Below, piece after piece: positions 1 to 64,000 of a stretch of 64,000 bases of DNA. Where the stretch lies: assembly GCA_021613535.1 (NCBI GenBank), contig CP075492.1, positions 14,818,001-14,882,000 on the forward strand, read 5' to 3'. The notes beneath the pieces were generated by a model. The model was given only the letters and a program-made list of their open reading frames with translations, was not told the origin of the DNA and searched no databases. The first letter of the stretch is position 1. Every line of letters begins with the position of its first letter. The stretch comes from Adineta vaga (lineage: Eukaryota > Animalia > Rotifera). The translations under genes were made by a program, and so were the position numbers.

Positions 1-605
1 AGGTACAGTAGAAAAGAATTTTTTAGTATCATCTCTTTATGAAAAACGAGAACTATTTCATATGAACGAATAAACTATATTTTTACTTTTCTGTCATTTA
101 CTTGACAAAATTGCTAGGAATAAAGATTCAAACCTTCTTGGGTTTTCTTCTTTTCTCTTGTAAAATATAAACACAAAACTGAGTATTTTCGATGGAGAGG
201 AATTAGGAATTTGATGTGTTAACATCAGGATATGTTCATATTTGTTCGGCTTATATTTTCAACTTATATACTTTGCTAAAATAACAGATTCCATGCATTA
301 TAGATATTTGTAGAGTAAATTGAGTCTTAGTTTTTACTGAAAAATCGTTTCATATATGAAAACAACTTCAACATCAGTAATATACTTGATTACAAAATTA
401 TATTTTTCCATTTTTGTTAAGTAGATTTTATTGAAACAAAAAAATAATTAATATTTTACATCAAATCTTTTTCTTAATGTTGTTAATAATTTATTATTCA
501 TACAGAATTTCAACGGTTGAAAAAAGAATCATTTTTTTATAGTCTAATATTTATCTCATCCGAAATTATATGAAATCAATCTACATATCGTCATATGAAA
601 ATTGA

Positions 606-876
606 ATATATATGTTACAGGGGAAATTAAAATCCAGGACAATTTGAGGGTGTGAGTGTTGATGTAAGTGTGAATGAGGAGATGAAAAAAAGGCTGAGCA
701 TGAATTTGAGGGTGTAGGAGGACGTTTCACCTTTATTCTGACTTACACGTTCACTCTTACCATCAATTTCACTCTCATTCGCAATCACAAGATCGTGCAA
801 GTTAAAATCCTAATAGTTTTCTTACAGAATGTAGAAGAAAACAAGATGATTTTAATTTCCCTTGTAACATCTATAT
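606..876. mobile_element. MITE-like element with ~29-bp terminal inverted repeats and a telomere-like palindromic core
   Basis: Left ATATATATGTTACAGGGGAAATTAAAATC (606-634) matches the reverse complement of the right end, ATATAGATGTTACAAGGGAAATTAAAATC (848-876), at 27/29. The interior has GAGGGTGT-type repeats followed by complementary CACTCT/CACG-type repeats. No ORF. Confidence 0.7.
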
Positions 877-1596
877 GTAACCGTTTCTACAGCTCTCAAT
901 GCTATTCCTATCGGACTTCCCTGCTGCTTATACGGATTCGAAGATGGTAATGATATTAAGAGTTGTCGAATGGTTTTTTTTTTCGTTTTTTTAAAGCATT
1001 TTTGTCGCAAATAATAGCCATACTGAGTTTTTTTCCGATCTACTATATTGTTTACTTTTCGACGCCATTGAGAGAAAAAAAATTCTCTCTTTATATATGG
1101 CGATGATGACCTTGAAAGTATTTTTTTCGGTTCTGCGCTTGTAGAAAGAGAATTATTTGCACGTATTCATTGTTTTTGATAGTTTATTGGAAAAAATCAC
1201 AACGCATAAAGAAATCCTTAAAATTGAAGCAACAAGAATGAGTTTTGTGGCGCAAACAGTCATTCATTTTAAACAGAACAAACACCAACAGTCATTTCAA
1301 TGAAATAAAAATCTTCGAACTTCCGCATTCATCTAATTAGTTACAAAAAATTATTTTGAAGATAAATAAAATATGTTTGATCGATATTAAATTCTAAAAG
1401 TTCTTTAAAAGGTTCTACCACAGTGGCTGAAAGAAGTGTGTGCAACAGATTTCTAATTTTTCTCCGAGGTATATTAAGAATATTTTTTCTATGATTCAGC
1501 GGTAAAACATAGAATCATTCTGTTGTATGATTCATCGATAGAAACGAAATAAACTCATAACATATTGTTCAACAAAAGTGTATTTTTTCATTAAAA

Positions 1597-2918
1597 ATGT
1601 CTGTGCAAGTTGATGTTTTTTCTGATCGATTCAAATTAAAGGAATTGAATAAAAATTTCGAGTATTTAATTCAACTAATCCAATCAACGTATCATCCATC
1701 ACCATTATTCAACGATGAATCATCATTGAAAATAAATGCACATTCATTAGATTTCTTACAACAATTCAATGGATCAAATCAATCCGAACAGATTCACTTA
1801 TTATCTCAGATCAATAGTTTACATGAATTATGGACATTTCTATCATGCAATCCAACATCATATGATTGTGAAACTTTTCTCAACGAACTCTATCAGTTAA
1901 CATTAACTTATTTATCTGTCAAACAACATTTATGTAAGACGTATATTTTTGACGAAATTCACTCATATGATCTTTCTATTTAGCGTTTCATTGTGAAGAT
2001 TTCCTATTAACATTGACTAATTCATACGATGATAAGTTACGATATGCTTGTTTTGAAATATTAGCTTTATTGATGAATGATCCTCGTCCACAAAGTAAAC
2101 AGACAGTAGCGAAATTGAATCGAATGTGTTATGAATGTTTGTACGATTTTCATATTTATTATGAACAAATCAAAACTGTGACGATCGAATCTCGAATAAT
2201 TGATCTAACAAAAGAAGATACTCAAAATTTAGTTGATGGAAGATCCATTCGCACAGATTTAGAAGTGAAAATTAATGAAGCGATTGCTGAATTAGGTGGA
2301 TTGGTATTCTTTAAAATGCGTCGAAGTCCGAAAGATGCTTATCAAAGTAAAGATTTGTCTATTCGATTTGGACATCTTTTCAACTATTTTCTTCTAGATT
2401 TAAGTAAAGAAATCGATGATAAATGGATTCAAATCTGGAATTTGAAAGATAACGAAGATCCTCAAAATCATTTTATGAAAATTCAGAATATAAATCAATT
2501 GAAATTACTTTTTAAAAGTAGTTCTCGTCTTCGTGAAGATTGTAATGAAATATCATCAAATGAAAAACTAATTTTACGACAATGGATTGATTATATTCCT
2601 CCTGAATTTCGATGTTTTGTTTGTAAAGGAAAACTTAATGCCGTTTCAACATATGGATTCCATCAAAACAAATTCAACGATGAAGAACAATTAAAAGAAT
2701 TTCTCAATTCAAAAAAATTTCAAAAGCTTATTCTATCCATTCCCTATACTCATGGAATAGTCGATTGTGCAATTGATCCAAACAATTTCCAAGTCATTAT
2801 CATTGAAATTAATCCTTTTAGTAAACGATCATCAGCAGGAAACTATTCATGGATCATTGATCGAGATATTCTTTATGATTTCTATCAGACAGAGCAATGT
2901 ATTAACATCAGATTATGA
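1597..2918 (+). CDS. Cdc123/R2K-like ATP-grasp protein (3 exons; introns 1934-1983 and 2347-2397)
   Basis: GT-AG intron 1934-1983 joins ORFs 1597 and 2013 in frame, and a 51-nt in-frame intron lies at 2347-2397. Motifs FFKMRRSPKDA, LRQW, EFRCFV and IIEINPF are typical of the D123/Cdc123 ATP-grasp fold. Confidence 0.75.
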
Positions 2919-3210
2919 TAGAATCGTGCTCGTTTTTTAAATAATAAAAAACATGACAAACTTCGAATGCAACATATTTTTCTTTGGTTAAAAAAACAAA
3001 TCTTTCGGAGATTTATACTGATTATTTTGACTATACGAGTGTTAATGGCGGCTTATGGTGAATTATGTATGTAGATGTTTTTCTTACTATAGTAACGAGA
3101 CGCGGTGACGAAAGAAAATTTCAAGTAATATTTTCTGTGAACAACGTCATGTAAATTTCAAAACGTCTATAAATTCGTTGTGTTGAAGTAAGTTTTCATG
3201 TCATTTTCAA

Positions 3211-4459
3211 ATGGCGACGAAATCAAAGAAGAAAAATGGTTGTAACAGTTGCTGTTGTAAATCACCTCAAGAACAAGAACGAGTTAAGGTTACAAATTCT
3301 TTGAAAACCGAAGTGAAAAATCTTGATATACCATATGGTTCTATCAATTTCTATTCGGGTAAGTCGATATAAATCTGAAACATCAGCTTTTTTGCTAATG
3401 ATAATTTGTCTTTTAGGTGTCCGCATGTCAAATAATACGTATACGTGTCCAATGCTTGCAATTCATCTCTATCATTACGAACAATTTGAAGGTGACAGAA
3501 GATTGAACAATGATAGAGTATTAATCGATAGAAAACAAGAAGAACATACTTATCAAACACATCAACAATTGAATGAAGAAGCACGTTTTAATGCTGCAGA
3601 AGATGTGATTATGATTCCACTTGAAGATATATTGTTGATTACCTACACATTAGGTGTTTCGAAACGAATCGAAGCTGAAACGAGAGAAAACATTGTAGAT
3701 CATTCTCATTTGAATAATAATGGCTGTTGTTCGAAAAACAAAATTGAAGTGAAACCCTATGTACACGAAACGATCAGTTACGCACCTTCAAATCGAATTG
3801 TTGATCATGCAGCGAGAGACATACCTATACCTGAATCTCCGAGCTGTTGTTCTTGTTGTCGATCTCGTCGAAAGAAGAAATTATTTAAACGTATCAAACA
3901 AACAAAAACCACCGATCGTCATGTCGAACGTACGATCACAATGATAATTGAGTACAGTAAATATAGTAATCTCGATTCAGCGACAAATACACGTTTACTT
4001 AGTAATGAAGATCAATTAGCTTATTATAGAACACAATTTAATCCAAAATCAGAATTGAAATTCTATTTATTAAAAGAAACTCAAATCGATCCAAAAAATT
4101 TCGATTTGACTAAAACCTATGCAGAAATTTTATGTCGAACTGTTATGCAATTGAAAGGAATGAAAAATTCTTATCCATCTGATTATGAACTACAAATAAT
4201 TCTAACACAGAATCGTTTAGGAACATTTGGAAATGCATACAATGAACCAAGTTTACAAGTTTCTACAGGAGTTATTTTGCCAGGAACAACTGATCCACAA
4301 TATCAACAGTTATACATTTTGCCTCAAAATCAACAACAATATTATTTACCTAAAACTCCACAACCATATCATGCAGCTCCAATTTTACAGCCATATCTTC
4401 CAGCTACTGTTATTCGACCAGTTTATCAACAGCCTTCACCATACATACATCAACAGTAA
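3211..4459 (+). CDS. Uncharacterised Cys-cluster protein with Q/P/Y-rich tail (2 exons; intron 3359-3416); paralog of the 10628 gene
   Basis: Exon 1 MATKSKKKNGCNSCCCK...IPYGSINFYSG splices in frame to GVRMSNNTYTCPML. It shares blocks TYTCPML.IHLY, EYSKYS, ELKFYL and AEILCRTVMQLKGMK with the 10628 gene. Confidence 0.8.
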
Positions 4460-4701
4460 ACTTTTCATTATGTTGTGATTTTCTTTTTCTTTACGAAAAA
4501 TTAAAATTTTAAAACTGAAAATTTTTATTGACAGTATAAATAATGAGTAATGCATCCACGTGCTTGATATTCGTTTTGTTTTTACCTGTGTATCAAAAAT
4601 GAAAATTGTATTACGAGTGCTTTATTCAGTTATCGCTTAAGATAAAACTAGAAATTTCGTTTTACATTTTTCAAATTCTCATCATTTGTAGCAGACAAAC
4701 A

Positions 4702-5931
4702 ATGAGTACGAGTAAATTTGATATTTCAACGAAAATGACAGCTGCTCAACAGACTGGCTATGGTGCAGTACGTAATGTAATTGTACTAGAACATGAAATA
4801 CCTATTCCTCGACAATTATCATCGAATCAAATTCTTGTCAAAGTTTATGCAGCATCAATTAATCCGATTGACTGGAAATTACTGAATGGTAATATGTCAT
4901 TGATCATTCGGCCTTCATTTCCACATATACCAGGGAAAGATGTTGCTGGAATTGTTGTCGATATTGGATCATCTGTAAAACGTTTTGAAATTGGAGATGA
5001 AGTGTATGGAAATCTTCATATGGATGAAGGTAGTTATGCAGAATATGTTCGTGGAAATGAAGGAAATTTTGCTTTAAAACCAAAGAATCTATCAATGATT
5101 GAAGCTGCTGCTGTACCTTTAGCTGGTGAAACGAGTTATCAAGTATTATTTGTTAAAACTTCACCACCCATAGGTCCAAAAAGTAAAGTGTTTATAAGCG
5201 GTGGTGCTTCAGCAACAGGATGGTATGCAATTCAAATGGCCAAAGCAGTTGGTGCTCATGTAGCAACAACAAGTTCGGAAAGAAATTTTAGTTTTATAGA
5301 AAAACTTGGTGAGTTCATGCTAATTGCATAGATTTGAATATATTCAATAGTACAATAGGTTATAAAATTGTACAAGAAATCGATGATATGAAAGATGATG
5401 ATCCACAACAATTATTGGTGATTAATTACAATAAGAAAAATTTTGGTGAAATATTAAAAGGTACATTGTATCTGACGAAACGGAAACATAGTAATCAAAT
5501 TTGATTTTCTCTATTTAGGACAAAACTATGATCTTGTCTATGATTGTGTAGGTGGTGAAGAACAGTGGACAGCTGCGAAACAGATACTTAAACAAGGTGG
5601 TCAATTTATAACTATTGCTGGTGATGATCCAGAAGCATCTGTTTCATTGAAATCAGCCATGACTATTGGACCTCGTCTTCTATCACGAAAACTAGGTTCA
5701 GTTTTTGGATCATCACATCATGGTTATATATTTCATTTGATAAATCCTGTTTCTGCTGAACTTGATCATATACGTACTGAATACATCGAAACAGGTAAAG
5801 TAAAACCATTGATAGATACAGTTTTTGATTGGCAAGAAGATGGAGTTGAAGCATTATATAAATTATATGAAAAATCAAAAAGTGGTAAAGCACAAGGAAA
5901 ATTAATCTTAAAAATCGTTCATGAACAATAA
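4702..5931 (+). CDS. Medium-chain dehydrogenase/reductase, NADPH:quinone oxidoreductase (RTN4IP1/zeta-crystallin-like); 3 exons, introns 5309-5358 and 5461-5518
   Basis: Motifs AASINPIDWK, PGKDVAG, AAAVPLAGETSYQ, GGASATG, YDLVYDCVGG and GKAQGKLILKI. Both introns restore the frame. Confidence 0.88.
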
Positions 5932-6162
5932 AAATAAATTTTGTTGCTTGTTTGTTTTACATCTCTCAATAAAGAAATAAGTATAAATAAAAATAAATGA
6001 ATCGGAGTCAGTGTGACGTTGCGAAAGAAAGTGAAAAAAACGCTGTGTCAGCATGATGTAGCTATTTTTTCTTCTTCTATATATAAACGCATGAAAACCA
6101 TCTATGTCTATAATTATAACCTTCGAATATACGATTAACGATATTTATTACAATAAACAAAT

Positions 6163-6918
6163 ATGGGTAAACTCGATGGAAAGATTGCTCTTATCACAGG
6201 TGGTTCTAGTGGCATTGGTTTTTCTACTGCACAACGATTTCTTGCTGAAGGTGCTGAGCATGTATTCATTACTGGACGACGACAACAAGCACTGGATGAA
6301 GCTATCAACAAATTGAATAGTAAGCATGTGACAGCAGTACAAAGTGATACTTCCAATTTAGATGATCTCGACAGATTATACGCTGTGATTAAGAAGGGAA
6401 AAGGTTATTTAGACATAATCTTCGCTAATGCAGGTGGAGGCGAATTTGCACCGCTTGGATCGATTACTGAAAAGCATTATGATGACATATTCAACACCAA
6501 TGTAAAAGGTGTATTATTTACTGTTCAAAAGGCGTTACCAATTTTGAAAGATGGAGGATCGATCATCTTAAATGGGTCCATTGTTTCTGTCAAAGGAACG
6601 CCAGCCTTCAGTGTTTATTCTGCTACAAAGGCAGCACTTCGATCTTTCGCAAGATGTTGGACTGTCGATTTAAAAGAACGTAAAATTCGAGTCAATACGT
6701 TAAGTCCAGGACCGATTGATACACCAGGATTAGCTAGTATAGGCAAAACCGAAGAAGAATCAAAAGCAATTGCTGCTGGATTTTTAGCTCAAATACCAAT
6801 GGGTCGTCTTGGTACATCTGATGAGATCGCCAAAGCAACTGTGTTTCTTGCTTCGGACGATAGTAGTTATATCACAGGCATCGAACTTTTCGTCGATGGA
6901 GGTATAGCACAGATCTGA
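6163..6918 (+). CDS. Classical short-chain dehydrogenase/reductase, intronless, bacteria-like
   Basis: Motifs TGGSSGIG, NAG, YSATK, SPGPIDT and C-terminal SYITGIELFVDGG. Confidence 0.93.
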   Translation: MGKLDGKIALITGGSSGIGFSTAQRFLAEGAEHVFITGRRQQALDEAINKLNSKHVTAVQSDTSNLDDLDRLYAVIKKGKGYLDIIFANAGGGEFAPLGSITEKHYDDIFNTNVKGVLFTVQKALPILKDGGSIILNGSIVSVKGTPAFSVYSATKAALRSFARCWTVDLKERKIRVNTLSPGPIDTPGLASIGKTEEESKAIAAGFLAQIPMGRLGTSDEIAKATVFLASDDSSYITGIELFVDGGIAQI

Positions 6919-7159
6919 AGTTGTTTTTATTGATTTTTTAATAAAATAAATTTGTTGTGATGAAGTTTGAAGAAGATTATTTATTGTTTATCATAAATTC
7001 TACAGATATCGTACATAGTATACTGCAAGAATACAATTTCATCAGATCCATTTTTTCATTATAATTCATTGTGAGCACATGAATATTTTTATCTTGAACA
7101 TATTCGTTTCTTCTATTGTTTCTACTCGTTATAAAAATGATTTCAAAGCCTAGCTCCTT

Positions 7160-7390
7160 ACTTAAACAAGGTGATCAATTTGTATCTATTATTGCTGATG
7201 ATCTTAACGCATCTGTTCCATTGAAATCAACTGTGACTATATTAGATCTCGTCTTTCATCACGAAAACTAGGTACAGTTTTTGGATCATCACATCCCCGC
7301 TGTATATTTCATTTGATAAATCCTGTTAATTGACAACAAAATGGAGTTGAAATATTATATAAATTATATGAAAAAGTAATCTTAAATATC
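7160..7390 (+). pseudogene. Degenerate partial copy of the last exon of the MDR gene (~5588-5915)
   Basis: CTTAAACAAGGTGATCAATTT...ACGAAAACTAGGTACAGTTTTTGGATCATCACATC...ATTTCATTTGATAAATCCTGTT...GGAGTTGAAATATTATATAAATTATATGAAAAA parallels the MDR exon 3 sequence, with indels and internal deletions. Confidence 0.85.
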
Positions 7391-8448
7391 ACGGATGAAT
7401 CACGAGAAAAGCGATTTTTTTCGCTCTTTCGCACTTCATAATCTATCTATTACTCTATTCATATCAACATACGTTGATTACACATACTTGCCTGGTTTGC
7501 ATTTGTTTTTTTCTCTTGCCGTTCTATTCTTTAATAAATAGAAGTATCGCAAAAACAAACGCGTAATAATAATTTTTCGTTGCGTATCTATTTCATCGAG
7601 AGTATTGAGTATAAAAAGAATCAAATAAGATATCGAAGTAAGATCTCATTCAGAAAATTCTTAGGTTCATATTAATAAATCTATTAGATAAAATACCAAT
7701 AGATAAACTCGAGTGTATAGAATACAACGTCATTGTTTTGCGCGAAGCTTTCACTCTATACTTATATACATACAATCGACGAAAAAGATAAGAAAAGAAA
7801 AGAAAAGAATATACAAACAGATGTTATATGAACATGTTCTTTTCTTTCTTTATCTTTTTATGTCGTGATGGTAATTTATCAGAGGTCAATGTGATAAATT
7901 GATGGAAGCACATCTAGTCTGATTAACTTGCGCCGTCAAATATGTTTATTTGTTAAACAATACTCAAATATTTGGACATTCATTCAGTGCATTCAACGTG
8001 AAAAAAAATCGCTTCAATCATTTATTAATTGAAAATGAACAGTGATCTTTCAGCATGACCAAAAACAAAAAAGATCCACGTTATTTAGCAAAAAATGTGA
8101 TAGATTATTCATAATAAACTCTTAGAAGAATATCGAATTAAAAAGAAAATAAAGAATCATTATCTTTCATAAACTAATTTTCTCTTAAAATATTCACTGC
8201 AATCTATGCTGATTTTTTCATTCTCTAAAATCTGTTAACAATTTATAAACATTATTTCTTATTCATATAGTTTAATCGTCGAACATTTTCTTTCTCTTTA
8301 TATTCTTTTCGACGTTTCTATACTTTTCTTTTTTGTTTTCCTTCGTCATTTTCCGTTTCGACCTTTTTCTTGTCATTCTGAATATACATCGAAAGTTACT
8401 TCATTTTTCTTTATATAGAATTTCATCGACATCTAATATTGACCTGAC

Positions 8449-10346
8449 ATGTCGAAAGCAAGTTCATTACCAGGTATGGGTGCTAGTGTTAATATAAATG
8501 GAAAAGGTGTTACATTTCGTGTTTGGGCACCTTATGCAGATCAAGTCTATGTAGCTGGTAGTTTTACCAATCCTCCATGGAATGAAGGCAAAATTCGATT
8601 AGCACGTGATGATGAAAAATCCGGTTTTTGGTCAGTTTTTGTTCTTGAAGCTAAAGTTCAAGATCAATACAAATTCGTTATTTCAAGTAAAGATCAACCT
8701 GATGTATGGAAATTAGATCCTTATTGTCGTCAAACAACAGGACATATTAATATAAGACACGGTTTACCTTGTGAGAATACTTGTGTAATTATTAATCCAA
8801 ATCTATTCAAGTGGGATGAGAAAAAATTTACTATGTCAGCATGGAATGATTTAATTATTTATGAATTACATCTTGGTACATTTACTAATAATAGTCAATC
8901 AACTCGACGATTTCTTGATGCTATTTCAAAACTAGATTATCTAGTTGAATTAGGAATCAATGCTATTGAAGTTATGCCATGTACAGAATTTACAACCAAT
9001 ACATCAATGGGATATAATCCATCATTATTATTTGCTATTGAAGATCATTATGGTGAAGAACGAAATGTTCAACGATTTGTTAATGAAGCGAATCGTCGAG
9101 GAATTGCAGTTATCTTCGATGTTGTTTACAATCATTTAGGTCCAGATGATTTGAGTGATTGTTTTTGGCGATTTGATGGATGGCATAATAATGAATATGG
9201 TGGAATCTATTTCTATCAAGATGAACGAGCAGTAACAGCTTTCGGTGCTACACGACCTGATTATGGACGTCCAGAAGTTCGACAAATCTTACATGATAAT
9301 GCAATGATGTGGTTTCATGAATATCATGCTGATGGTCTTCGACTTGATTCGACAATCAATATTCGGCGATCACAGCAAGGTGATTTACCTGATGGATGGT
9401 CATTGATGCAATGGATTAATAAAGATAAAAAATCGAATAGAATTACGATTGCTGAAGATCTTCAAGATAATGAATGGTTAACAAAAAAAATTGATGAAGG
9501 TGGTGCTGGCTTTAGTGCTCAATGGGATGCTGGATTTTATAATGTTATTCGAGACGCTGTTATACCCGCAGAGGATTCATCCCGATCAATGTTTGCTATC
9601 AATGATATCCTCAATAAACGTTATAATAATGATGCATTTCAACGAGTTATTTATACTGAATCTCATGATGAAGTAACAGAACAATTCGGTGTGAAATTAG
9701 GTCGTATGCCAGAAAAAATCTGGTTTAATAATCCAAATTCATGGCCTAGTCGAAAACGATCCACATTAGCAGCTGCTATTCTTTTCACGACGCCTGGTAT
9801 ACCAATGATCTTTCAAGTACGAAGAGGCTCTGATGTCACTGAATATTAGTTTTATTTTATTTTCAGGGCCAAGAGTTTCTTGAATGTGGTACATGGACGG
9901 ATAATGCCGATACGAATCCTAATGCAATGCTTGATTGGTCTAAATTAGAGAAGAACAAGGGAATTTTTCAACTCTACCATGATTTAATTAAATATCGTCG
10001 AAATCAAGAGAAGAATACTCGAGGTTTAATGGGTCAACATATTCGTGTTTTTCATATCAATAATGAAAAAAAAATCATTGCTTATCAACGTTGGATGGAA
10101 GGTGGAAAAGGTGATGACGTCATCATTGTTGCTAATTTTTCTTCGGAATCATTTGATTCATATACAATTGGTTTTCCAAATTCTGGTACATGGGAACTAC
10201 GCTTTAACTCCGATTGGAAACAATATTCCGATGATTTTACTGATGTCGGATACACAACAATGGCTGATGAAGGTGAATATGATGGTTTGCAATGTCATGG
10301 CAATGTTGGTTTAGGACCTTATAGTTTAATAATTCTTTCTCAATAA
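8449..10346 (+). CDS. GH13 alpha-amylase-family enzyme with N-terminal CBM48 (GlgB/TreZ-like), bacteria-like; one intron 9817-9866
   Basis: Motifs FRVWAP, IYELHLGTF and DVVYNH; catalytic residues in DGLRLD, IAED and SHDEV. The 50-nt intron restores PGIPMIFQ|GQEF. Confidence 0.9.
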
Positions 10347-10627
10347 AATAATTACAAATATAGATGTAGGTGTATTTGATTCATGGTTGATTTTAGTTGG
10401 TATATCCCAACTGTAAAGGGAATTATATTTGTATGCATAATTAATTTAAAAACTGCAGTAACAAAAGAAAATGAAAGAAGACATAAAATTCGTTAAAATA
10501 AACAATGGAATAATCTTCATGACATATAAGAATAAAGTTAATAACTTTTCTGCTCTCATCTCGAAGAACATTTCATTCTTATTTCGACTTTTAATAAGTG
10601 TGTGCAACGTAACAAATTCAATTTTTA

Positions 10628-11894
10628 ATGGCAAACGAGAGACAAAATAAATCTTGTTTTAGAAGTTGTTGTCCAAATGGTTGTTGTGGATTTTGTAAAC
10701 CACCTATTCAACAGCAAAAACAAGTTGAAACAGTAATTGATCTTAAGAATGCTGTCACCGCAACTGAAATCCCTTACGGTTTTGTTAAATTTTATCCTGG
10801 TAAGAACTATAATTTCTCTTTTGCCTTTGATTTTAACATTTTCATTAGGTATTCGCACGATGGAAAACACTTACACATGTCCAATGCTTTCAATTCATCT
10901 ATATCGTCATCAAGAATATCGTGCTGACACAGCTCAAGATAACCGTACTGCATTCTTCGATGGTAGAAATCGACAGCATATTCATCAAGATGAACAACAA
11001 GCAAACAAATCAGAAGAAGGCAAAGGCGAAGAAGAAGTGATCATGGTTCCATCAGAAGATATACTCAAAATTAATTACAAAACAGAATTTAGAAAAGGTA
11101 TCAATGCTGATATTCGATCGCATATCGTACCAACATATGAATTAAGTGAAAATTGTTGTGATCGTTGTTGTGTTCCATTCGTTAATTGTTGTCGTAAAAC
11201 TCGAGATTGTTGTTGTTGTGTATCTCATCAGCAAACGAGAATTGCTCCTCATGTTGAAAATACAATACTTCGAACAGATATATATTCAAATACATTTTAT
11301 AGAGAAGAAAATGTTCCTCTTTCTGAAACTCAAGCAAGTTGTTGTACTCGTCTGGTGAATCGTTTCCGTTGTTGGTGTTGTCGAAGAAATATATTAATGA
11401 AACTCACCAAAAAAATTTCAACGAAAGCTGAACGTCACGCTGAACGGGTTATTACAATGACTATTGAATATAGTAAATATAGTCACTCTGATACACCATC
11501 CAATGCTCGTTTACTCACTGGTCAACAACAAGCAGACTATTATTTTAGTAAATTTCAACCGCATACAGAATTGAAATTCTATTTAATCAATAGTAAGGAA
11601 TTTGATCCGAGAAATTTTGAGTTGAAGAGTCAACAAGCTGAAATTTTATGTCGAACAGTAATGCAATTGAAAGGAATGAAAGATCGTTATCCATCAGAAC
11701 ATGAATTGAATGATATTCTTGATCAATCTCATCAAAGAACATTTGGTCAAATATTTAATGAACAAGTTTTGCAACTAACATCAGATCCAAATGTCGGACG
11801 AATAGAAAATACTGAGATAAGACCAATTCCATTGTCAATTGAATTAACGACAGTTCAACAACATCAAAATCTAACAACAACATGGGATCACTAA
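10628..11894 (+). CDS. Uncharacterised Cys-cluster protein (2 exons; intron 10800-10848); paralog of the 3211 gene
   Basis: Exon 1 ends IPYGFVKFYPG and splices to GIRTMENTYTCPML. The phase-1 intron is at the same position as in the paralog. Multiple CC/CCCC clusters. Confidence 0.82.
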
Positions 11895-12795
11895 ATCAAG
11901 AGATATTCTTATCGTGAAAATAGATTCATATCTTTTTTCCTATATCATTTCAATAAAATATAATTTAGTTCATCGGAGATTATATTTCTTGAGATTCTAA
12001 TGTTATAAACGTTTCTCCAAATAATATCATACAAACTTTCTCGGAAGAGTGCGTGAGGATGAGGATGAATTGAATGCAGAATAAAAGGAATACTGTCAGA
12101 AGTATTATTTATTTGTTTTATTTGTATGTAATAAATTATATGATCTATTCTTTCGTTGATTTTAGTTGATTAAAATAATCTATATCTATTCATCTTGAAC
12201 ATCAGATGTTAAACTATTGGATAACTTTGTATGAATCATCATTTAAAACCGTTTATATAAGGAATTAGTATATCATATATTCTGCTCGTGAAGAGGTTAC
12301 TAGGTCGTCATAAGACACTTAGTTCTTTCATAGTTCACTGTACTATCTGAATTCCCGTGTTATTCGAAAGAAAGAAAAAAAGAAAAAGAAAATTTAAATA
12401 TAACTTCTAACATGATTTATTTGTTTACTTTTTTTGTAACTACTAAGTGTGACTATATCTTTAGTACGTATGTCCAACTGGTTTTATTTCTCATGAATAT
12501 ATTTTTATTTATAGAAAGGTCATGTTTCGTTCTACTGACGTCTCCAAGATCCATGATATTGAAATGAACTGTTACGATATTTCAATTGGTTCTTTAGCAA
12601 CGTCAGGTATTCCATTTGAAATTAAAGATAAGAATTATGCAGTAGTTCTTATTAAAAATTGTTTTATCTAGTAAATATAGAAGTGAAATTTATCGAATTG
12701 ACGATTTCGACAGAAAGAAAAAATGTCGAATAGGAAATTGTCGAAAGAAATATGTCGAAAAAGAAAACATCGAAGCGGAATTTTAGTGCTAACAC

Positions 12796-13073
12796 CCCAG
12801 GTCAAATAATCTGGTTCGGAACCGGCCAGTTCCGGGACTTTTCGGAGACTTCATGGAAGCAGTATTCCGGTGACTAAATCCTGTTATCGGATTTACTTGG
12901 TTTTACTGGGAACCGACAAAAACTTGCCGTAACCGATAGTCGGATACGATCTCCGGTTCCCTCAGCAGAATTCCAGACACTTTCCCATGGTATTCAACGC
13001 GAAAAACATAGATATCCTGCAGGTATTCGTCGGAAATAAGCGGAATCCTTCTTCCAGGAACCATCGTCCTGGG
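12796..13073. mobile_element. Possible non-autonomous DNA transposon remnant (CCCAGG termini)
   Basis: A relatively GC-rich island bounded by CCCAGGTC and GTCCTGGG (7/8 inverted match). No clear target site duplication. Confidence 0.4.
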
Positions 13074-13888
13074 TAATGATGATGAAGATTTCGAGGATTA
13101 TAATAATCTTCTCAAAAATACTAAATGGATTAATACGATCTTAAATGCAAATGCTACCGAGGAAGAATCATCAGGTGATTGCAGTGTTGGTGTAATTGTC
13201 GATAAATTTGGTAACAATAACGGGCAGCGACTCATTTTAATTCAACGAGTCAAAAAATTACACGCTTGGGATATTATCACTGCTATCATGATTATGGATC
13301 TCCAAGATGGTCAAGCTCGATTTGCAGTGAGACCCAATGTTACAGGTAATATAAACGAAACATCTTTTGCTAACGAAATTCTTCTCTAATAAGTTTAAAA
13401 TCTTCTAAATTAGATGCGCGTTTCTGAAGTATTCATGCACAAATGATGTGTTGTGAAAGATATTTATTGCATATTAAGATATCTAATTCTTTTACATATG
13501 ATAAACACTTATTGAATGTAATCGATATTATAATAGGAATGGTAATAATAGTTTCTACGATAATTTATATAATTACGATAGATTTTGAAATAAAATTGCA
13601 TAGATTACCCGAAAATTGCAATCGTTGACATTAAATTGTTAATCTGAAAATGTAATTAGTAATACAATCGACTGTTACATAAGGATTTGTTGTGAAATTT
13701 TTATTTCTGTGGATATCAAATCATTTTTTTCATAAATAAACTACATACATATTATTTATTTGTATAGGTCCATCTTCCAAGGTTGTCGAATTTTGTTTAA
13801 AATGCATCAAGAAATTTGGCAACGATGCACACTCTGTCAATGCTATTGAGATAGATGAATTAGCATGTGAAGAACTATTCAACTATCA

Positions 13889-14535
13889 GTAGTGTCAAAC
13901 TCGAAAGTTGAATTCAACTATTCAACTATTCACTTCAACTATACAACTATTCAGTTATTCAGTTGTTCAGTTACTCGACTATTCAGTAATAGAGGGCGTG
14001 CGCAACAGTCAGCGTAGGCCACACTCTCTAGACTCGCAGTATATGCTGCACCATGGCACAACTATCCTTGAAAATATGTCGCACAATTTTTGTGCCCTTA
14101 TAATAAACCTCCATTAACTTTGGTGCTTTGCTAAATGTCTTTATAAAACTGGTCTCCCGTAGGAAAATGTCCTGTATTTTTAGTTTCGAGAATTTCCAAT
14201 CAAACAGTGCCCGAAATATTGATCACTCTGTTGTTTAGTGGAAATGCTTGCTATTTCATATGATGAACGCTGAGATTTACCTATATATACAATCGGTGAA
14301 TGAAAAGGAAATCTGATAATTGTATTTGTACTGATCATATCCAGCTCTTATTCTAAGATAGGAAAGTCAAATACTTTCTAGTGAGATCGTGTGATTCCTT
14401 TACGACCAACTAAATATCAGCATCGCTATCATGTTCAGCACTTTCATTATCAGCTTCACCCTCAATTCACCAATAACCCGTCACACCCTCATCATTGAAT
14501 ACATGAATACTTGAATTCAACTTTCAAGTATTACA
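13889..14535. mobile_element. Degraded MITE/hAT-like element with subterminal 8-mer repeats
   Basis: Left TAGTGTCAAACTCGAAAGTTGAATTCAACTATTCA matches the reverse complement of the right end, TATGTAATACTTGAAAGTTGAATTCAAGTATTCA. Tandem ACTATTCA/GTTATTCA units lie at ~13915-13985. Confidence 0.55.
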
Positions 14536-14894
14536 TATATATCAACTATGATTCTTCAATGTTGAATCGACTTGAACAAAAATTAAGTAGCACAGAAAAA
14601 AAACTTGATGAAAATGATATTGAAATGTGTGGTCTATGATCATTATTAACAGCAATAGCAATGGTAGTAAGATCAAGATCTGCTCATTTTTGTCAATTAC
14701 GCAAGAAGAATAAAAACATAAATAAACATACATAAAGATCAATTAGTTACATCATTTTTATCGGATAAATATGAGTTGTAGAAAAGCATAAAAATGATAG
14801 TCTACTGGAAGAAAATAATTTTATACAAATAATGTAAGAGGGTGTGGGTGTGGGTCTTTTATGCATTGTCATTCATACCAACACCCACATTCTG

Positions 14895-15080
14895 AAGATC
14901 AGCATAAGCATCTACTTGTTGCACCAACAATCTTCGTTCTTTTAGCATTACCACGTTTGATTCTATCATTTATATCAAATTGCATGACATCCAATGGAAA
15001 TGCATGGTTACCATTGACAGGCTATTTTGTTTCATCGATTCCACCAATACTTACTCTTCTCATATTTGTTGCTCGTTGGA
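14895..15080 (+). pseudogene. Fragment of a 7TM GPCR C-terminus (TM6-TM7)
   Basis: QHKHLLVAPTIFVLLALPRLILSFISNCM...WLPLTGYFVSSIPPILTLLIFV has two hydrophobic helices. No upstream TM1-5 region is visible. Confidence 0.5.
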
Positions 15081-15333
15081 AATCCGCCCGGTCTATTTGA
15101 TTGAAAGTGTCGTTAATGAAGAGATAGAGTTATATCTGATTTTTTCGCTTTTTTTACCTTGATCGTCTCTTTTTTACCGCTTTTGATTGACGACTCTATA
15201 CACGTGGCTAAATGATACTTATTGACATATAGTATCGACTCCTTTGAATATGCTTATATTGTGATTGATTGTGTTTTGTGAAGCATAAAATAAACACGAG
15301 TGAAATATCATTCTCAAAGAGTATATCAATAAG

Positions 15334-18232
15334 ATGAAGCACTCAGCTGATGTAAGGTATGGTACACAAAACCGTTCTTCAGTATCAAATCAAAGTGGAA
15401 TATTAAGGTATAGTATATCTTTGTTATTTATATTTTCATAATGATATCATATATTTGTAAGGAAAAATCAATGGATTCTGGGAATAATGATGATAGGATT
15501 GCTTATTTTAAGCCTGATCTTTCTCTCTATGTATATAAAGAAATCGAATCCAAAAAACATCGATTCAGGTAATTTTTTTGAATGTTTTATTTTTACAACC
15601 AAAAAAGAAACAATTTAATTTTTAGTACCATATTCTCTGGTAATTATTACTTATCGGAGCAATCTAACAAATACGAATTCGCGAGCAGTTACTATCACAC
15701 AATCATTGATAGATGACGTATGGTTTTGTTTATAGTTTAGATGATATCAATACGTTATTCTTGTTTTTATAGTTTATGAATGCTTTTCATTTCAAAGAAC
15801 TTCGTTTTCACTCTGCTCGCTTTAGGCCTATGTCAGAAGAAAGATCGTCAGACAAGTAAGTAAAATAACTACGTAATACTGGTAGACCATATAGCGATCG
15901 AAATTTTCATATTACAGTATCGACAAAATTCAATGTCAAGAAGATGTAGAAATAATCGGAGATTTATTTGAAATGAAATTTTCGGTCGAATATCCATCGG
16001 ATTGTCATAATATTAATTGCAAAGATGAATTCATGACTAGACTTCACTATGAAATCGCTAATCAGTATCATACAATGATTCTTTCAATGAAATTGACCAC
16101 TAATGATGTGAATAATATTTTATTAACTTTTTGTTCGTTCCATACAGATTCTACAGGTATGTAGATTATCGTTTTTCAGTATGTGAGAAAAGTGCATACT
16201 TTGTTATTCAGATAATTACAAGACTTCGGTTGATAAGAGGATGAATGGGATTACAAGAATAGTCATCGATTCATTTGAGAGTCCAACATTTGACGGAAAA
16301 ATATTTGATAATATAGGTGCCTATGAAAAGCTTCGTGGTACAGCATATGGTCAGTTAGATCCAATGAGTGACTATAATAGCATAATCACCGATTTACAAC
16401 TTGCGCCTCGTAATGCAGCTGGTATGGTGCAATATTCAATGGATTTCTATATTCTCAAACCAATAAATCAGTTTCGTGGAAACCATAAAATCTTCTTTGA
16501 AATTAATAATCGTGGTCGAAAACTATTTGGTAAATTCGCTCAAATAACAGGTGGTAACAATCCAAGGACAGAAAATGATGTTAAACGAGCGTTTTTATTA
16601 AAACAAGGTTATACGATTGTATGGAGTGGTTGGGATCCTAGTGTGTCACGAACTGATGATCCAAATTTGTTACGTATCAATTTACCGATCGCAAGAAATA
16701 TTGATGGTACATCAATAACAGGTCCCGTTTATGAATATATCGTTTTTGATAATCCAACAAGTACATTCTACACAACTTCATACAATACAAATAGTACAAA
16801 TACGAATGTAGCAACACTTTCAATGAAACATCATTTAACTGATACTCCAATCATCATTCCATCGACGAATTGGATATGGACAAGTAATAATACAATAGCT
16901 CTACTACCTTTGAATAAAACATTTCAACAAAGTTCAATTTATGAATTGACATATACAGCAAAAGATCCATATGTAGCAGGAATTGGATTTGCAGCGACTC
17001 GAGATTTTGTTTCATTTCTACGTAGTACAAGATCTGATAATCCGTTAGCAGGTGACATTACTCGAGTTATTTCTTGGAGTCAATCTCAACCAGCTCGTTA
17101 TATGAATGATTTTCTCTGGTTAGGTTTTAATAGAGATTCGACAGGAAAACGCGTATTTGATGGTGTATTTAATTGGATCGGCGCGGGCAATGGTATTGGT
17201 CTCAATTATCGTTTTGCACAATCACAACGAACCGAACATAATCGTCAAAATCATCTATATCCTGAAGCAATATTTCCATTTACTTATAAAATTCTCGCTA
17301 ATCCTTTTACTGGTAAAATAGATGGTCGAAATGCCCGATGTATGCGAACGAGAACATGTCCAAAGATTATAACTATTAATTCAGCCAATGAATATTGGGC
17401 AAAAACAGGTTCATTGTTACATTCCGATCTTGAAGGCAATGATCTACTCAGTACAACAAATGTACGATACTATCTGATTTCTGGTACACAACATAGTGAT
17501 CCATCAATGGCTAACTCACGTGGAATTTGTCAGCAGTTTGGTAATACTATTGATCCAACTCCTGTCCTGCGTGCTCTTTTCATAGCATTGAATCAATGGC
17601 TCGATGGTAGAGAGCCACCCACTAGTTTAGTACCAAATCATTTGAACGGAACTGCAACATTATCTGTGATCACTCATCATTCATCACTTGGAATCGGTAG
17701 TGTATCGCAAAGACCATTGCGTTGGCCAACTATTCCTAATGTACTCTATACAGGTTTAATTACAGTTCGTAATCTATTTAACTTTGGATCAGATCACGAC
17801 AAAGGTATTATTCATATCAATCCACCTCAGTCAACAGGCAAATATTATCCATCTTTTGTCTCAAAAGTCGATCAAGATGGTAATGAACTTGCTGGAATAC
17901 GACTTCCAACTATTTCTGTACCCGCGGCTACCTATACTGGATGGAATCATCGTCTGATGGAATATGCCGGTAATGATGGATGTGAAGCAACGGGTTCCAT
18001 CATTCCTTTTGCACCTGATCTAATCACACGAATGGCAAAAGGCGATACTCGTTTATCACTAACAGAACGTTATGGTACTCATGATAAATATGTAGCAGCT
18101 GTAGCTTTAGCTGCTACTACACTTGTCAATCAACGATTTTTACTTTCGACAGACGTTCAAGAATATATTGATACTGCAAAGTTGCCGATTCAAATTATCA
18201 ATCATCCAACTTATGGAAATTATACTTGGTAG
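15334..18232 (+). CDS. Chimeric 871-aa type II membrane protein: spliced N-terminal anchor/ectodomain plus bacterial-type alpha/beta hydrolase (Abhydrolase_10-like); 6 exons
   Basis: Exons 15334-15407, 15462-15568, 15626-15717, 15773-15855, 15918-16156 and 16212-18232 are joined by five GT-AG introns of 54-62 nt that keep one open frame. TM segment WILGIMMIGLLILSLIFLSMYI. Last-exon motifs NNRG, SGW, GFAATRDFVSFLR, SQSQPARY, EYW, GTQH and VDQDGNELAGIRLP. Confidence 0.85.
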
Positions 18233-18737
18233 TTAAATTTCAATTTACAAGAAAAACTAAACTTTATTCTCTAGATAATAAATATAAATAGAAAAACGTT
18301 TCAATGTTTATTGATGAAGTTTTTGTGATTGTATAGAGATTCTATTTAACATTGATGATTGTTTTGAGAGTGTAAGAGTGAATGCCTTGTATTTCGCTAT
18401 ACGCTCTACACCCAAACTTGACTCAATTTTTTACAGTTAAAAGCAAATCAAATTTACATAGAAGAGATACACTTCGAGATAAGAAAAGTTGGGAGGGAGA
18501 GAATGACACTTTTTCTTTGTCTTAACACGTATAATGTCTCTAGATAAATATTTTCTCGATATTAAGTGTACTATTATTATATAAAATACAGCCAATAGAT
18601 TTCAGTGGCAGTATTTTATATAATAATAGTACAGCGTTGAGACCTCATCGTCATCTTTGTCTCGAAAACGAATCTTACCGAACGTCATAAATCGTGCAAC
18701 CTGAATTCGAACTATTTGAACTCATTTAGTCACTGTA

Positions 18738-19424
18738 ATGGAATTAAATTTATCACATCTTCATCATATATTAATAAAAGAAATCGTTCAAAACAGTCAT
18801 GTACCTACGATTGCAAATCTTTCCACAATATTTCAACGATCAAAAGAAGACATAATTCAATGTCTGAAAGATCTTGAAGAATATCATGGTGTTGTATTAC
18901 ATCCTAAAACATCTGAAGTCTGGATCATTCATCCATTTTCATTATCGCCGACTAATTTTTGGGTCGAATCATCTCAAGGTCAATGGTGGGGAAATTGTGC
19001 TTGGTGTAGTTTAGGTATTGCTGCACTTCTTAATCAAGACACAACTATTACCACAACACTTGGCGGTGAATCAAAACAAATTAAAATTCATATTAAAGAT
19101 GGTCAATTAATAGCAAATGAACGTTTATTTATTCATTTTCCTATTCCGATGAGAAATGCTTGGGACAATGTTGTCTTCACTTGTAGTGTCATGCAAGTTT
19201 TCACATCAGAATCAGAAGTAGATAATTGGTGTCAACGACATCAAATACTCAAAGGTGATATTCAATCGATTGAAAATATTTGGAATTTTGCTCGTGTATG
19301 GTATGGAAATCATCTAAATCAAAATTGGGCCAAATGGACAAACGAACAAGCAAAATCTATTTTTGCAGAATTTAATTTAACACATGATATTTGGAGAATT
19401 CCTCAAACGAATTCAAGATTTTGA
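18738..19424 (+). CDS. Alkylmercury lyase (MerB)-family protein, intronless, bacteria-like
   Basis: N-terminal winged-helix-like segment, then HPFS..PT, WWGNCAWCSLG (MerB WCALD-equivalent), VFTC and F.SE.EV..W. Confidence 0.75.
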   Translation: MELNLSHLHHILIKEIVQNSHVPTIANLSTIFQRSKEDIIQCLKDLEEYHGVVLHPKTSEVWIIHPFSLSPTNFWVESSQGQWWGNCAWCSLGIAALLNQDTTITTTLGGESKQIKIHIKDGQLIANERLFIHFPIPMRNAWDNVVFTCSVMQVFTSESEVDNWCQRHQILKGDIQSIENIWNFARVWYGNHLNQNWAKWTNEQAKSIFAEFNLTHDIWRIPQTNSRF

Positions 19425-19453
19425 TCTATTAAGAATATATCAATAAAATAGAA

Positions 19454-19909
19454 CTATTTAATAGATTTCGTAATAGAAACAATCGAATTAATATAATTTT
19501 CAGAAAATTGATGTTCTCGTGCACCATCAATAATTGTTTGAAGATATTCATTTGATGGAAGAAAATCGTTTTCTATATTTGTTTCATCAATAAATGTGAT
19601 TGCTCGAATAATTGATTGATCATTTTCAAGTTCAATATCAACTTCTATCACTCGATAACCAGGTTCTGTTTTCAATAGATACTCTCGATGTTTATTACTA
19701 ATCACATAAACTAATCCATATACATACGCGCGCTTCTTTGGTACAATATTTGCTCTTCCATCCCCATTGGGTTGCATATGATTAAAACGAAATTGATAAT
19801 CATTTAATCGACCAGCATGAATACTCAATGGGTGGTCACCACCGATTCTTTCTTCTAATAAACTTTCTTTCAAATTACTCGCATAACCAAAATAATTAAA
19901 TTGATTCAT
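19454..19909 (-). CDS. Gamma-glutamylcyclotransferase (GGCT/AIG2-like)
   Basis: Motifs YFGYASNL, GRANIVP, VYGLVY, catalytic E in KTEPGY, and PSNEYLQTIIDGAREH. Likely start MNQFNYFGY. Confidence 0.85.
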   Translation of the reverse strand: MNQFNYFGYASNLKESLLEERIGGDHPLSIHAGRLNDYQFRFNHMQPNGDGRANIVPKKRAYVYGLVYVISNKHREYLLKTEPGYRVIEVDIELENDQSIIRAITFIDETNIENDFLPSNEYLQTIIDGAREHQFSENYINSIVSITKSIK

Positions 19910-20106
19910 TTCGATATAAAAAAACGAAACGAACAACGAGTTTCTTACCGATTTGTTGACTTTAAATCTTGAATGTGATTTATCTCACAATCTTATCTGA
20001 CGAAAAGGTATGTGTATAGCAAGAAGAGCAAATAAAACGACTGCATTTTCTTCAACTAACTTTATCTTAGGAATTTGTGACAATGCATGAACAAAATCAT
20101 ATTCAT

Positions 20107-20841
20107 TTAAACAGAACATGACGTGTAAAGTTCGTCAATTTTCTCGGGAGTTAAAATATGATCATAGATAGCTAATCCACCAAGTTGTCCAACAAACCAA
20201 TTACCCATTGAACCACTACGAAATACTGAACCAACAGTAAAATCGGCACCTTGTTCTCCACCATCATGAATAACACAGGGCCAAAAATATGGACTTAATC
20301 CGGGTCGTTGATCAAATTTTCCATTCAAATATACTTTAGCCCAATTTCCATCGAATGTAACCGCAACTTGTTGCCATTCATTTTTCGGAACAGCAGTTTG
20401 TCCAATCGCTGCTTCCATACAATAGGGATAATCAGGACTAGGAGCTCCAGTAGAAGAAAGATGACAACAAACTTGATTAGCACTATTCCATATACCAAGA
20501 TTGAGAAAAAGACAATATTGTCTTGCTTTATTGGTTTCATTCCACACACCAGCAATAGTTTCGCATTCTTTATTGCTCTTTTGTTTACGTTTAATCCAAG
20601 CGATGATAGTAAACTGTGTTCCTGGTCCATGTAAATTAAGACCAGGACACGATGCACGTGGAAGATTAAACCATTGTCCTTCTTTCAATTCAGCTGAAAA
20701 CGGTCCAAGAATTCCATCTTTAACCTGAGCAATTGGACCATTCATTTCTTCTAATGCATATCTATATTGTCCATCTGATTCTCGACGAGAACCTGTTGGT
20801 TCTTGAAAAAGCCATCGACATAGAGGAGCACTACTTGCCAT
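20107..20841 (-). CDS. LamG/concanavalin A-like lectin domain protein, intronless, bacteria-like
   Basis: Motifs FTIIAWIK, WQQVAVTFDG..AKVYLNG and F.GQLGGLAIYDHILTPEKI match the Laminin_G_3 pattern. Confidence 0.82.
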   Translation of the reverse strand: MASSAPLCRWLFQEPTGSRRESDGQYRYALEEMNGPIAQVKDGILGPFSAELKEGQWFNLPRASCPGLNLHGPGTQFTIIAWIKRKQKSNKECETIAGVWNETNKARQYCLFLNLGIWNSANQVCCHLSSTGAPSPDYPYCMEAAIGQTAVPKNEWQQVAVTFDGNWAKVYLNGKFDQRPGLSPYFWPCVIHDGGEQGADFTVGSVFRSGSMGNWFVGQLGGLAIYDHILTPEKIDELYTSCSV

Positions 20842-21116
20842 TTACGTAGTTAGAATTTGATGCTTAACTCTGATAAAAAAAACTGCTGACTATACGCGAA
20901 CAAGACTTATAGGCACAGAATTCTTATCATAATCATGTTTTTTTTGTTAAAGATGATATCGGTGTTCTGTTCGTTGAGAGTATCTTTTGCTGAATGAAAT
21001 ATGCATTGTTAGTATTCTAATGATCAACTATAATAGTATATGATTCTGTTGATTAAAAAGCGTTTAAAAATGTTTTATTCAATAAAACAAAACTTACATA
21101 TAATAAACTTTAGTTT

Positions 21117-22826
21117 TTATATATTCGAATCTGTTTCAATATCGTCATCAGCAGATTTATCATAAATTGATCCAAAATCAAAGTATTTATTTGATGTTGA
21201 TGCATTCATTTCAATCCATAAATGTATTTCTTTATCTATAGTTCCAAGTTTTATCGCTAATAATTTTGAACAATTTGATAAAACTACTAGGAAATCATTG
21301 AGAGTCTCGAAATCACATTTGAGATATTCAACATTTGAAAATGTTTTTGAAAATAGATCAATTTTATCTGATCGAATATAAAAGTCATTCCAACTTGATC
21401 CCTTTGAAATTTCTAATGTTTTTATTTTTTTATTTAAACATTTGCATAATTGATGATTATCAAGATATGATATCAATTGATGTTCAGGTATTGTTAATGA
21501 GGATACATATGGTAATATATTTATTAAATTTAATAAAACTGACGATGATAACATTTATGGTCTTGTAGCAATTTCCAGATGTTTAATATTCGATAAACAG
21601 ACAATTCGATTTAGGTTTCGTACATCTGTTCGTTTTTGTTTGTAAAGATTTGATTCAGCAATACCAATACAATCAGTTGTTAATTTTAATGATTTCACAT
21701 TTTTGAAATAATATGATGAATAATAACGAATCGCTGTTGTCGGTATAGATAATTTATTGACATTATCAAATTGATCGGAACTATTCTATCGACAATCATC
21801 ATTTATTATAGTATATTCATTTGGTATATATGGAATTGTATAGATTGATACTGAGTCATAATTGATTTCGTAATCGGTATACCAATGATGTTGTTTATGC
21901 CAGAAATCACTTCGAAATTGTTTATATTTAACTAAATCTTCATTACAATATAAAAAATGAGAATAATCATTGAAGTAGAACTTGAAAACATGTAAGGATG
22001 GTAAATAAGATTCAATTAGATGTTGTCATCGATTAGGATCGATTATTTCAAGATTATTATTAGCACATATTGAAAAGATTTTTAAATTTGGTGTATGTTG
22101 TAATAATAATTCCAAGACTTGAAATCTAACTTGACAAGAATTGATAATGAATTGTTTTAAATGCATTGCATTTTTGGTACCTAATTCATTTATTTCATCA
22201 CTATAAAAGTATTCAATTTTTAAATACTTCAATATTGGTGTACATTCGAATAATTTGTATAAACTAGACAAATTACAACAATGAATTGATAATGATGTAA
22301 AGGATTGTGTATCATATATTGATGTTGAAGAAATACGAATATTTGGTATTGTTATTTGCTGTACAGATGATCGTACTGAATCAGACTTTACTTCTGAATA
22401 TTGAAATTTCAAGAGAATTCAAGACGGTTGATATAAATTGGATAAGAATGGCAATGTAGGGAATAATTGCCGAATAGAATCACCTTGGATATCAATTAGA
22501 GACAATGAACGAAGACCAATAAATCCATTCAATGAAAATAATGAGAGGAATGACTTAATTTGTCCATATGTTGGTTTGTTCGATAGTTGTAAAGAAATAA
22601 TATTTTGTTTGAGTTCTGGTTGAGATAAAAGTGTTTGACAAAATTCATTGAATTTGAATTTTTTGAATTCATGAAAATTGAGATGCAATGAACAATTTCG
22701 AAGAAGTGAATGAAAACGATAATTTACTTGATCAAATGAATGGAAAATATCTGGTGCATTTAGATATCGAAAACTTTCGATGAATATGTCATTTGGTAAT
22801 GATTCGAATGTCGTTTTACTAAGCAT
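21117..22826 (-). pseudogene. F-box/LRR-like gene with four in-frame stops
   Basis: N-terminal F-box TTFESLPNDIFIESFRYL. One frame runs throughout, interrupted by TGA 22419-21, TGA 22026-28 (at the W position of DPNRWQHLI), TAG 21786-88 and TAA 21555-57. Confidence 0.8.
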
Positions 22827-23107
22827 TTTCTTTGTTCATAATTGTTAGTATAAAAGAAGAAATATACTTATATATATATGTCGATATGTGATACGATAAA
22901 TTTAGTCGTTCTATCGAATTTTAACTTGGAAATAATGTATGGATCTTAAGCGACATCTGAAGATTGAGTCATCATAGCATGACAAATATACCTGTGATAA
23001 CATGTTTTTAGATTTTAGCATTTACTCATCATTTATTGTTTTTCGTTATCGAAAAAAAAATAGTAATATATAACATGATGAAAATGTTCTAAAAAATTTG
23101 TTCTTTT

Positions 23108-23386
23108 TCAATTGCATCGTCGTCCATTGGCGCAATTTGTGCATCGCTTGCTAGTGAATAGGCATTTATTTCCAATAGTTGCACAAGGTAATCCACCACA
23201 AGTCGGGAGAGAATTACAATCACAAAAGTTGTTCGTACATACACCACCATTGGCACAATCCGCTCCTTCACGAAGACATGGTAAACCGCAAGTAAGTAGA
23301 ATGCGTTTTTCTCTTGCAACAGTATCAGCAATACTACCACTAATCAGAAGAAAAACCAGAACAAATCCTTGAAAGAATAGAGCCAT
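23108..23386 (-). CDS. Secreted 92-aa cysteine-rich prepropeptide (12 Cys, two 6-Cys modules)
   Basis: Signal-peptide-like MALFFQGFVLVFLLISGSIA, dibasic REKR site, and mature ILLTCGLPC...TCGGLPC...CANGRRCN. Most of the upstream part of the computed ORF is transposon sequence. Confidence 0.75.
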   Translation of the reverse strand: MALFFQGFVLVFLLISGSIADTVAREKRILLTCGLPCLREGADCANGGVCTNNFCDCNSLPTCGGLPCATIGNKCLFTSKRCTNCANGRRCN

Positions 23387-24379
23387 AATCAAATAGACGG
23401 ATAATATAGTTACTTCCCAAGCAGACAAGCTTTTGGGAAAACGCGTGTAAACGCTGAAGAATTGCATTATTTCAGTGTTTAAACGCGTGTAGAAAAAAGT
23501 GGCTGTGTAAGCGCAAAGATACTAGCTTTATAGCTGTGAGCACGGGAGAAATTTTTTTGACCGCTATAAAGAGACGTGTAAACAGACTGAATATTGCTTT
23601 TTGTAACGTTTGACTGCCCGGTTCTTATTACAAGTGTGTAAATGTTTGAATATCTCAGATGTCACGCGTTAAATCTTATAGATTTGAATGAAACGAACTT
23701 CATTGTCAATCATAATGATGTACATGCTGGAAAATTGCAACTTCGTGCGTTTTATTTCGGAGAAAATTCTTTTCGCATCCTCCTGGGAAATATCAATGTG
23801 TTAATGTCAAAAAGGAGAAAATTAAATGCGTCTTGACGAATTCAATTCACGTTTACAAACTCTATCAATTTTTTGTTTACGTTACATGTTCAAAATCATA
23901 GTTTCTGCCGGAAAAAGGCGTGTAGATCCGATAAATGCTCCACATCAGAGCGTTTTAACGTATAAGAAAAAAACTCACATGATTATTGGTGTTAAATTAC
24001 CATTGTTATCGATTTAACACATATATCTTCCGTCATCTGTATTTCTAAGCTATGAAAACACATAAATTACTGATGTTTATCTTGATTACATGCTATAGTT
24101 TCTATTACATATTTCAAAACCATTTTTTATAAGTGCTTCAGGTACAGCTTTTCTTGATAAAACAATGATATACATATATAACATATATGAAATGCAAATA
24201 TGATATACATTCATGAAATTCGAAGTGAACTTCAACATATACAGTCCGTCTTTAATTTGACAAGATTGATTTTATCTAAAATAATGATAAAAAGGACTTA
24301 AAGAAAAACAACATATTTTCATGATGAAAAGAATGGTTCAACAAATTATCAGTATAACATGCATAAATGAGTGTTATTT

Positions 24380-27300
24380 TTAGGTGCTTTCAACAATGTT
24401 AGGATAACGAAAGAAATGAAAAACTTCATCACTTTTGCTATAAGCCAGTTTGACAATGATATCGTGTACATTAATTGTAGTCAGATGAGTTGGATTTGTC
24501 ATTTTCCCCCAAAATATGAATGGATTAATTATTTGTTTATTTTTTAATTTAAGAGTATCTCGACTACTAATATCTACTGTATGAAGAATCAGCCGACAAT
24601 CTTGTGCTGATTCATGAATAATAGCAGAAATAAACCCACAGTTAAATTCATTTTGTTTACATTTAAACAATAAACAAGAGTCGGAATTTTTTGTAGTCGA
24701 ACGAGTATTGTATACCGAGAACTGGACATTGTTTTTCCAAAACGTTTGATAAAGCGGCAAGTTCATGAACGAATTGGCGTGTAAGTAGTTCGTGAAACTA
24801 TTATCAAAAGACAACTCTGCTTTTCGACCAAAACGAAGATGGCTGTTTTCATTTATAGATTTTTCAGTTGGTAGCGCTTGACGTTTGGACGAGAATAAAC
24901 GACGCACAAATAATTTTAACGATCGATTAAATGTAAAATTAGTTACTTGTTTCATTGCACTTTGCACAATGTTAATATTATTGAACAATTCTGATATAAT
25001 AAGATTGGGTCCATTGATTGATTGAATAATCGAACCTAAAGTATAAAATATCGAACGTTTGTTCGAAATAAAATAATCATCTTTATCGTTTTGAAACATA
25101 CCAATCGTACTTTCAAAATTGAAGGTAGAGAAGTTTTGCATTGGACCAAAATCTCTCAGAGATTGAGGAATATGTATCATAGAATGTATGACGGATGTCA
25201 TTGTGTTTTCCTTAAAAATACTAGTTTTAGAAAATAAATTAAATTTCAATTGTCAATAACAGTGCTGATTAACGTTATAAAAGCATTAAAAAAATTATCT
25301 GTGATGAGCTTTCAAAATTGGCCTTATGCTATTCCAATTATAGTCAGAAAATACAGGTTATATTTTCTTAAGAACAATGTTTTACATATTTCGATTGCTC
25401 AGAAAACAACACAATTTTTCACCAAACTATTAAATTGCTATATAGTTTTTGATACCAAGAGCTTTTTTCTATAAAAGTTCTTGTGTAAACGATATTGTCG
25501 AAAGCACTTATTATTTATAAGTCCACATATATTCAGTTAACATGTTATAGTGTATTAGATGAGTTGTATAAAGCGTTACTGAAATAGTTATATTCAAATT
25601 TTGAGGAGAAATGAATCAAATGACTAAATGATGATCTGGAGACATTAAATAATCACGAGAAACACAGAGTACAAAATCAAAGCTGTTTATAAATCGTCTT
25701 TTTCTTCACTCATTATCTACTTTTGTATGAGACGTTGAGTATACGAAGTTATTCCTTTCAATGCGATTCACTGTAACCTTGTTATTAGAGGAAAAATATA
25801 TTTAATCATCTACATATTGTAGAGACAATTGTCAGACTATATTATAAATAGTGTTTCGAATGAAATTTAATAGTGTATAAAGACGCGTGAATTTGTCTGG
25901 TATAATCAAAAATATAGTTTTATTTATGTGTTACGTCATACTTGTATGCATATTAACATACTCACTGAATACAATATTGAAAATAAACGATCAAATTCGT
26001 CCAATAAAAATTCAATTGTATCAATTGTATCATCAGCAAGCATAGATGATTCTGATAAAGACATAGCAAACGCGAGAAGCTTCAAGTGTTTGTAATGATG
26101 AGCTGGAAGAAATGGTTCAAAATATCTAAATAAAAATTTTAAAAAGTTTCTTTGCATCTTTAAGAGTACGTTAGCGATGTTTATCTTATTTCTTAATTAA
26201 TAAGCATTTATATATTTTTCATTAGAATAACTACAACTTAACTAAACGAGGGAGTATATTAAATGTCTTTTTAACTAGAATTTTTCCATAAAAGACATTG
26301 TCAAAATGTACTTTCTGTACTAACATATATTTCGTCAGTATAAAAGTGTAGACATGTATGCAATTGATGAAAAAGATACAAACTATGTTTTACAAAATAT
26401 CGTTGTACTTACTGATAGCCAAACAATAATGTTAAACGAAATTCATTTCCTTTGAATGTTTGGAAATGTCTTAATCGAGAAGGTAAATGATATGTGGTGG
26501 TAGGATACCGAATTGAATCAAGTTTTTTTTCGATCAAATTCAAACTTGTTTTTATTGAGTAAGATTTCTTAGGAGTTGTGAACCATATTTCTAATAAACG
26601 CTTCTATTAAATATAATAAAGTGGTAGTTTAATTGGAAATATTCTTTGTAGATAAATTCTTACGAACGTTCCCGAATACACATTGTGAAGAGAATCAGAA
26701 GTAAATGATTGTCCAACATCAAAGTAGGACAAAGTACGCAAAAGACATGGGCCTTGATGTCCACAAGCAGGATCAATAGAGTTCTGTTTTGATTTTGATG
26801 CTTTCTAGAATAAATATAACGAAAAATCTGCTGATAATATTATAGAACCATACTTACTCGTGATAGATTGAATATATGTATATCATATAGATGATTATTT
26901 CGATCTTCAATCACATCCTTTACATCTCTTATGAACACTCGAGTGCTACCTTTTCCTTTTTTCACAGACATACCTTAAATCAAATCATAACTAATAATTG
27001 AGTATATAAATATATTGATTAGTTGGACAAAAGACTTTCGATTTGTTTTTCAGCTTCAATTATACGACTATAATTATATAGTTGAAGATGAAAAATCCAA
27101 AATCTTTTCGATCTAACTGCTACGAAAAATATGCACGATTTAATAGAATATTAATTGAATAACAATTTCGTAAAGCATAGGTAGTTTACGTTTATACAAA
27201 GTTGCACAATTTATGAAACGATTATTCATATAAGAGGAAGACTTAGAACATGATAGTTTATACGATAAAACTAAGTAAAAATAAAATGATTTTTATCTAC

Positions 27301-28705
27301 TTGATAACTTTAAACATAAAGGTATTTTGATTTCTATTGTGTCCTTCAGTGATCGTGATTCAATAAATAATCGTTCTTTTTACTCGTAGAATCTTACTTA
27401 GAATTCAGGATATGTAACTATGAATTCCAATTTTAGTCATAAAAATAGCAAAAAACTATAATAAATCACCTTTTATGGTACAGCGCACACAACTATAGTA
27501 TCCTGTTGGATCATTGATGTTCATCAGTAAAGCTTGTGCTGGCTTGTCAAGTGCCGCGGCAATTAGAAAACCATGTACCTTTACGAAATTCTCATTTAAA
27601 TTAGGCGGACATATATAAAAACCAAGTTCGAGTTGTTTCAATTCATGCACCCATTCAGATATGAAACTTTGAAATTCATACTTTTTCGGCTTGTTACTAC
27701 CCATAGATATAGAACAAATGATAATGTTATTGTTGTTAAATCTTATCTTTCGAGGTAGCTCATTTATAACCATCGACGTTATCCAAACTGATCGACTAAA
27801 CTTTTTGATAACGACACCGTCACTATTCAAAAGAAAAGTTACTATTTGTTTATTTGGATCCAATAATCGTTCTTTTAAAACAATATTTCGACGAATGTGA
27901 CTTTCTTGAACATCTGATACTCCTAAATGATATTTTCCATTGCACTCTGGTAAAATGGTATGGCGTTCTAATATTGATATTATTTGAGGTAAAAGCCGAA
28001 ATGTACATAATGTTGTTGGAGTAGAATGAAAGCCAGTTTTTAAGTTACAACTTTCGTTCTCACATTTGGATGAACTAGTCCCTCTATAACTACATTGTGG
28101 ACAAACAAAAACCTTTTTGCTTTGTAAAATATTTTCCTGCTTTTTTATAAGATATTTTTCGATAGTACGAAAATCTGTAGGAACATTTTTAACGCCAAGT
28201 ACACTTAGCAAATGACAAAAGTCGTTGACACATGATTTGGATAGATTGTGTCTATGTCGTAAAAGGGCAATAGCGATCGATATTTCTTCGCAACTAGGTA
28301 TAGATGATTGAGCATCATTGACAGTACATTGATCTTCTGCATGTTCATTCTGTATATCATCAATATCATTATCATCATCTAAATATGGATAATCAACTAC
28401 AACGGTGTCATCACGCATTATTGAATCCGTTTGCATTTGCGCCTCATCTCCGTCTACCATAATTGAATTATCTGCCAGATCATTGATATCATCTGGTTCA
28501 GTATTGTGGTTCACATTTATTCTGTGTTTTTATGATAACTATTAAAACAAATATATACTTTATTATGCACTTACTCAATATCGTGTGGATCAATCGAAAT
28601 AATGGTCGACAGTAAATTGTTTCTCGCAAGACGTTCAGTAGCAGCCCGTAACTGTCGAGCAATAGCTTTAGCAGGACGTAATGGACATTCATTATTACCA
28701 TGCAT
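24380..28705 (-). CDS. Multi-exon CMC/EnSpm transposase (TnpD-like)
   Basis: Spliced exons give CPQC..C..C, LNSDGV, INELP..IR, LDKPAQA..N..GYYSCVRC, DSLHNVYSG, FKGNEFR and HSMIHIP..LRDFGP..FNFES. These are the DDE-type motifs of CACTA transposases. About 7 GT-AG introns. Confidence 0.88.
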
Positions 28706-29241
28706 TGTTATAATCTAGATCATATATATATATATATATGAATATATAAACAATATTAAACTCAATTGATTAAAATATAATCTAATATTTCAATAGAAAT
28801 AAACGAATTTTATTCTCTTTTTGTTCGTTAATTCGGTTAAGCAAAAATTCCTTTTCAATAGAATTTGTTAGAAGATAATCTTCGTCGTTTAGCTATATTA
28901 TTATAAGTGATCAAACCCAAAGCATGTATTCTTGATTATCTGCTGTACCATTGAGATTTTTTTATACGAATTTTTCTGTATATTCGCATTCAATATTGAA
29001 ACATCGATATAAGTAAAGCTGTATATCCTAGGAATAAATTTAAAAAATTCGTAGTTTTAGATCAATTAAACTTTTAATAAGCAATAGAAAAATCAATGTA
29101 AATATTATAATGAACTTTTGGAAGTAAAAAAAACACCACGAAGAGCAGAAGAATTAAACGAATAATATAAGTAATCAAATTCAATAGAAAAGGAAATAAA
29201 AGATGCGGAGTACATAAGAAGAATAGAACATTAGTATGTTA

Positions 29242-30903
29242 TTATTCGTCTTCTTCTTCTTCTTCTTCATCATCATCATCAATTTCAAGAAGATGTTCAT
29301 CTTCTTCGTCATCATATTCGTCCTGATCATCGTCTTCATTTTCTTCACCAATAAACTCATCATCTGCATTGAAATCACTAACCATATGTTCATTTGATTC
29401 ATGTGTTTCATTTGCATCCAAATCGTGATTACCTGGTAAATCATCTGATCGTTGTTGATCATGTTGTTGCATTCGGCGCAACTCGCACATTGCACTGCGG
29501 ATGCTGGTGCCAATAGCTTTGCGCATATCGGCCATGCTAAAACTCAGATTTCGGTGTAGAGTACGTACGTAATCTAGAATAAGAGAATATATATATCTAT
29601 TAAAAAATTGAAAATTTACTGTAGATATTTGTTAATTGTTCATCTGGAACTGATAAAATCGATCGACAATGCGCTCGACTACTGATTGTAGGATATAACA
29701 AACGAAAAAGCTTGAGAGAAGATTTCTGAGGCGTACGAGCTAAAACTGTTGCAAGACTAGCAGGATCAACACCTAAATCCTCTCCGATCTGATCCAAAGT
29801 GCGTCCGTCACCGGTAAACATTCCGTTGCTATTTAAAATGTCCATTAGTTCTCGTATCCATTCAATAACATCAGCTGTTGGACGAGCTAAAAGCAAAAAT
29901 AATGAATGAAGAATGCTACCAAGCTAAACTAGAAGATACTGAATAGTCTGTCAAAGTTACTAAGATAATATAGGAAAGTATTTTATATTTTATCATACAA
30001 CTTTTAGGTTGGAAATAGCTTTCTCAATCTTCGCAACAAGTTTTTTTTTGAAAATTAAATTTGAAAACTAATGAAAAAATTTTAACATACGAATACTGGT
30101 TGCTTTTAAAGTAGCCATTTGGCTCTTTAAAATAGCGTAATCTTTCCTCCATTCTTCTGCCAACGCTTTTTCTTTCAAATAAAGGCGTTTAAGTTCACGG
30201 TATTCTAATGTACCCTCAATATGTGAAGAAATCGAATTGCTACTTGATGTTGATGTTGTTGATTGATTCAAAAATGCATTACACAAGTTAGAAGATTGAC
30301 CACGATCGGGAATTTGTGTCAAACTATTTTCAATGAAAAAAGTATTAAAACTTTTCATATCACAAGTTTTATCTACATTGATGTATTACCATTTCGATAC
30401 TTGTTTCTTAGCTGTTGAAGGTGTTACAGTTGGTCTAATAATAATCGAGCAATGCATAAATGAAATACTGAAAAAAGTACTAACTGTGATCGTGAATTTG
30501 CTGATGCACGATTATGAATATTATTTACACGACAATCTTCTAATTCAAGATCAACTGGTTCAGCAGGTAATGTTTTATTCGTATCAGTACGAGATTTGTC
30601 ATTGTTGTTTATCGAGATTGGTTTATTTTTCAAAGATGGAGATGATGAAAATGAAATGGTAGGTTGAGATTGTACGTTTGACATATTAGTTAAACTATTT
30701 TCACGACAAGTATTATTAAATCTATTTATTTTCGAACGTTGAGTAAGTTTACTGGATGTTTCTTTATCGAAAGTAGAAATATGATTATTATCTGTAGAAA
30801 CATTATTTTCCTTATCGTTCGAAACACCTGTTGATCGATTACGTTTTGATTGAGATGACATAAGATCTCGATTATTGTTAATTGAGGCATTGGATCGTTT
30901 CAT
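29242..30903 (-). CDS. Second transposon ORF (TnpA-like accessory protein): disordered N-terminus, coiled coil, possible BEN-like helical domain, acidic tail; multi-exon
   Basis: Same-strand ORF pieces 30424-30909, 30068-30358, 29600-29896 and 29242-29535 are separated by intron-like gaps. They lie within the TIRs upstream of the transposase. Confidence 0.65.
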
Positions 30904-31922
30904 AGTCAATAAGATACAAGAAAATGTATCAACTAATACAATTATAAGAAATAATATCGCCTATGACGTTAAGAGGAATCTTTTCTCGATGAACGTTAAT
31001 AACTAAAAGATAATCTGAAAAACAATAGTAGTAAATTAATTAAGTAATCGTTAAAAATCAAAATACTTTAGAGAGAAGTGAATAAGTGAAAAGTAATATA
31101 GATAAAGAGATTTTCCCATGGAAAATAAATGCGATATCCCAGTGATCATCGAGCCTTATATACTATCATCCGTCCCACTGAACAAAGGCAACAAATACAC
31201 GAACAACAATGCTTACAACATTTTGCCTATATGCATACAAAGCACTGTGGAAAATTTCGTCTATATCCCTGCAGTTAGACGTAGAATATTTCGCCTTGGT
31301 GCATACAATGCTCTATACAATATTTCGCCGAGCATTCTTCCAAGCAAACGTAAACAAAAGTAACTAGTTCTATATCGTATCATCTATTTAGTCCAAGTAA
31401 AATCTTAAATCACTTTTCGAATGCGCCAATAGCAACCAACATCGTTCTTTATGACCAGAACTTTTATAAATAATTTTCAATTAATTTAATTAATTATATC
31501 CATACTAAACAAAAGCCTGATTCTATTAGTTCTTTGAAATTAATTTATAAACGGTTTCAAGATTTTTTCATGCCCGTACAATGGCGACATTATAATCGAT
31601 AATATTTTCAATCAAAGCATTTTTTCTCTTTTATAACAGCATCCTTTTCATTTTACATTAAGATCATAAAACAAGCGCCCACACAGCAAATAATGTAAAG
31701 TACTACTGAGCTTTATCTTATTTGACTAATTTCACTCATAACGTAAACAGTATTTATCAACCTGTATTACATTCCCAGAAACCATGCCTAAAAATCGTCA
31801 ATACAGTTTTTCAAAACCAATGCACTATCTCGCCTAAATCATTTACTTACTAAAGGCCCCTCAACTTGTATAAGACACATCAACTGACTACCTTTAAATG
31901 AATCATCTCTATTCATTTTACA

Positions 31923-32275
31923 CACTGTAAAAAAAGCGCGGAATAGTAAACTCTTTTTAGGGGTTTATTAACCTTATAAGTCATAGGAAGGGTATTTTAT
32001 ACGTTGTACTTTCGTATACCCTTAAAGGGTTCATTACCTTCATAAACCCTCGAAAACCGCTTTTCTTTTCCACGTTTTCTCTAAAAGGGTACATGAATGC
32101 TCATCTACCTTAAAGGATTTATGGAAGTGCAACGTATAAGAAACCCTTACCAACGTTTATGAAAACAAGTGTTTATGAGAGGGTATCTTACGTTCATAAA
32201 ACCAAAAAAGGGTTCATGTCGCGACTATCAATCCTTTTCGAGGGTTTGTAATTCGACGCTTTCTTTTTTACAGTG
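31923..32275. mobile_element. Nested CACTG-terminated MITE (CMC family), 353 bp, TSD CA
   Basis: Left CACTGTAAAAAAAGCGCGGAATAGTAAAC matches the reverse complement of the right end, CACTGTAAAAAAGAAAGCGTCGAATTACAAAC. CA flanks both ends. Confidence 0.85.
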
Positions 32276-32702
32276 CAGCATTCAGCCGAACTCTCTTCTT
32301 TGTTCTATATCCATTCATTGGACAGATGCATTGCCTGAATCGTATTTTTACTCTCGATGTTTCTTCTCTCTCAATCAATTGCCTTTTCCCTCTCTACACC
32401 CAGGCCAAATTCACCGAATACGATGAAAATTTGTCCAAAGTGTTGGAACCACCAAGGAATCTGTCGCATCCTCTAAAAATCCGATATATTCCACATAGGA
32501 TTTGATGAAAGTCGACTCATGGAATGTCCGTCCTAAGCAATGCATCCTTCATCATTAACCGCCCAGTCCCCGAAAATCCATAAGACAATCCAAAACACGG
32601 TTTTGGATTCTTTTCAAAACCTCTACCTAACTTTTTATAACATTTCATCTGCTCTTCCACCTAAACTTGACGAATATTCATAAAATTGCTTCTTAGCTTA
32701 CT

Positions 32703-32913
32703 TCTGGTTTCCTTTTCCTCTCAGTTGTTCAACTTAATCAGTTGTTTGCTACTAGTCTAATAAAAAAAACACTCCGTTGATAGTTATGCATGTCACCTCT
32801 GGTTTCGTTTTCCTCAGTTGTTCAACTTAATCAGTTGTTTGTTACTAGTCTAATAAAAAAAACACTTCGTTGATAGTTATGCATGTCACCTCTGGTTTCG
32901 TTTTCCTCTCAGT
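32703..32913 (+). repeat. Tandem repeat, ~92-bp unit x ~2.3, inside the transposon
   Basis: TCTGGTTTC.TTTTCCTC..AGTTGTTCAACTTAATCAG...GATAGTTATGCATGTCACC is repeated. Confidence 0.85.
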
Positions 32914-33704
32914 TTCCCAAGCTGTTTATTTGTTCGTTTGAGTTAAGAAGAAATAATGATTATGTATGTGTAAATACAAAGTCCTACTCTTTTCGATCTT
33001 CATGGTGGAAATATGTGGATACGGAAGTGGGAAGGGGAGCATAAGTTTGCAGTGAACACGTTGAAAGTTCAGAAGTATGATTAGATGGATTTATTTCATA
33101 CGGAGAGTTTTCACTTTGTATTAGCGTTCAACAGTTGGATTACTGGTGGTCGAAAAACGCTTGGTTATTATAAATGAGATTGCGATTATTCATGTTGATC
33201 GTGCAAATGATCAGAATGCTTGTTGTGTTGTAGATAGTGCGTTTTCACACTTTATTATTCTAGCCGTTTTCATCTGACAATTGAGGTTCCCGACCAGGGT
33301 CGTAAAACTCGATTAATATCTTAAGAAAAACACGTGTGAGTTTTTAAAATGTGTATGCTGCATATTTTTCTTATAGTGAAGAAGTATTTCTTTTGCACGT
33401 TTACTTTTTATGGGCGTTTTTGGTTGATGGTTGCGGTTCCCGATTGAGCATTGGAAACGCAGTAAAAATAGTGGTGAGGAAACGCTATCATTTTGTACGC
33501 GTTTTTTATACCGCAAAATTACATGGGGTTACTTGTGGCAAATTTGAGCAATTATCAAAGTATATCGTGTGTTGACGTTTTCTTTTTATGCGTTTTCCGA
33601 TGATCATCGGGAACCGCGACTGGCATCCATACACGACCTAAAAGTAGCTACTGTTTACACGCGTTTTTTCAAAATCTTGTCTGCTTGGGTTATAAGAAAC
33701 GAAA

Positions 33705-33740
33705 TTGACTGCAAGAGAAAGACGGTCGTTCCTTTTATAT
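33705..33740 (-). promoter_or_regulatory. Putative TATA box and initiator of the Cys-rich peptide gene, displaced by the transposon
   Basis: Minus-strand TATAAAAG (33739-33732) is followed ~25 nt later by GCAGTC. It points toward the right TIR. Confidence 0.45.
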
Positions 33741-34759
33741 TTCAGTCGAGAAAGCGTTTCGAGGGCTCTTCGAATAATTATGACTTCCAAACAAATAAAA
33801 TTCTAATTTTTTGAATTTATTTTTATTGAAGTGTTTATTTTCACAATCAATTAATTATTTTATTATTTCAAAAAAATGAAAATATTTGTTTTAGTTCTTC
33901 TACTTGACATTTATTATAATCAGAACGTTAATATTTATATATCGAAGAAAATATTATATGATCCTCTTAATATTACTGTTATTTATACAGATCGATTAAT
34001 AAATATGAAACGCACTGAATGAATTTGCAGATATAATGAAAATCAAGTTATATAAGTTTGTCAAAGACGAACTGAGGGGTAACAAGTTCGACTCACTTCT
34101 TCCCATAGACCATGACAAATGAACATTTGAATCTTCTAGGAATCACGCGAACATATGTTTTTTCATAATTAATTCTCATTATTTTCAAAATCAGTCGAAC
34201 ATATGCAGACGATTATTAAGATATGATATCAACATACTTACATAAATCGTTAATGATGATACGTGTGGTAATATTTCTAGTATATATGATATAGCATTAG
34301 TGATGATGACATCTAACATTCTTCATAGTTTTCTTTCTTTCTTTCTTTCTTTTTATCGGAGAGAAAGGAAAGATCATGTGACTAAAACTATCCATAACCG
34401 GTATATATATGTTGATTCGTGAATGGATAAATCTTGTCATTCTGATCAATTTTAACTTTAAAATTTTCTACTTACATCGGGTGAAACCTGGCGATTTTAT
34501 ATTTATACTGTATAACTTGATAGACAAACGACAAATTATTTTCGAAGATCATCATTATAGACTTCAAATAGTATTTATGTGTTTGAAATCAAGTCTGAAG
34601 TGTATGAATCATTTTTTTTTCTATTAGAAAATGAGTCACTTTTATATTCTTTATCTTCTATCAACAATAGATAAATGGATGCGTATAAATACGCTGAAGA
34701 GCAAACAAAACTATAGCTTCTTCAACTCAACAAAGTCCGTTTTCATTTAATGACAAACA

Positions 34760-37666
34760 ATGGCATTTGATAACAATCGTAGCAATATCGATTCAGTAGA
34801 ACGAATGATTCATTCAAATCGAACGATTCAACAGTCAACTTATTCGATCATTTCTCAGTTTTGTAATCTTCAGCAACAATTTGCACATGATTTGGCGTCA
34901 GTTTATAATAATTTAAGTACTCTCAAAGATGTTGTTAATATTTTTCTCGATGCAGACAAATTGACAACTCTTAAACAATACAAAATAAAGAATAAAATAG
35001 AACTTATTGTGTGTGGTAAAAAATCATCAGGAAAAACATCTTTTATTCAGCAACTTCTCGGATGTGGTTCATTTTTACCAATAGGCTCTGGAAATGTTTC
35101 TCAACGAAGTGTCAAATTTTCTTATGCGCCCATCGACAAAGCCTGTCTATTCGTACATGGAAAGAATGAGCAATCATATCTTCTTGCTAAACGTATTCAC
35201 CTATCATCATCACTCTTTCGAACAGACGTTCACTCACAAGAACTGAAGAAAACTATTGAACCGTATTTATTCTGTGGAGAAAATGCTATTGAATCAGACG
35301 AATGGCTATCATGTCTCATTGAAATTTCTATTCCATCACGTTTTCTGCAATCGAATATTGAAATATATGATGTTGTATCAACAACTGATATGATTAATAT
35401 TCATGTTCAAAATCCATGTTTTCTATTTCTTTATGACGGTACTACTATTTCAGACGAAACACAAAAATATTATGAACATTTACAACTAACTATTGGAGAT
35501 AAAATTCATAATAATCTATTCTTTCTCAATACGAAAGTTGATCAAAATGATATCTTAAACAACGATAGTATCGATGGCATACTACATCGTGAACGAAATC
35601 GTCGATATGAACATTTACGAAATGTATTTACCTTACATAATCAATTGCCTCGAACATTAGCTGAATGTGATCGTTTTGATATTTTTAGTATTGAACCAAT
35701 CGAACATCCAATAACACAAATAATTCAACAAAATGCCATTACTCGTATTGTTCGTTTTGCTTTTGAACATGCTCTACGACAAACTCAACAAGTCAGTACG
35801 ATTATGTTAGATGCCATCGATGGATTCTTTGATTTTGTTCTAATTACAAATCGCCGTTCGCTGAATGAATGGAATATGTTACGCGATGAAGCATTACATT
35901 GGGCAGATGAATTCTTTCAAGAATATCGTTTACAGATTGATATGATCGGTGACGAAGTACAAAAACAACTTCTCAAACGATTTCACCAACAACGAAAACG
36001 ATTAGCAGAAAAAATGCTCGCATATAAAATCGAATGTTGTGAAGAATTGAACTTACAAGTTTCGAGTATTAGTTTAATCAATGCTATACAACCAATAGAA
36101 ATATCGAATGAAAACAATTTTTCTCAATTACTTATTCAAGAAAATATTGTTCGACCGATTTTAAGTCGAATATTTGATCAAATTAGTCATCGAGTGAATG
36201 AAAAAGTTGATCGAAACGTATTAGTAAAGGGAACCACTCGTATTAATGAATTAATTCGAGCAGCTTATCGAGAATTTCTCAATCATATTAATATTATCGA
36301 TAATCATAAACATCGTCGAGAATATTTCAAAAAAATATCATTTAAAGAAATTTTAGCTGGAATCAGTGGATTTATGAATACGCTTGGAACAATATTTTCT
36401 ATTACAGAATTCGATATTGACAACTTGGATAAACATGATAATGATAAAGAGATTGAAAAAAGTTTTATGAAGATTGGTGAATGTATTAAACGAAATATTC
36501 AAAATGAAATTGAAGTCAATGAAAGATTCTTTAAAGAAAAGATTCATGCTTATCATCAAATTGTCTTAACTACTATGAACGTTCGACAACAAGCGTATCG
36601 ATTGGCACGTTCATTTGCAGCAAGATTTGCACGTATCGAATGTCTTCTATCCGCTAATTTAGATGCAATTAAGCATTATGGAACCATACCTACGATCGAT
36701 TTAGGTACTACTCTAGCTCATGGTGGCTTTTTCTCTATACATCCTGCTCTATGGGATTCTGAACAAGATCTTGTAGCAAAAGTTCTTCTGCAGTCAAACA
36801 GATCATTGGATATGGCTTACATGGAGGCACATTTTCATCGTGCAATAACTCGATTGAATATCGAGCATATCGTTCCATTACGTTCACTCTATTACGACGA
36901 TCAAACGAATCACTTATATATCCTGCTTCGACGATATCCTATGAGTTTACATACATATTTAACTGATCATATGGCTGATTTAACAATGAACGATGCTGTA
37001 CGCATTCTATTGCATATAAGTCGTGCTATCAGTCATCTGCACGCACATAATCTCATCCATCGTGATATAAAAACTCGAAACATTCTACTTGATAATAATA
37101 AAAATGTTTATCTAGCTGACTTCGGCACGTGTCAACATGGTACAGAAAATAGTACGATTATTGGTTCGTTACCATTGCCACCAGAACTCAATCATGCTCG
37201 TACATTGACTGACTTTTCGTACGAAGGTACTGCTGTTGATGTCTTTTCACTTGGTCTGTTGATATATATTGTTGCTCCAAAAGCAGTATATCATGATCCA
37301 CAGAATATTATTACAGGAGCTGATATTCATGCACTGATACATTTACCTCAACGTTATAGAACATTGATAATTAATTGCATTCATGCGAATCCTAAATTAC
37401 GACCAACAGCTGATAAAGTTGTCGAACAATTAGAATTGATTGCTAATCAAGTGGCTAAGGCAAAAGAATGTCTTATGTGTTTCGAATATCCTATCTTTAG
37501 TCGATGTTTACCATGTGGTCATAAGACAGTATGTGCAAAATGTCTTACACAACAGCAACAACGTGCAACACCACAAAATCCACCACAATGTATTCTCTGT
37601 CGACAAACTATTATCAATTCACAAGAAGATATTGATAATTCGACCTTTGCTCAAGATCACTCTTGA
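34760..37666 (+). CDS. Dynamin-like P-loop domain + protein kinase + C-terminal RING finger (DSTYK-like N-terminal/kinase layout), intronless
   Basis: GKKSSGKTS (G1) and NTKVD (G4), a long helical region, kinase motifs VAK, HRDIKTRN, DFG and PPE, and RING CLMC..PCGH..CAKC..CILCR. Confidence 0.85.
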   Translation: MAFDNNRSNIDSVERMIHSNRTIQQSTYSIISQFCNLQQQFAHDLASVYNNLSTLKDVVNIFLDADKLTTLKQYKIKNKIELIVCGKKSSGKTSFIQQLLGCGSFLPIGSGNVSQRSVKFSYAPIDKACLFVHGKNEQSYLLAKRIHLSSSLFRTDVHSQELKKTIEPYLFCGENAIESDEWLSCLIEISIPSRFLQSNIEIYDVVSTTDMINIHVQNPCFLFLYDGTTISDETQKYYEHLQLTIGDKIHNNLFFLNTKVDQNDILNNDSIDGILHRERNRRYEHLRNVFTLHNQLPRTLAECDRFDIFSIEPIEHPITQIIQQNAITRIVRFAFEHALRQTQQVSTIMLDAIDGFFDFVLITNRRSLNEWNMLRDEALHWADEFFQEYRLQIDMIGDEVQKQLLKRFHQQRKRLAEKMLAYKIECCEELNLQVSSISLINAIQPIEISNENNFSQLLIQENIVRPILSRIFDQISHRVNEKVDRNVLVKGTTRINELIRAAYREFLNHINIIDNHKHRREYFKKISFKEILAGISGFMNTLGTIFSITEFDIDNLDKHDNDKEIEKSFMKIGECIKRNIQNEIEVNERFFKEKIHAYHQIVLTTMNVRQQAYRLARSFAARFARIECLLSANLDAIKHYGTIPTIDLGTTLAHGGFFSIHPALWDSEQDLVAKVLLQSNRSLDMAYMEAHFHRAITRLNIEHIVPLRSLYYDDQTNHLYILLRRYPMSLHTYLTDHMADLTMNDAVRILLHISRAISHLHAHNLIHRDIKTRNILLDNNKNVYLADFGTCQHGTENSTIIGSLPLPPELNHARTLTDFSYEGTAVDVFSLGLLIYIVAPKAVYHDPQNIITGADIHALIHLPQRYRTLIINCIHANPKLRPTADKVVEQLELIANQVAKAKECLMCFEYPIFSRCLPCGHKTVCAKCLTQQQQRATPQNPPQCILCRQTIINSQEDIDNSTFAQDHS

Positions 37667-38130
37667 TTACGTCATTTTGATTTTGAATTATTTCCAAATA
37701 AAAATCATTCTCTATCACTCGCTTAAAAGAAAATGTGTATGTGATGGCGGACGTCGATGGTTTTTATAGTTTTTAACTGATCTCTGTGACATTATACAAT
37801 CTATACTCAGTATGTCGAAACATTCGATTTGATATTTAATAAAAGTATAATACTGTTATATAATTTCATGCAGATAAACATTCAAACAAGTCTCGTAAAA
37901 TATAAATGAAGTTGTAGAAACTTTCTTTTTTTTTATTCATCATGATGAATCTATTGACATGACATAGTGTCGATTCACATGATGTTTTTCTATTCATTTT
38001 GCGTGATTTACTTTTGAGATGAGGCGAAAAAGATCCATTGATAGCAAATAACTATAGCATTGTCAATTTCAAAAGATATAAAAGTATTCCTGATTAATTT
38101 ATTTGGTTTAGTTTAGAATAATACTATCGT

Positions 38131-38466
38131 CTATCGTTTCACAACTTTATATCCAGGATTCGTATCCACTATACGATAGTTTCTGAATGGATATGGTTGA
38201 TTGTTTCGTTGGATGTGTTGTTCCATAGCTGTTTCTGCTTCTTTTCGTGTATTATATCTTCCAATTTCATAATCATTTCCTTTGAAAATAAAACAAAAAT
38301 CAATGAACAGATAAGAATTTCAACTCGATGATATAATCATTTAATGAGGTTTAGCTATTTCTTGTAAAGATAAAAGTCGAGAAGAAAACACGTATATTAC
38401 GAACATACCGATAGCATCAGTACACCATACTACGAAATCCCGTGCATCAGGTCGTTGACCATTCAT
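38131..38466 (-). CDS. Small 68-aa two-exon protein absent from the ORF track (exons 38466-38409 and 38279-38131)
   Basis: GT-AG intron 38280-38408 gives MNGQRPDARDFVVWCTDAIGNDYEIGRYNTRKEAETAMEQHIQRNNQPYPFRNYRIVDTNPGYKVVKR*. A further 55-nt GTATGT..CTTAG intron (38476-38530) lies just upstream of the ATG. Confidence 0.65.
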
Positions 38467-39874
38467 TATTTCTGTCTAAGACGCGCAAGTACAAAAACGT
38501 TGTTATTGTCACAAGACAAATACGACATACTGTTTTTCGTTTTGCTCTTCTGTTATTTAGATCTTATCAACAAATACAGAGAAACGAAAACAACATCGCA
38601 AATTGATAGCATATGACGCTGTATGATTCATCATTGAAAGAATTGTGCGTACAGCATCTTTCTTAATAACTCTACCGTCATGCTTACTTTTCTTCTATTT
38701 TGTTACTCAATTATTGCACCTATCGATAGAATGTGTATAACAATATAAAAGAACTAGTAGATCGATGAAATATTCAATCTATTCTCGTGAGAAATCGAAC
38801 TTGAATATTTTCGTAGAAGTGTATTTGATTTATCTATGCAATTATTACGTAGGAGAAATGTGAACTGCAGTTAGATAAGCATTCTTGCCACATATTTGGA
38901 CGATTTTTCATCATCTTTCTGTAATCGATATCTGCAAGTCAACAGAAAAGGTGAAGCATAGTCAAGAAATAATGTAGTTACGTATGAAAAAGCTAGTTTG
39001 TTCGGTCACACACATATGTCTATCTTTTCTTTCATTACTCATTTATCCATCATATATCTTGTATTGCCTTTGTACTGAATATCATCATGTTAATTATGTC
39101 TGTTTCAAAATCAAGCAATGCATACATATCATGTCGAATATGGAATAAGAACATACTGCTTTGACCCATCGAATTGTTCAAGCAATCATGCTGAAATTTT
39201 TCATGAACAAAGTAAGTATATTTCATACCATCATGTTATGTATTATTGAATGATATGTAACTGTAGTTCGTTTATTTAATCCTATATCATTATGGATGAC
39301 GTTATCGGCGCTTCTACATGCTTTCAACAACTAATGATACGGATTCCGAGTGCTTAAATTCATCGAATCAGATCATAAACCAAATATTTTAAGGTGGCAT
39401 TGAACTGCACCATCTTTCGAGTGCTTGAAATTTTCTTGTGGCAATCCCTTATGTAATTCAATAGAAATAACAAAACAAGTTATTGACATATTTTCCAATC
39501 TTAAAGATCAAGAGACATATCAATCTATAAATAAAAATCAATTTAGAATTCTTCTTCGCCATGTATATACGTATATCAGATGAATTCAATAAAACAATAC
39601 ATTGTATAGTTAAGATTGGTTAGAAAATTTGATTTATTTTAAAAAATAATAGCTACCGGACAAAATGCAACAGTTCAATATACTAAACTATACATAACAA
39701 AATAATTGAGCTAAGAAAATAACGATATCCTTATATTGCATAGAATAGACATTTTTTTGGTCAAAAATTTCCATAATTGATTTCCAGAAGAAACATACAA
39801 TACCTGAGATTTGTTTAGATGAATAAAGAATACGGTTATTAATTGGCAAGCATGATTATATGAAAATATTCGAT

Positions 39875-40336
39875 TTAATCATTTGCTTGTATACCAAGTT
39901 TTGCTTCTCGTGCTTCTTCTTTGAGTATTTCAATTGTTCTTCTCAAAATCTCTCCTGTCGCTCGAGATCGATTATTTTGTAAATAAGATGCAATATTATG
40001 ACGACATACTGTGTAACTAATTTTTACCCATAGATCAGCTTCTTCGAAACGTTGAATCCACATGCGTGGATAATTATTATTGTTTGGAATATCATTGCTA
40101 GTTGGATGATAAACATGAAAGTAAACTCTCTGAAATAAAACTAGTTGATTTCCAATTAAATCTATATTTTGAGAAGAAAGAAATAGATAGATTTGTGGGC
40201 AATTTGATAATTGATTTTGTATATATTGTATGCATTCAATTCGATCAGTAAAATGTTGAACTCGATGGCCAAGTCTACATTCGATACATGGATGCCGATT
40301 TTCAGTATCAAGAAGAATAGTACATCGATCATTCAT
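39875..40336 (-). CDS. Uncharacterised protein; alpha/beta module resembling the N-terminal domain of rotifer TPR/ART-type proteins
   Basis: Pattern QHFTDRIECIQYIQ..IYLFLS. An intron acceptor lies just upstream of MNDRCT. Confidence 0.5.
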   Translation of the reverse strand: MNDRCTILLDTENRHPCIECRLGHRVQHFTDRIECIQYIQNQLSNCPQIYLFLSSQNIDLIGNQLVLFQRVYFHVYHPTSNDIPNNNNYPRMWIQRFEEADLWVKISYTVCRHNIASYLQNNRSRATGEILRRTIEILKEEAREAKLGIQAND

Positions 40337-40689
40337 CGTGAATGAAATTAAGAAATCTAGAATAAAAATAAAGATCAAGCAATATCAATAAGAAATAAAC
40401 ATTAAAGAAAGTTCATCAAATGATTCAATTTGTGTTCAGTTTGAGATTAACACTTCAAAGATGTTTCCTTATGAACTATACTCTTATGATGGTCTTCTAT
40501 TGATCGATATAGATAAACAAAATGAAGAAGAAGAAATAATATAAATTATATTCGTTATTATTAAAAATAAAGATAATACAATGAATTGTTGTAAAATGAA
40601 AGTTCCAATGTTTCTGTACTGAATAGATAATCAGTTTTTCTCAAGCTTACTTGACATTTGAATTACCCCAATTTTTTTAAAATGTTTCA

Positions 40690-42018
40690 TCAGTGTCCAT
40701 TATCGACATTTTTTTTGGAAAAATTATCCAATTGATTTAAAATTTCAATACATTGATCGTAGTTATTTTCTGCACAGTTCTTGTTGTTTTCTCTAGCATA
40801 TTGATTGCCTAGAATGTGATTTTTCATCGCCACATCAATGGCGAGTTGAGCAGCCAAGTCATCTGGATTATTGGACATACCACAAATAGAATGATATTTG
40901 TTGAAGAATATTTCCTTTTCCGTTGTAGTAGTGGGTTCTGACCCAAAGAGATAAATTGATGGAGATTGATCATTTGAACATAGTTTTTCCAATAGTATTC
41001 TATTATCATCAGTTGAGAGCGCTAGAACAATAATTGGCGAATCGGTCCGTTCCAACAGTTGATCATATTCTTCTTTTTCTTCTTGAAAAACCTTCAAATT
41101 TTTACCGAGAAATTGGCTAAGAATCGGCATGATATTCTGAGAAATTTCTCTCGAAAATGAAAAATCAAGAAAATGAACATCAATATCAGAACTAGGTGTT
41201 TGTTCTGATAGGATTTCCTTTTCAATTTCGGTTCGCATTGTTTTCAGAAAGAGTTTGTCAATACTTTCATTTGAACTAAATAAATATTGTTCACCTTCTC
41301 TTGAACTAAATTCAATTAGATTCATGTCAGCATCCATACGTGTTTCGTCATCCTTATAATTTGTTATCTTTTCTAGCAAATGTTCACTCGTGGTAAGTTG
41401 CTTCTCTGCATTCAATATACGATAATGTGTTTCTATAAATGATTTTAAATCATACGTGCGTTCAAAGAGAGTTTTGGCCCAATGAAAGTATTTGCGTGCT
41501 TGAGAAATAGTTTTATAGGTATTGTAATCCAGTTGTTGTTGTCCACGATTGATAAAATAATCTGCAATAGTGAATGTCAATGTTGCCAAAAGAGTCGTTT
41601 CATCAACGAAGATCTTTATATATTGCTGATTAGTGCCCAAATCGTTTTTCGCTTTGTTAGAATCGGTGCACAGTAAATAAGTTGAGACATGTGAAGTTTC
41701 ATAAGGTCTGGCAAAAACATCAGCAAACTTTATAATACAATCTTCCTATGAAGGTTTTGTAATGACCAAAAACACATGTCTAGCTTTGTTTTCTTCCAAA
41801 TAATCAGCAAAGAAATCTTCATCACTGCAGGAACAAACTTCAATGGCATTGCCTTTATACGAACGTAAGTTGCCATGGAAATCAATACTTATTGGATTGT
41901 CAGGATTCCAATCTGGATGTAACGTTGTAGAAAAAGCTTCGTTAAGAGTTTTGCAGGAATCGATTTGACTATTTTTTTCGTAAAGCCAAATAATAAGTGG
42001 TTGAAAAGTGTATACCAT
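40690..42018 (-). pseudogene. Uncharacterised two-module protein interrupted by one in-frame TAG (41746-41748)
   Basis: ORFs 41746-42018 and 40690-41640 are in the same frame, and the sequence between them is open apart from that TAG. Each half ends in a TPR-like helix pair (G..Y..A...Y/F). Confidence 0.6.
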
Positions 42019-42943
42019 ATTTTATGAAATACTAAAAGCAAAAAATATTACGCATTATCTTTTTCTAGTCGAAAATCTTCGCTGTTATCACGACACCTGT
42101 AACTACACCCATCGCGGAAAAAGACGAAGGACATTCATATGATGAAGCTCCGTATATACGTATATAGATACACAGCTGTATTTTCTCTACAACATTTTCG
42201 CTTCTATCTTTTTTTGTTCTTTAGAAATTAGGATTATTCGTAGAAGATAACGAAACCTTTTATCTTTTATTTTTTTCATAAGACGTATAATTAATATCAT
42301 TCTTAAGGACAAAGTGTGCGAAGAGTAATAAACACCATATAATATGTACAGAGGCTGACTATGATGTTGGTTCCTTTGGACGCATGCCCATCTATCTATA
42401 TGGATCTTTTCTCATTCAATAAAAAAAACTATCAAACAATGAAACTGTTTTTTATACATGAATAATGGTTTTTATCTAATAGAGTAACAGGTACGACAGA
42501 ATGAATGGTGGGGTGGGTGTGGGTGTGGGTGTCGGTCTCTTGTATTCACAATCACACATCCACCCACAACCACATCCTCATCATCATAGTTGCTTGTCGA
42601 TTTGTATGCAAACTTCGGCACATCGTTTGTTTCAGCTTATCATCGAATCTCCACTCCAGATCAATATTTACTTTCATTTTTCATTCAGACAATTTAAAAC
42701 TCAAAACAAACTTTTTATATCACTCCACCGATTGACAGTCGCACAACATCGTGTTCTTTTCGGCACTTATTTGCTTTCCTATGCACCACAAGTTCTAGGC
42801 TTCATCTTCTACATATTACTATATAACAACCTAATGATCGATAGGAATTCAATAACACATCTTTGCATAAAATACTTATAAAAATACAAGATGTATGTTT
42901 TCAAAACTATTTATTTGAGAAAAGTGATACATTGCAAGAAAAA

Positions 42944-44656
42944 TTAAAATCGTTTATCATCATCCATTTCATTTGTCACATTAACTTTCGTTGATCGTTT
43001 CCTACTTCCTTCACATGGTTTTCGTAAAAATTTTACTATTGTTCGATCTTTAAATTTAAAATTTTCAAATTGTTCATCAATGTCTTCCAAAATAACACCT
43101 CTTGTCTCTGGACAAAATGAATAAACAAATATTACAGCTACTAATGTTAAGGCACTAAACAAATAAAATACACCATGAATTCCTAATGGACTGATCAATT
43201 CTAATATATAAGACATAATTGTACCCATAAACCAATTACTACCTGTTGTTATTGAAACAGCACGAGCACGAACATTGAGTGGAAAAATTTCTGCTGCATA
43301 AATCCAGGCAATTGGTCCCCAAGAAAGTGCAAAAAATGAAACGAAAATCGCCGTTGCTACTAACATGATAATACCTGAACTCTTTCCACATTTGACAATT
43401 TCTTCCACCACTGTTGTACCATTGACCATATTTTTCGTTACTGTACAACCAGTAACAAAGATTGTTGCTGCTATAAGATGACCAATAACCATTCCTAGAC
43501 CACAAAAAACTAAAAGTTTTCGTCGTCCAAGTCGATCAAATAAGAATAGAGCAGGTATTGTACTTAATAAATTCACACCGGATAGAACTAATAATGAAAT
43601 AATACCTTGTCCAAGAATACTTTGATAAATAATTCCACCAAATGTAAAGATTGGATTAATTCCCGTTGCTTGTTGTAAAACATGAATTCCAACACCAATG
43701 CCAAGTCTTTGAAGCATTTTTTTTGTTGTAAATAATTCTTTAACGGACACTTGATTTCCTTCAGCTTGTAAAGCATCATTAATTGCATCTAATTCTGCAT
43801 CAACATTATCACTTTTACGAATAAGTTTTAAACTTTTCTCTGCTGCTTCACGACCTTTTCGTTTAAATAACCATCGAGGTGTTTCCGGACAAAAGAATAT
43901 TCCAATCATAATCGCCAATGGTGCAATTAAAATAATTCCATTGGATAATCTCCAACCTAATGGATGGTCTTTTAAAAAGAGATTCACCACATTTGCAACA
44001 AATAAACCAAGAACAACAGTCATTTGCATAAAACCTGAAAGCATTCCACGAAGATTTGTTGGAGCAATTTCGGATGCATATAATGGACAAGAGAAGGATG
44101 AACAACCTACACCCATTCCTTCGACAATTCGACCAAACAGAATTAAGATCATAATTCCTTTAGATTTACCCGGTGGAAAAATTACCATAGATGTACCAGA
44201 AAAAAATAGAATCGATGCAGTAAAAATAATTGCTCGTCGACCAAATCTTTCTGCTACAAACGAAGAAATAAAAACAGCACCAAGAAAACATCCGACATTA
44301 TATAATAATGTAAAAAGAACTAAAAATCGTCGATATTCAGAAGGTAAAGCAGCGACAGGAAGATCACAAGCAGTTGCATTTGCATAAACATCAATACAAA
44401 AATCTTCCTTAAATGATGACATAACAACAATACCACCTGTTACACCTTGATCATATCCAAAAAACCATCCACCTAATGAAGAAAAAGCTGCTAGAAGCAC
44501 GGCAACATATGGTTTCTTATATTGAATATTTTCATGACGATGATGATGATGAATTTCACTTCCATTTTCTATCGACATCTTTCTCATTTGTGGTTCAGAT
44601 TCATTGGGTATATCACTTGTATATAATTCAGTATTCATTACTGGTTCGTCCGACAT
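42944..44656 (-). CDS. MFS sugar porter (hexose transporter), intronless
   Basis: Motifs GGWFFGYDQG, ERFGRR, YASEIAP..LRG, PETPRWL, QQATGIN, DRLGRR, SWGPIAWIYAAEIFP and PETRG. Confidence 0.95.
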   Translation of the reverse strand: MSDEPVMNTELYTSDIPNESEPQMRKMSIENGSEIHHHHRHENIQYKKPYVAVLLAAFSSLGGWFFGYDQGVTGGIVVMSSFKEDFCIDVYANATACDLPVAALPSEYRRFLVLFTLLYNVGCFLGAVFISSFVAERFGRRAIIFTASILFFSGTSMVIFPPGKSKGIMILILFGRIVEGMGVGCSSFSCPLYASEIAPTNLRGMLSGFMQMTVVLGLFVANVVNLFLKDHPLGWRLSNGIILIAPLAIMIGIFFCPETPRWLFKRKGREAAEKSLKLIRKSDNVDAELDAINDALQAEGNQVSVKELFTTKKMLQRLGIGVGIHVLQQATGINPIFTFGGIIYQSILGQGIISLLVLSGVNLLSTIPALFLFDRLGRRKLLVFCGLGMVIGHLIAATIFVTGCTVTKNMVNGTTVVEEIVKCGKSSGIIMLVATAIFVSFFALSWGPIAWIYAAEIFPLNVRARAVSITTGSNWFMGTIMSYILELISPLGIHGVFYLFSALTLVAVIFVYSFCPETRGVILEDIDEQFENFKFKDRTIVKFLRKPCEGSRKRSTKVNVTNEMDDDKRF

Positions 44657-45699
44657 GATAGTGTCTATTCACAATAGAATGAAAAATGACGTGTTTTTCT
44701 TTCAAATTGACAATGAATTATGAAAATATGTAGAAGATAAAAACAATATCTTATCTTAAACTTTTCTTTCTCGTTGCAAAGAACGAAATTATGGGTGTGA
44801 TTATACAAGATGTTTGTCTTACCTTGAGATATTCAAAATAATATACTCGTTGTTTATTACATTCAATTTTGGTACAGTATTGATTGAAGAAAGTTATAAA
44901 ACAATTGTGTTATAAATCAATGCAAAAGAATGTCTTATTTTATAATGATTAAGTAGAGAATAGTATAAAAAAACTTCATATTGTGCTTATCAGAATACTA
45001 AATCATTACTTTCTCTTTTTCTTTCAAGCAAATGAGTTTTATTGAATAGTAAAAATAACTGATGTCAAAGAATAGTTTAATCTGCACTCATAGATATGCT
45101 GAAAGAATGATCGTTTTGTTTTTTTCGATATCTTCAAAAACAAAATCTTCTCTGATAAATTGTTAATGACAATATTGATATTTGCTCAAATAGAAGATTC
45201 TTTTGTAAAAAGAAAGAAAAGAACAAATATTTTTTCATAAAGAGTAATTGAGGATGGGTGAGCGAGGGTGTATGATCAAAATGTTTACACCTACACCCTC
45301 ATCTTTCGATTTGATTTTCCATCAAATGCAAGATTTGTCGTTGATGATCACAATCTGGATATTCTGTGCACGATATGAATCCACGTACTCGATTATCGAT
45401 AGTGTATCTGCTAATTCACTTCGAAAAGTGAAGAAGAAAGGAAGTAATATAATGATAGGTGAAAAACTCTCATTCATACTACATATTATCCGAAATATTT
45501 AATTTAGAATAACACCACCAACAACAAATATAACCTAGTAACACGAAAGTCGGTAATTTCGATACGAATGATGTGAAGTATATTGAATCGATAGGACTCT
45601 TTCCTAAAGAGCATTTAATACATTGTGAAATATTTGATTAATTAAATTCATTAGACATGGTATAAATATTGTGAATAATTATATAATGTTGAAAGTAAT

Positions 45700-46600
45700 A
45701 TTGAATATGTATACGTGCTCCAGGCGAATATCGTTGTTGCAACAGCAATTTTCTGTATATGAGCTAGAAATATAGTTTTAATTCCAGGTATATACATTAA
45801 GACGAAAGCTGTAAGGATAAGAGCAGCAAACTAGATGGCACAATAGATCACAATCATAAATAGATGGGGAAATATTAAACCACCACCGAAAAAAAAATGT
45901 TATCAAGGCTGGCCAAAACCCAAGATGAAAACTTAGACGATCCCACTTAGTGTCTTTTTCTTCATGTATGTTCACTGGACGTTGCAATGTTAGTTGGCTT
46001 CTTCTCACATAACGCAATTACTTTGACAACGAAAATCCAAAACAAAATTGACATATGATACAAATATATAATTAAATATTCGATATTCAAATGCAATATA
46101 ACAATTCCATGCAGTTGCATATTCTGCTGACATACAAGATGATTGAATATAACAATACCAATAAACACCATGACCATATATTGGAAGAAAATAAACGATC
46201 AAATCGTAGAGATCAAATTTTAATTTATTAAACAAATATTGATGAGCGACACTCATGATGCAATAATGACGTTCAATATTATGAGACATAACCCATTCAT
46301 ATAGATAACTTTGATAACAAGATTTTTATGAACAATTAAATATTTGTATAGATATTTTTGACCAGATAATACTCATCGAAGAAGTGCAATTTCTACAGTT
46401 GAATAAAATAATCGATATTGATAAAAATTCCATAGACGTTGAAGAATTTGACGTACTAGAATTTCTAAAATCATAATTCAATATGGTTGAATACTCATAT
46501 GTTCTTGTGGAAGAGTATATAACAATGGATTGGCATTTTGATGAATAATTGGAATTGGACCAGTATGAACATTTGAATGAGTCATTTTCTTTTCTATCAT
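45700..46600 (-). pseudogene. Possible decayed GPCR-like gene
   Basis: Fragments such as SHNIERHYCI and VYFLPIY..C..C resemble TM3-ECL2 of the neighbouring GPCRs, with multiple stops and frameshifts. Confidence 0.3.
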
Positions 46601-46811
46601 ACATAAAACGTGAAAAGTGTTATTTATTTTGATGGAAAGAAAAAAAGCTTCGCTTAAGAGATAATAATCGATGTGTCACACTATTTTGACTTAAAAAGAA
46701 AATCAAGGATACGTCAGAATAATTATCTAGTCAATTCTCAACAGACTTGATGAAACGTTAGCTTAATTGTATGCTTAGAGTGTACATAAATCTCTTTCAA
46801 TAGAGTATTTA

Positions 46812-47875
46812 TTAGTTTCTTCGACGACATTGACTGAATAATTGTTCACGAAACATTTTACTTGTCAATGTAAAGACGAAAAATGTTGCATTATGCCCGG
46901 TGGCTGAGATAACTCCAACGAGAGCGCCAAATAATCCATCTCGTGCTAATTGTAAACTAGTTTTAGACTGGTTTACTGTTAAAGTCGTATACAATTGCAT
47001 GATTGCGTATGCAGTTGTTGTCGATCCCACGACTAAACATTGAATAAAAACCATACGAAGAAGATTTCTATCATTCCTAGAACTTTGGTTTGCTTGACTG
47101 GCTTGATTTGTCGTTGGTTTTACTCGTCGTTTGCGAATGTGTCGAATTGTTAATAGAGAAAAAGCAAGCATTAATAAAGGTGGACCTGTTCCATAAGTAA
47201 TTAAATGCCATATACCAAGAAAGATTCCATAAACATTATTTCCAACCGCACAAGTTCGACGTGGCAGAAGTATTTCATAAAAGAATGGTACATGTAAATA
47301 GGCTAGATGAACGAAGACAAATGTCAATGGAATTGCACGAAAAGCAACTTTATAACTGCTCCATCCTCGTACATTTGCATTTGATGAACTGTGAAGAAAT
47401 CTATGTAGAAATTAATAATTAAAGGTTTTATTACTGAAATAAATTGATTTACCGATCACAACACGGAAGAACAAGAAACCAGATTGTCAATGCTCTATGA
47501 ATATATAGAATAGAAATTAAACTTTTTCTTCTACGACTAATTGTCTTACCGCCATGCGTATGTGAAAAAGTATTTTATTTTGCAAATTTCAGATATAGCA
47601 ACAGTTGGATCAATATTATAAGCTTGAAGAGTTCGAAATGGAGTATTGATGATAGTATAGATAAGCGCAGCTACAGATGATGATAAGAAGTACATACAGC
47701 ATGGATTTTTTCGTAGTGTTGTTCGTGTAAAAACATAAATATTTAAAATATTGCTTATAACTCCAACGAATGAAGTTATCGGAAGTATCCATTTAGTTAA
47801 TATACTAAGAAATGAATTGATTGTATGAAGTTCAGTCTGAATAGAAGATGAAGATGTTACATTTGATGATGACAT
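46812..47875 (-). CDS. Rhodopsin-like GPCR (3 exons)
   Basis: GVISNILNIYVF..LRKNPC, CKIKYF, mini-exon ALTIWFLVLPCCDR and C-terminal FFVFTLTSKMFREQL. Confidence 0.85.
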
Positions 47876-48276
47876 TTTAGTTGTGAAGGAATATTTTTTT
47901 TTTCTGAAACTGTGTTGTTTCAAGAATCAACTTTCGCCATATTTGAACTCATAATATACTTTTCGAATAATAACAAAGTATGTTCTTCCTGAAATACATT
48001 TCCGATTATCCATTCTCTGATTTCATCATCGGAGATGGAGTTTTGTCTACTCATTATTCTGATTCAATCAACACAATCACCCATATTTACATCAAACTAA
48101 TCAACAACTATAAATACAAATCCTCTATTCTTCTAGGATAATGAAGATCGAATTGTTTTAAATGAACAAGATATTCACTCATCATATTGAGAAAGAGATC
48201 TTATCTGTATTTTATAAGATGCTTGCATCAGAATATTTATTAAGAACTAAAAAGAAAAAGATACACAACACAATAT

Positions 48277-49327
48277 TTATGAATTACGTATTGTTTCATT
48301 GTTAAAGACGCGTCGTTTTCGCCAACGAATTTCATTTTTTAGTTCTGGAATAGCGAAATAAGATACAACAGGAGAGAAAAGTACAGCAATATAAATCAAA
48401 CCAATCAAAGTCCATGTTGCTTGAATTTCATTTAAAATTGAATTGAATTGTACCATATTGACTATATTAATAATACTAATCGGTACCCATGATATGTATA
48501 ATGCTCCCGTTATTGATAACAATTGAAAAATCATCTTTTTACTTTTACTCCAAGTATTTTTTTGCATCATTCGTTTTTTCTGATGAATAACTCGAACAAG
48601 AACAGCAAAATTGAAAATAATCATAATTAAAACTGGAATAAGAATAGCATAAACCCATGTAAATGTGCCAATAATTGGTTGTAATAAATAACATGCACTA
48701 CCACATGACCAAGCATTATAGACGAAATTTGTTTGACATGGATAGAAATTTGTGAAAAGAATCACATAGAGCAATGGAACAAGAAAGAAACATATAAGTG
48801 GTAAATAATGCAAAATAATTTTATATCTATACGGGAAAAGAAAGATGTAGTAATTGATCAAAAGATAACGATGAACTTTACTTGTGTAAGAATTGATGAT
48901 GAAAGATGAGTAGATAACGTTCGAATGAGAGAAAAGCATTCATTTGAATTGAGATTGCATTGAGAGAACCAGCAGTGATGAACCAAATCTTGCAAAAGAT
49001 ATCGGAACTAATGGCGACTTCACCACGATAGAGATATATCATCGTCACAGGAAGATCCGTGATTGCCTTTATGAAATAGAGAAAAAGAGTAAGAAAATAT
49101 TTTTCATAGAATAAATGTCTTACTTGGATAAAATAGATGAGAAAAATACAAATGATAACATGATTATTGAGTCGATTTCGTATTTTTTTATTACGTATGA
49201 TATGGGAAAGAAGAAAACATGAGAAAATAATTGATGGAATAAAAAGACTGATCAAAAATGAAAATGTTATTTTTTGATTAAGTCGAATGTTGAGCAAAGA
49301 TTCTTCATTTGAATACGATGAATTCAT
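48277..49327 (-). CDS. Rhodopsin-like GPCR (3 exons)
   Basis: LNNHVII, FCKIW, SFERYLLIFH, LHYLP, CGSACY and TM5-7. Introns follow IYFIQ and FLHK. Confidence 0.85.
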
Positions 49328-50270
49328 CTTTCTATTTTCTGTTAAACGAATGGCTAAATGCGCAGTAAAAGATGTGCACTTTTATACTGATAAGTACGGA
49401 TATAATCAAAAAGTTTTATGTAATTTGTTGATTAGTTAGTACTTTGAAATATAAAGAAACTGAAGAGATAATTCACTCATTGACAAGCTTTCATTTCTTT
49501 TGATAATCTCATCATGTACCATTTTTTTTTAAAACATCCTCTTTAATGCCTTAAAGGCTTTCTACTGAATCAACACAATTAAAAGATTATGAGTACTTAG
49601 ATAATTAATTCTTTCAGGACTGCTGACGTACATGTGCTTCCTGCCATTTTTTTCCATAAAACTATAAGCTTACCGTGCGGCTTATTTTAGTTTTGTATAC
49701 TTCAGTTTCAGTTTAAAAAGGGCACTAGGCAGCAATATGCTGATTTTGTTATAACATTATTCAGTTGTCATATACGTTATTGTGAGGTATAGAAGAATGT
49801 CTTTTCACGTTCTTGCACACAAAATTCGTTTATTGTTACCAATAGTGAGATATTTATATATGACAGTCAAGACACAAAAGATAGATCACACATGATCCAT
49901 ATATAGAGGAGGCATGAATGTGCTGGAAGCGACACACATGAAAGAACGAAACAGCTTAAAATATATCATAGGTAAAACAGAAAGTAAGAAGCCTTGATTT
50001 CTTTCAAAATCGAAGCGATTCTCAAGGTTTAATTCTGAAGAAAAACATCAATCGAAGAGTAAGAGAAGAGAAGCTATAGATTCAAATATGCTTTTTAATG
50101 ATATTTTATCTATAGTTGTTAAGATCAATATTGAATGACACATCAGAATAATTGTACAATGAAAAAAAATCAATTAGATATTAAACGAGATATACATACT
50201 GTTTTATGGTATTTCTTTTCCTTCCTCTCTTTCTCACATACTGGGTTTTACGTATATGTGTAATTATGTC

Positions 50271-50343
50271 TATGTTGTGAAATACTATGTTTATGTTGTG
50301 ACATACTATGTTTATGTTGTGAAATACTATGTTTATGTTGTGA
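50271..50343 (+). repeat. 21-bp minisatellite x ~3.5
   Basis: TATGTTGTGAAATACTATGTT is repeated. Confidence 0.85.
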
Positions 50344-50765
50344 ATGAGTTATTTTCTGCCTCTATATCGAGAGGATATTTTGGATAGAAGAATCATTTCA
50401 TGTCACTTGTGATTCATCGTTTAGTAGAACAAAATAACGCTAAATGTCAAATTACAAAGACGTATATATACTCTTATGTGTTAATTCAGAAAAAACGAAA
50501 AGTATTCAAAAGCAACGGCACATATTTCGATTGATCAAATTACTTCAGTAATTCTTATAGAAACATTACATTGCATATAGAAAGAAAGAAAAAAGACATC
50601 AACAGAACGAAAAAAACAAGCAACTACATATATACTTCATCGCTATTATCAAAAAAACACACTCAAAGAAGTGTAATGCTGATCGTTATAGAAAGTAAAA
50701 ACCTTTTTTTTTTGAAAAAAAATATGAAGCTATAATGTACTTCATCATAATCATTTTAGATCTAA

Positions 50766-52310
50766 ATGACAATGGAATCTGATACTAAAATCACCGATAA
50801 TGAAAATATTATTAAAGTAGAAGATGATTCTCCATTGAAAGGAATTCGTTGTGGTGCAGTTGTACGACCTGAACCATTATTTCATCGTCGAACTCGAATA
50901 ATTATCGATACACATTTGAATAATGAACATAATTTATTACGAAATGGTTTAGAAGAAATTGAATTCGAACATATAAAATTAATTTCATTGGATAAATTAT
51001 TTAATAATAAAAATGAAATCTTTCTTGGATTTGGTTTACCCAATGTTTATTTAACAATTCCCAATGAACAATTCGATGGTTATGTGAAATTTGCTGCTTT
51101 TATGTTTTGGCGTCAGTTAAGTGCAGTAATCAATACCAAAGGTCGTGTTCAATCAGGTTTTCTTCTTCGATTTCGTGACCTACCTGAACATGTGTTACAA
51201 ATCATTCGTCAAGCAATGAAAGATCATTCAAATCAACGACATGTTTCATGTGCATATGCAAATGCATGCGTTTTAAATTCATCTGGATTGACAAGTGGTG
51301 ATACGGATCTTCGAAATCATTTTGGTGCACGTGCTTTATTTCAACAGATTTATGAAAAAGGTTTAGAATTAAATGGTCATTCATTAAAATTTGATATTAT
51401 TCGAACAACTCCATTAACATTAGAACAACATTTTCATGAAGTTCGTAAGAAAGAATTAACAAGTATTGGTCGAACGTTTAAAAAAGTTTATAATGAATGT
51501 ACACATTCAAGTGATAAAAGTCGTGCACCATTGATTCAAGTTAATGATATACCAACGAATCCAATCATTACATCAACTAAAGATTATTTAACACGATTAG
51601 AAATCTCACATCCACGACGATTTGGTGCAGTTATCAGAAAATTGTGGGGTTCACATACTTTATTTAAAGTAATTCCAAATCGAGAAAAGATTGATATTAA
51701 TAATTATTTACCAGATAATCTTCGTGCTTTTCCATTAAAAAATCCCGATTTATTTACACGCGTTAAACAGTACATTCTTTTTTCGCGACCAGTTGTTTTA
51801 ACTATTCGAAAACAATTGGCATCACTTTGGGATGATCATGGAGAATTTTCTTCGTCATCATTAGCATCAATGATGAGTATTAATACAAAAACTGACGCAC
51901 ATGTTTATAATATTGTCATTACTGGACATCATGTGATTGGTATGCATAATAATCCGTTTTTAAACTCAAAATTAGTCGATTGGGTTCTATCGAAACATGT
52001 TCTCATTTCTGGTTATGATGATGATGTACGTTTTGCTGGAGAAGCTTGGATGGAACATCGAGCAGATGGTGTAATCTTTCATTTAACGAATAATTCGGGT
52101 ACTTATAAACCCAATAATGAACAATTAGCTAAAACAGCACAGTTTTTATCCGATGCTGTTCCGGGATTGAATGTAGAAGTTCATTCAAATGATACTCCTT
52201 CGCCATTAGCTCAATCGAAGGAAAAAAAAGAAGGAAAGTTATTGACATGGAAAAATCTTCTGATTATTATCGTTGCATTTGCTATTTGGTTATGTTTTAT
52301 GATATTTTAA
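50766..52310 (+). CDS. Uncharacterised intronless protein with H..AGE..NNSGTYKP motif and C-terminal TM anchor
   Basis: 514-aa ORF containing SKHVLISG...VRFAGEAW...TNNSGTYKP and ending in hydrophobic LLIIIVAFAIWLCFMIF. Confidence 0.8.
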   Translation: MTMESDTKITDNENIIKVEDDSPLKGIRCGAVVRPEPLFHRRTRIIIDTHLNNEHNLLRNGLEEIEFEHIKLISLDKLFNNKNEIFLGFGLPNVYLTIPNEQFDGYVKFAAFMFWRQLSAVINTKGRVQSGFLLRFRDLPEHVLQIIRQAMKDHSNQRHVSCAYANACVLNSSGLTSGDTDLRNHFGARALFQQIYEKGLELNGHSLKFDIIRTTPLTLEQHFHEVRKKELTSIGRTFKKVYNECTHSSDKSRAPLIQVNDIPTNPIITSTKDYLTRLEISHPRRFGAVIRKLWGSHTLFKVIPNREKIDINNYLPDNLRAFPLKNPDLFTRVKQYILFSRPVVLTIRKQLASLWDDHGEFSSSSLASMMSINTKTDAHVYNIVITGHHVIGMHNNPFLNSKLVDWVLSKHVLISGYDDDVRFAGEAWMEHRADGVIFHLTNNSGTYKPNNEQLAKTAQFLSDAVPGLNVEVHSNDTPSPLAQSKEKKEGKLLTWKNLLIIIVAFAIWLCFMIF

Positions 52311-52671
52311 TTTGACAACAAAAAAAATGACAATGAAACACACTGTTTTGTAGTTTGTAATAATAATTTTTGTCCATCACCTTTAATAAATAGCGAACTT
52401 TTTTAGTTAAGTCAGGCTAAAAAAAGGACTCTTTTTAGAAGAAAAAAACGAGTATACATATTTATAGAATAATTAAATGAAGATATACGTGCCGATGACT
52501 TTGATTATTTGATGAAGACAAACATCAATTAGTAACTTGACGGGTGAACAAAAGAAAAAAAACATTAACAAAAGTGCAAAAGTAATCAATAAAACTCGTC
52601 TTTTTTTTGCCTATATGAAACTAACTATTCACACAACACGAATGATGACAGCAGTAAATCTTCATATATTG

Positions 52672-53822
52672 TCAATTCAGTCCGCGACAACGATGGAATA
52701 GCTGCATAAGTTCACGGCGAAATAATTGACTAGACCAGGTAAAAATATAAAAACTTGTACATGCACCCGTCAGAGATATAACACTTGCTGCGATCGTGAA
52801 AAAATTATCTTTGGCAGTTTGAAGTGTGTCGGCGACGTTATTGTACTTGGTGGAAGTGTATATCCAAGAGATTGAAACAGGAGTTGACATGATAGTTAAA
52901 TAAAAACATTGACGAAGCATCATTCTAATCAATTGTTGATCAGTAGACTTCAGACGTTTCGATTGTGGCTCGATGGGTGATGGATTAAGTTGAGTTTCAA
53001 TCAAACTTTGCTGATGCGCAATTCGTCTCCTTGATTGACGAACATGTCGAATGGTAAGTGATCCAAAAGTTAACATAATGAATGATGGACCCCAGCTGAA
53101 TATTATCAAATTCCAAATGCCATAAAACGTTGGATAGCTGCCTTGATTTGCAGGACATCTAACACGTCCTGATATGATATTTTTGAATTCGATGGGTACA
53201 TAAATATAACCGAGAACGATAAATGGAATGATCAAAACACATATACGAGTGGCAATACGAGTATTACTCCATGCGCGTAGAGTGACTGATCGTGAACTGC
53301 ACAAATATCTTTAATAAAGCGAAATATTTCGTGAATATATATTTATTTAAAATGTACTGCTACGTTTTGTATGTTCAACAAAAATATTTCTAGTTCGGTT
53401 ACTACTTACCGATCAACAGAAGCAAGAGCGATATACCATGGTACTTGAGCTCTACGAGAAAAAAAAGAATATAGAATGAATACATCTTCTAAAAACTCTA
53501 CTAAATACTTTGTCCAGAAGAGAATAAGTGTAAGGATTTTGCATGACAGAAGTGAATAGGAAAAGATATCGATATTATAAACACTTTGAAACAAACGTAA
53601 AAGAGTGTTTACATAAGTAACAATAAAGCCAACTATGGTAGATGCCAGAAGATAACGTGTACAAGAACATGAAAATAATGCAGGACGTGTAAACACGTAC
53701 ATATTCAATGAATGACCGATAGTTCCAAGAAAAATCAACGAAAATGACCAACACTGATTGAAAATAACATTCGCATAGTTGATAGAATTAATATCAGCAA
53801 TACTGATGTTTGTTGACGACAT
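52672..53822 (-). CDS. Rhodopsin-like GPCR (3 exons), paralog of the 46812 GPCR
   Basis: GTIGHSLNMYVF, CKIL, LASVDR|YLCSS and SFYIFTWSSQLFRREL. Exon structure matches the 46812 gene. Confidence 0.85.
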
Positions 53823-54150
53823 TTCTTGTTTAATAGTGGATTTCTTTTTTTCTGTGAATTTTTATATAAAATTTTTAATTACATGTTTTGCATTAATTTA
53901 TGCTTTTTTTCCTCATATCACGTTCGGAAAGAAAACAGATTCCATTAAATTTAGTTGTTCTTTATTATTTTCCTTATTTTTTCTTCCTTCTCTATAGTCT
54001 TTCAACTGTAAACTTGTAACGACATCACTCGATGTGCAATAAATAGAAATATGATAAGTAGATCTCATTTTTTCATTAGAGAAATTCACTGCTAGAGTTT
54101 TCGACTAACGAAAAATGTAAGCAAGAAAAATCAGAATATTGTCTTATGCT

Positions 54151-54339
54151 GTAACCCTATGCAATTACAACATGACTCAATGTTGCATCATCCTCATTTG
54201 CCTCTCTTCGTTTTTTCTGTCATATACTTATTATAGAAAAATACGAAAAAAACAATAATTTCGCTACTGCAGGGAATTGAACCCTGGTCTTCGGTTAGAC
54301 AAACCGTTATACTACCACTGTACTACAGTAGCTTGTTTA
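54151..54339. repeat. ~190-bp direct repeat, copy 1 (copy 2 at 56458-56646)
   Basis: Near-identical GTAACCCTATGCAATTACAAC...CAGTAGCTTGTTTA, offset by 2307 bp. Confidence 0.92.
54262..54332 (-). tRNA. tRNA-Asp(GTC)-like gene, atypical (copy 1)
   Basis: GCTACTG TA GTAC AGTGGTA GTAT A ACGGT TTGTCTA ACCGA AGAC CAGGG TTCAATT CCCTG CAGTAGC G folds as a cloverleaf with A and B boxes. A T-run terminator follows. Confidence 0.72.
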
Positions 54340-55172
54340 CCATCACTTGCAATCATTGAAATCAATAATGAGCAAATATAACAGCTCTTTTCTTGGAAAA
54401 ATTCGACAGTATACATATAATCAAAGTAGTAAGTGTTTTTTTTCTTGGTTATGTTTTTCAAATCATCATCAACGATCATATCATAAAAGATAAAATGGAT
54501 TGAGAACATATTCATACATTGTATCACACAATATATAATGAATTCTTTATCTCTACCTTCAGCGATAACCTCAGTATAATATACTATTATCGAACATATA
54601 GATAAATTAAACAAAGAAGTCATTCACTACAGCAATAAAAGCAAGCAAAAATATGAATGAAACAGTTTCATGTGTTGAAATGGGTGCATTTTATTTTTGT
54701 TTTTCTTCTTATTCGAATTACTAAAAACATTAATAATGATACGCGTTTTAACATATTGGTTTTTTTTCTCGTTTCGTAGTTGTATGTTTTATTATACGAC
54801 ATAGTTTTATATTTCTGCTGGCGATGTAATTACGTAAAATGTCATTTTCGCACCTCTTCATTTCATCTCTCTTTATTCTTCCTATCATTTTTGAAATCTA
54901 TTAAAATAAGCAATTTATATGTGGTCACACAATATTTAACCATAAGAAAAATAATATATATTCTAACCATAATGTTGCTCTATGTTCCAGTTAAATAACA
55001 GAGCATGACTTTACGTGGTTTCTCTCTCTCTCTCTTATATATACAGATGCGCAATCACATATATTATTAATTTTAAATTGCACAAGCATTCATCAACGAT
55101 TATACATCGAAACAACAATCCTATAACAGAATATATCTTATTCACTTATTCATAGACGTATTATAAACGAAA

Positions 55173-55961
55173 ATGTCTCGAGCAGCTGTCAATAAACCTG
55201 AAAGATTGAGAAAATCTCAAGTTAATAGTCGTGAAGCAGCCAGACGACCTCAATATGGTGCTATGCAAGGTGGCATGGGTGCTGGATATAGAGCTCCTGC
55301 AGTAGGTATGGCACCGGGTTATAGAGCTCCTGCAGTAGGTATGGCACCTGGCTATAGAGCTCCTGCAGTAGGTATGGCACCCGGATATGGAGCTTCCGCA
55401 CCGGCTATGAGACCTGGATATCGAGCTCCTGGAGCAGGTTTAGGACTTGGATACGGATCTTCTGGAGGACTTGGCTATCAACCTACAATGAACATTTATG
55501 TTCCATTGTCACGAGAATTCGAAACGGCTTATCAACAATTTATGAGTGGTGGCATGGGAGGCTCACCGATGGGCGGAATATCCATGGGTGGAATGCCTAT
55601 GGGTGGGATGTCGATGGGAGGCATGCCTATGGGTGGTTCACCTATGAGTGGAATGTCGATGGGAAGACTGCCTATGGGAGGAATGCCTATGGGTGGTTCA
55701 CCTATGAGTGGAATGTCGATGGGTAGACTGCCTATGGGAGGAATGCCTATGGGTGGAATGCCTATGGGTGGAATGTCTATGGGTGGAATGCCTATGGGTG
55801 GAATGTCTATGGGTGGAATGCCTATGGGTGGAATGCCTATGGGTGGAATGCCTATGGGAGGTTCATCTATGGGTGGAATGCCTATGGGTAGCTCACCTAT
55901 GGGTGGCTATGGAGGAGGTATACAAGGTGTTCCAATTGGATTTGGCGTTACATCAAGTTAG
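55173..55961 (+). CDS. Gly/Met/Pro-rich low-complexity repeat protein
   Basis: Three copies of GYRAPAVGMAP and ~22 pentapeptides of GG(M/S)(P/S)M type (15-bp DNA repeat). The 3' end may be spliced. Confidence 0.8.
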   Translation: MSRAAVNKPERLRKSQVNSREAARRPQYGAMQGGMGAGYRAPAVGMAPGYRAPAVGMAPGYRAPAVGMAPGYGASAPAMRPGYRAPGAGLGLGYGSSGGLGYQPTMNIYVPLSREFETAYQQFMSGGMGGSPMGGISMGGMPMGGMSMGGMPMGGSPMSGMSMGRLPMGGMPMGGSPMSGMSMGRLPMGGMPMGGMPMGGMSMGGMPMGGMSMGGMPMGGMPMGGMPMGGSSMGGMPMGSSPMGGYGGGIQGVPIGFGVTSS

Positions 55962-56457
55962 ACACATTATAAGCAACTGCATAAACCAAAAATGATAATC
56001 GCTTAATATGATCGTCATTTCTTTTTAAAACAGGCGAAGACATTAATATGCACAGTCTGTGTACTTTTCTTTATTTAGTAATATTATTATAATAAAATAA
56101 GAGTGAGGATGTGGGTATTTATTGTTTCTAACACACACATCCTCAAAATGGTGTATATCACTTTTATACTCATTTCTAATAGAAGAACATCTCATTGGAA
56201 TTTGATATTAATGATTTCTATCCTTCTAAATCGTTTTATGATTCAAGTCCAACACTCTTGAATTTTAATCATCTTTTCCCTTCCCTTCTTACGTTAAATT
56301 TCTTTTACTCAAAATATTTGACCAAATACAATAAAAGTTGGTCGAATCTTATTGCAAGTTCATAATAAATCGATACTCTTCGACATCTTACTAGCTAAGT
56401 TGAATCTTAATTTCATAGTTATTAGAAAAGTGATGGCAAAGTATTTTTTTTCTTTTC

Positions 56458-56646
56458 GTAACCCTATGCAATTACAACATGACTCAATGTTGCATCATCC
56501 TCATTTGCCTCTCTTCGTTTTTTCTGTCATATACTTATTATAGAAAAATACGAAAAAAACAGAAAATTCGCTACTGCAGGGAATTGAACCCTGGTCTTCG
56601 GTTAGACAAACCGTTATACTACCATTGTACTACAGTAGCTTGTTTA
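56458..56646. repeat. ~190-bp direct repeat, copy 2
   Basis: Matches 54151-54339. Confidence 0.92.
56569..56639 (-). tRNA. tRNA-Asp(GTC)-like gene, atypical (copy 2)
   Basis: Identical to copy 1 except one D-loop change (AATGG vs AGTGG). Confidence 0.72.
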
Positions 56647-56893
56647 TTTCATTTGCAAACCATCATCAATGATTAAATTATTCCGCTGTTAACTGTGATT
56701 TATAAGATTCTCTATGTGTAGCGAAGAGGAGGAACACAAGGTAGAGTACAAATGGCGTCGTTGTCTATAAATGACTCATACATCAAGTCACAAAGCACAC
56801 GATAAATTCTTTGTTTTCACATGTATATAATGACGAAAGAACATGTTGTGCAATAGTCATATATCATTTCAATACATCAAAATAACTTTAACA

Positions 56894-58366
56894 ATGAACT
56901 CATCATTATTATTGACAGATAAACAAGTACAAGAATTTCTAATTAATGGCTATTTGATTCTAGAACCAAACTCTCTTGATAGAGATTTTCATTCCACAAT
57001 ATTCGAACAAGCTTCATCAATTTTTGCAAAGGAAGGTAATCCAGGTAATAATATTCTTCCACGAATTCCTCAACTTCAATATGTCTTCGACGATCCAACA
57101 ATTCATGGTGCATTGATCAGTTTATTAGGTTCAAACTATACTATGCAACCGCATCGACATGCTCATTTGACTAAACCTGGAAGTGCTGATCAACATTGGC
57201 ACAAAGATAGTTATTTTGGTTATCGAAAACCACTTCGTCACCATCAATTACGTTATGTGATGGCGATGTATTATGCTCAAGATACAACAATGGAAATGGG
57301 TCCGACTGCTATCAAACCTCAAACACAATATATTGTAAAAGATCGAGAAACATCACAACAAGATGATAATATGTCTGAAAATAACGAACAGAATGATATT
57401 TATACGATTTGTAAAGCTGGAACAGTGGTATTAATTCATTACGATATTGTACATAGGGGAACAGCCAATCAAACAATCAAATGCAATCGTTTTATGTTTA
57501 AATTTCAATTTAATCGATTAGAAGAACCATCGAAACCAACATGGAATCATGATCCTTTGAATGCTGTCTATGATGCAATTGATGCTGGTTTATTACAACC
57601 GATTGTCAAACATGTTTGGAATTGGTTATTAGGTGAAGCAATAGTGCCATCATTACCTCCTGCTACAAATGAACATATTCTCGAATGGGAAACGCAATTA
57701 CATCATCAAGATGGAAAAATTCGTCTTAATGCAGCATATAATCTTGCTCTGAATAATCAATATCATATTCTGATTCAACGATTGTATAAACGCAAAGCAA
57801 TCTTTTGTTTCGAAGCAGCTAATGCATTAACAGCTTGTCGATATAATCAAGATGCTCTAAAAGAATTGCAGAATGTTTTAAAGAAAGAAGAACGAAATGA
57901 ACGTGTAGCATATTGCATAGTATTCATCTTCTCTGAGATGGGATCTTGGGCTTTAGAAGCGTTACCTTTAATAATACATGTGATGAAAACAAATGATTCA
58001 TGGTCAGTTAAACAATATTGCTGTGAAGCATTAGGAAATATTCAATCCAATGAACAATTTGATGATATCTCGATAATAAAATGTTTAACTAATGCTCTTA
58101 GTGATCGAAATGAAGAATCGGATACAAAAGATGCATCTCATGTAAGACTAACTGCTGCATTATCCTTAGCTAAACTTGGTGCGAAGGCAATTGAAGCAAT
58201 TCCTAGTTTGAAAGATGCACTTTATTTTGATTCAAATCGTTATGTAAATGGTAATGCCTTATTAGCATTGGAACGAATCGGTACAAGTGAAGCATTGAAT
58301 ATTGTATTGAACTATCTTAAAACATCACGATGGTGTACCAAAACAACTGCAACTAGTTTGTTTTGA
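56894..58366 (+). CDS. Phytanoyl-CoA dioxygenase (PhyH, 2OG-Fe(II)) domain + HEAT repeats, intronless, bacteria-like
   Basis: QVQEFLINGY, WHKD (HxD), MGPT and AGTVVLIHYDIVHRG..N, followed by PBS-lyase-type HEAT repeats (VRLTAALSLAKLG..AIPSLKDAL). The ORF extends upstream to 56843. Confidence 0.88.
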   Translation: MNSSLLLTDKQVQEFLINGYLILEPNSLDRDFHSTIFEQASSIFAKEGNPGNNILPRIPQLQYVFDDPTIHGALISLLGSNYTMQPHRHAHLTKPGSADQHWHKDSYFGYRKPLRHHQLRYVMAMYYAQDTTMEMGPTAIKPQTQYIVKDRETSQQDDNMSENNEQNDIYTICKAGTVVLIHYDIVHRGTANQTIKCNRFMFKFQFNRLEEPSKPTWNHDPLNAVYDAIDAGLLQPIVKHVWNWLLGEAIVPSLPPATNEHILEWETQLHHQDGKIRLNAAYNLALNNQYHILIQRLYKRKAIFCFEAANALTACRYNQDALKELQNVLKKEERNERVAYCIVFIFSEMGSWALEALPLIIHVMKTNDSWSVKQYCCEALGNIQSNEQFDDISIIKCLTNALSDRNEESDTKDASHVRLTAALSLAKLGAKAIEAIPSLKDALYFDSNRYVNGNALLALERIGTSEALNIVLNYLKTSRWCTKTTATSLF

Positions 58367-59966
58367 AGAACGATTTCTATTACAGAAAAATCAATGTTCA
58401 CGTATAATCGATAAAACATCAAAAACAAATATTTTGATAGCTTTAGGGTATCATAGTACTTTTTATCGTTAAATGGGAAAGTTTCCATAAAAAATATCTT
58501 CCTTGATTAGTAGTGTTGTCCTTGTACAATAGCAGAACAACCTATCGGAAATATTCCACATGTATATCTGTGTACATGTATATATATAAACATCCGTGAA
58601 AGTTAAAGTAATCATTCTTGTATTATATATCGAAAGCATCAGAATGAAACAGTTACCAATAAAATAAACTGTTACTGCCGATAAATCAACAGATAATCTT
58701 AAGGCAATTAACGATGTTTTAATGAATAATGTACCACATTATACACGTTTCTTTACAGTAAATGAACTCTAGGTTATGCTAGTACACTAGCTAATTGATA
58801 TTCTTTTTCAGCTTACAGAATTATAATCTCAGAGTGCACATGGTTTTTATTACCATGCGTTGAACCTGATAGAACTGTCTCATTTACTATCGACTTATCG
58901 GATAAGAACAAGTGGAATGGAGTTTTTAAATCGTATATAAAAATTATAGTTGAGACAATCCATCGAACGGAACTCAAGCATTAATAAAAGCTGTTCAGTT
59001 CGCATCAGATATTTTTAGACCGACAAGTCTCCGCACAATTTACGACTACGATGAGAAAAATGCACTCATTGATCCTACAAGTATAATGACAGGTGGTGGT
59101 GCTGTTATTGATTATTTTGAAGATATTGACTTGAACAATAGTATCATTTTAATGGAAGAAGTATCGTAATTTCAATCATTCAGCATGTAACACTGCATGA
59201 TGTTCTTTGGCTAGACTGAAGTAAAGATGATACAAGTAATGTTATACTTGCAAAACTATTAAAACGTATTTTAGATAAAATGATACATAATTCATCCGAC
59301 TATCGTGCATCTAGTTCACTATTTCATGTATCTCGAACACATATACCTACTCGTCGTACGGCGTTGATGAAGAAAACGTTCATCAATGTATCAGCTAGAT
59401 TTGCTACTCGTGCATACAGATATCATATACGTTTCTATGTCTGCAAAAATGCTTCTAACACGTATGCTCGATCGTGCAATTCTATTATAACTTAGCCGAT
59501 CCACTCATGAATATTCGTACAGTCGTACAAGCGCAACTTGGAGCACCCTTAGCTGTTTTATCTTTTTATTTCACGTTTTATCACCACTATATCATTACAA
59601 TAAATAAGAGTTCTTCATTTTTAATATTTTAATTCATCAAAGATTATGCTAATGACAAAGACAAAAAACTATAATTAACACAGCGATCAAGTTCTAGTGG
59701 TATTACTTTATCAGAAAATTAAAGAATAAATTAATGTCTTTTGCGAACTGAAGAGCATCTTTTATTCGGCTTTTTCAAGAGGAAGATAGATAAAGAAATC
59801 TTTCATCTATAATAATCTTCCAAGTTATCACGTAAAGTATTCGTGACACTTTAATTATGAAGAAAATCAGATCATATGAGATAATGAAATGCTAATCTTT
59901 GAAATAACTGTCATACACTACATTTATTAAATGAAAAGAAAGTAATTTTCATTATGAAATTAATGT

Positions 59967-60991
59967 TTATGCTTCTGGTGTAATTTCATTGTGAGTTATA
60001 TTTGGTTTCTGACATTGATTAAATTGAAATTTTGGTAAGACAAATATAAATTGTTTCCGAAAACGTTCTGATGCACAAATATAAATATAGAATGGGCTCT
60101 AAAAAATACAGATGAATTCGTTTTCAATCGAATTATTATTTCTAAACTTACAGAGAAATAAATATTATAAATAATTTGAAATAAATTTAAAACCAATTGA
60201 AATTGTACTTGAATGGTTGGATCATTTATAATGCTTTGATTTGTTGCAATAGTATTTAAAGTTGTATATGGTAGAAGAGTAAACACATTAACAATAACTT
60301 GAATTAAAACCATTGTTGTTAATTGTTTATCTAATTCACGTCGAACTAAGGGGATAGTTCGATAGGCTATTTGTTGAATATTACGATAAGCTATGTAACC
60401 AAATAAAGCTGCAATGATAATTGGAAGATAGCCAATTAGAAAGATAATAAAAAAATAATTGCGGTAATTCGTAAATATTGCATTAACACTTCCACAAGTA
60501 ACTGTATTTGTTGTTATGGAGTAAATCAGTTCATAAAAAATGATATATGATATGCCATGTAACATCCAGAAGAGAAGAGTTATGATTACGAGCCGATATG
60601 CTAGTTTAATATTGCTTAGTTGTTGCCAACGAAGATGAGAACATGTCGCAAAAAATTGATCGATAGTAGCCAAACAAAAACATGTCAATGATGTTCCAAT
60701 ACATATATGAGACAAAAAGACTCGAAACTTGCAATAGAATAGTGATACCGTTGTTCCATCCACGCCGATTAAAGCATTAATAATACGGGAAGAAAAAAAA
60801 CCAAAGGATAATTGACCAAGATTAAATGCCGACATGATGATTAGATAAAATGCACAAGAATTTTGTCGAAAAGTTTTCAAAGATAAAAAGACGAAGAGAT
60901 TCAAAGTATTTCCAACAATACCAATGATACAAACAGGTATACCTAGATAGATTGTTAATTGTTTCCCAATGGCTATTACAGATGCACTCAT
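59967..60991 (-). CDS. Rhodopsin-like GPCR (2 exons)
   Basis: GIVGNTLNLFVFLSLKTFRQNSC, CKFR, LATIDQF and RRELDKQLTTMVL. An intron after NIYFS restores SPFYIYICASERFRKQ. Confidence 0.9.
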
Positions 60992-61040
60992 TTTGAAACA
61001 ACAGAAGACTGAAGGTAATTCTCTTGGATTTATACGAGAT

Positions 61041-61046
<6 letters not shown>

Positions 61047-61071
<25 letters not shown>
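61047..61071 (+). repeat. (AG)n microsatellite
   Basis: About 12 AG units upstream of the GPCR. Confidence 0.85.
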
Positions 61072-61810
61072 AAAGATTATGTCAATTCACTTGACAAGAT
61101 TCAATATATGTAATTAAGTAGTTACGTCACGTGAAGTTAAAGAAAAAAATCTTCATGATTTTTTTTAGATTAGAACAGATCTCTTAATCATTAGTTGTAT
61201 TCTCTTTGTACATTTAAATCAATTCGCGGTACTTTAACCGAGAAAAGTTCTCATGTTTTACTGAAGACATTGATAATACCACAAAAGATTTCAATCTTAT
61301 GCTCAGCGTCAATCAAGAAAATATCCATACTATTCTATTGTTTGAAATATGTATCGTCCTATAAATAATTGTTCTCAATACATGTTACTGGTTTAAAGTA
61401 AATGTGTTTTCTTGCTCTTTTTTCCATTGAAAAAAGAAATAAAAAACGTGAATAGACTGTTATTTTCTTATGATTGAATTATTGGCAAAAGGCGACTTGT
61501 CTGATTAAACTATTGAAACTTTATACTTCAAATTTCTTTGTGAAATTCCAATCGATATAGTAGCAGGAAGAAAAAATAACTTGTAGCGATGCTATGTTTT
61601 GAGATGGCAGAGAAAGGAAAGAAAAAAACCCACTATTGACAATATTCTTTGAAAATCGTTATCACACCATTGAAACACATTGTGCAAGAGGGTAAAAATG
61701 TCGATGTTGTGCACTATTAAAATCTTCCTTTTTCTCTTTTTCTCATTCTTTTACAAATAAAGTATACCGAACAACAAACTTCTACATTATACTCACGATA
61801 AGACAATCGA

Positions 61811-64000
61811 ATGGCGACACATGAGAAATGGTAACGTGTAATAGCAAATTTATTTTTACATTTCTTTATGTTTTTTTTGTAGTAAAAGTAATTACGACGA
61901 TTGGAAGACATCAGTTCATTGTTCATTGAAAAATGTCTTTAATAGTACAACTGCATATCTTGTCGGAGAAAATATACGAAAAATTTTGGGTATCTCACAT
62001 TTTCGACCAGATGAAATGGCTCGTTTAGTTCCGTCTCCTTATGATTTTACATGTAAACGAGAGGATGCAAATAATATTCGAGATCAATTAGTATCAGTAA
62101 CAACTGATTCGCATAGACATATTTGGTTTTCGATGCAAACCAATCCTTTTCATTATATTTATAAAACACATTCAATGATCAATGAAGATCCAGTGCCACC
62201 AACCAAAGAGTATCCAGTTTATTGTTATTTTGGTTCAATGTATTCGTATAGTACTTTTAAAATTCATAGTGAAGAACATCCTGTTCGTCATGATCTTCGA
62301 GTATTAAAATGGCATGAAGAACCCGAGGCAATACGAATTACGACGACAGATAAATCAAAAGAAATCTCTATACCAATCAGATGGATTCAAAAACCAATCC
62401 TTGTTAATTTAAAAGATCGACCATGTGTAGTTTTAATGTTAAAATATTCGGTTAAAATGAAAAAGAGAATTAAAATGAAAGGTAGAGAGAAGTATGAACG
62501 GTAAGATTATTCTGCTGTAAAAATGAGTCGATATCAAAGCATTTTACTTTTATTTAGAGTCTGTAAATCGGATGATAATCGTTTCATGACCGTTGTATCG
62601 AAAAGTTCCGATATTCTTCTCTCATTTAGTGAAATCAGTCATACATATGCCTTTATTGAAGAACTAACACGTGAAACAGATGAATATCATGATAAATTTA
62701 CAGTAAATTTCGTTACACTTGAACAAAATGTTGTCAAAAAGGAAAATCAATTGTTTTACTTACCGTCATCGGCATCACATAATCAACATTATGCATTAAA
62801 CATGCTTTTCTCAATGGGTTATGTTTTTCATGATAAATATTCTCAACAACTTCATGATGAATTTGTGAAATTTGATAAAGATTCATTTAATGATATGTGT
62901 TATTATTTGAAGGAAAAACTCGAACTAAATCATTGTTATCGTATCAAAGGAATCTATGCTGAATTTGATGCTTATTTGAAAGAAAAACGTAAAGACGAAA
63001 AGGACTTAGAAGAACCTAAACTACCTTATTGTGTTGGTTGTATTTCCATCACTCCATTACGAATTCTTTATCAAAAAATGCAATCAACAATAGGAAATCG
63101 AGCATTACGATTGAAAACATTTGGTGGTCCAGATATGTTCTTATTGGTACATATTCGTGAAGAAGATAATGGAAAATTAAAAGATTATGATCGAACGATG
63201 AAATTCGATTAAGATCGAAAATGTTCGAAGGAATTCAAGTTGTTGGAAAAATCTATCGTCTATTCGGTACTTCAACGAGTCAATTCAAAGAAATGTCATT
63301 TTGGTTTCTTGCCAATGGAAATAGAAGCATTGAAGATGCATGGAAAGAACTGGGTGATTTTTCAGATATTAAAAATGTCGCCACTTACATCGCTCGTATT
63401 GGCCTTTATTTCTCTACGTCGAAAGACACCAAAGTAAGTTTTGGGAAAACCGACAGAATTGAATATATTCTCAATTGATCCTACTAGATTTCATTTACCT
63501 ATGTGGATGAGAAAAAATTCGCATTGAATGAGAAATTCTCTGCAACAAAAATTCCGGATATAAAAACAGCCGATGATAAATATTGTTTTACTGATGGTAT
63601 TGGAACGATGTCTTTGGGTATTGCTGGGTTAATTGCATTGAATTTAGATATTCCATTATACACAAGAGAAGATATTCCATCAGCATATCAAGTTCGTATC
63701 GCTGGTTGTAAAGGCATGTTAGCAATCCATCCTGACTCAAAACTGGACGAATATTACATAAAAGTTCGTGATTCCATGCAGAAATTTAAATCAAATGATT
63801 GGTCATTAGAAATATGTGAACATAGTAAACCAAGTAAGTTGATTCATTGAGAAATTTTTGATAAGTTTTTTCTTTTCGTTTTTAGTGGAATTAAAATTTA
63901 ATAATCAAGTTATTATGTTATTGTCAGATTTGGGAAATTCATATGATGTTTTCGAATCGTATCAAAATGCCGCAATAACTAATTTACCTCGACAAAGTGA
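61811..64000 (+). CDS. Cellular RNA-dependent RNA polymerase (RNAi-type), 5' part; apparent 1-nt frameshift near 63200
   Basis: Motifs ITPLRI, GNRALR, FGTSTSQFKE, ARIGLYFS, FTDGIG, SAYQVRIAGCKGML and LNNQVIMLL. Introns at 61831-61882, 62501-62557, 63434-63487 and 63834-63885. The gene runs off the window end. Confidence 0.88.

Follow-up and report, generated by a model that had tools for sequence, protein, structure and literature searches.

How does a gene that arrives from a bacterium become a working animal gene? Bacterial genes reach an animal genome without eukaryotic promoters, introns or targeting signals, and to our knowledge few foreign genes that made this transition have been dissected. 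A locus of the bdelloid rotifer Adineta vaga bears on this question. In the 64-kb window analysed here (the whole stretch of 64,000 nucleotides, contig CP075492.1), an intronless reading frame for a bacterial-type hydrolase had been predicted to be spliced to five upstream exons, giving a membrane-anchored ectoenzyme. We find a clear, expressed example of an animal rewiring a foreign gene, of a kind already known in bdelloids. The exact seam is visible at this locus, where a bacterial lipoprotein signal appears to have given way to a signal anchor and stalk of host origin. This host part traces back to a lineage-specific gene family with many copies, and a paralogue represents a second, independent solution.

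Gene structure, transcription and conservation

The predicted 663-aa intronless ORF is present at 16241-18232 on the forward strand in the ORF list of the window, and the exon model placed ahead of it is reproducible. It consists of 6 exons and 5 introns of 54, 57, 55, 62, and 55 nt, all GT..AG, and its product of 871 aa is 208 aa longer than the ORF (Table 1). An open frame across short introns is, alone, no evidence for the six-exon model because many in-frame paths are possible: an exon-path count gave 219,030 under loose limits and 10 with introns of 50-66 nt.

The transcript evidence comes from assembled contigs (X6 and X3) and begins at the end of exon 2. In run X6, depth lies over exons only, with introns and intergenic DNA free of it, and a 1314-nt contig resembling spliced RNA carries the joints 15717|15773, 15855|15918, and 16156|16212. 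The last of these, the junction for which the original prediction had sought transcripts, aligns as 16153|16209, which becomes 16156|16212 when the cut is moved by 3, and its shorter side is 236 nt long. The first 15 letters of the contig match the end of exon 2, at 15552, and occur once in the window, the share of exon 2 in the contig being only 15-17 nt. We regard the X6 evidence as decisive, since its joints together with the exon 2 letters support introns 2-5. Of the five introns originally proposed, these four are borne out by RNA. For intron 1 and the start codon at 15334, the prediction comes from the frame model and from the orthologue in Adineta ricciae, which likewise starts with M-K and carries an intron in phase 2 immediately ahead of the basic residues that precede the transmembrane (TM) helix. 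A second in-frame donor occurs at 15357, and its use would trim the tail by 17 aa.

We read the locus as one expressed six-exon gene, with splicing and transcription shown for exons 2-6, and it is the public locus I4U23_015646. The public model (P0001, 714 aa) begins only at a Met within exon 5 and is missing the anchor, a truncation that the present model corrects. As predicted, all introns fall in the host-like part and the foreign part is intronless.

Table 1. Features of the A. vaga gene (positions in the 64-kb window; catalytic residues in ORF numbering)
Feature	Position	Strand	Description
Exon 1	15334..15407	+	ATG and basic cytosolic tail; predicted from the frame model
Intron 1	15408..15461	+	54 nt, GT..AG; predicted from the frame model; position and phase as in A. 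ricciae
Exon 2	15462..15568	+	22-aa TM helix 15472-15537, then KK 15538-15543
Intron 2	15569..15625	+	57 nt; at 15624 the X6 contig has a loose end that matches the end of exon 2, a string unique in the window
Exon 3	15626..15717	+	Stalk strand 1 and helix 1; in X6 contig; conserved in A. ricciae
Intron 3	15718..15772	+	55 nt; X6 joins 15716/15717 to 15773, and 15717 is an allelic position
Exon 4	15773..15855	+	Stalk strand 2 and first part of the loop that leads to strand 3; in X6 contig; aligns to P0002
Intron 4	15856..15917	+	62 nt, GT..AG; X6 joint 15855|15918; inside the strand 2-strand 3 loop
Exon 5	15918..16156	+	Four-Cys half of the stalk: strand 3, helix 2, strands 4-5
Intron 5	16157..16211	+	55 nt, phase 1; seam between host module and foreign domain
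Exon 6	16212..18232	+	10 linker codons, intronless Abhydrolase_10 domain, stop codon
Ser282 codon	17084..17086	+	Predicted nucleophile, S-x-S-Q-P-A elbow
Glu384 codon	17390..17392	+	Likely catalytic acid; directly after strand 375-381
His418 codon	17492..17494	+	Likely catalytic histidine, invariant; loop after strand 408-413
AATAAA	18277..18282	+	Likely poly(A) signal, read in the sequence; X3 contig runs to 18296

The A. ricciae orthologue (P0002) is 837 aa long and 75% identical, has the same order of tail, TM helix, stalk, and hydrolase, and lies at a syntenic locus. Introns 1, 2, 3, and 5 are at equal places in the two genes, and intron 4 is absent from A. ricciae, where aa 80-182 are encoded by a single exon. 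The N-terminal region aligns as well, with 51% identity between P0002 aa 12-80 and positions 15460-15720. Values of dN/dS against A. ricciae are 0.127 for the hydrolase, 0.21 for exon 5, and 0.2-0.5 for the N-terminal exons. Among the listed allelic variants in exons, 11 of 13 occupy third codon positions (P = 2e-4), including all 3 of those in the N-terminal exons. The whole architecture is conserved in A. ricciae, and the gene is under purifying selection.

Ancestry and catalytic residues of the hydrolase

Abhydrolase_10 is a family of uncharacterised bacterial alpha/beta hydrolases. The ORF matches its Pfam profile (PF20091) at E 1.2e-42 with 146.8 bits (cut-off 23) over profile positions 131-428 of 429, and a whole-genome Pfam scan gave the same Abhydrolase_10 result as the single-ORF search; an NCBIfam search with the ORF gave nothing useful. 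Bacterial homologues, which are lipoproteins with lipoboxes, are 56-63% identical across 100% of the ORF. Among the best 120 of 3199 matches, the closest named relatives are Burkholderiales, an assignment of the donor that draws on few named sequences, and further relatives, 49-55% identical, come from Bacteroidota, Acidobacteriota, and Chloroflexota. In a phylogenetic tree, the Adineta and Adineta-like hydrolases form one clade (SH-aLRT 100) nested in a supported clade of 88 rows that also contains three bacterial subclades. GC3 is 0.20 in the rotifer gene versus 0.84-0.95 in the bacterial genes. The A. vaga genome holds only two copies of the domain, and the one described here sits on a 20-Mb chromosome contig, with host exons spliced on and host base composition. 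The hydrolase domain is bacterial in origin, as the original prediction had it. The bacterial gene neighbourhoods inspected (L044 and L045) reveal no recurring partner genes and thus offer no clue to function.

A structure model of the hydrolase (AF2; pLDDT 87.6, pTM 0.91) shows an alpha/beta hydrolase fold with a nucleophile elbow at Ser282, where strand 275-281 gives way to helix 283-293. The VIA match to alpha/beta hydrolases has a Z of 13.7 and an rmsd of 3.9 over 252 aligned residues, with many hydrolases at Z 12-13. By sequence, a PDB search found no relative, and Foldseek against the PDB gave weak esterase matches only (best E 2e-4, CE15). Ser282 does not vary among 50 close or 22 distant sequences, and S282, Q283, E384, and H418 are each conserved in at least 95% of the 22 sequences, down to 28% identity. 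Asp396, another candidate for the catalytic acid, was set aside in favour of Glu384 because distant relatives do not conserve it. Four cysteines of the hydrolase are invariant across bacteria and rotifers.

The elbow reads S-Q-S-Q-P-A exactly as originally described, and the suggestion attached to it, that departure from a G-x-S-Q-x-G pattern might signal altered activity, is not supported. The closest bacterial homologues carry S-x-S-Q-P-[AST], and G-x-S-Q-S-G appears in distant family members only, so the elbow was inherited from the donor subfamily and is not a rotifer change. The protein is most likely an active Ser-Glu-His hydrolase of predicted esterase or peptidase type. A literature search for the name or accession of Abhydrolase_10 returned no papers and no substrate for the family, which now gains a eukaryotic member suited to expression and assay.

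The predicted N-terminal anchor and stalk

Searched separately, the two parts of the protein lead to different sources. The hydrolase matches bacterial proteins over its whole length, and the N-terminal exons belong to a multi-copy host family, whose named members are all Adineta, in keeping with the predicted host-like character of these exons. A profile of the four-Cys exon finds this family in at least 30 places of the A. vaga genome, and a large library holds 145 protein clusters of it. Its members share a plan of basic tail, TM helix, and ferredoxin-like, SEA-like stalk, and the whole N-terminal unit aligns across members bearing other ectodomains, namely amine oxidase or FG-GAP. In the A. 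vaga hydrolase gene, the TM segment is the expected 22 aa followed by KK, has a Kyte-Doolittle 19-mer mean of 2.71, and is preceded by about 27 residues.

The Cys-bearing segment that follows had been described as a spacer. Its cysteines are as claimed, with four invariant Cys in the stalk exon across the family alignment (A1), likely forming two disulfides; rather than a mere spacer, though, the segment is, as modelled, a folded domain of a previously unnamed SEA-like family. The model of the A. ricciae stalk (pLDDT 83.7) has the order beta-alpha-beta-beta-alpha-beta-beta, and its fold matches include the SEA domain of MUC16 (Z 6.9 and 6.5) and the SEA regions of Gpr126 (6.9) and TMPRSS6 (6.3), scores that are tied with those of ribosomal S6, ACT, and other ferredoxin-like folds. 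Foldseek against the PDB returned nothing for the stalk at E <= 0.001, and an Atlas fold search found generic ACT and PII folds only, at TM ~0.4. At the sequence level, Pfam searches with P0002:1-195, P0009:1-330, P0010:1-225, and single exons gave chance TM matches only, and the SEA profile PF01390 was unmatched by P0002:1-195 and single exons at E up to 10. A word-index search with the N-terminus of P0002 recovered only itself, and an ESM Atlas feature search (score 0.77) was uninformative.

The strand 2-strand 3 loop of the stalk usually carries an RKKR-type motif in other members of the family. Neither the A. vaga nor the A. ricciae hydrolase gene has GSVVV or a furin site in this loop, and because the RKKR-type site is missing here though usual in the family, processing of these two proteins may differ from that of their relatives. 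Downstream of other copies of the cassette lie Laminin_G_3 and CAP reading frames, which could possibly belong to the same genes.

Origin of the fusion, topology and known counterparts

The best explanation, which we consider likely as a whole, is that the Adineta lineage took up the hydrolase once, from a soil bacterium, and that this acquired lipoprotein enzyme was fused to an Adineta anchor-stalk cassette for type II display. The donor protein would have been a soil-bacterial lipoprotein, related among named bacteria most closely to those of Burkholderiales, and its lipoprotein signal would have been exchanged for the host N-terminal cassette, in which a short basic tail precedes a single TM helix, serving as an uncleaved signal anchor, and a four-Cys juxtamembrane stalk. 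A phase-1 intron now links the mature enzyme to this cassette; it lies ten codons ahead of the first residue that can be aligned with bacterial homologues. Eukaryotic anchoring may in this way recreate the membrane tethering of the bacterial enzyme.

Most likely, the product stays in the membrane as a type II protein with its hydrolase on the luminal or extracellular face. We infer this orientation from the basic tail, the conserved cysteines of stalk and hydrolase, and the exported nature of the bacterial homologues. The charge difference across the helix is clear in A. ricciae and marginal in A. vaga, where about +3 before the helix compares with a net +2 after it (counted by eye). The count of N-glycosylation sequons was dropped as a topology clue, their density being no higher than in the bacterial proteins.

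Membrane retention has to be weighed against a secreted, soluble product, released through a cleaved signal peptide or by a protease that sheds the ectodomain. One member of this clade, located on an AT-rich contig (P0007, L092), does begin with a plain signal-peptide-like sequence encoded by the same exon, the stalk-loop motif of most host-family members suggests processing, and K-R directly precedes the first hydrolase residue in A. vaga. However, a 22-aa hydrophobic stretch with some 27 residues ahead of it is typical of a signal anchor, the loop motif is absent from both hydrolase genes, and the K-R is not conserved in A. ricciae; we therefore think secretion unlikely. That the intronless ORF is a separate gene, beginning at its own ATG (16241) or at the internal Met of the public model, with the upstream exons belonging to another or a non-coding transcript, strikes us as highly improbable. 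The public start in exon 5 and the position of exon 1 outside the RNA span would allow it, but a single contig joins exons 2 to 6 in one open frame, and A. ricciae preserves the frame of the N-terminal exons. The dN/dS values of these exons and the third-position allelic variants in them, both given above, speak against it as well.

Least credible of all is that the hydrolase is an old, vertically inherited eukaryotic gene lost in most animals, or a contaminant of the assembly. The eukaryotic homologues considered are those within the best 120 of 3199 matches, which leaves this idea some room, yet in that set Adineta are the sole named eukaryotes, and the metazoan-wide orthologues that the original prediction had named as a test do not appear. 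Further evidence against the idea is the level of identity to bacterial proteins, the grouping with bacterial sequences in the tree, the 20-Mb contig, the splicing to host exons, the synteny with A. ricciae, the host composition, and the allelic variants.

Compared with the bacterial lipoproteins of Abhydrolase_10, the favoured bacterial-host fusion retains full-length homology, the Ser-Gln elbow, the Glu and His, the four Cys, and, in principle, membrane tethering. Unlike them, the rotifer gene lacks a lipobox or signal peptide, is spliced from eukaryotic exons, has host composition, and is one of two paralogues. Among the horizontally acquired genes of bdelloid rotifers are the DUF3494 ice-binding genes (PMC11912409). 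Bdelloid genes of this kind resemble ours in being bacterial genes among host genes, expressed, with an intronless foreign part, and some have secretion signals or a host anchoring exon. The difference is that the foreign domain here follows a five-exon cassette of a defined host family, with a TM helix and a folded stalk, and that its paralogue follows a different one.

The order of short cytosolic tail, signal anchor, ferredoxin-like stalk, and C-terminal hydrolase is also that of TMPRSS6/matriptase-2 and enteropeptidase. The rotifer stalk has the SEA region of TMPRSS6 and the SEA domain of MUC16 among its best fold matches, and the type II alpha/beta hydrolases DPP4 and FAP appear among the fold matches of the catalytic domain. 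In contrast to the SEA ectoenzymes, the rotifer stalk has no SEA sequence relationship (no Pfam match) and no GSVVV, and has two likely disulfides; its catalytic domain is bacterial in origin, not an S1 or S9 peptidase as in TMPRSS6, enteropeptidase, DPP4, or FAP. SEA domains can be cut in the loop that links strands 2 and 3: MUC1 does so by autoproteolysis, and Notch2 and human GPR126 are cleaved there by furin (PMC6954182). The RKKR-type motif of the Adineta family falls in the same predicted loop, but its cleavage is a prediction only, and both hydrolase-bearing members are without it.

In the A. vaga paralogue (C3:3.13 Mb), the foreign domain follows a host module unrelated to that of the gene described here, family B, and neither BLASTP nor hhalign detected any resemblance between the two N-terminal modules. 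Neither host module occurs in the region upstream of a metagenome copy (P0008, L043). More tentatively, the Adineta cassettes A and B may be general ectodomain-display scaffolds, recruited repeatedly by exon shuffling for bacterial-derived secreted enzymes. Export could then conceivably have been solved three times independently, by cassette A in the gene described here, by cassette B in the paralogue, and by a plain signal peptide in P0007; and family A might, if this speculative reading is right, be a type II anchor with an SEA-like stalk whose loop between strands 2 and 3 usually includes a furin-type site. In two members of family A (L005 and L007), a GT donor of the same phase lies just past the module exon.

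The gene model and its transcripts

The intronless 663-amino acid open reading frame (ORF) named in the original prediction was found at 16241-18232 of the window, which corresponds to G000:C3:14818001-14882000 in an A. vaga assembly of six contigs totaling 100.8 Mb. A protein database search returned a 100% identical entry for this ORF, "hypothetical protein I4U23_015646 [Adineta vaga]". Compared with 15334-16240 of the window, this public protein (P0001, 714 amino acids) starts at an internal methionine within exon 5 of the gene. Its model is without the N-terminal 157 residues of the 871-amino acid product and so leaves out the tail, the transmembrane (TM) helix, and one half of the stalk. 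Recomputing the predicted splicing gave one open frame across five introns, all GT..AG, and a product of 871 amino acids. An open frame across short introns is little proof in AT-rich DNA, and independent evidence was therefore needed: path enumeration found 219,030 in-frame paths reaching the ORF under loose limits and ten with introns of 50-66 nt. A second in-frame donor for intron 1 is possible at 15357.

Introns and AATAAA motif of the hydrolase gene
Feature	Position	Strand	Length and splice sites	Evidence
Intron 1	15408-15461	+	54 nt, GT..AG	frame model
Intron 2	15569-15625	+	57 nt, GT..AG	X6 contig start
Intron 3	15718-15772	+	55 nt, GT..AG	X6 join
Intron 4	15856-15917	+	62 nt, GT..AG	X6 join
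Intron 5	16157-16211	+	55 nt, GT..AG	X6 join
AATAAA	18277-18282	+		read in sequence; contig end at 18296

RNA evidence came from assembled contigs and one read query. A single 1314-nt contig from the RNA-like run X6 crosses three splice junctions, 15717|15773 (where one letter is allelic), 15855|15918, and 16156|16212, the last being the junction that had been singled out for checking. The 15 leading letters of this contig, unplaced beside 15624, match the 64-kb window once, at 15552, which is the end of exon 2. Introns 2, 3, 4, and 5 of the predicted five are thus confirmed by RNA; intron 1, exon 1, and the ATG at 15334 lie outside contig coverage. Depth in X6 is zero at 14500-15500, within the introns, and at 18341-18674, the run covering exons only. 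Two more runs, from two other studies, yielded contigs along the ORF and at its 3' end, and one contig ends 14 nt past the AATAAA. Upstream, at 14861-15100 (+), is a 79-amino acid open frame that contains hydrophobic stretches and stops 234 nt short of the ATG; it resembles the final exon of a membrane-protein gene lying upstream, and one low-depth contig from run X1 lies on it.

Exons from A. vaga were searched one by one, with the A. ricciae database protein P0002 (837 amino acids) as a stand-in for the joined protein. P0002 has the same order of basic tail, TM helix, stalk, and hydrolase, and its hydrolase part is 75% identical to that of A. vaga. When residues 1-195 were searched against the A. 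vaga genome, residues 12-80 matched window exons 2-3 and residues 82-182 matched exons 4-5, each at 51% identity. Introns 1, 2, 3, and 5 are co-positioned at the A. ricciae locus (L046), where A. vaga intron 4 is missing. The hydrolase has a dN/dS of 0.127 (dS 1.15) between the two species; exon 5 is at 0.21, and exons 3 and 4 are at about 0.5. Third codon positions hold 11 of the 13 listed exonic allelic variants (P = 2e-4), and 8 of the 13 are synonymous. The shared layout and introns, the dN/dS values, and the allelic variants together indicate that the fusion is older than the A. vaga/A. ricciae split and has been selected as one reading frame.

Origin and fold of the hydrolase domain

The C-terminal domain matches Abhydrolase_10 as originally proposed (Pfam PF20091, E 1.2e-42), and 3199 proteins match the ORF at E <= 0.001. 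Adineta proteins rank highest, together with about ten unnamed metagenome proteins (about 70% identity); next come bacterial proteins of about 716 amino acids that are 56-63% identical across 97-100% of the ORF. Few database proteins carry taxonomy; among the matches listed, the named bacterial ones are Burkholderiaceae, Caldimonas, and Noviherbaspirillum, and a "Burkholderiales-like" donor can be proposed with moderate confidence. The bacterial proteins have an L-A-[AG]-C lipobox and glycine-rich linkers about 20-40 residues ahead of the first residue alignable with the rotifer ORF. A pattern scan that took a single genome for each bacterial species found relatives at 49-55% identity in Spirosoma, Larkinella, Acidobacteriota, Rokubacteria, and Dehalococcoidia, so the family is common across soil bacteria.

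In a maximum-likelihood tree of 120 sequences, made by a quick method and rooted for drawing only, four Adineta and ten metagenome proteins form one clade (SH-aLRT 100) inside an 88-row clade (support 100) with three bacterial subclades. Two of the metagenome copies lie on AT-rich, eukaryote-like contigs, L043 (GC 35%) and L092 (GC 31%); L043 also carries an ABC transporter in pieces. The rotifer ORF has a GC3 of 0.20, versus 0.84-0.95 in two bacterial genes, and the A. vaga genome has exactly two copies. Bacterial contamination is very unlikely. Vertical descent of the hydrolase domain is likewise very unlikely, and the claim of foreign origin is upheld by the identity to bacterial homologs and the placement of the Adineta-type clade among bacterial subclades.

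An AlphaFold2 model of the hydrolase from a 50-sequence alignment reached a pLDDT of 87.6 and a pTM of 0.91. A PDB search by sequence found no solved relative, and Foldseek on the model returned weak esterase matches only. VIA-align gave Z scores of 12-13.7 over about 225-250 residues to many alpha/beta hydrolases, including acylaminoacyl peptidases, DPP4/FAP, and small esterases; as modeled, the domain consists of a generic alpha/beta hydrolase core that carries large insertions. Strand 275-281, Ser282, and helix 283-293 (ORF numbering) form a classic nucleophile elbow in the model, and S282, Q283, E384, and H418 are kept in at least 95% of 22 sequences with identities down to 28%. The likely triad is Ser282-Glu384-His418 (Ser490, Glu592, and His626 in the 871-amino acid protein). 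D396 was rejected as a candidate, its conservation being limited to the close subfamily, unlike that of E384.

The elbow reads G-x-S-Q-S-G in distant members and S-x-S-Q-P-[ASTC] across the whole subfamily, donor-like bacteria included. The rotifer S-Q-S-Q-P-A, which had been taken as a possible sign of altered activity, differs from this only at the variable x and is therefore inherited; it offers no ground for expecting a change in chemistry. Four hydrolase cysteines are invariant in bacteria and rotifers, which fits an exported, oxidizing location. The weak fold neighbors of the model are carbohydrate esterases and S9 peptidases, and our guess is an esterase or peptidase whose substrates would be polymers that are ingested or present in the environment. 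The bacterial gene neighborhoods examined held no substrate clue, and a literature search on the Abhydrolase_10 name and accession found no paper mentioning the family.

The host module and its SEA-like stalk

Pfam, a word-index search, and Atlas returned nothing for the N-terminus. Residues 1-195 of P0002 had weak exon-sized matches elsewhere in the A. vaga genome, and four invariant cysteines are common to those aligned. A profile of this four-Cys exon hits at least 30 places on all A. vaga chromosomes and 145 protein clusters among 1.84 billion representatives; all the named clusters that were checked belong to A. ricciae, A. steineri, or A. vaga, a distribution that bears out the host-like character predicted for the upstream exons. 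The whole N-terminal unit can be aligned across full-length members (P0131, P0136, P0168, P0174, P0261, P0265, P0188, and P0159). It starts with a basic tail, which varies, and a TM helix whose end reads L-I-P-[VT]-Y-L; a first half-domain comes next and is separated from the four-Cys half-domain by an RKKR-type dibasic motif that is conserved.

The ectodomains behind this module differ between members. P0168 and P0159 have FG-GAP repeats after it, and locus L035 has mucin-like Ser/Thr/Pro repeats; Laminin_G_3 (L042) and CAP (L037) frames lie downstream of two other copies and may be part of the same genes. At L036:2982-4775 (G000:C1:12400481-12402274), one ORF holds the four-Cys module and a flavin amine oxidase (Amino_oxidase, E 4e-13), with a TM exon just upstream. 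Two further loci (L005 and L007) have a phase-1 GT donor right after the module exon, like intron 5 of the window gene, as would be expected if exons were shuffled onto a host donor site already in place.

The "Cys-containing spacer" of the original prediction does contain the cysteines; rather than a plain spacer, it is predicted to be one folded domain. AlphaFold2 on residues 38-192 of P0002 with a 60-row alignment gave a single beta-alpha-beta-beta-alpha-beta-beta domain (pLDDT 83.7). Exhaustive structural comparison matched it to ferredoxin-like folds at Z 6-7.4, below the level proving homology; SEA scores (MUC16 6.9 and 6.5, Gpr126 region 6.9, TMPRSS6 region 6.3) are level with those of ribosomal protein S6 and ACT-type domains. 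Foldseek and Atlas returned nothing specific for the stalk. The family RKKR column falls in the loop between strands 2 and 3 of the model, and SEA domains are cut in the same loop: MUC1 by its own autoproteolysis, Notch2 and human GPR126 by furin (PMC6954182). The modeled stalk is therefore SEA-like in position and shape, but membership of the SEA family is not established because it has neither an SEA profile match nor the GSVVV motif. RKKR-, KRKR-, or KKRR-type motifs occur in this predicted loop in nearly all aligned full-length members. The motif is absent from both hydrolase genes (A. vaga and A. ricciae), and A. vaga intron 4 falls in the loop.

The mRNA would encode a tail of about 27 amino acids, a 22-amino acid signal anchor with a hydropathy of 2.71 (15472-15537), a SEA-like stalk of about 130 amino acids with disulfide bonds, a 10-residue linker, and a predicted 660-amino acid Ser-Glu-His hydrolase. 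N-in/C-out insertion would hold the enzyme on the luminal or outer face; exported lipoproteins as bacterial relatives, conserved cysteines in stalk and enzyme, and the basic tail (clear in A. ricciae) point to this topology.

A second host cassette and the neighboring genes

The A. vaga paralog I4U23_011558 (P0009, 978 amino acids; C3:3131379-3134648, L003:2880-6149) has a hydrolase 68% identical to the window ORF. Its gene has seven exons, the last holding the entire hydrolase and the other six an N-terminal module with a TM helix; neither BLASTP nor hhalign found any similarity between this module and that of the window gene. About 31 codons separate the last intron from the domain, versus 10-12 in the window gene. 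This second module family has at least 50 exon matches in the A. vaga genome, precedes a Peptidase_S8 subtilase in A. steineri (P0278), and occurs in a 1517-amino acid Abhydrolase_10 protein of A. ricciae (P0277). A further copy from the same clade (P0007, at 856-2997 of the Logan contig L092) has its own ATG shortly after an in-frame stop, and its signal-peptide-like N-terminus shares one exon with the hydrolase. The simplest reading is a single transfer, after which the gene was duplicated and the copies were linked to the secretory pathway independently, although one host module may instead have replaced the other on the paralogs.

Bdelloids are well documented as carrying many foreign genes (e.g., PMC11912409), and the window gene is an unusually well-resolved one. 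What appears to be new is the corrected gene model, the definition of a SEA-like anchor family so far recorded only in Adineta, the inheritance of the odd elbow, and two unrelated host cassettes on paralogs of one foreign domain.

Downstream, at 18738-19424 (+), an intronless 228-amino acid ORF matches Pfam MerB alkylmercury lyase (E 1.2e-33) and is covered by RNA-like contigs from three runs. An ORF for a 160-amino acid AIG2-like gamma-glutamylcyclotransferase (Pfam AIG2_2, E 6e-9) follows at 19454-19936 (-), and its position and orientation beside the hydrolase gene are kept in syntenic order at the A. ricciae locus. There it comes directly after the hydrolase gene with no MerB between, and MerB may be a separate, younger foreign gene.
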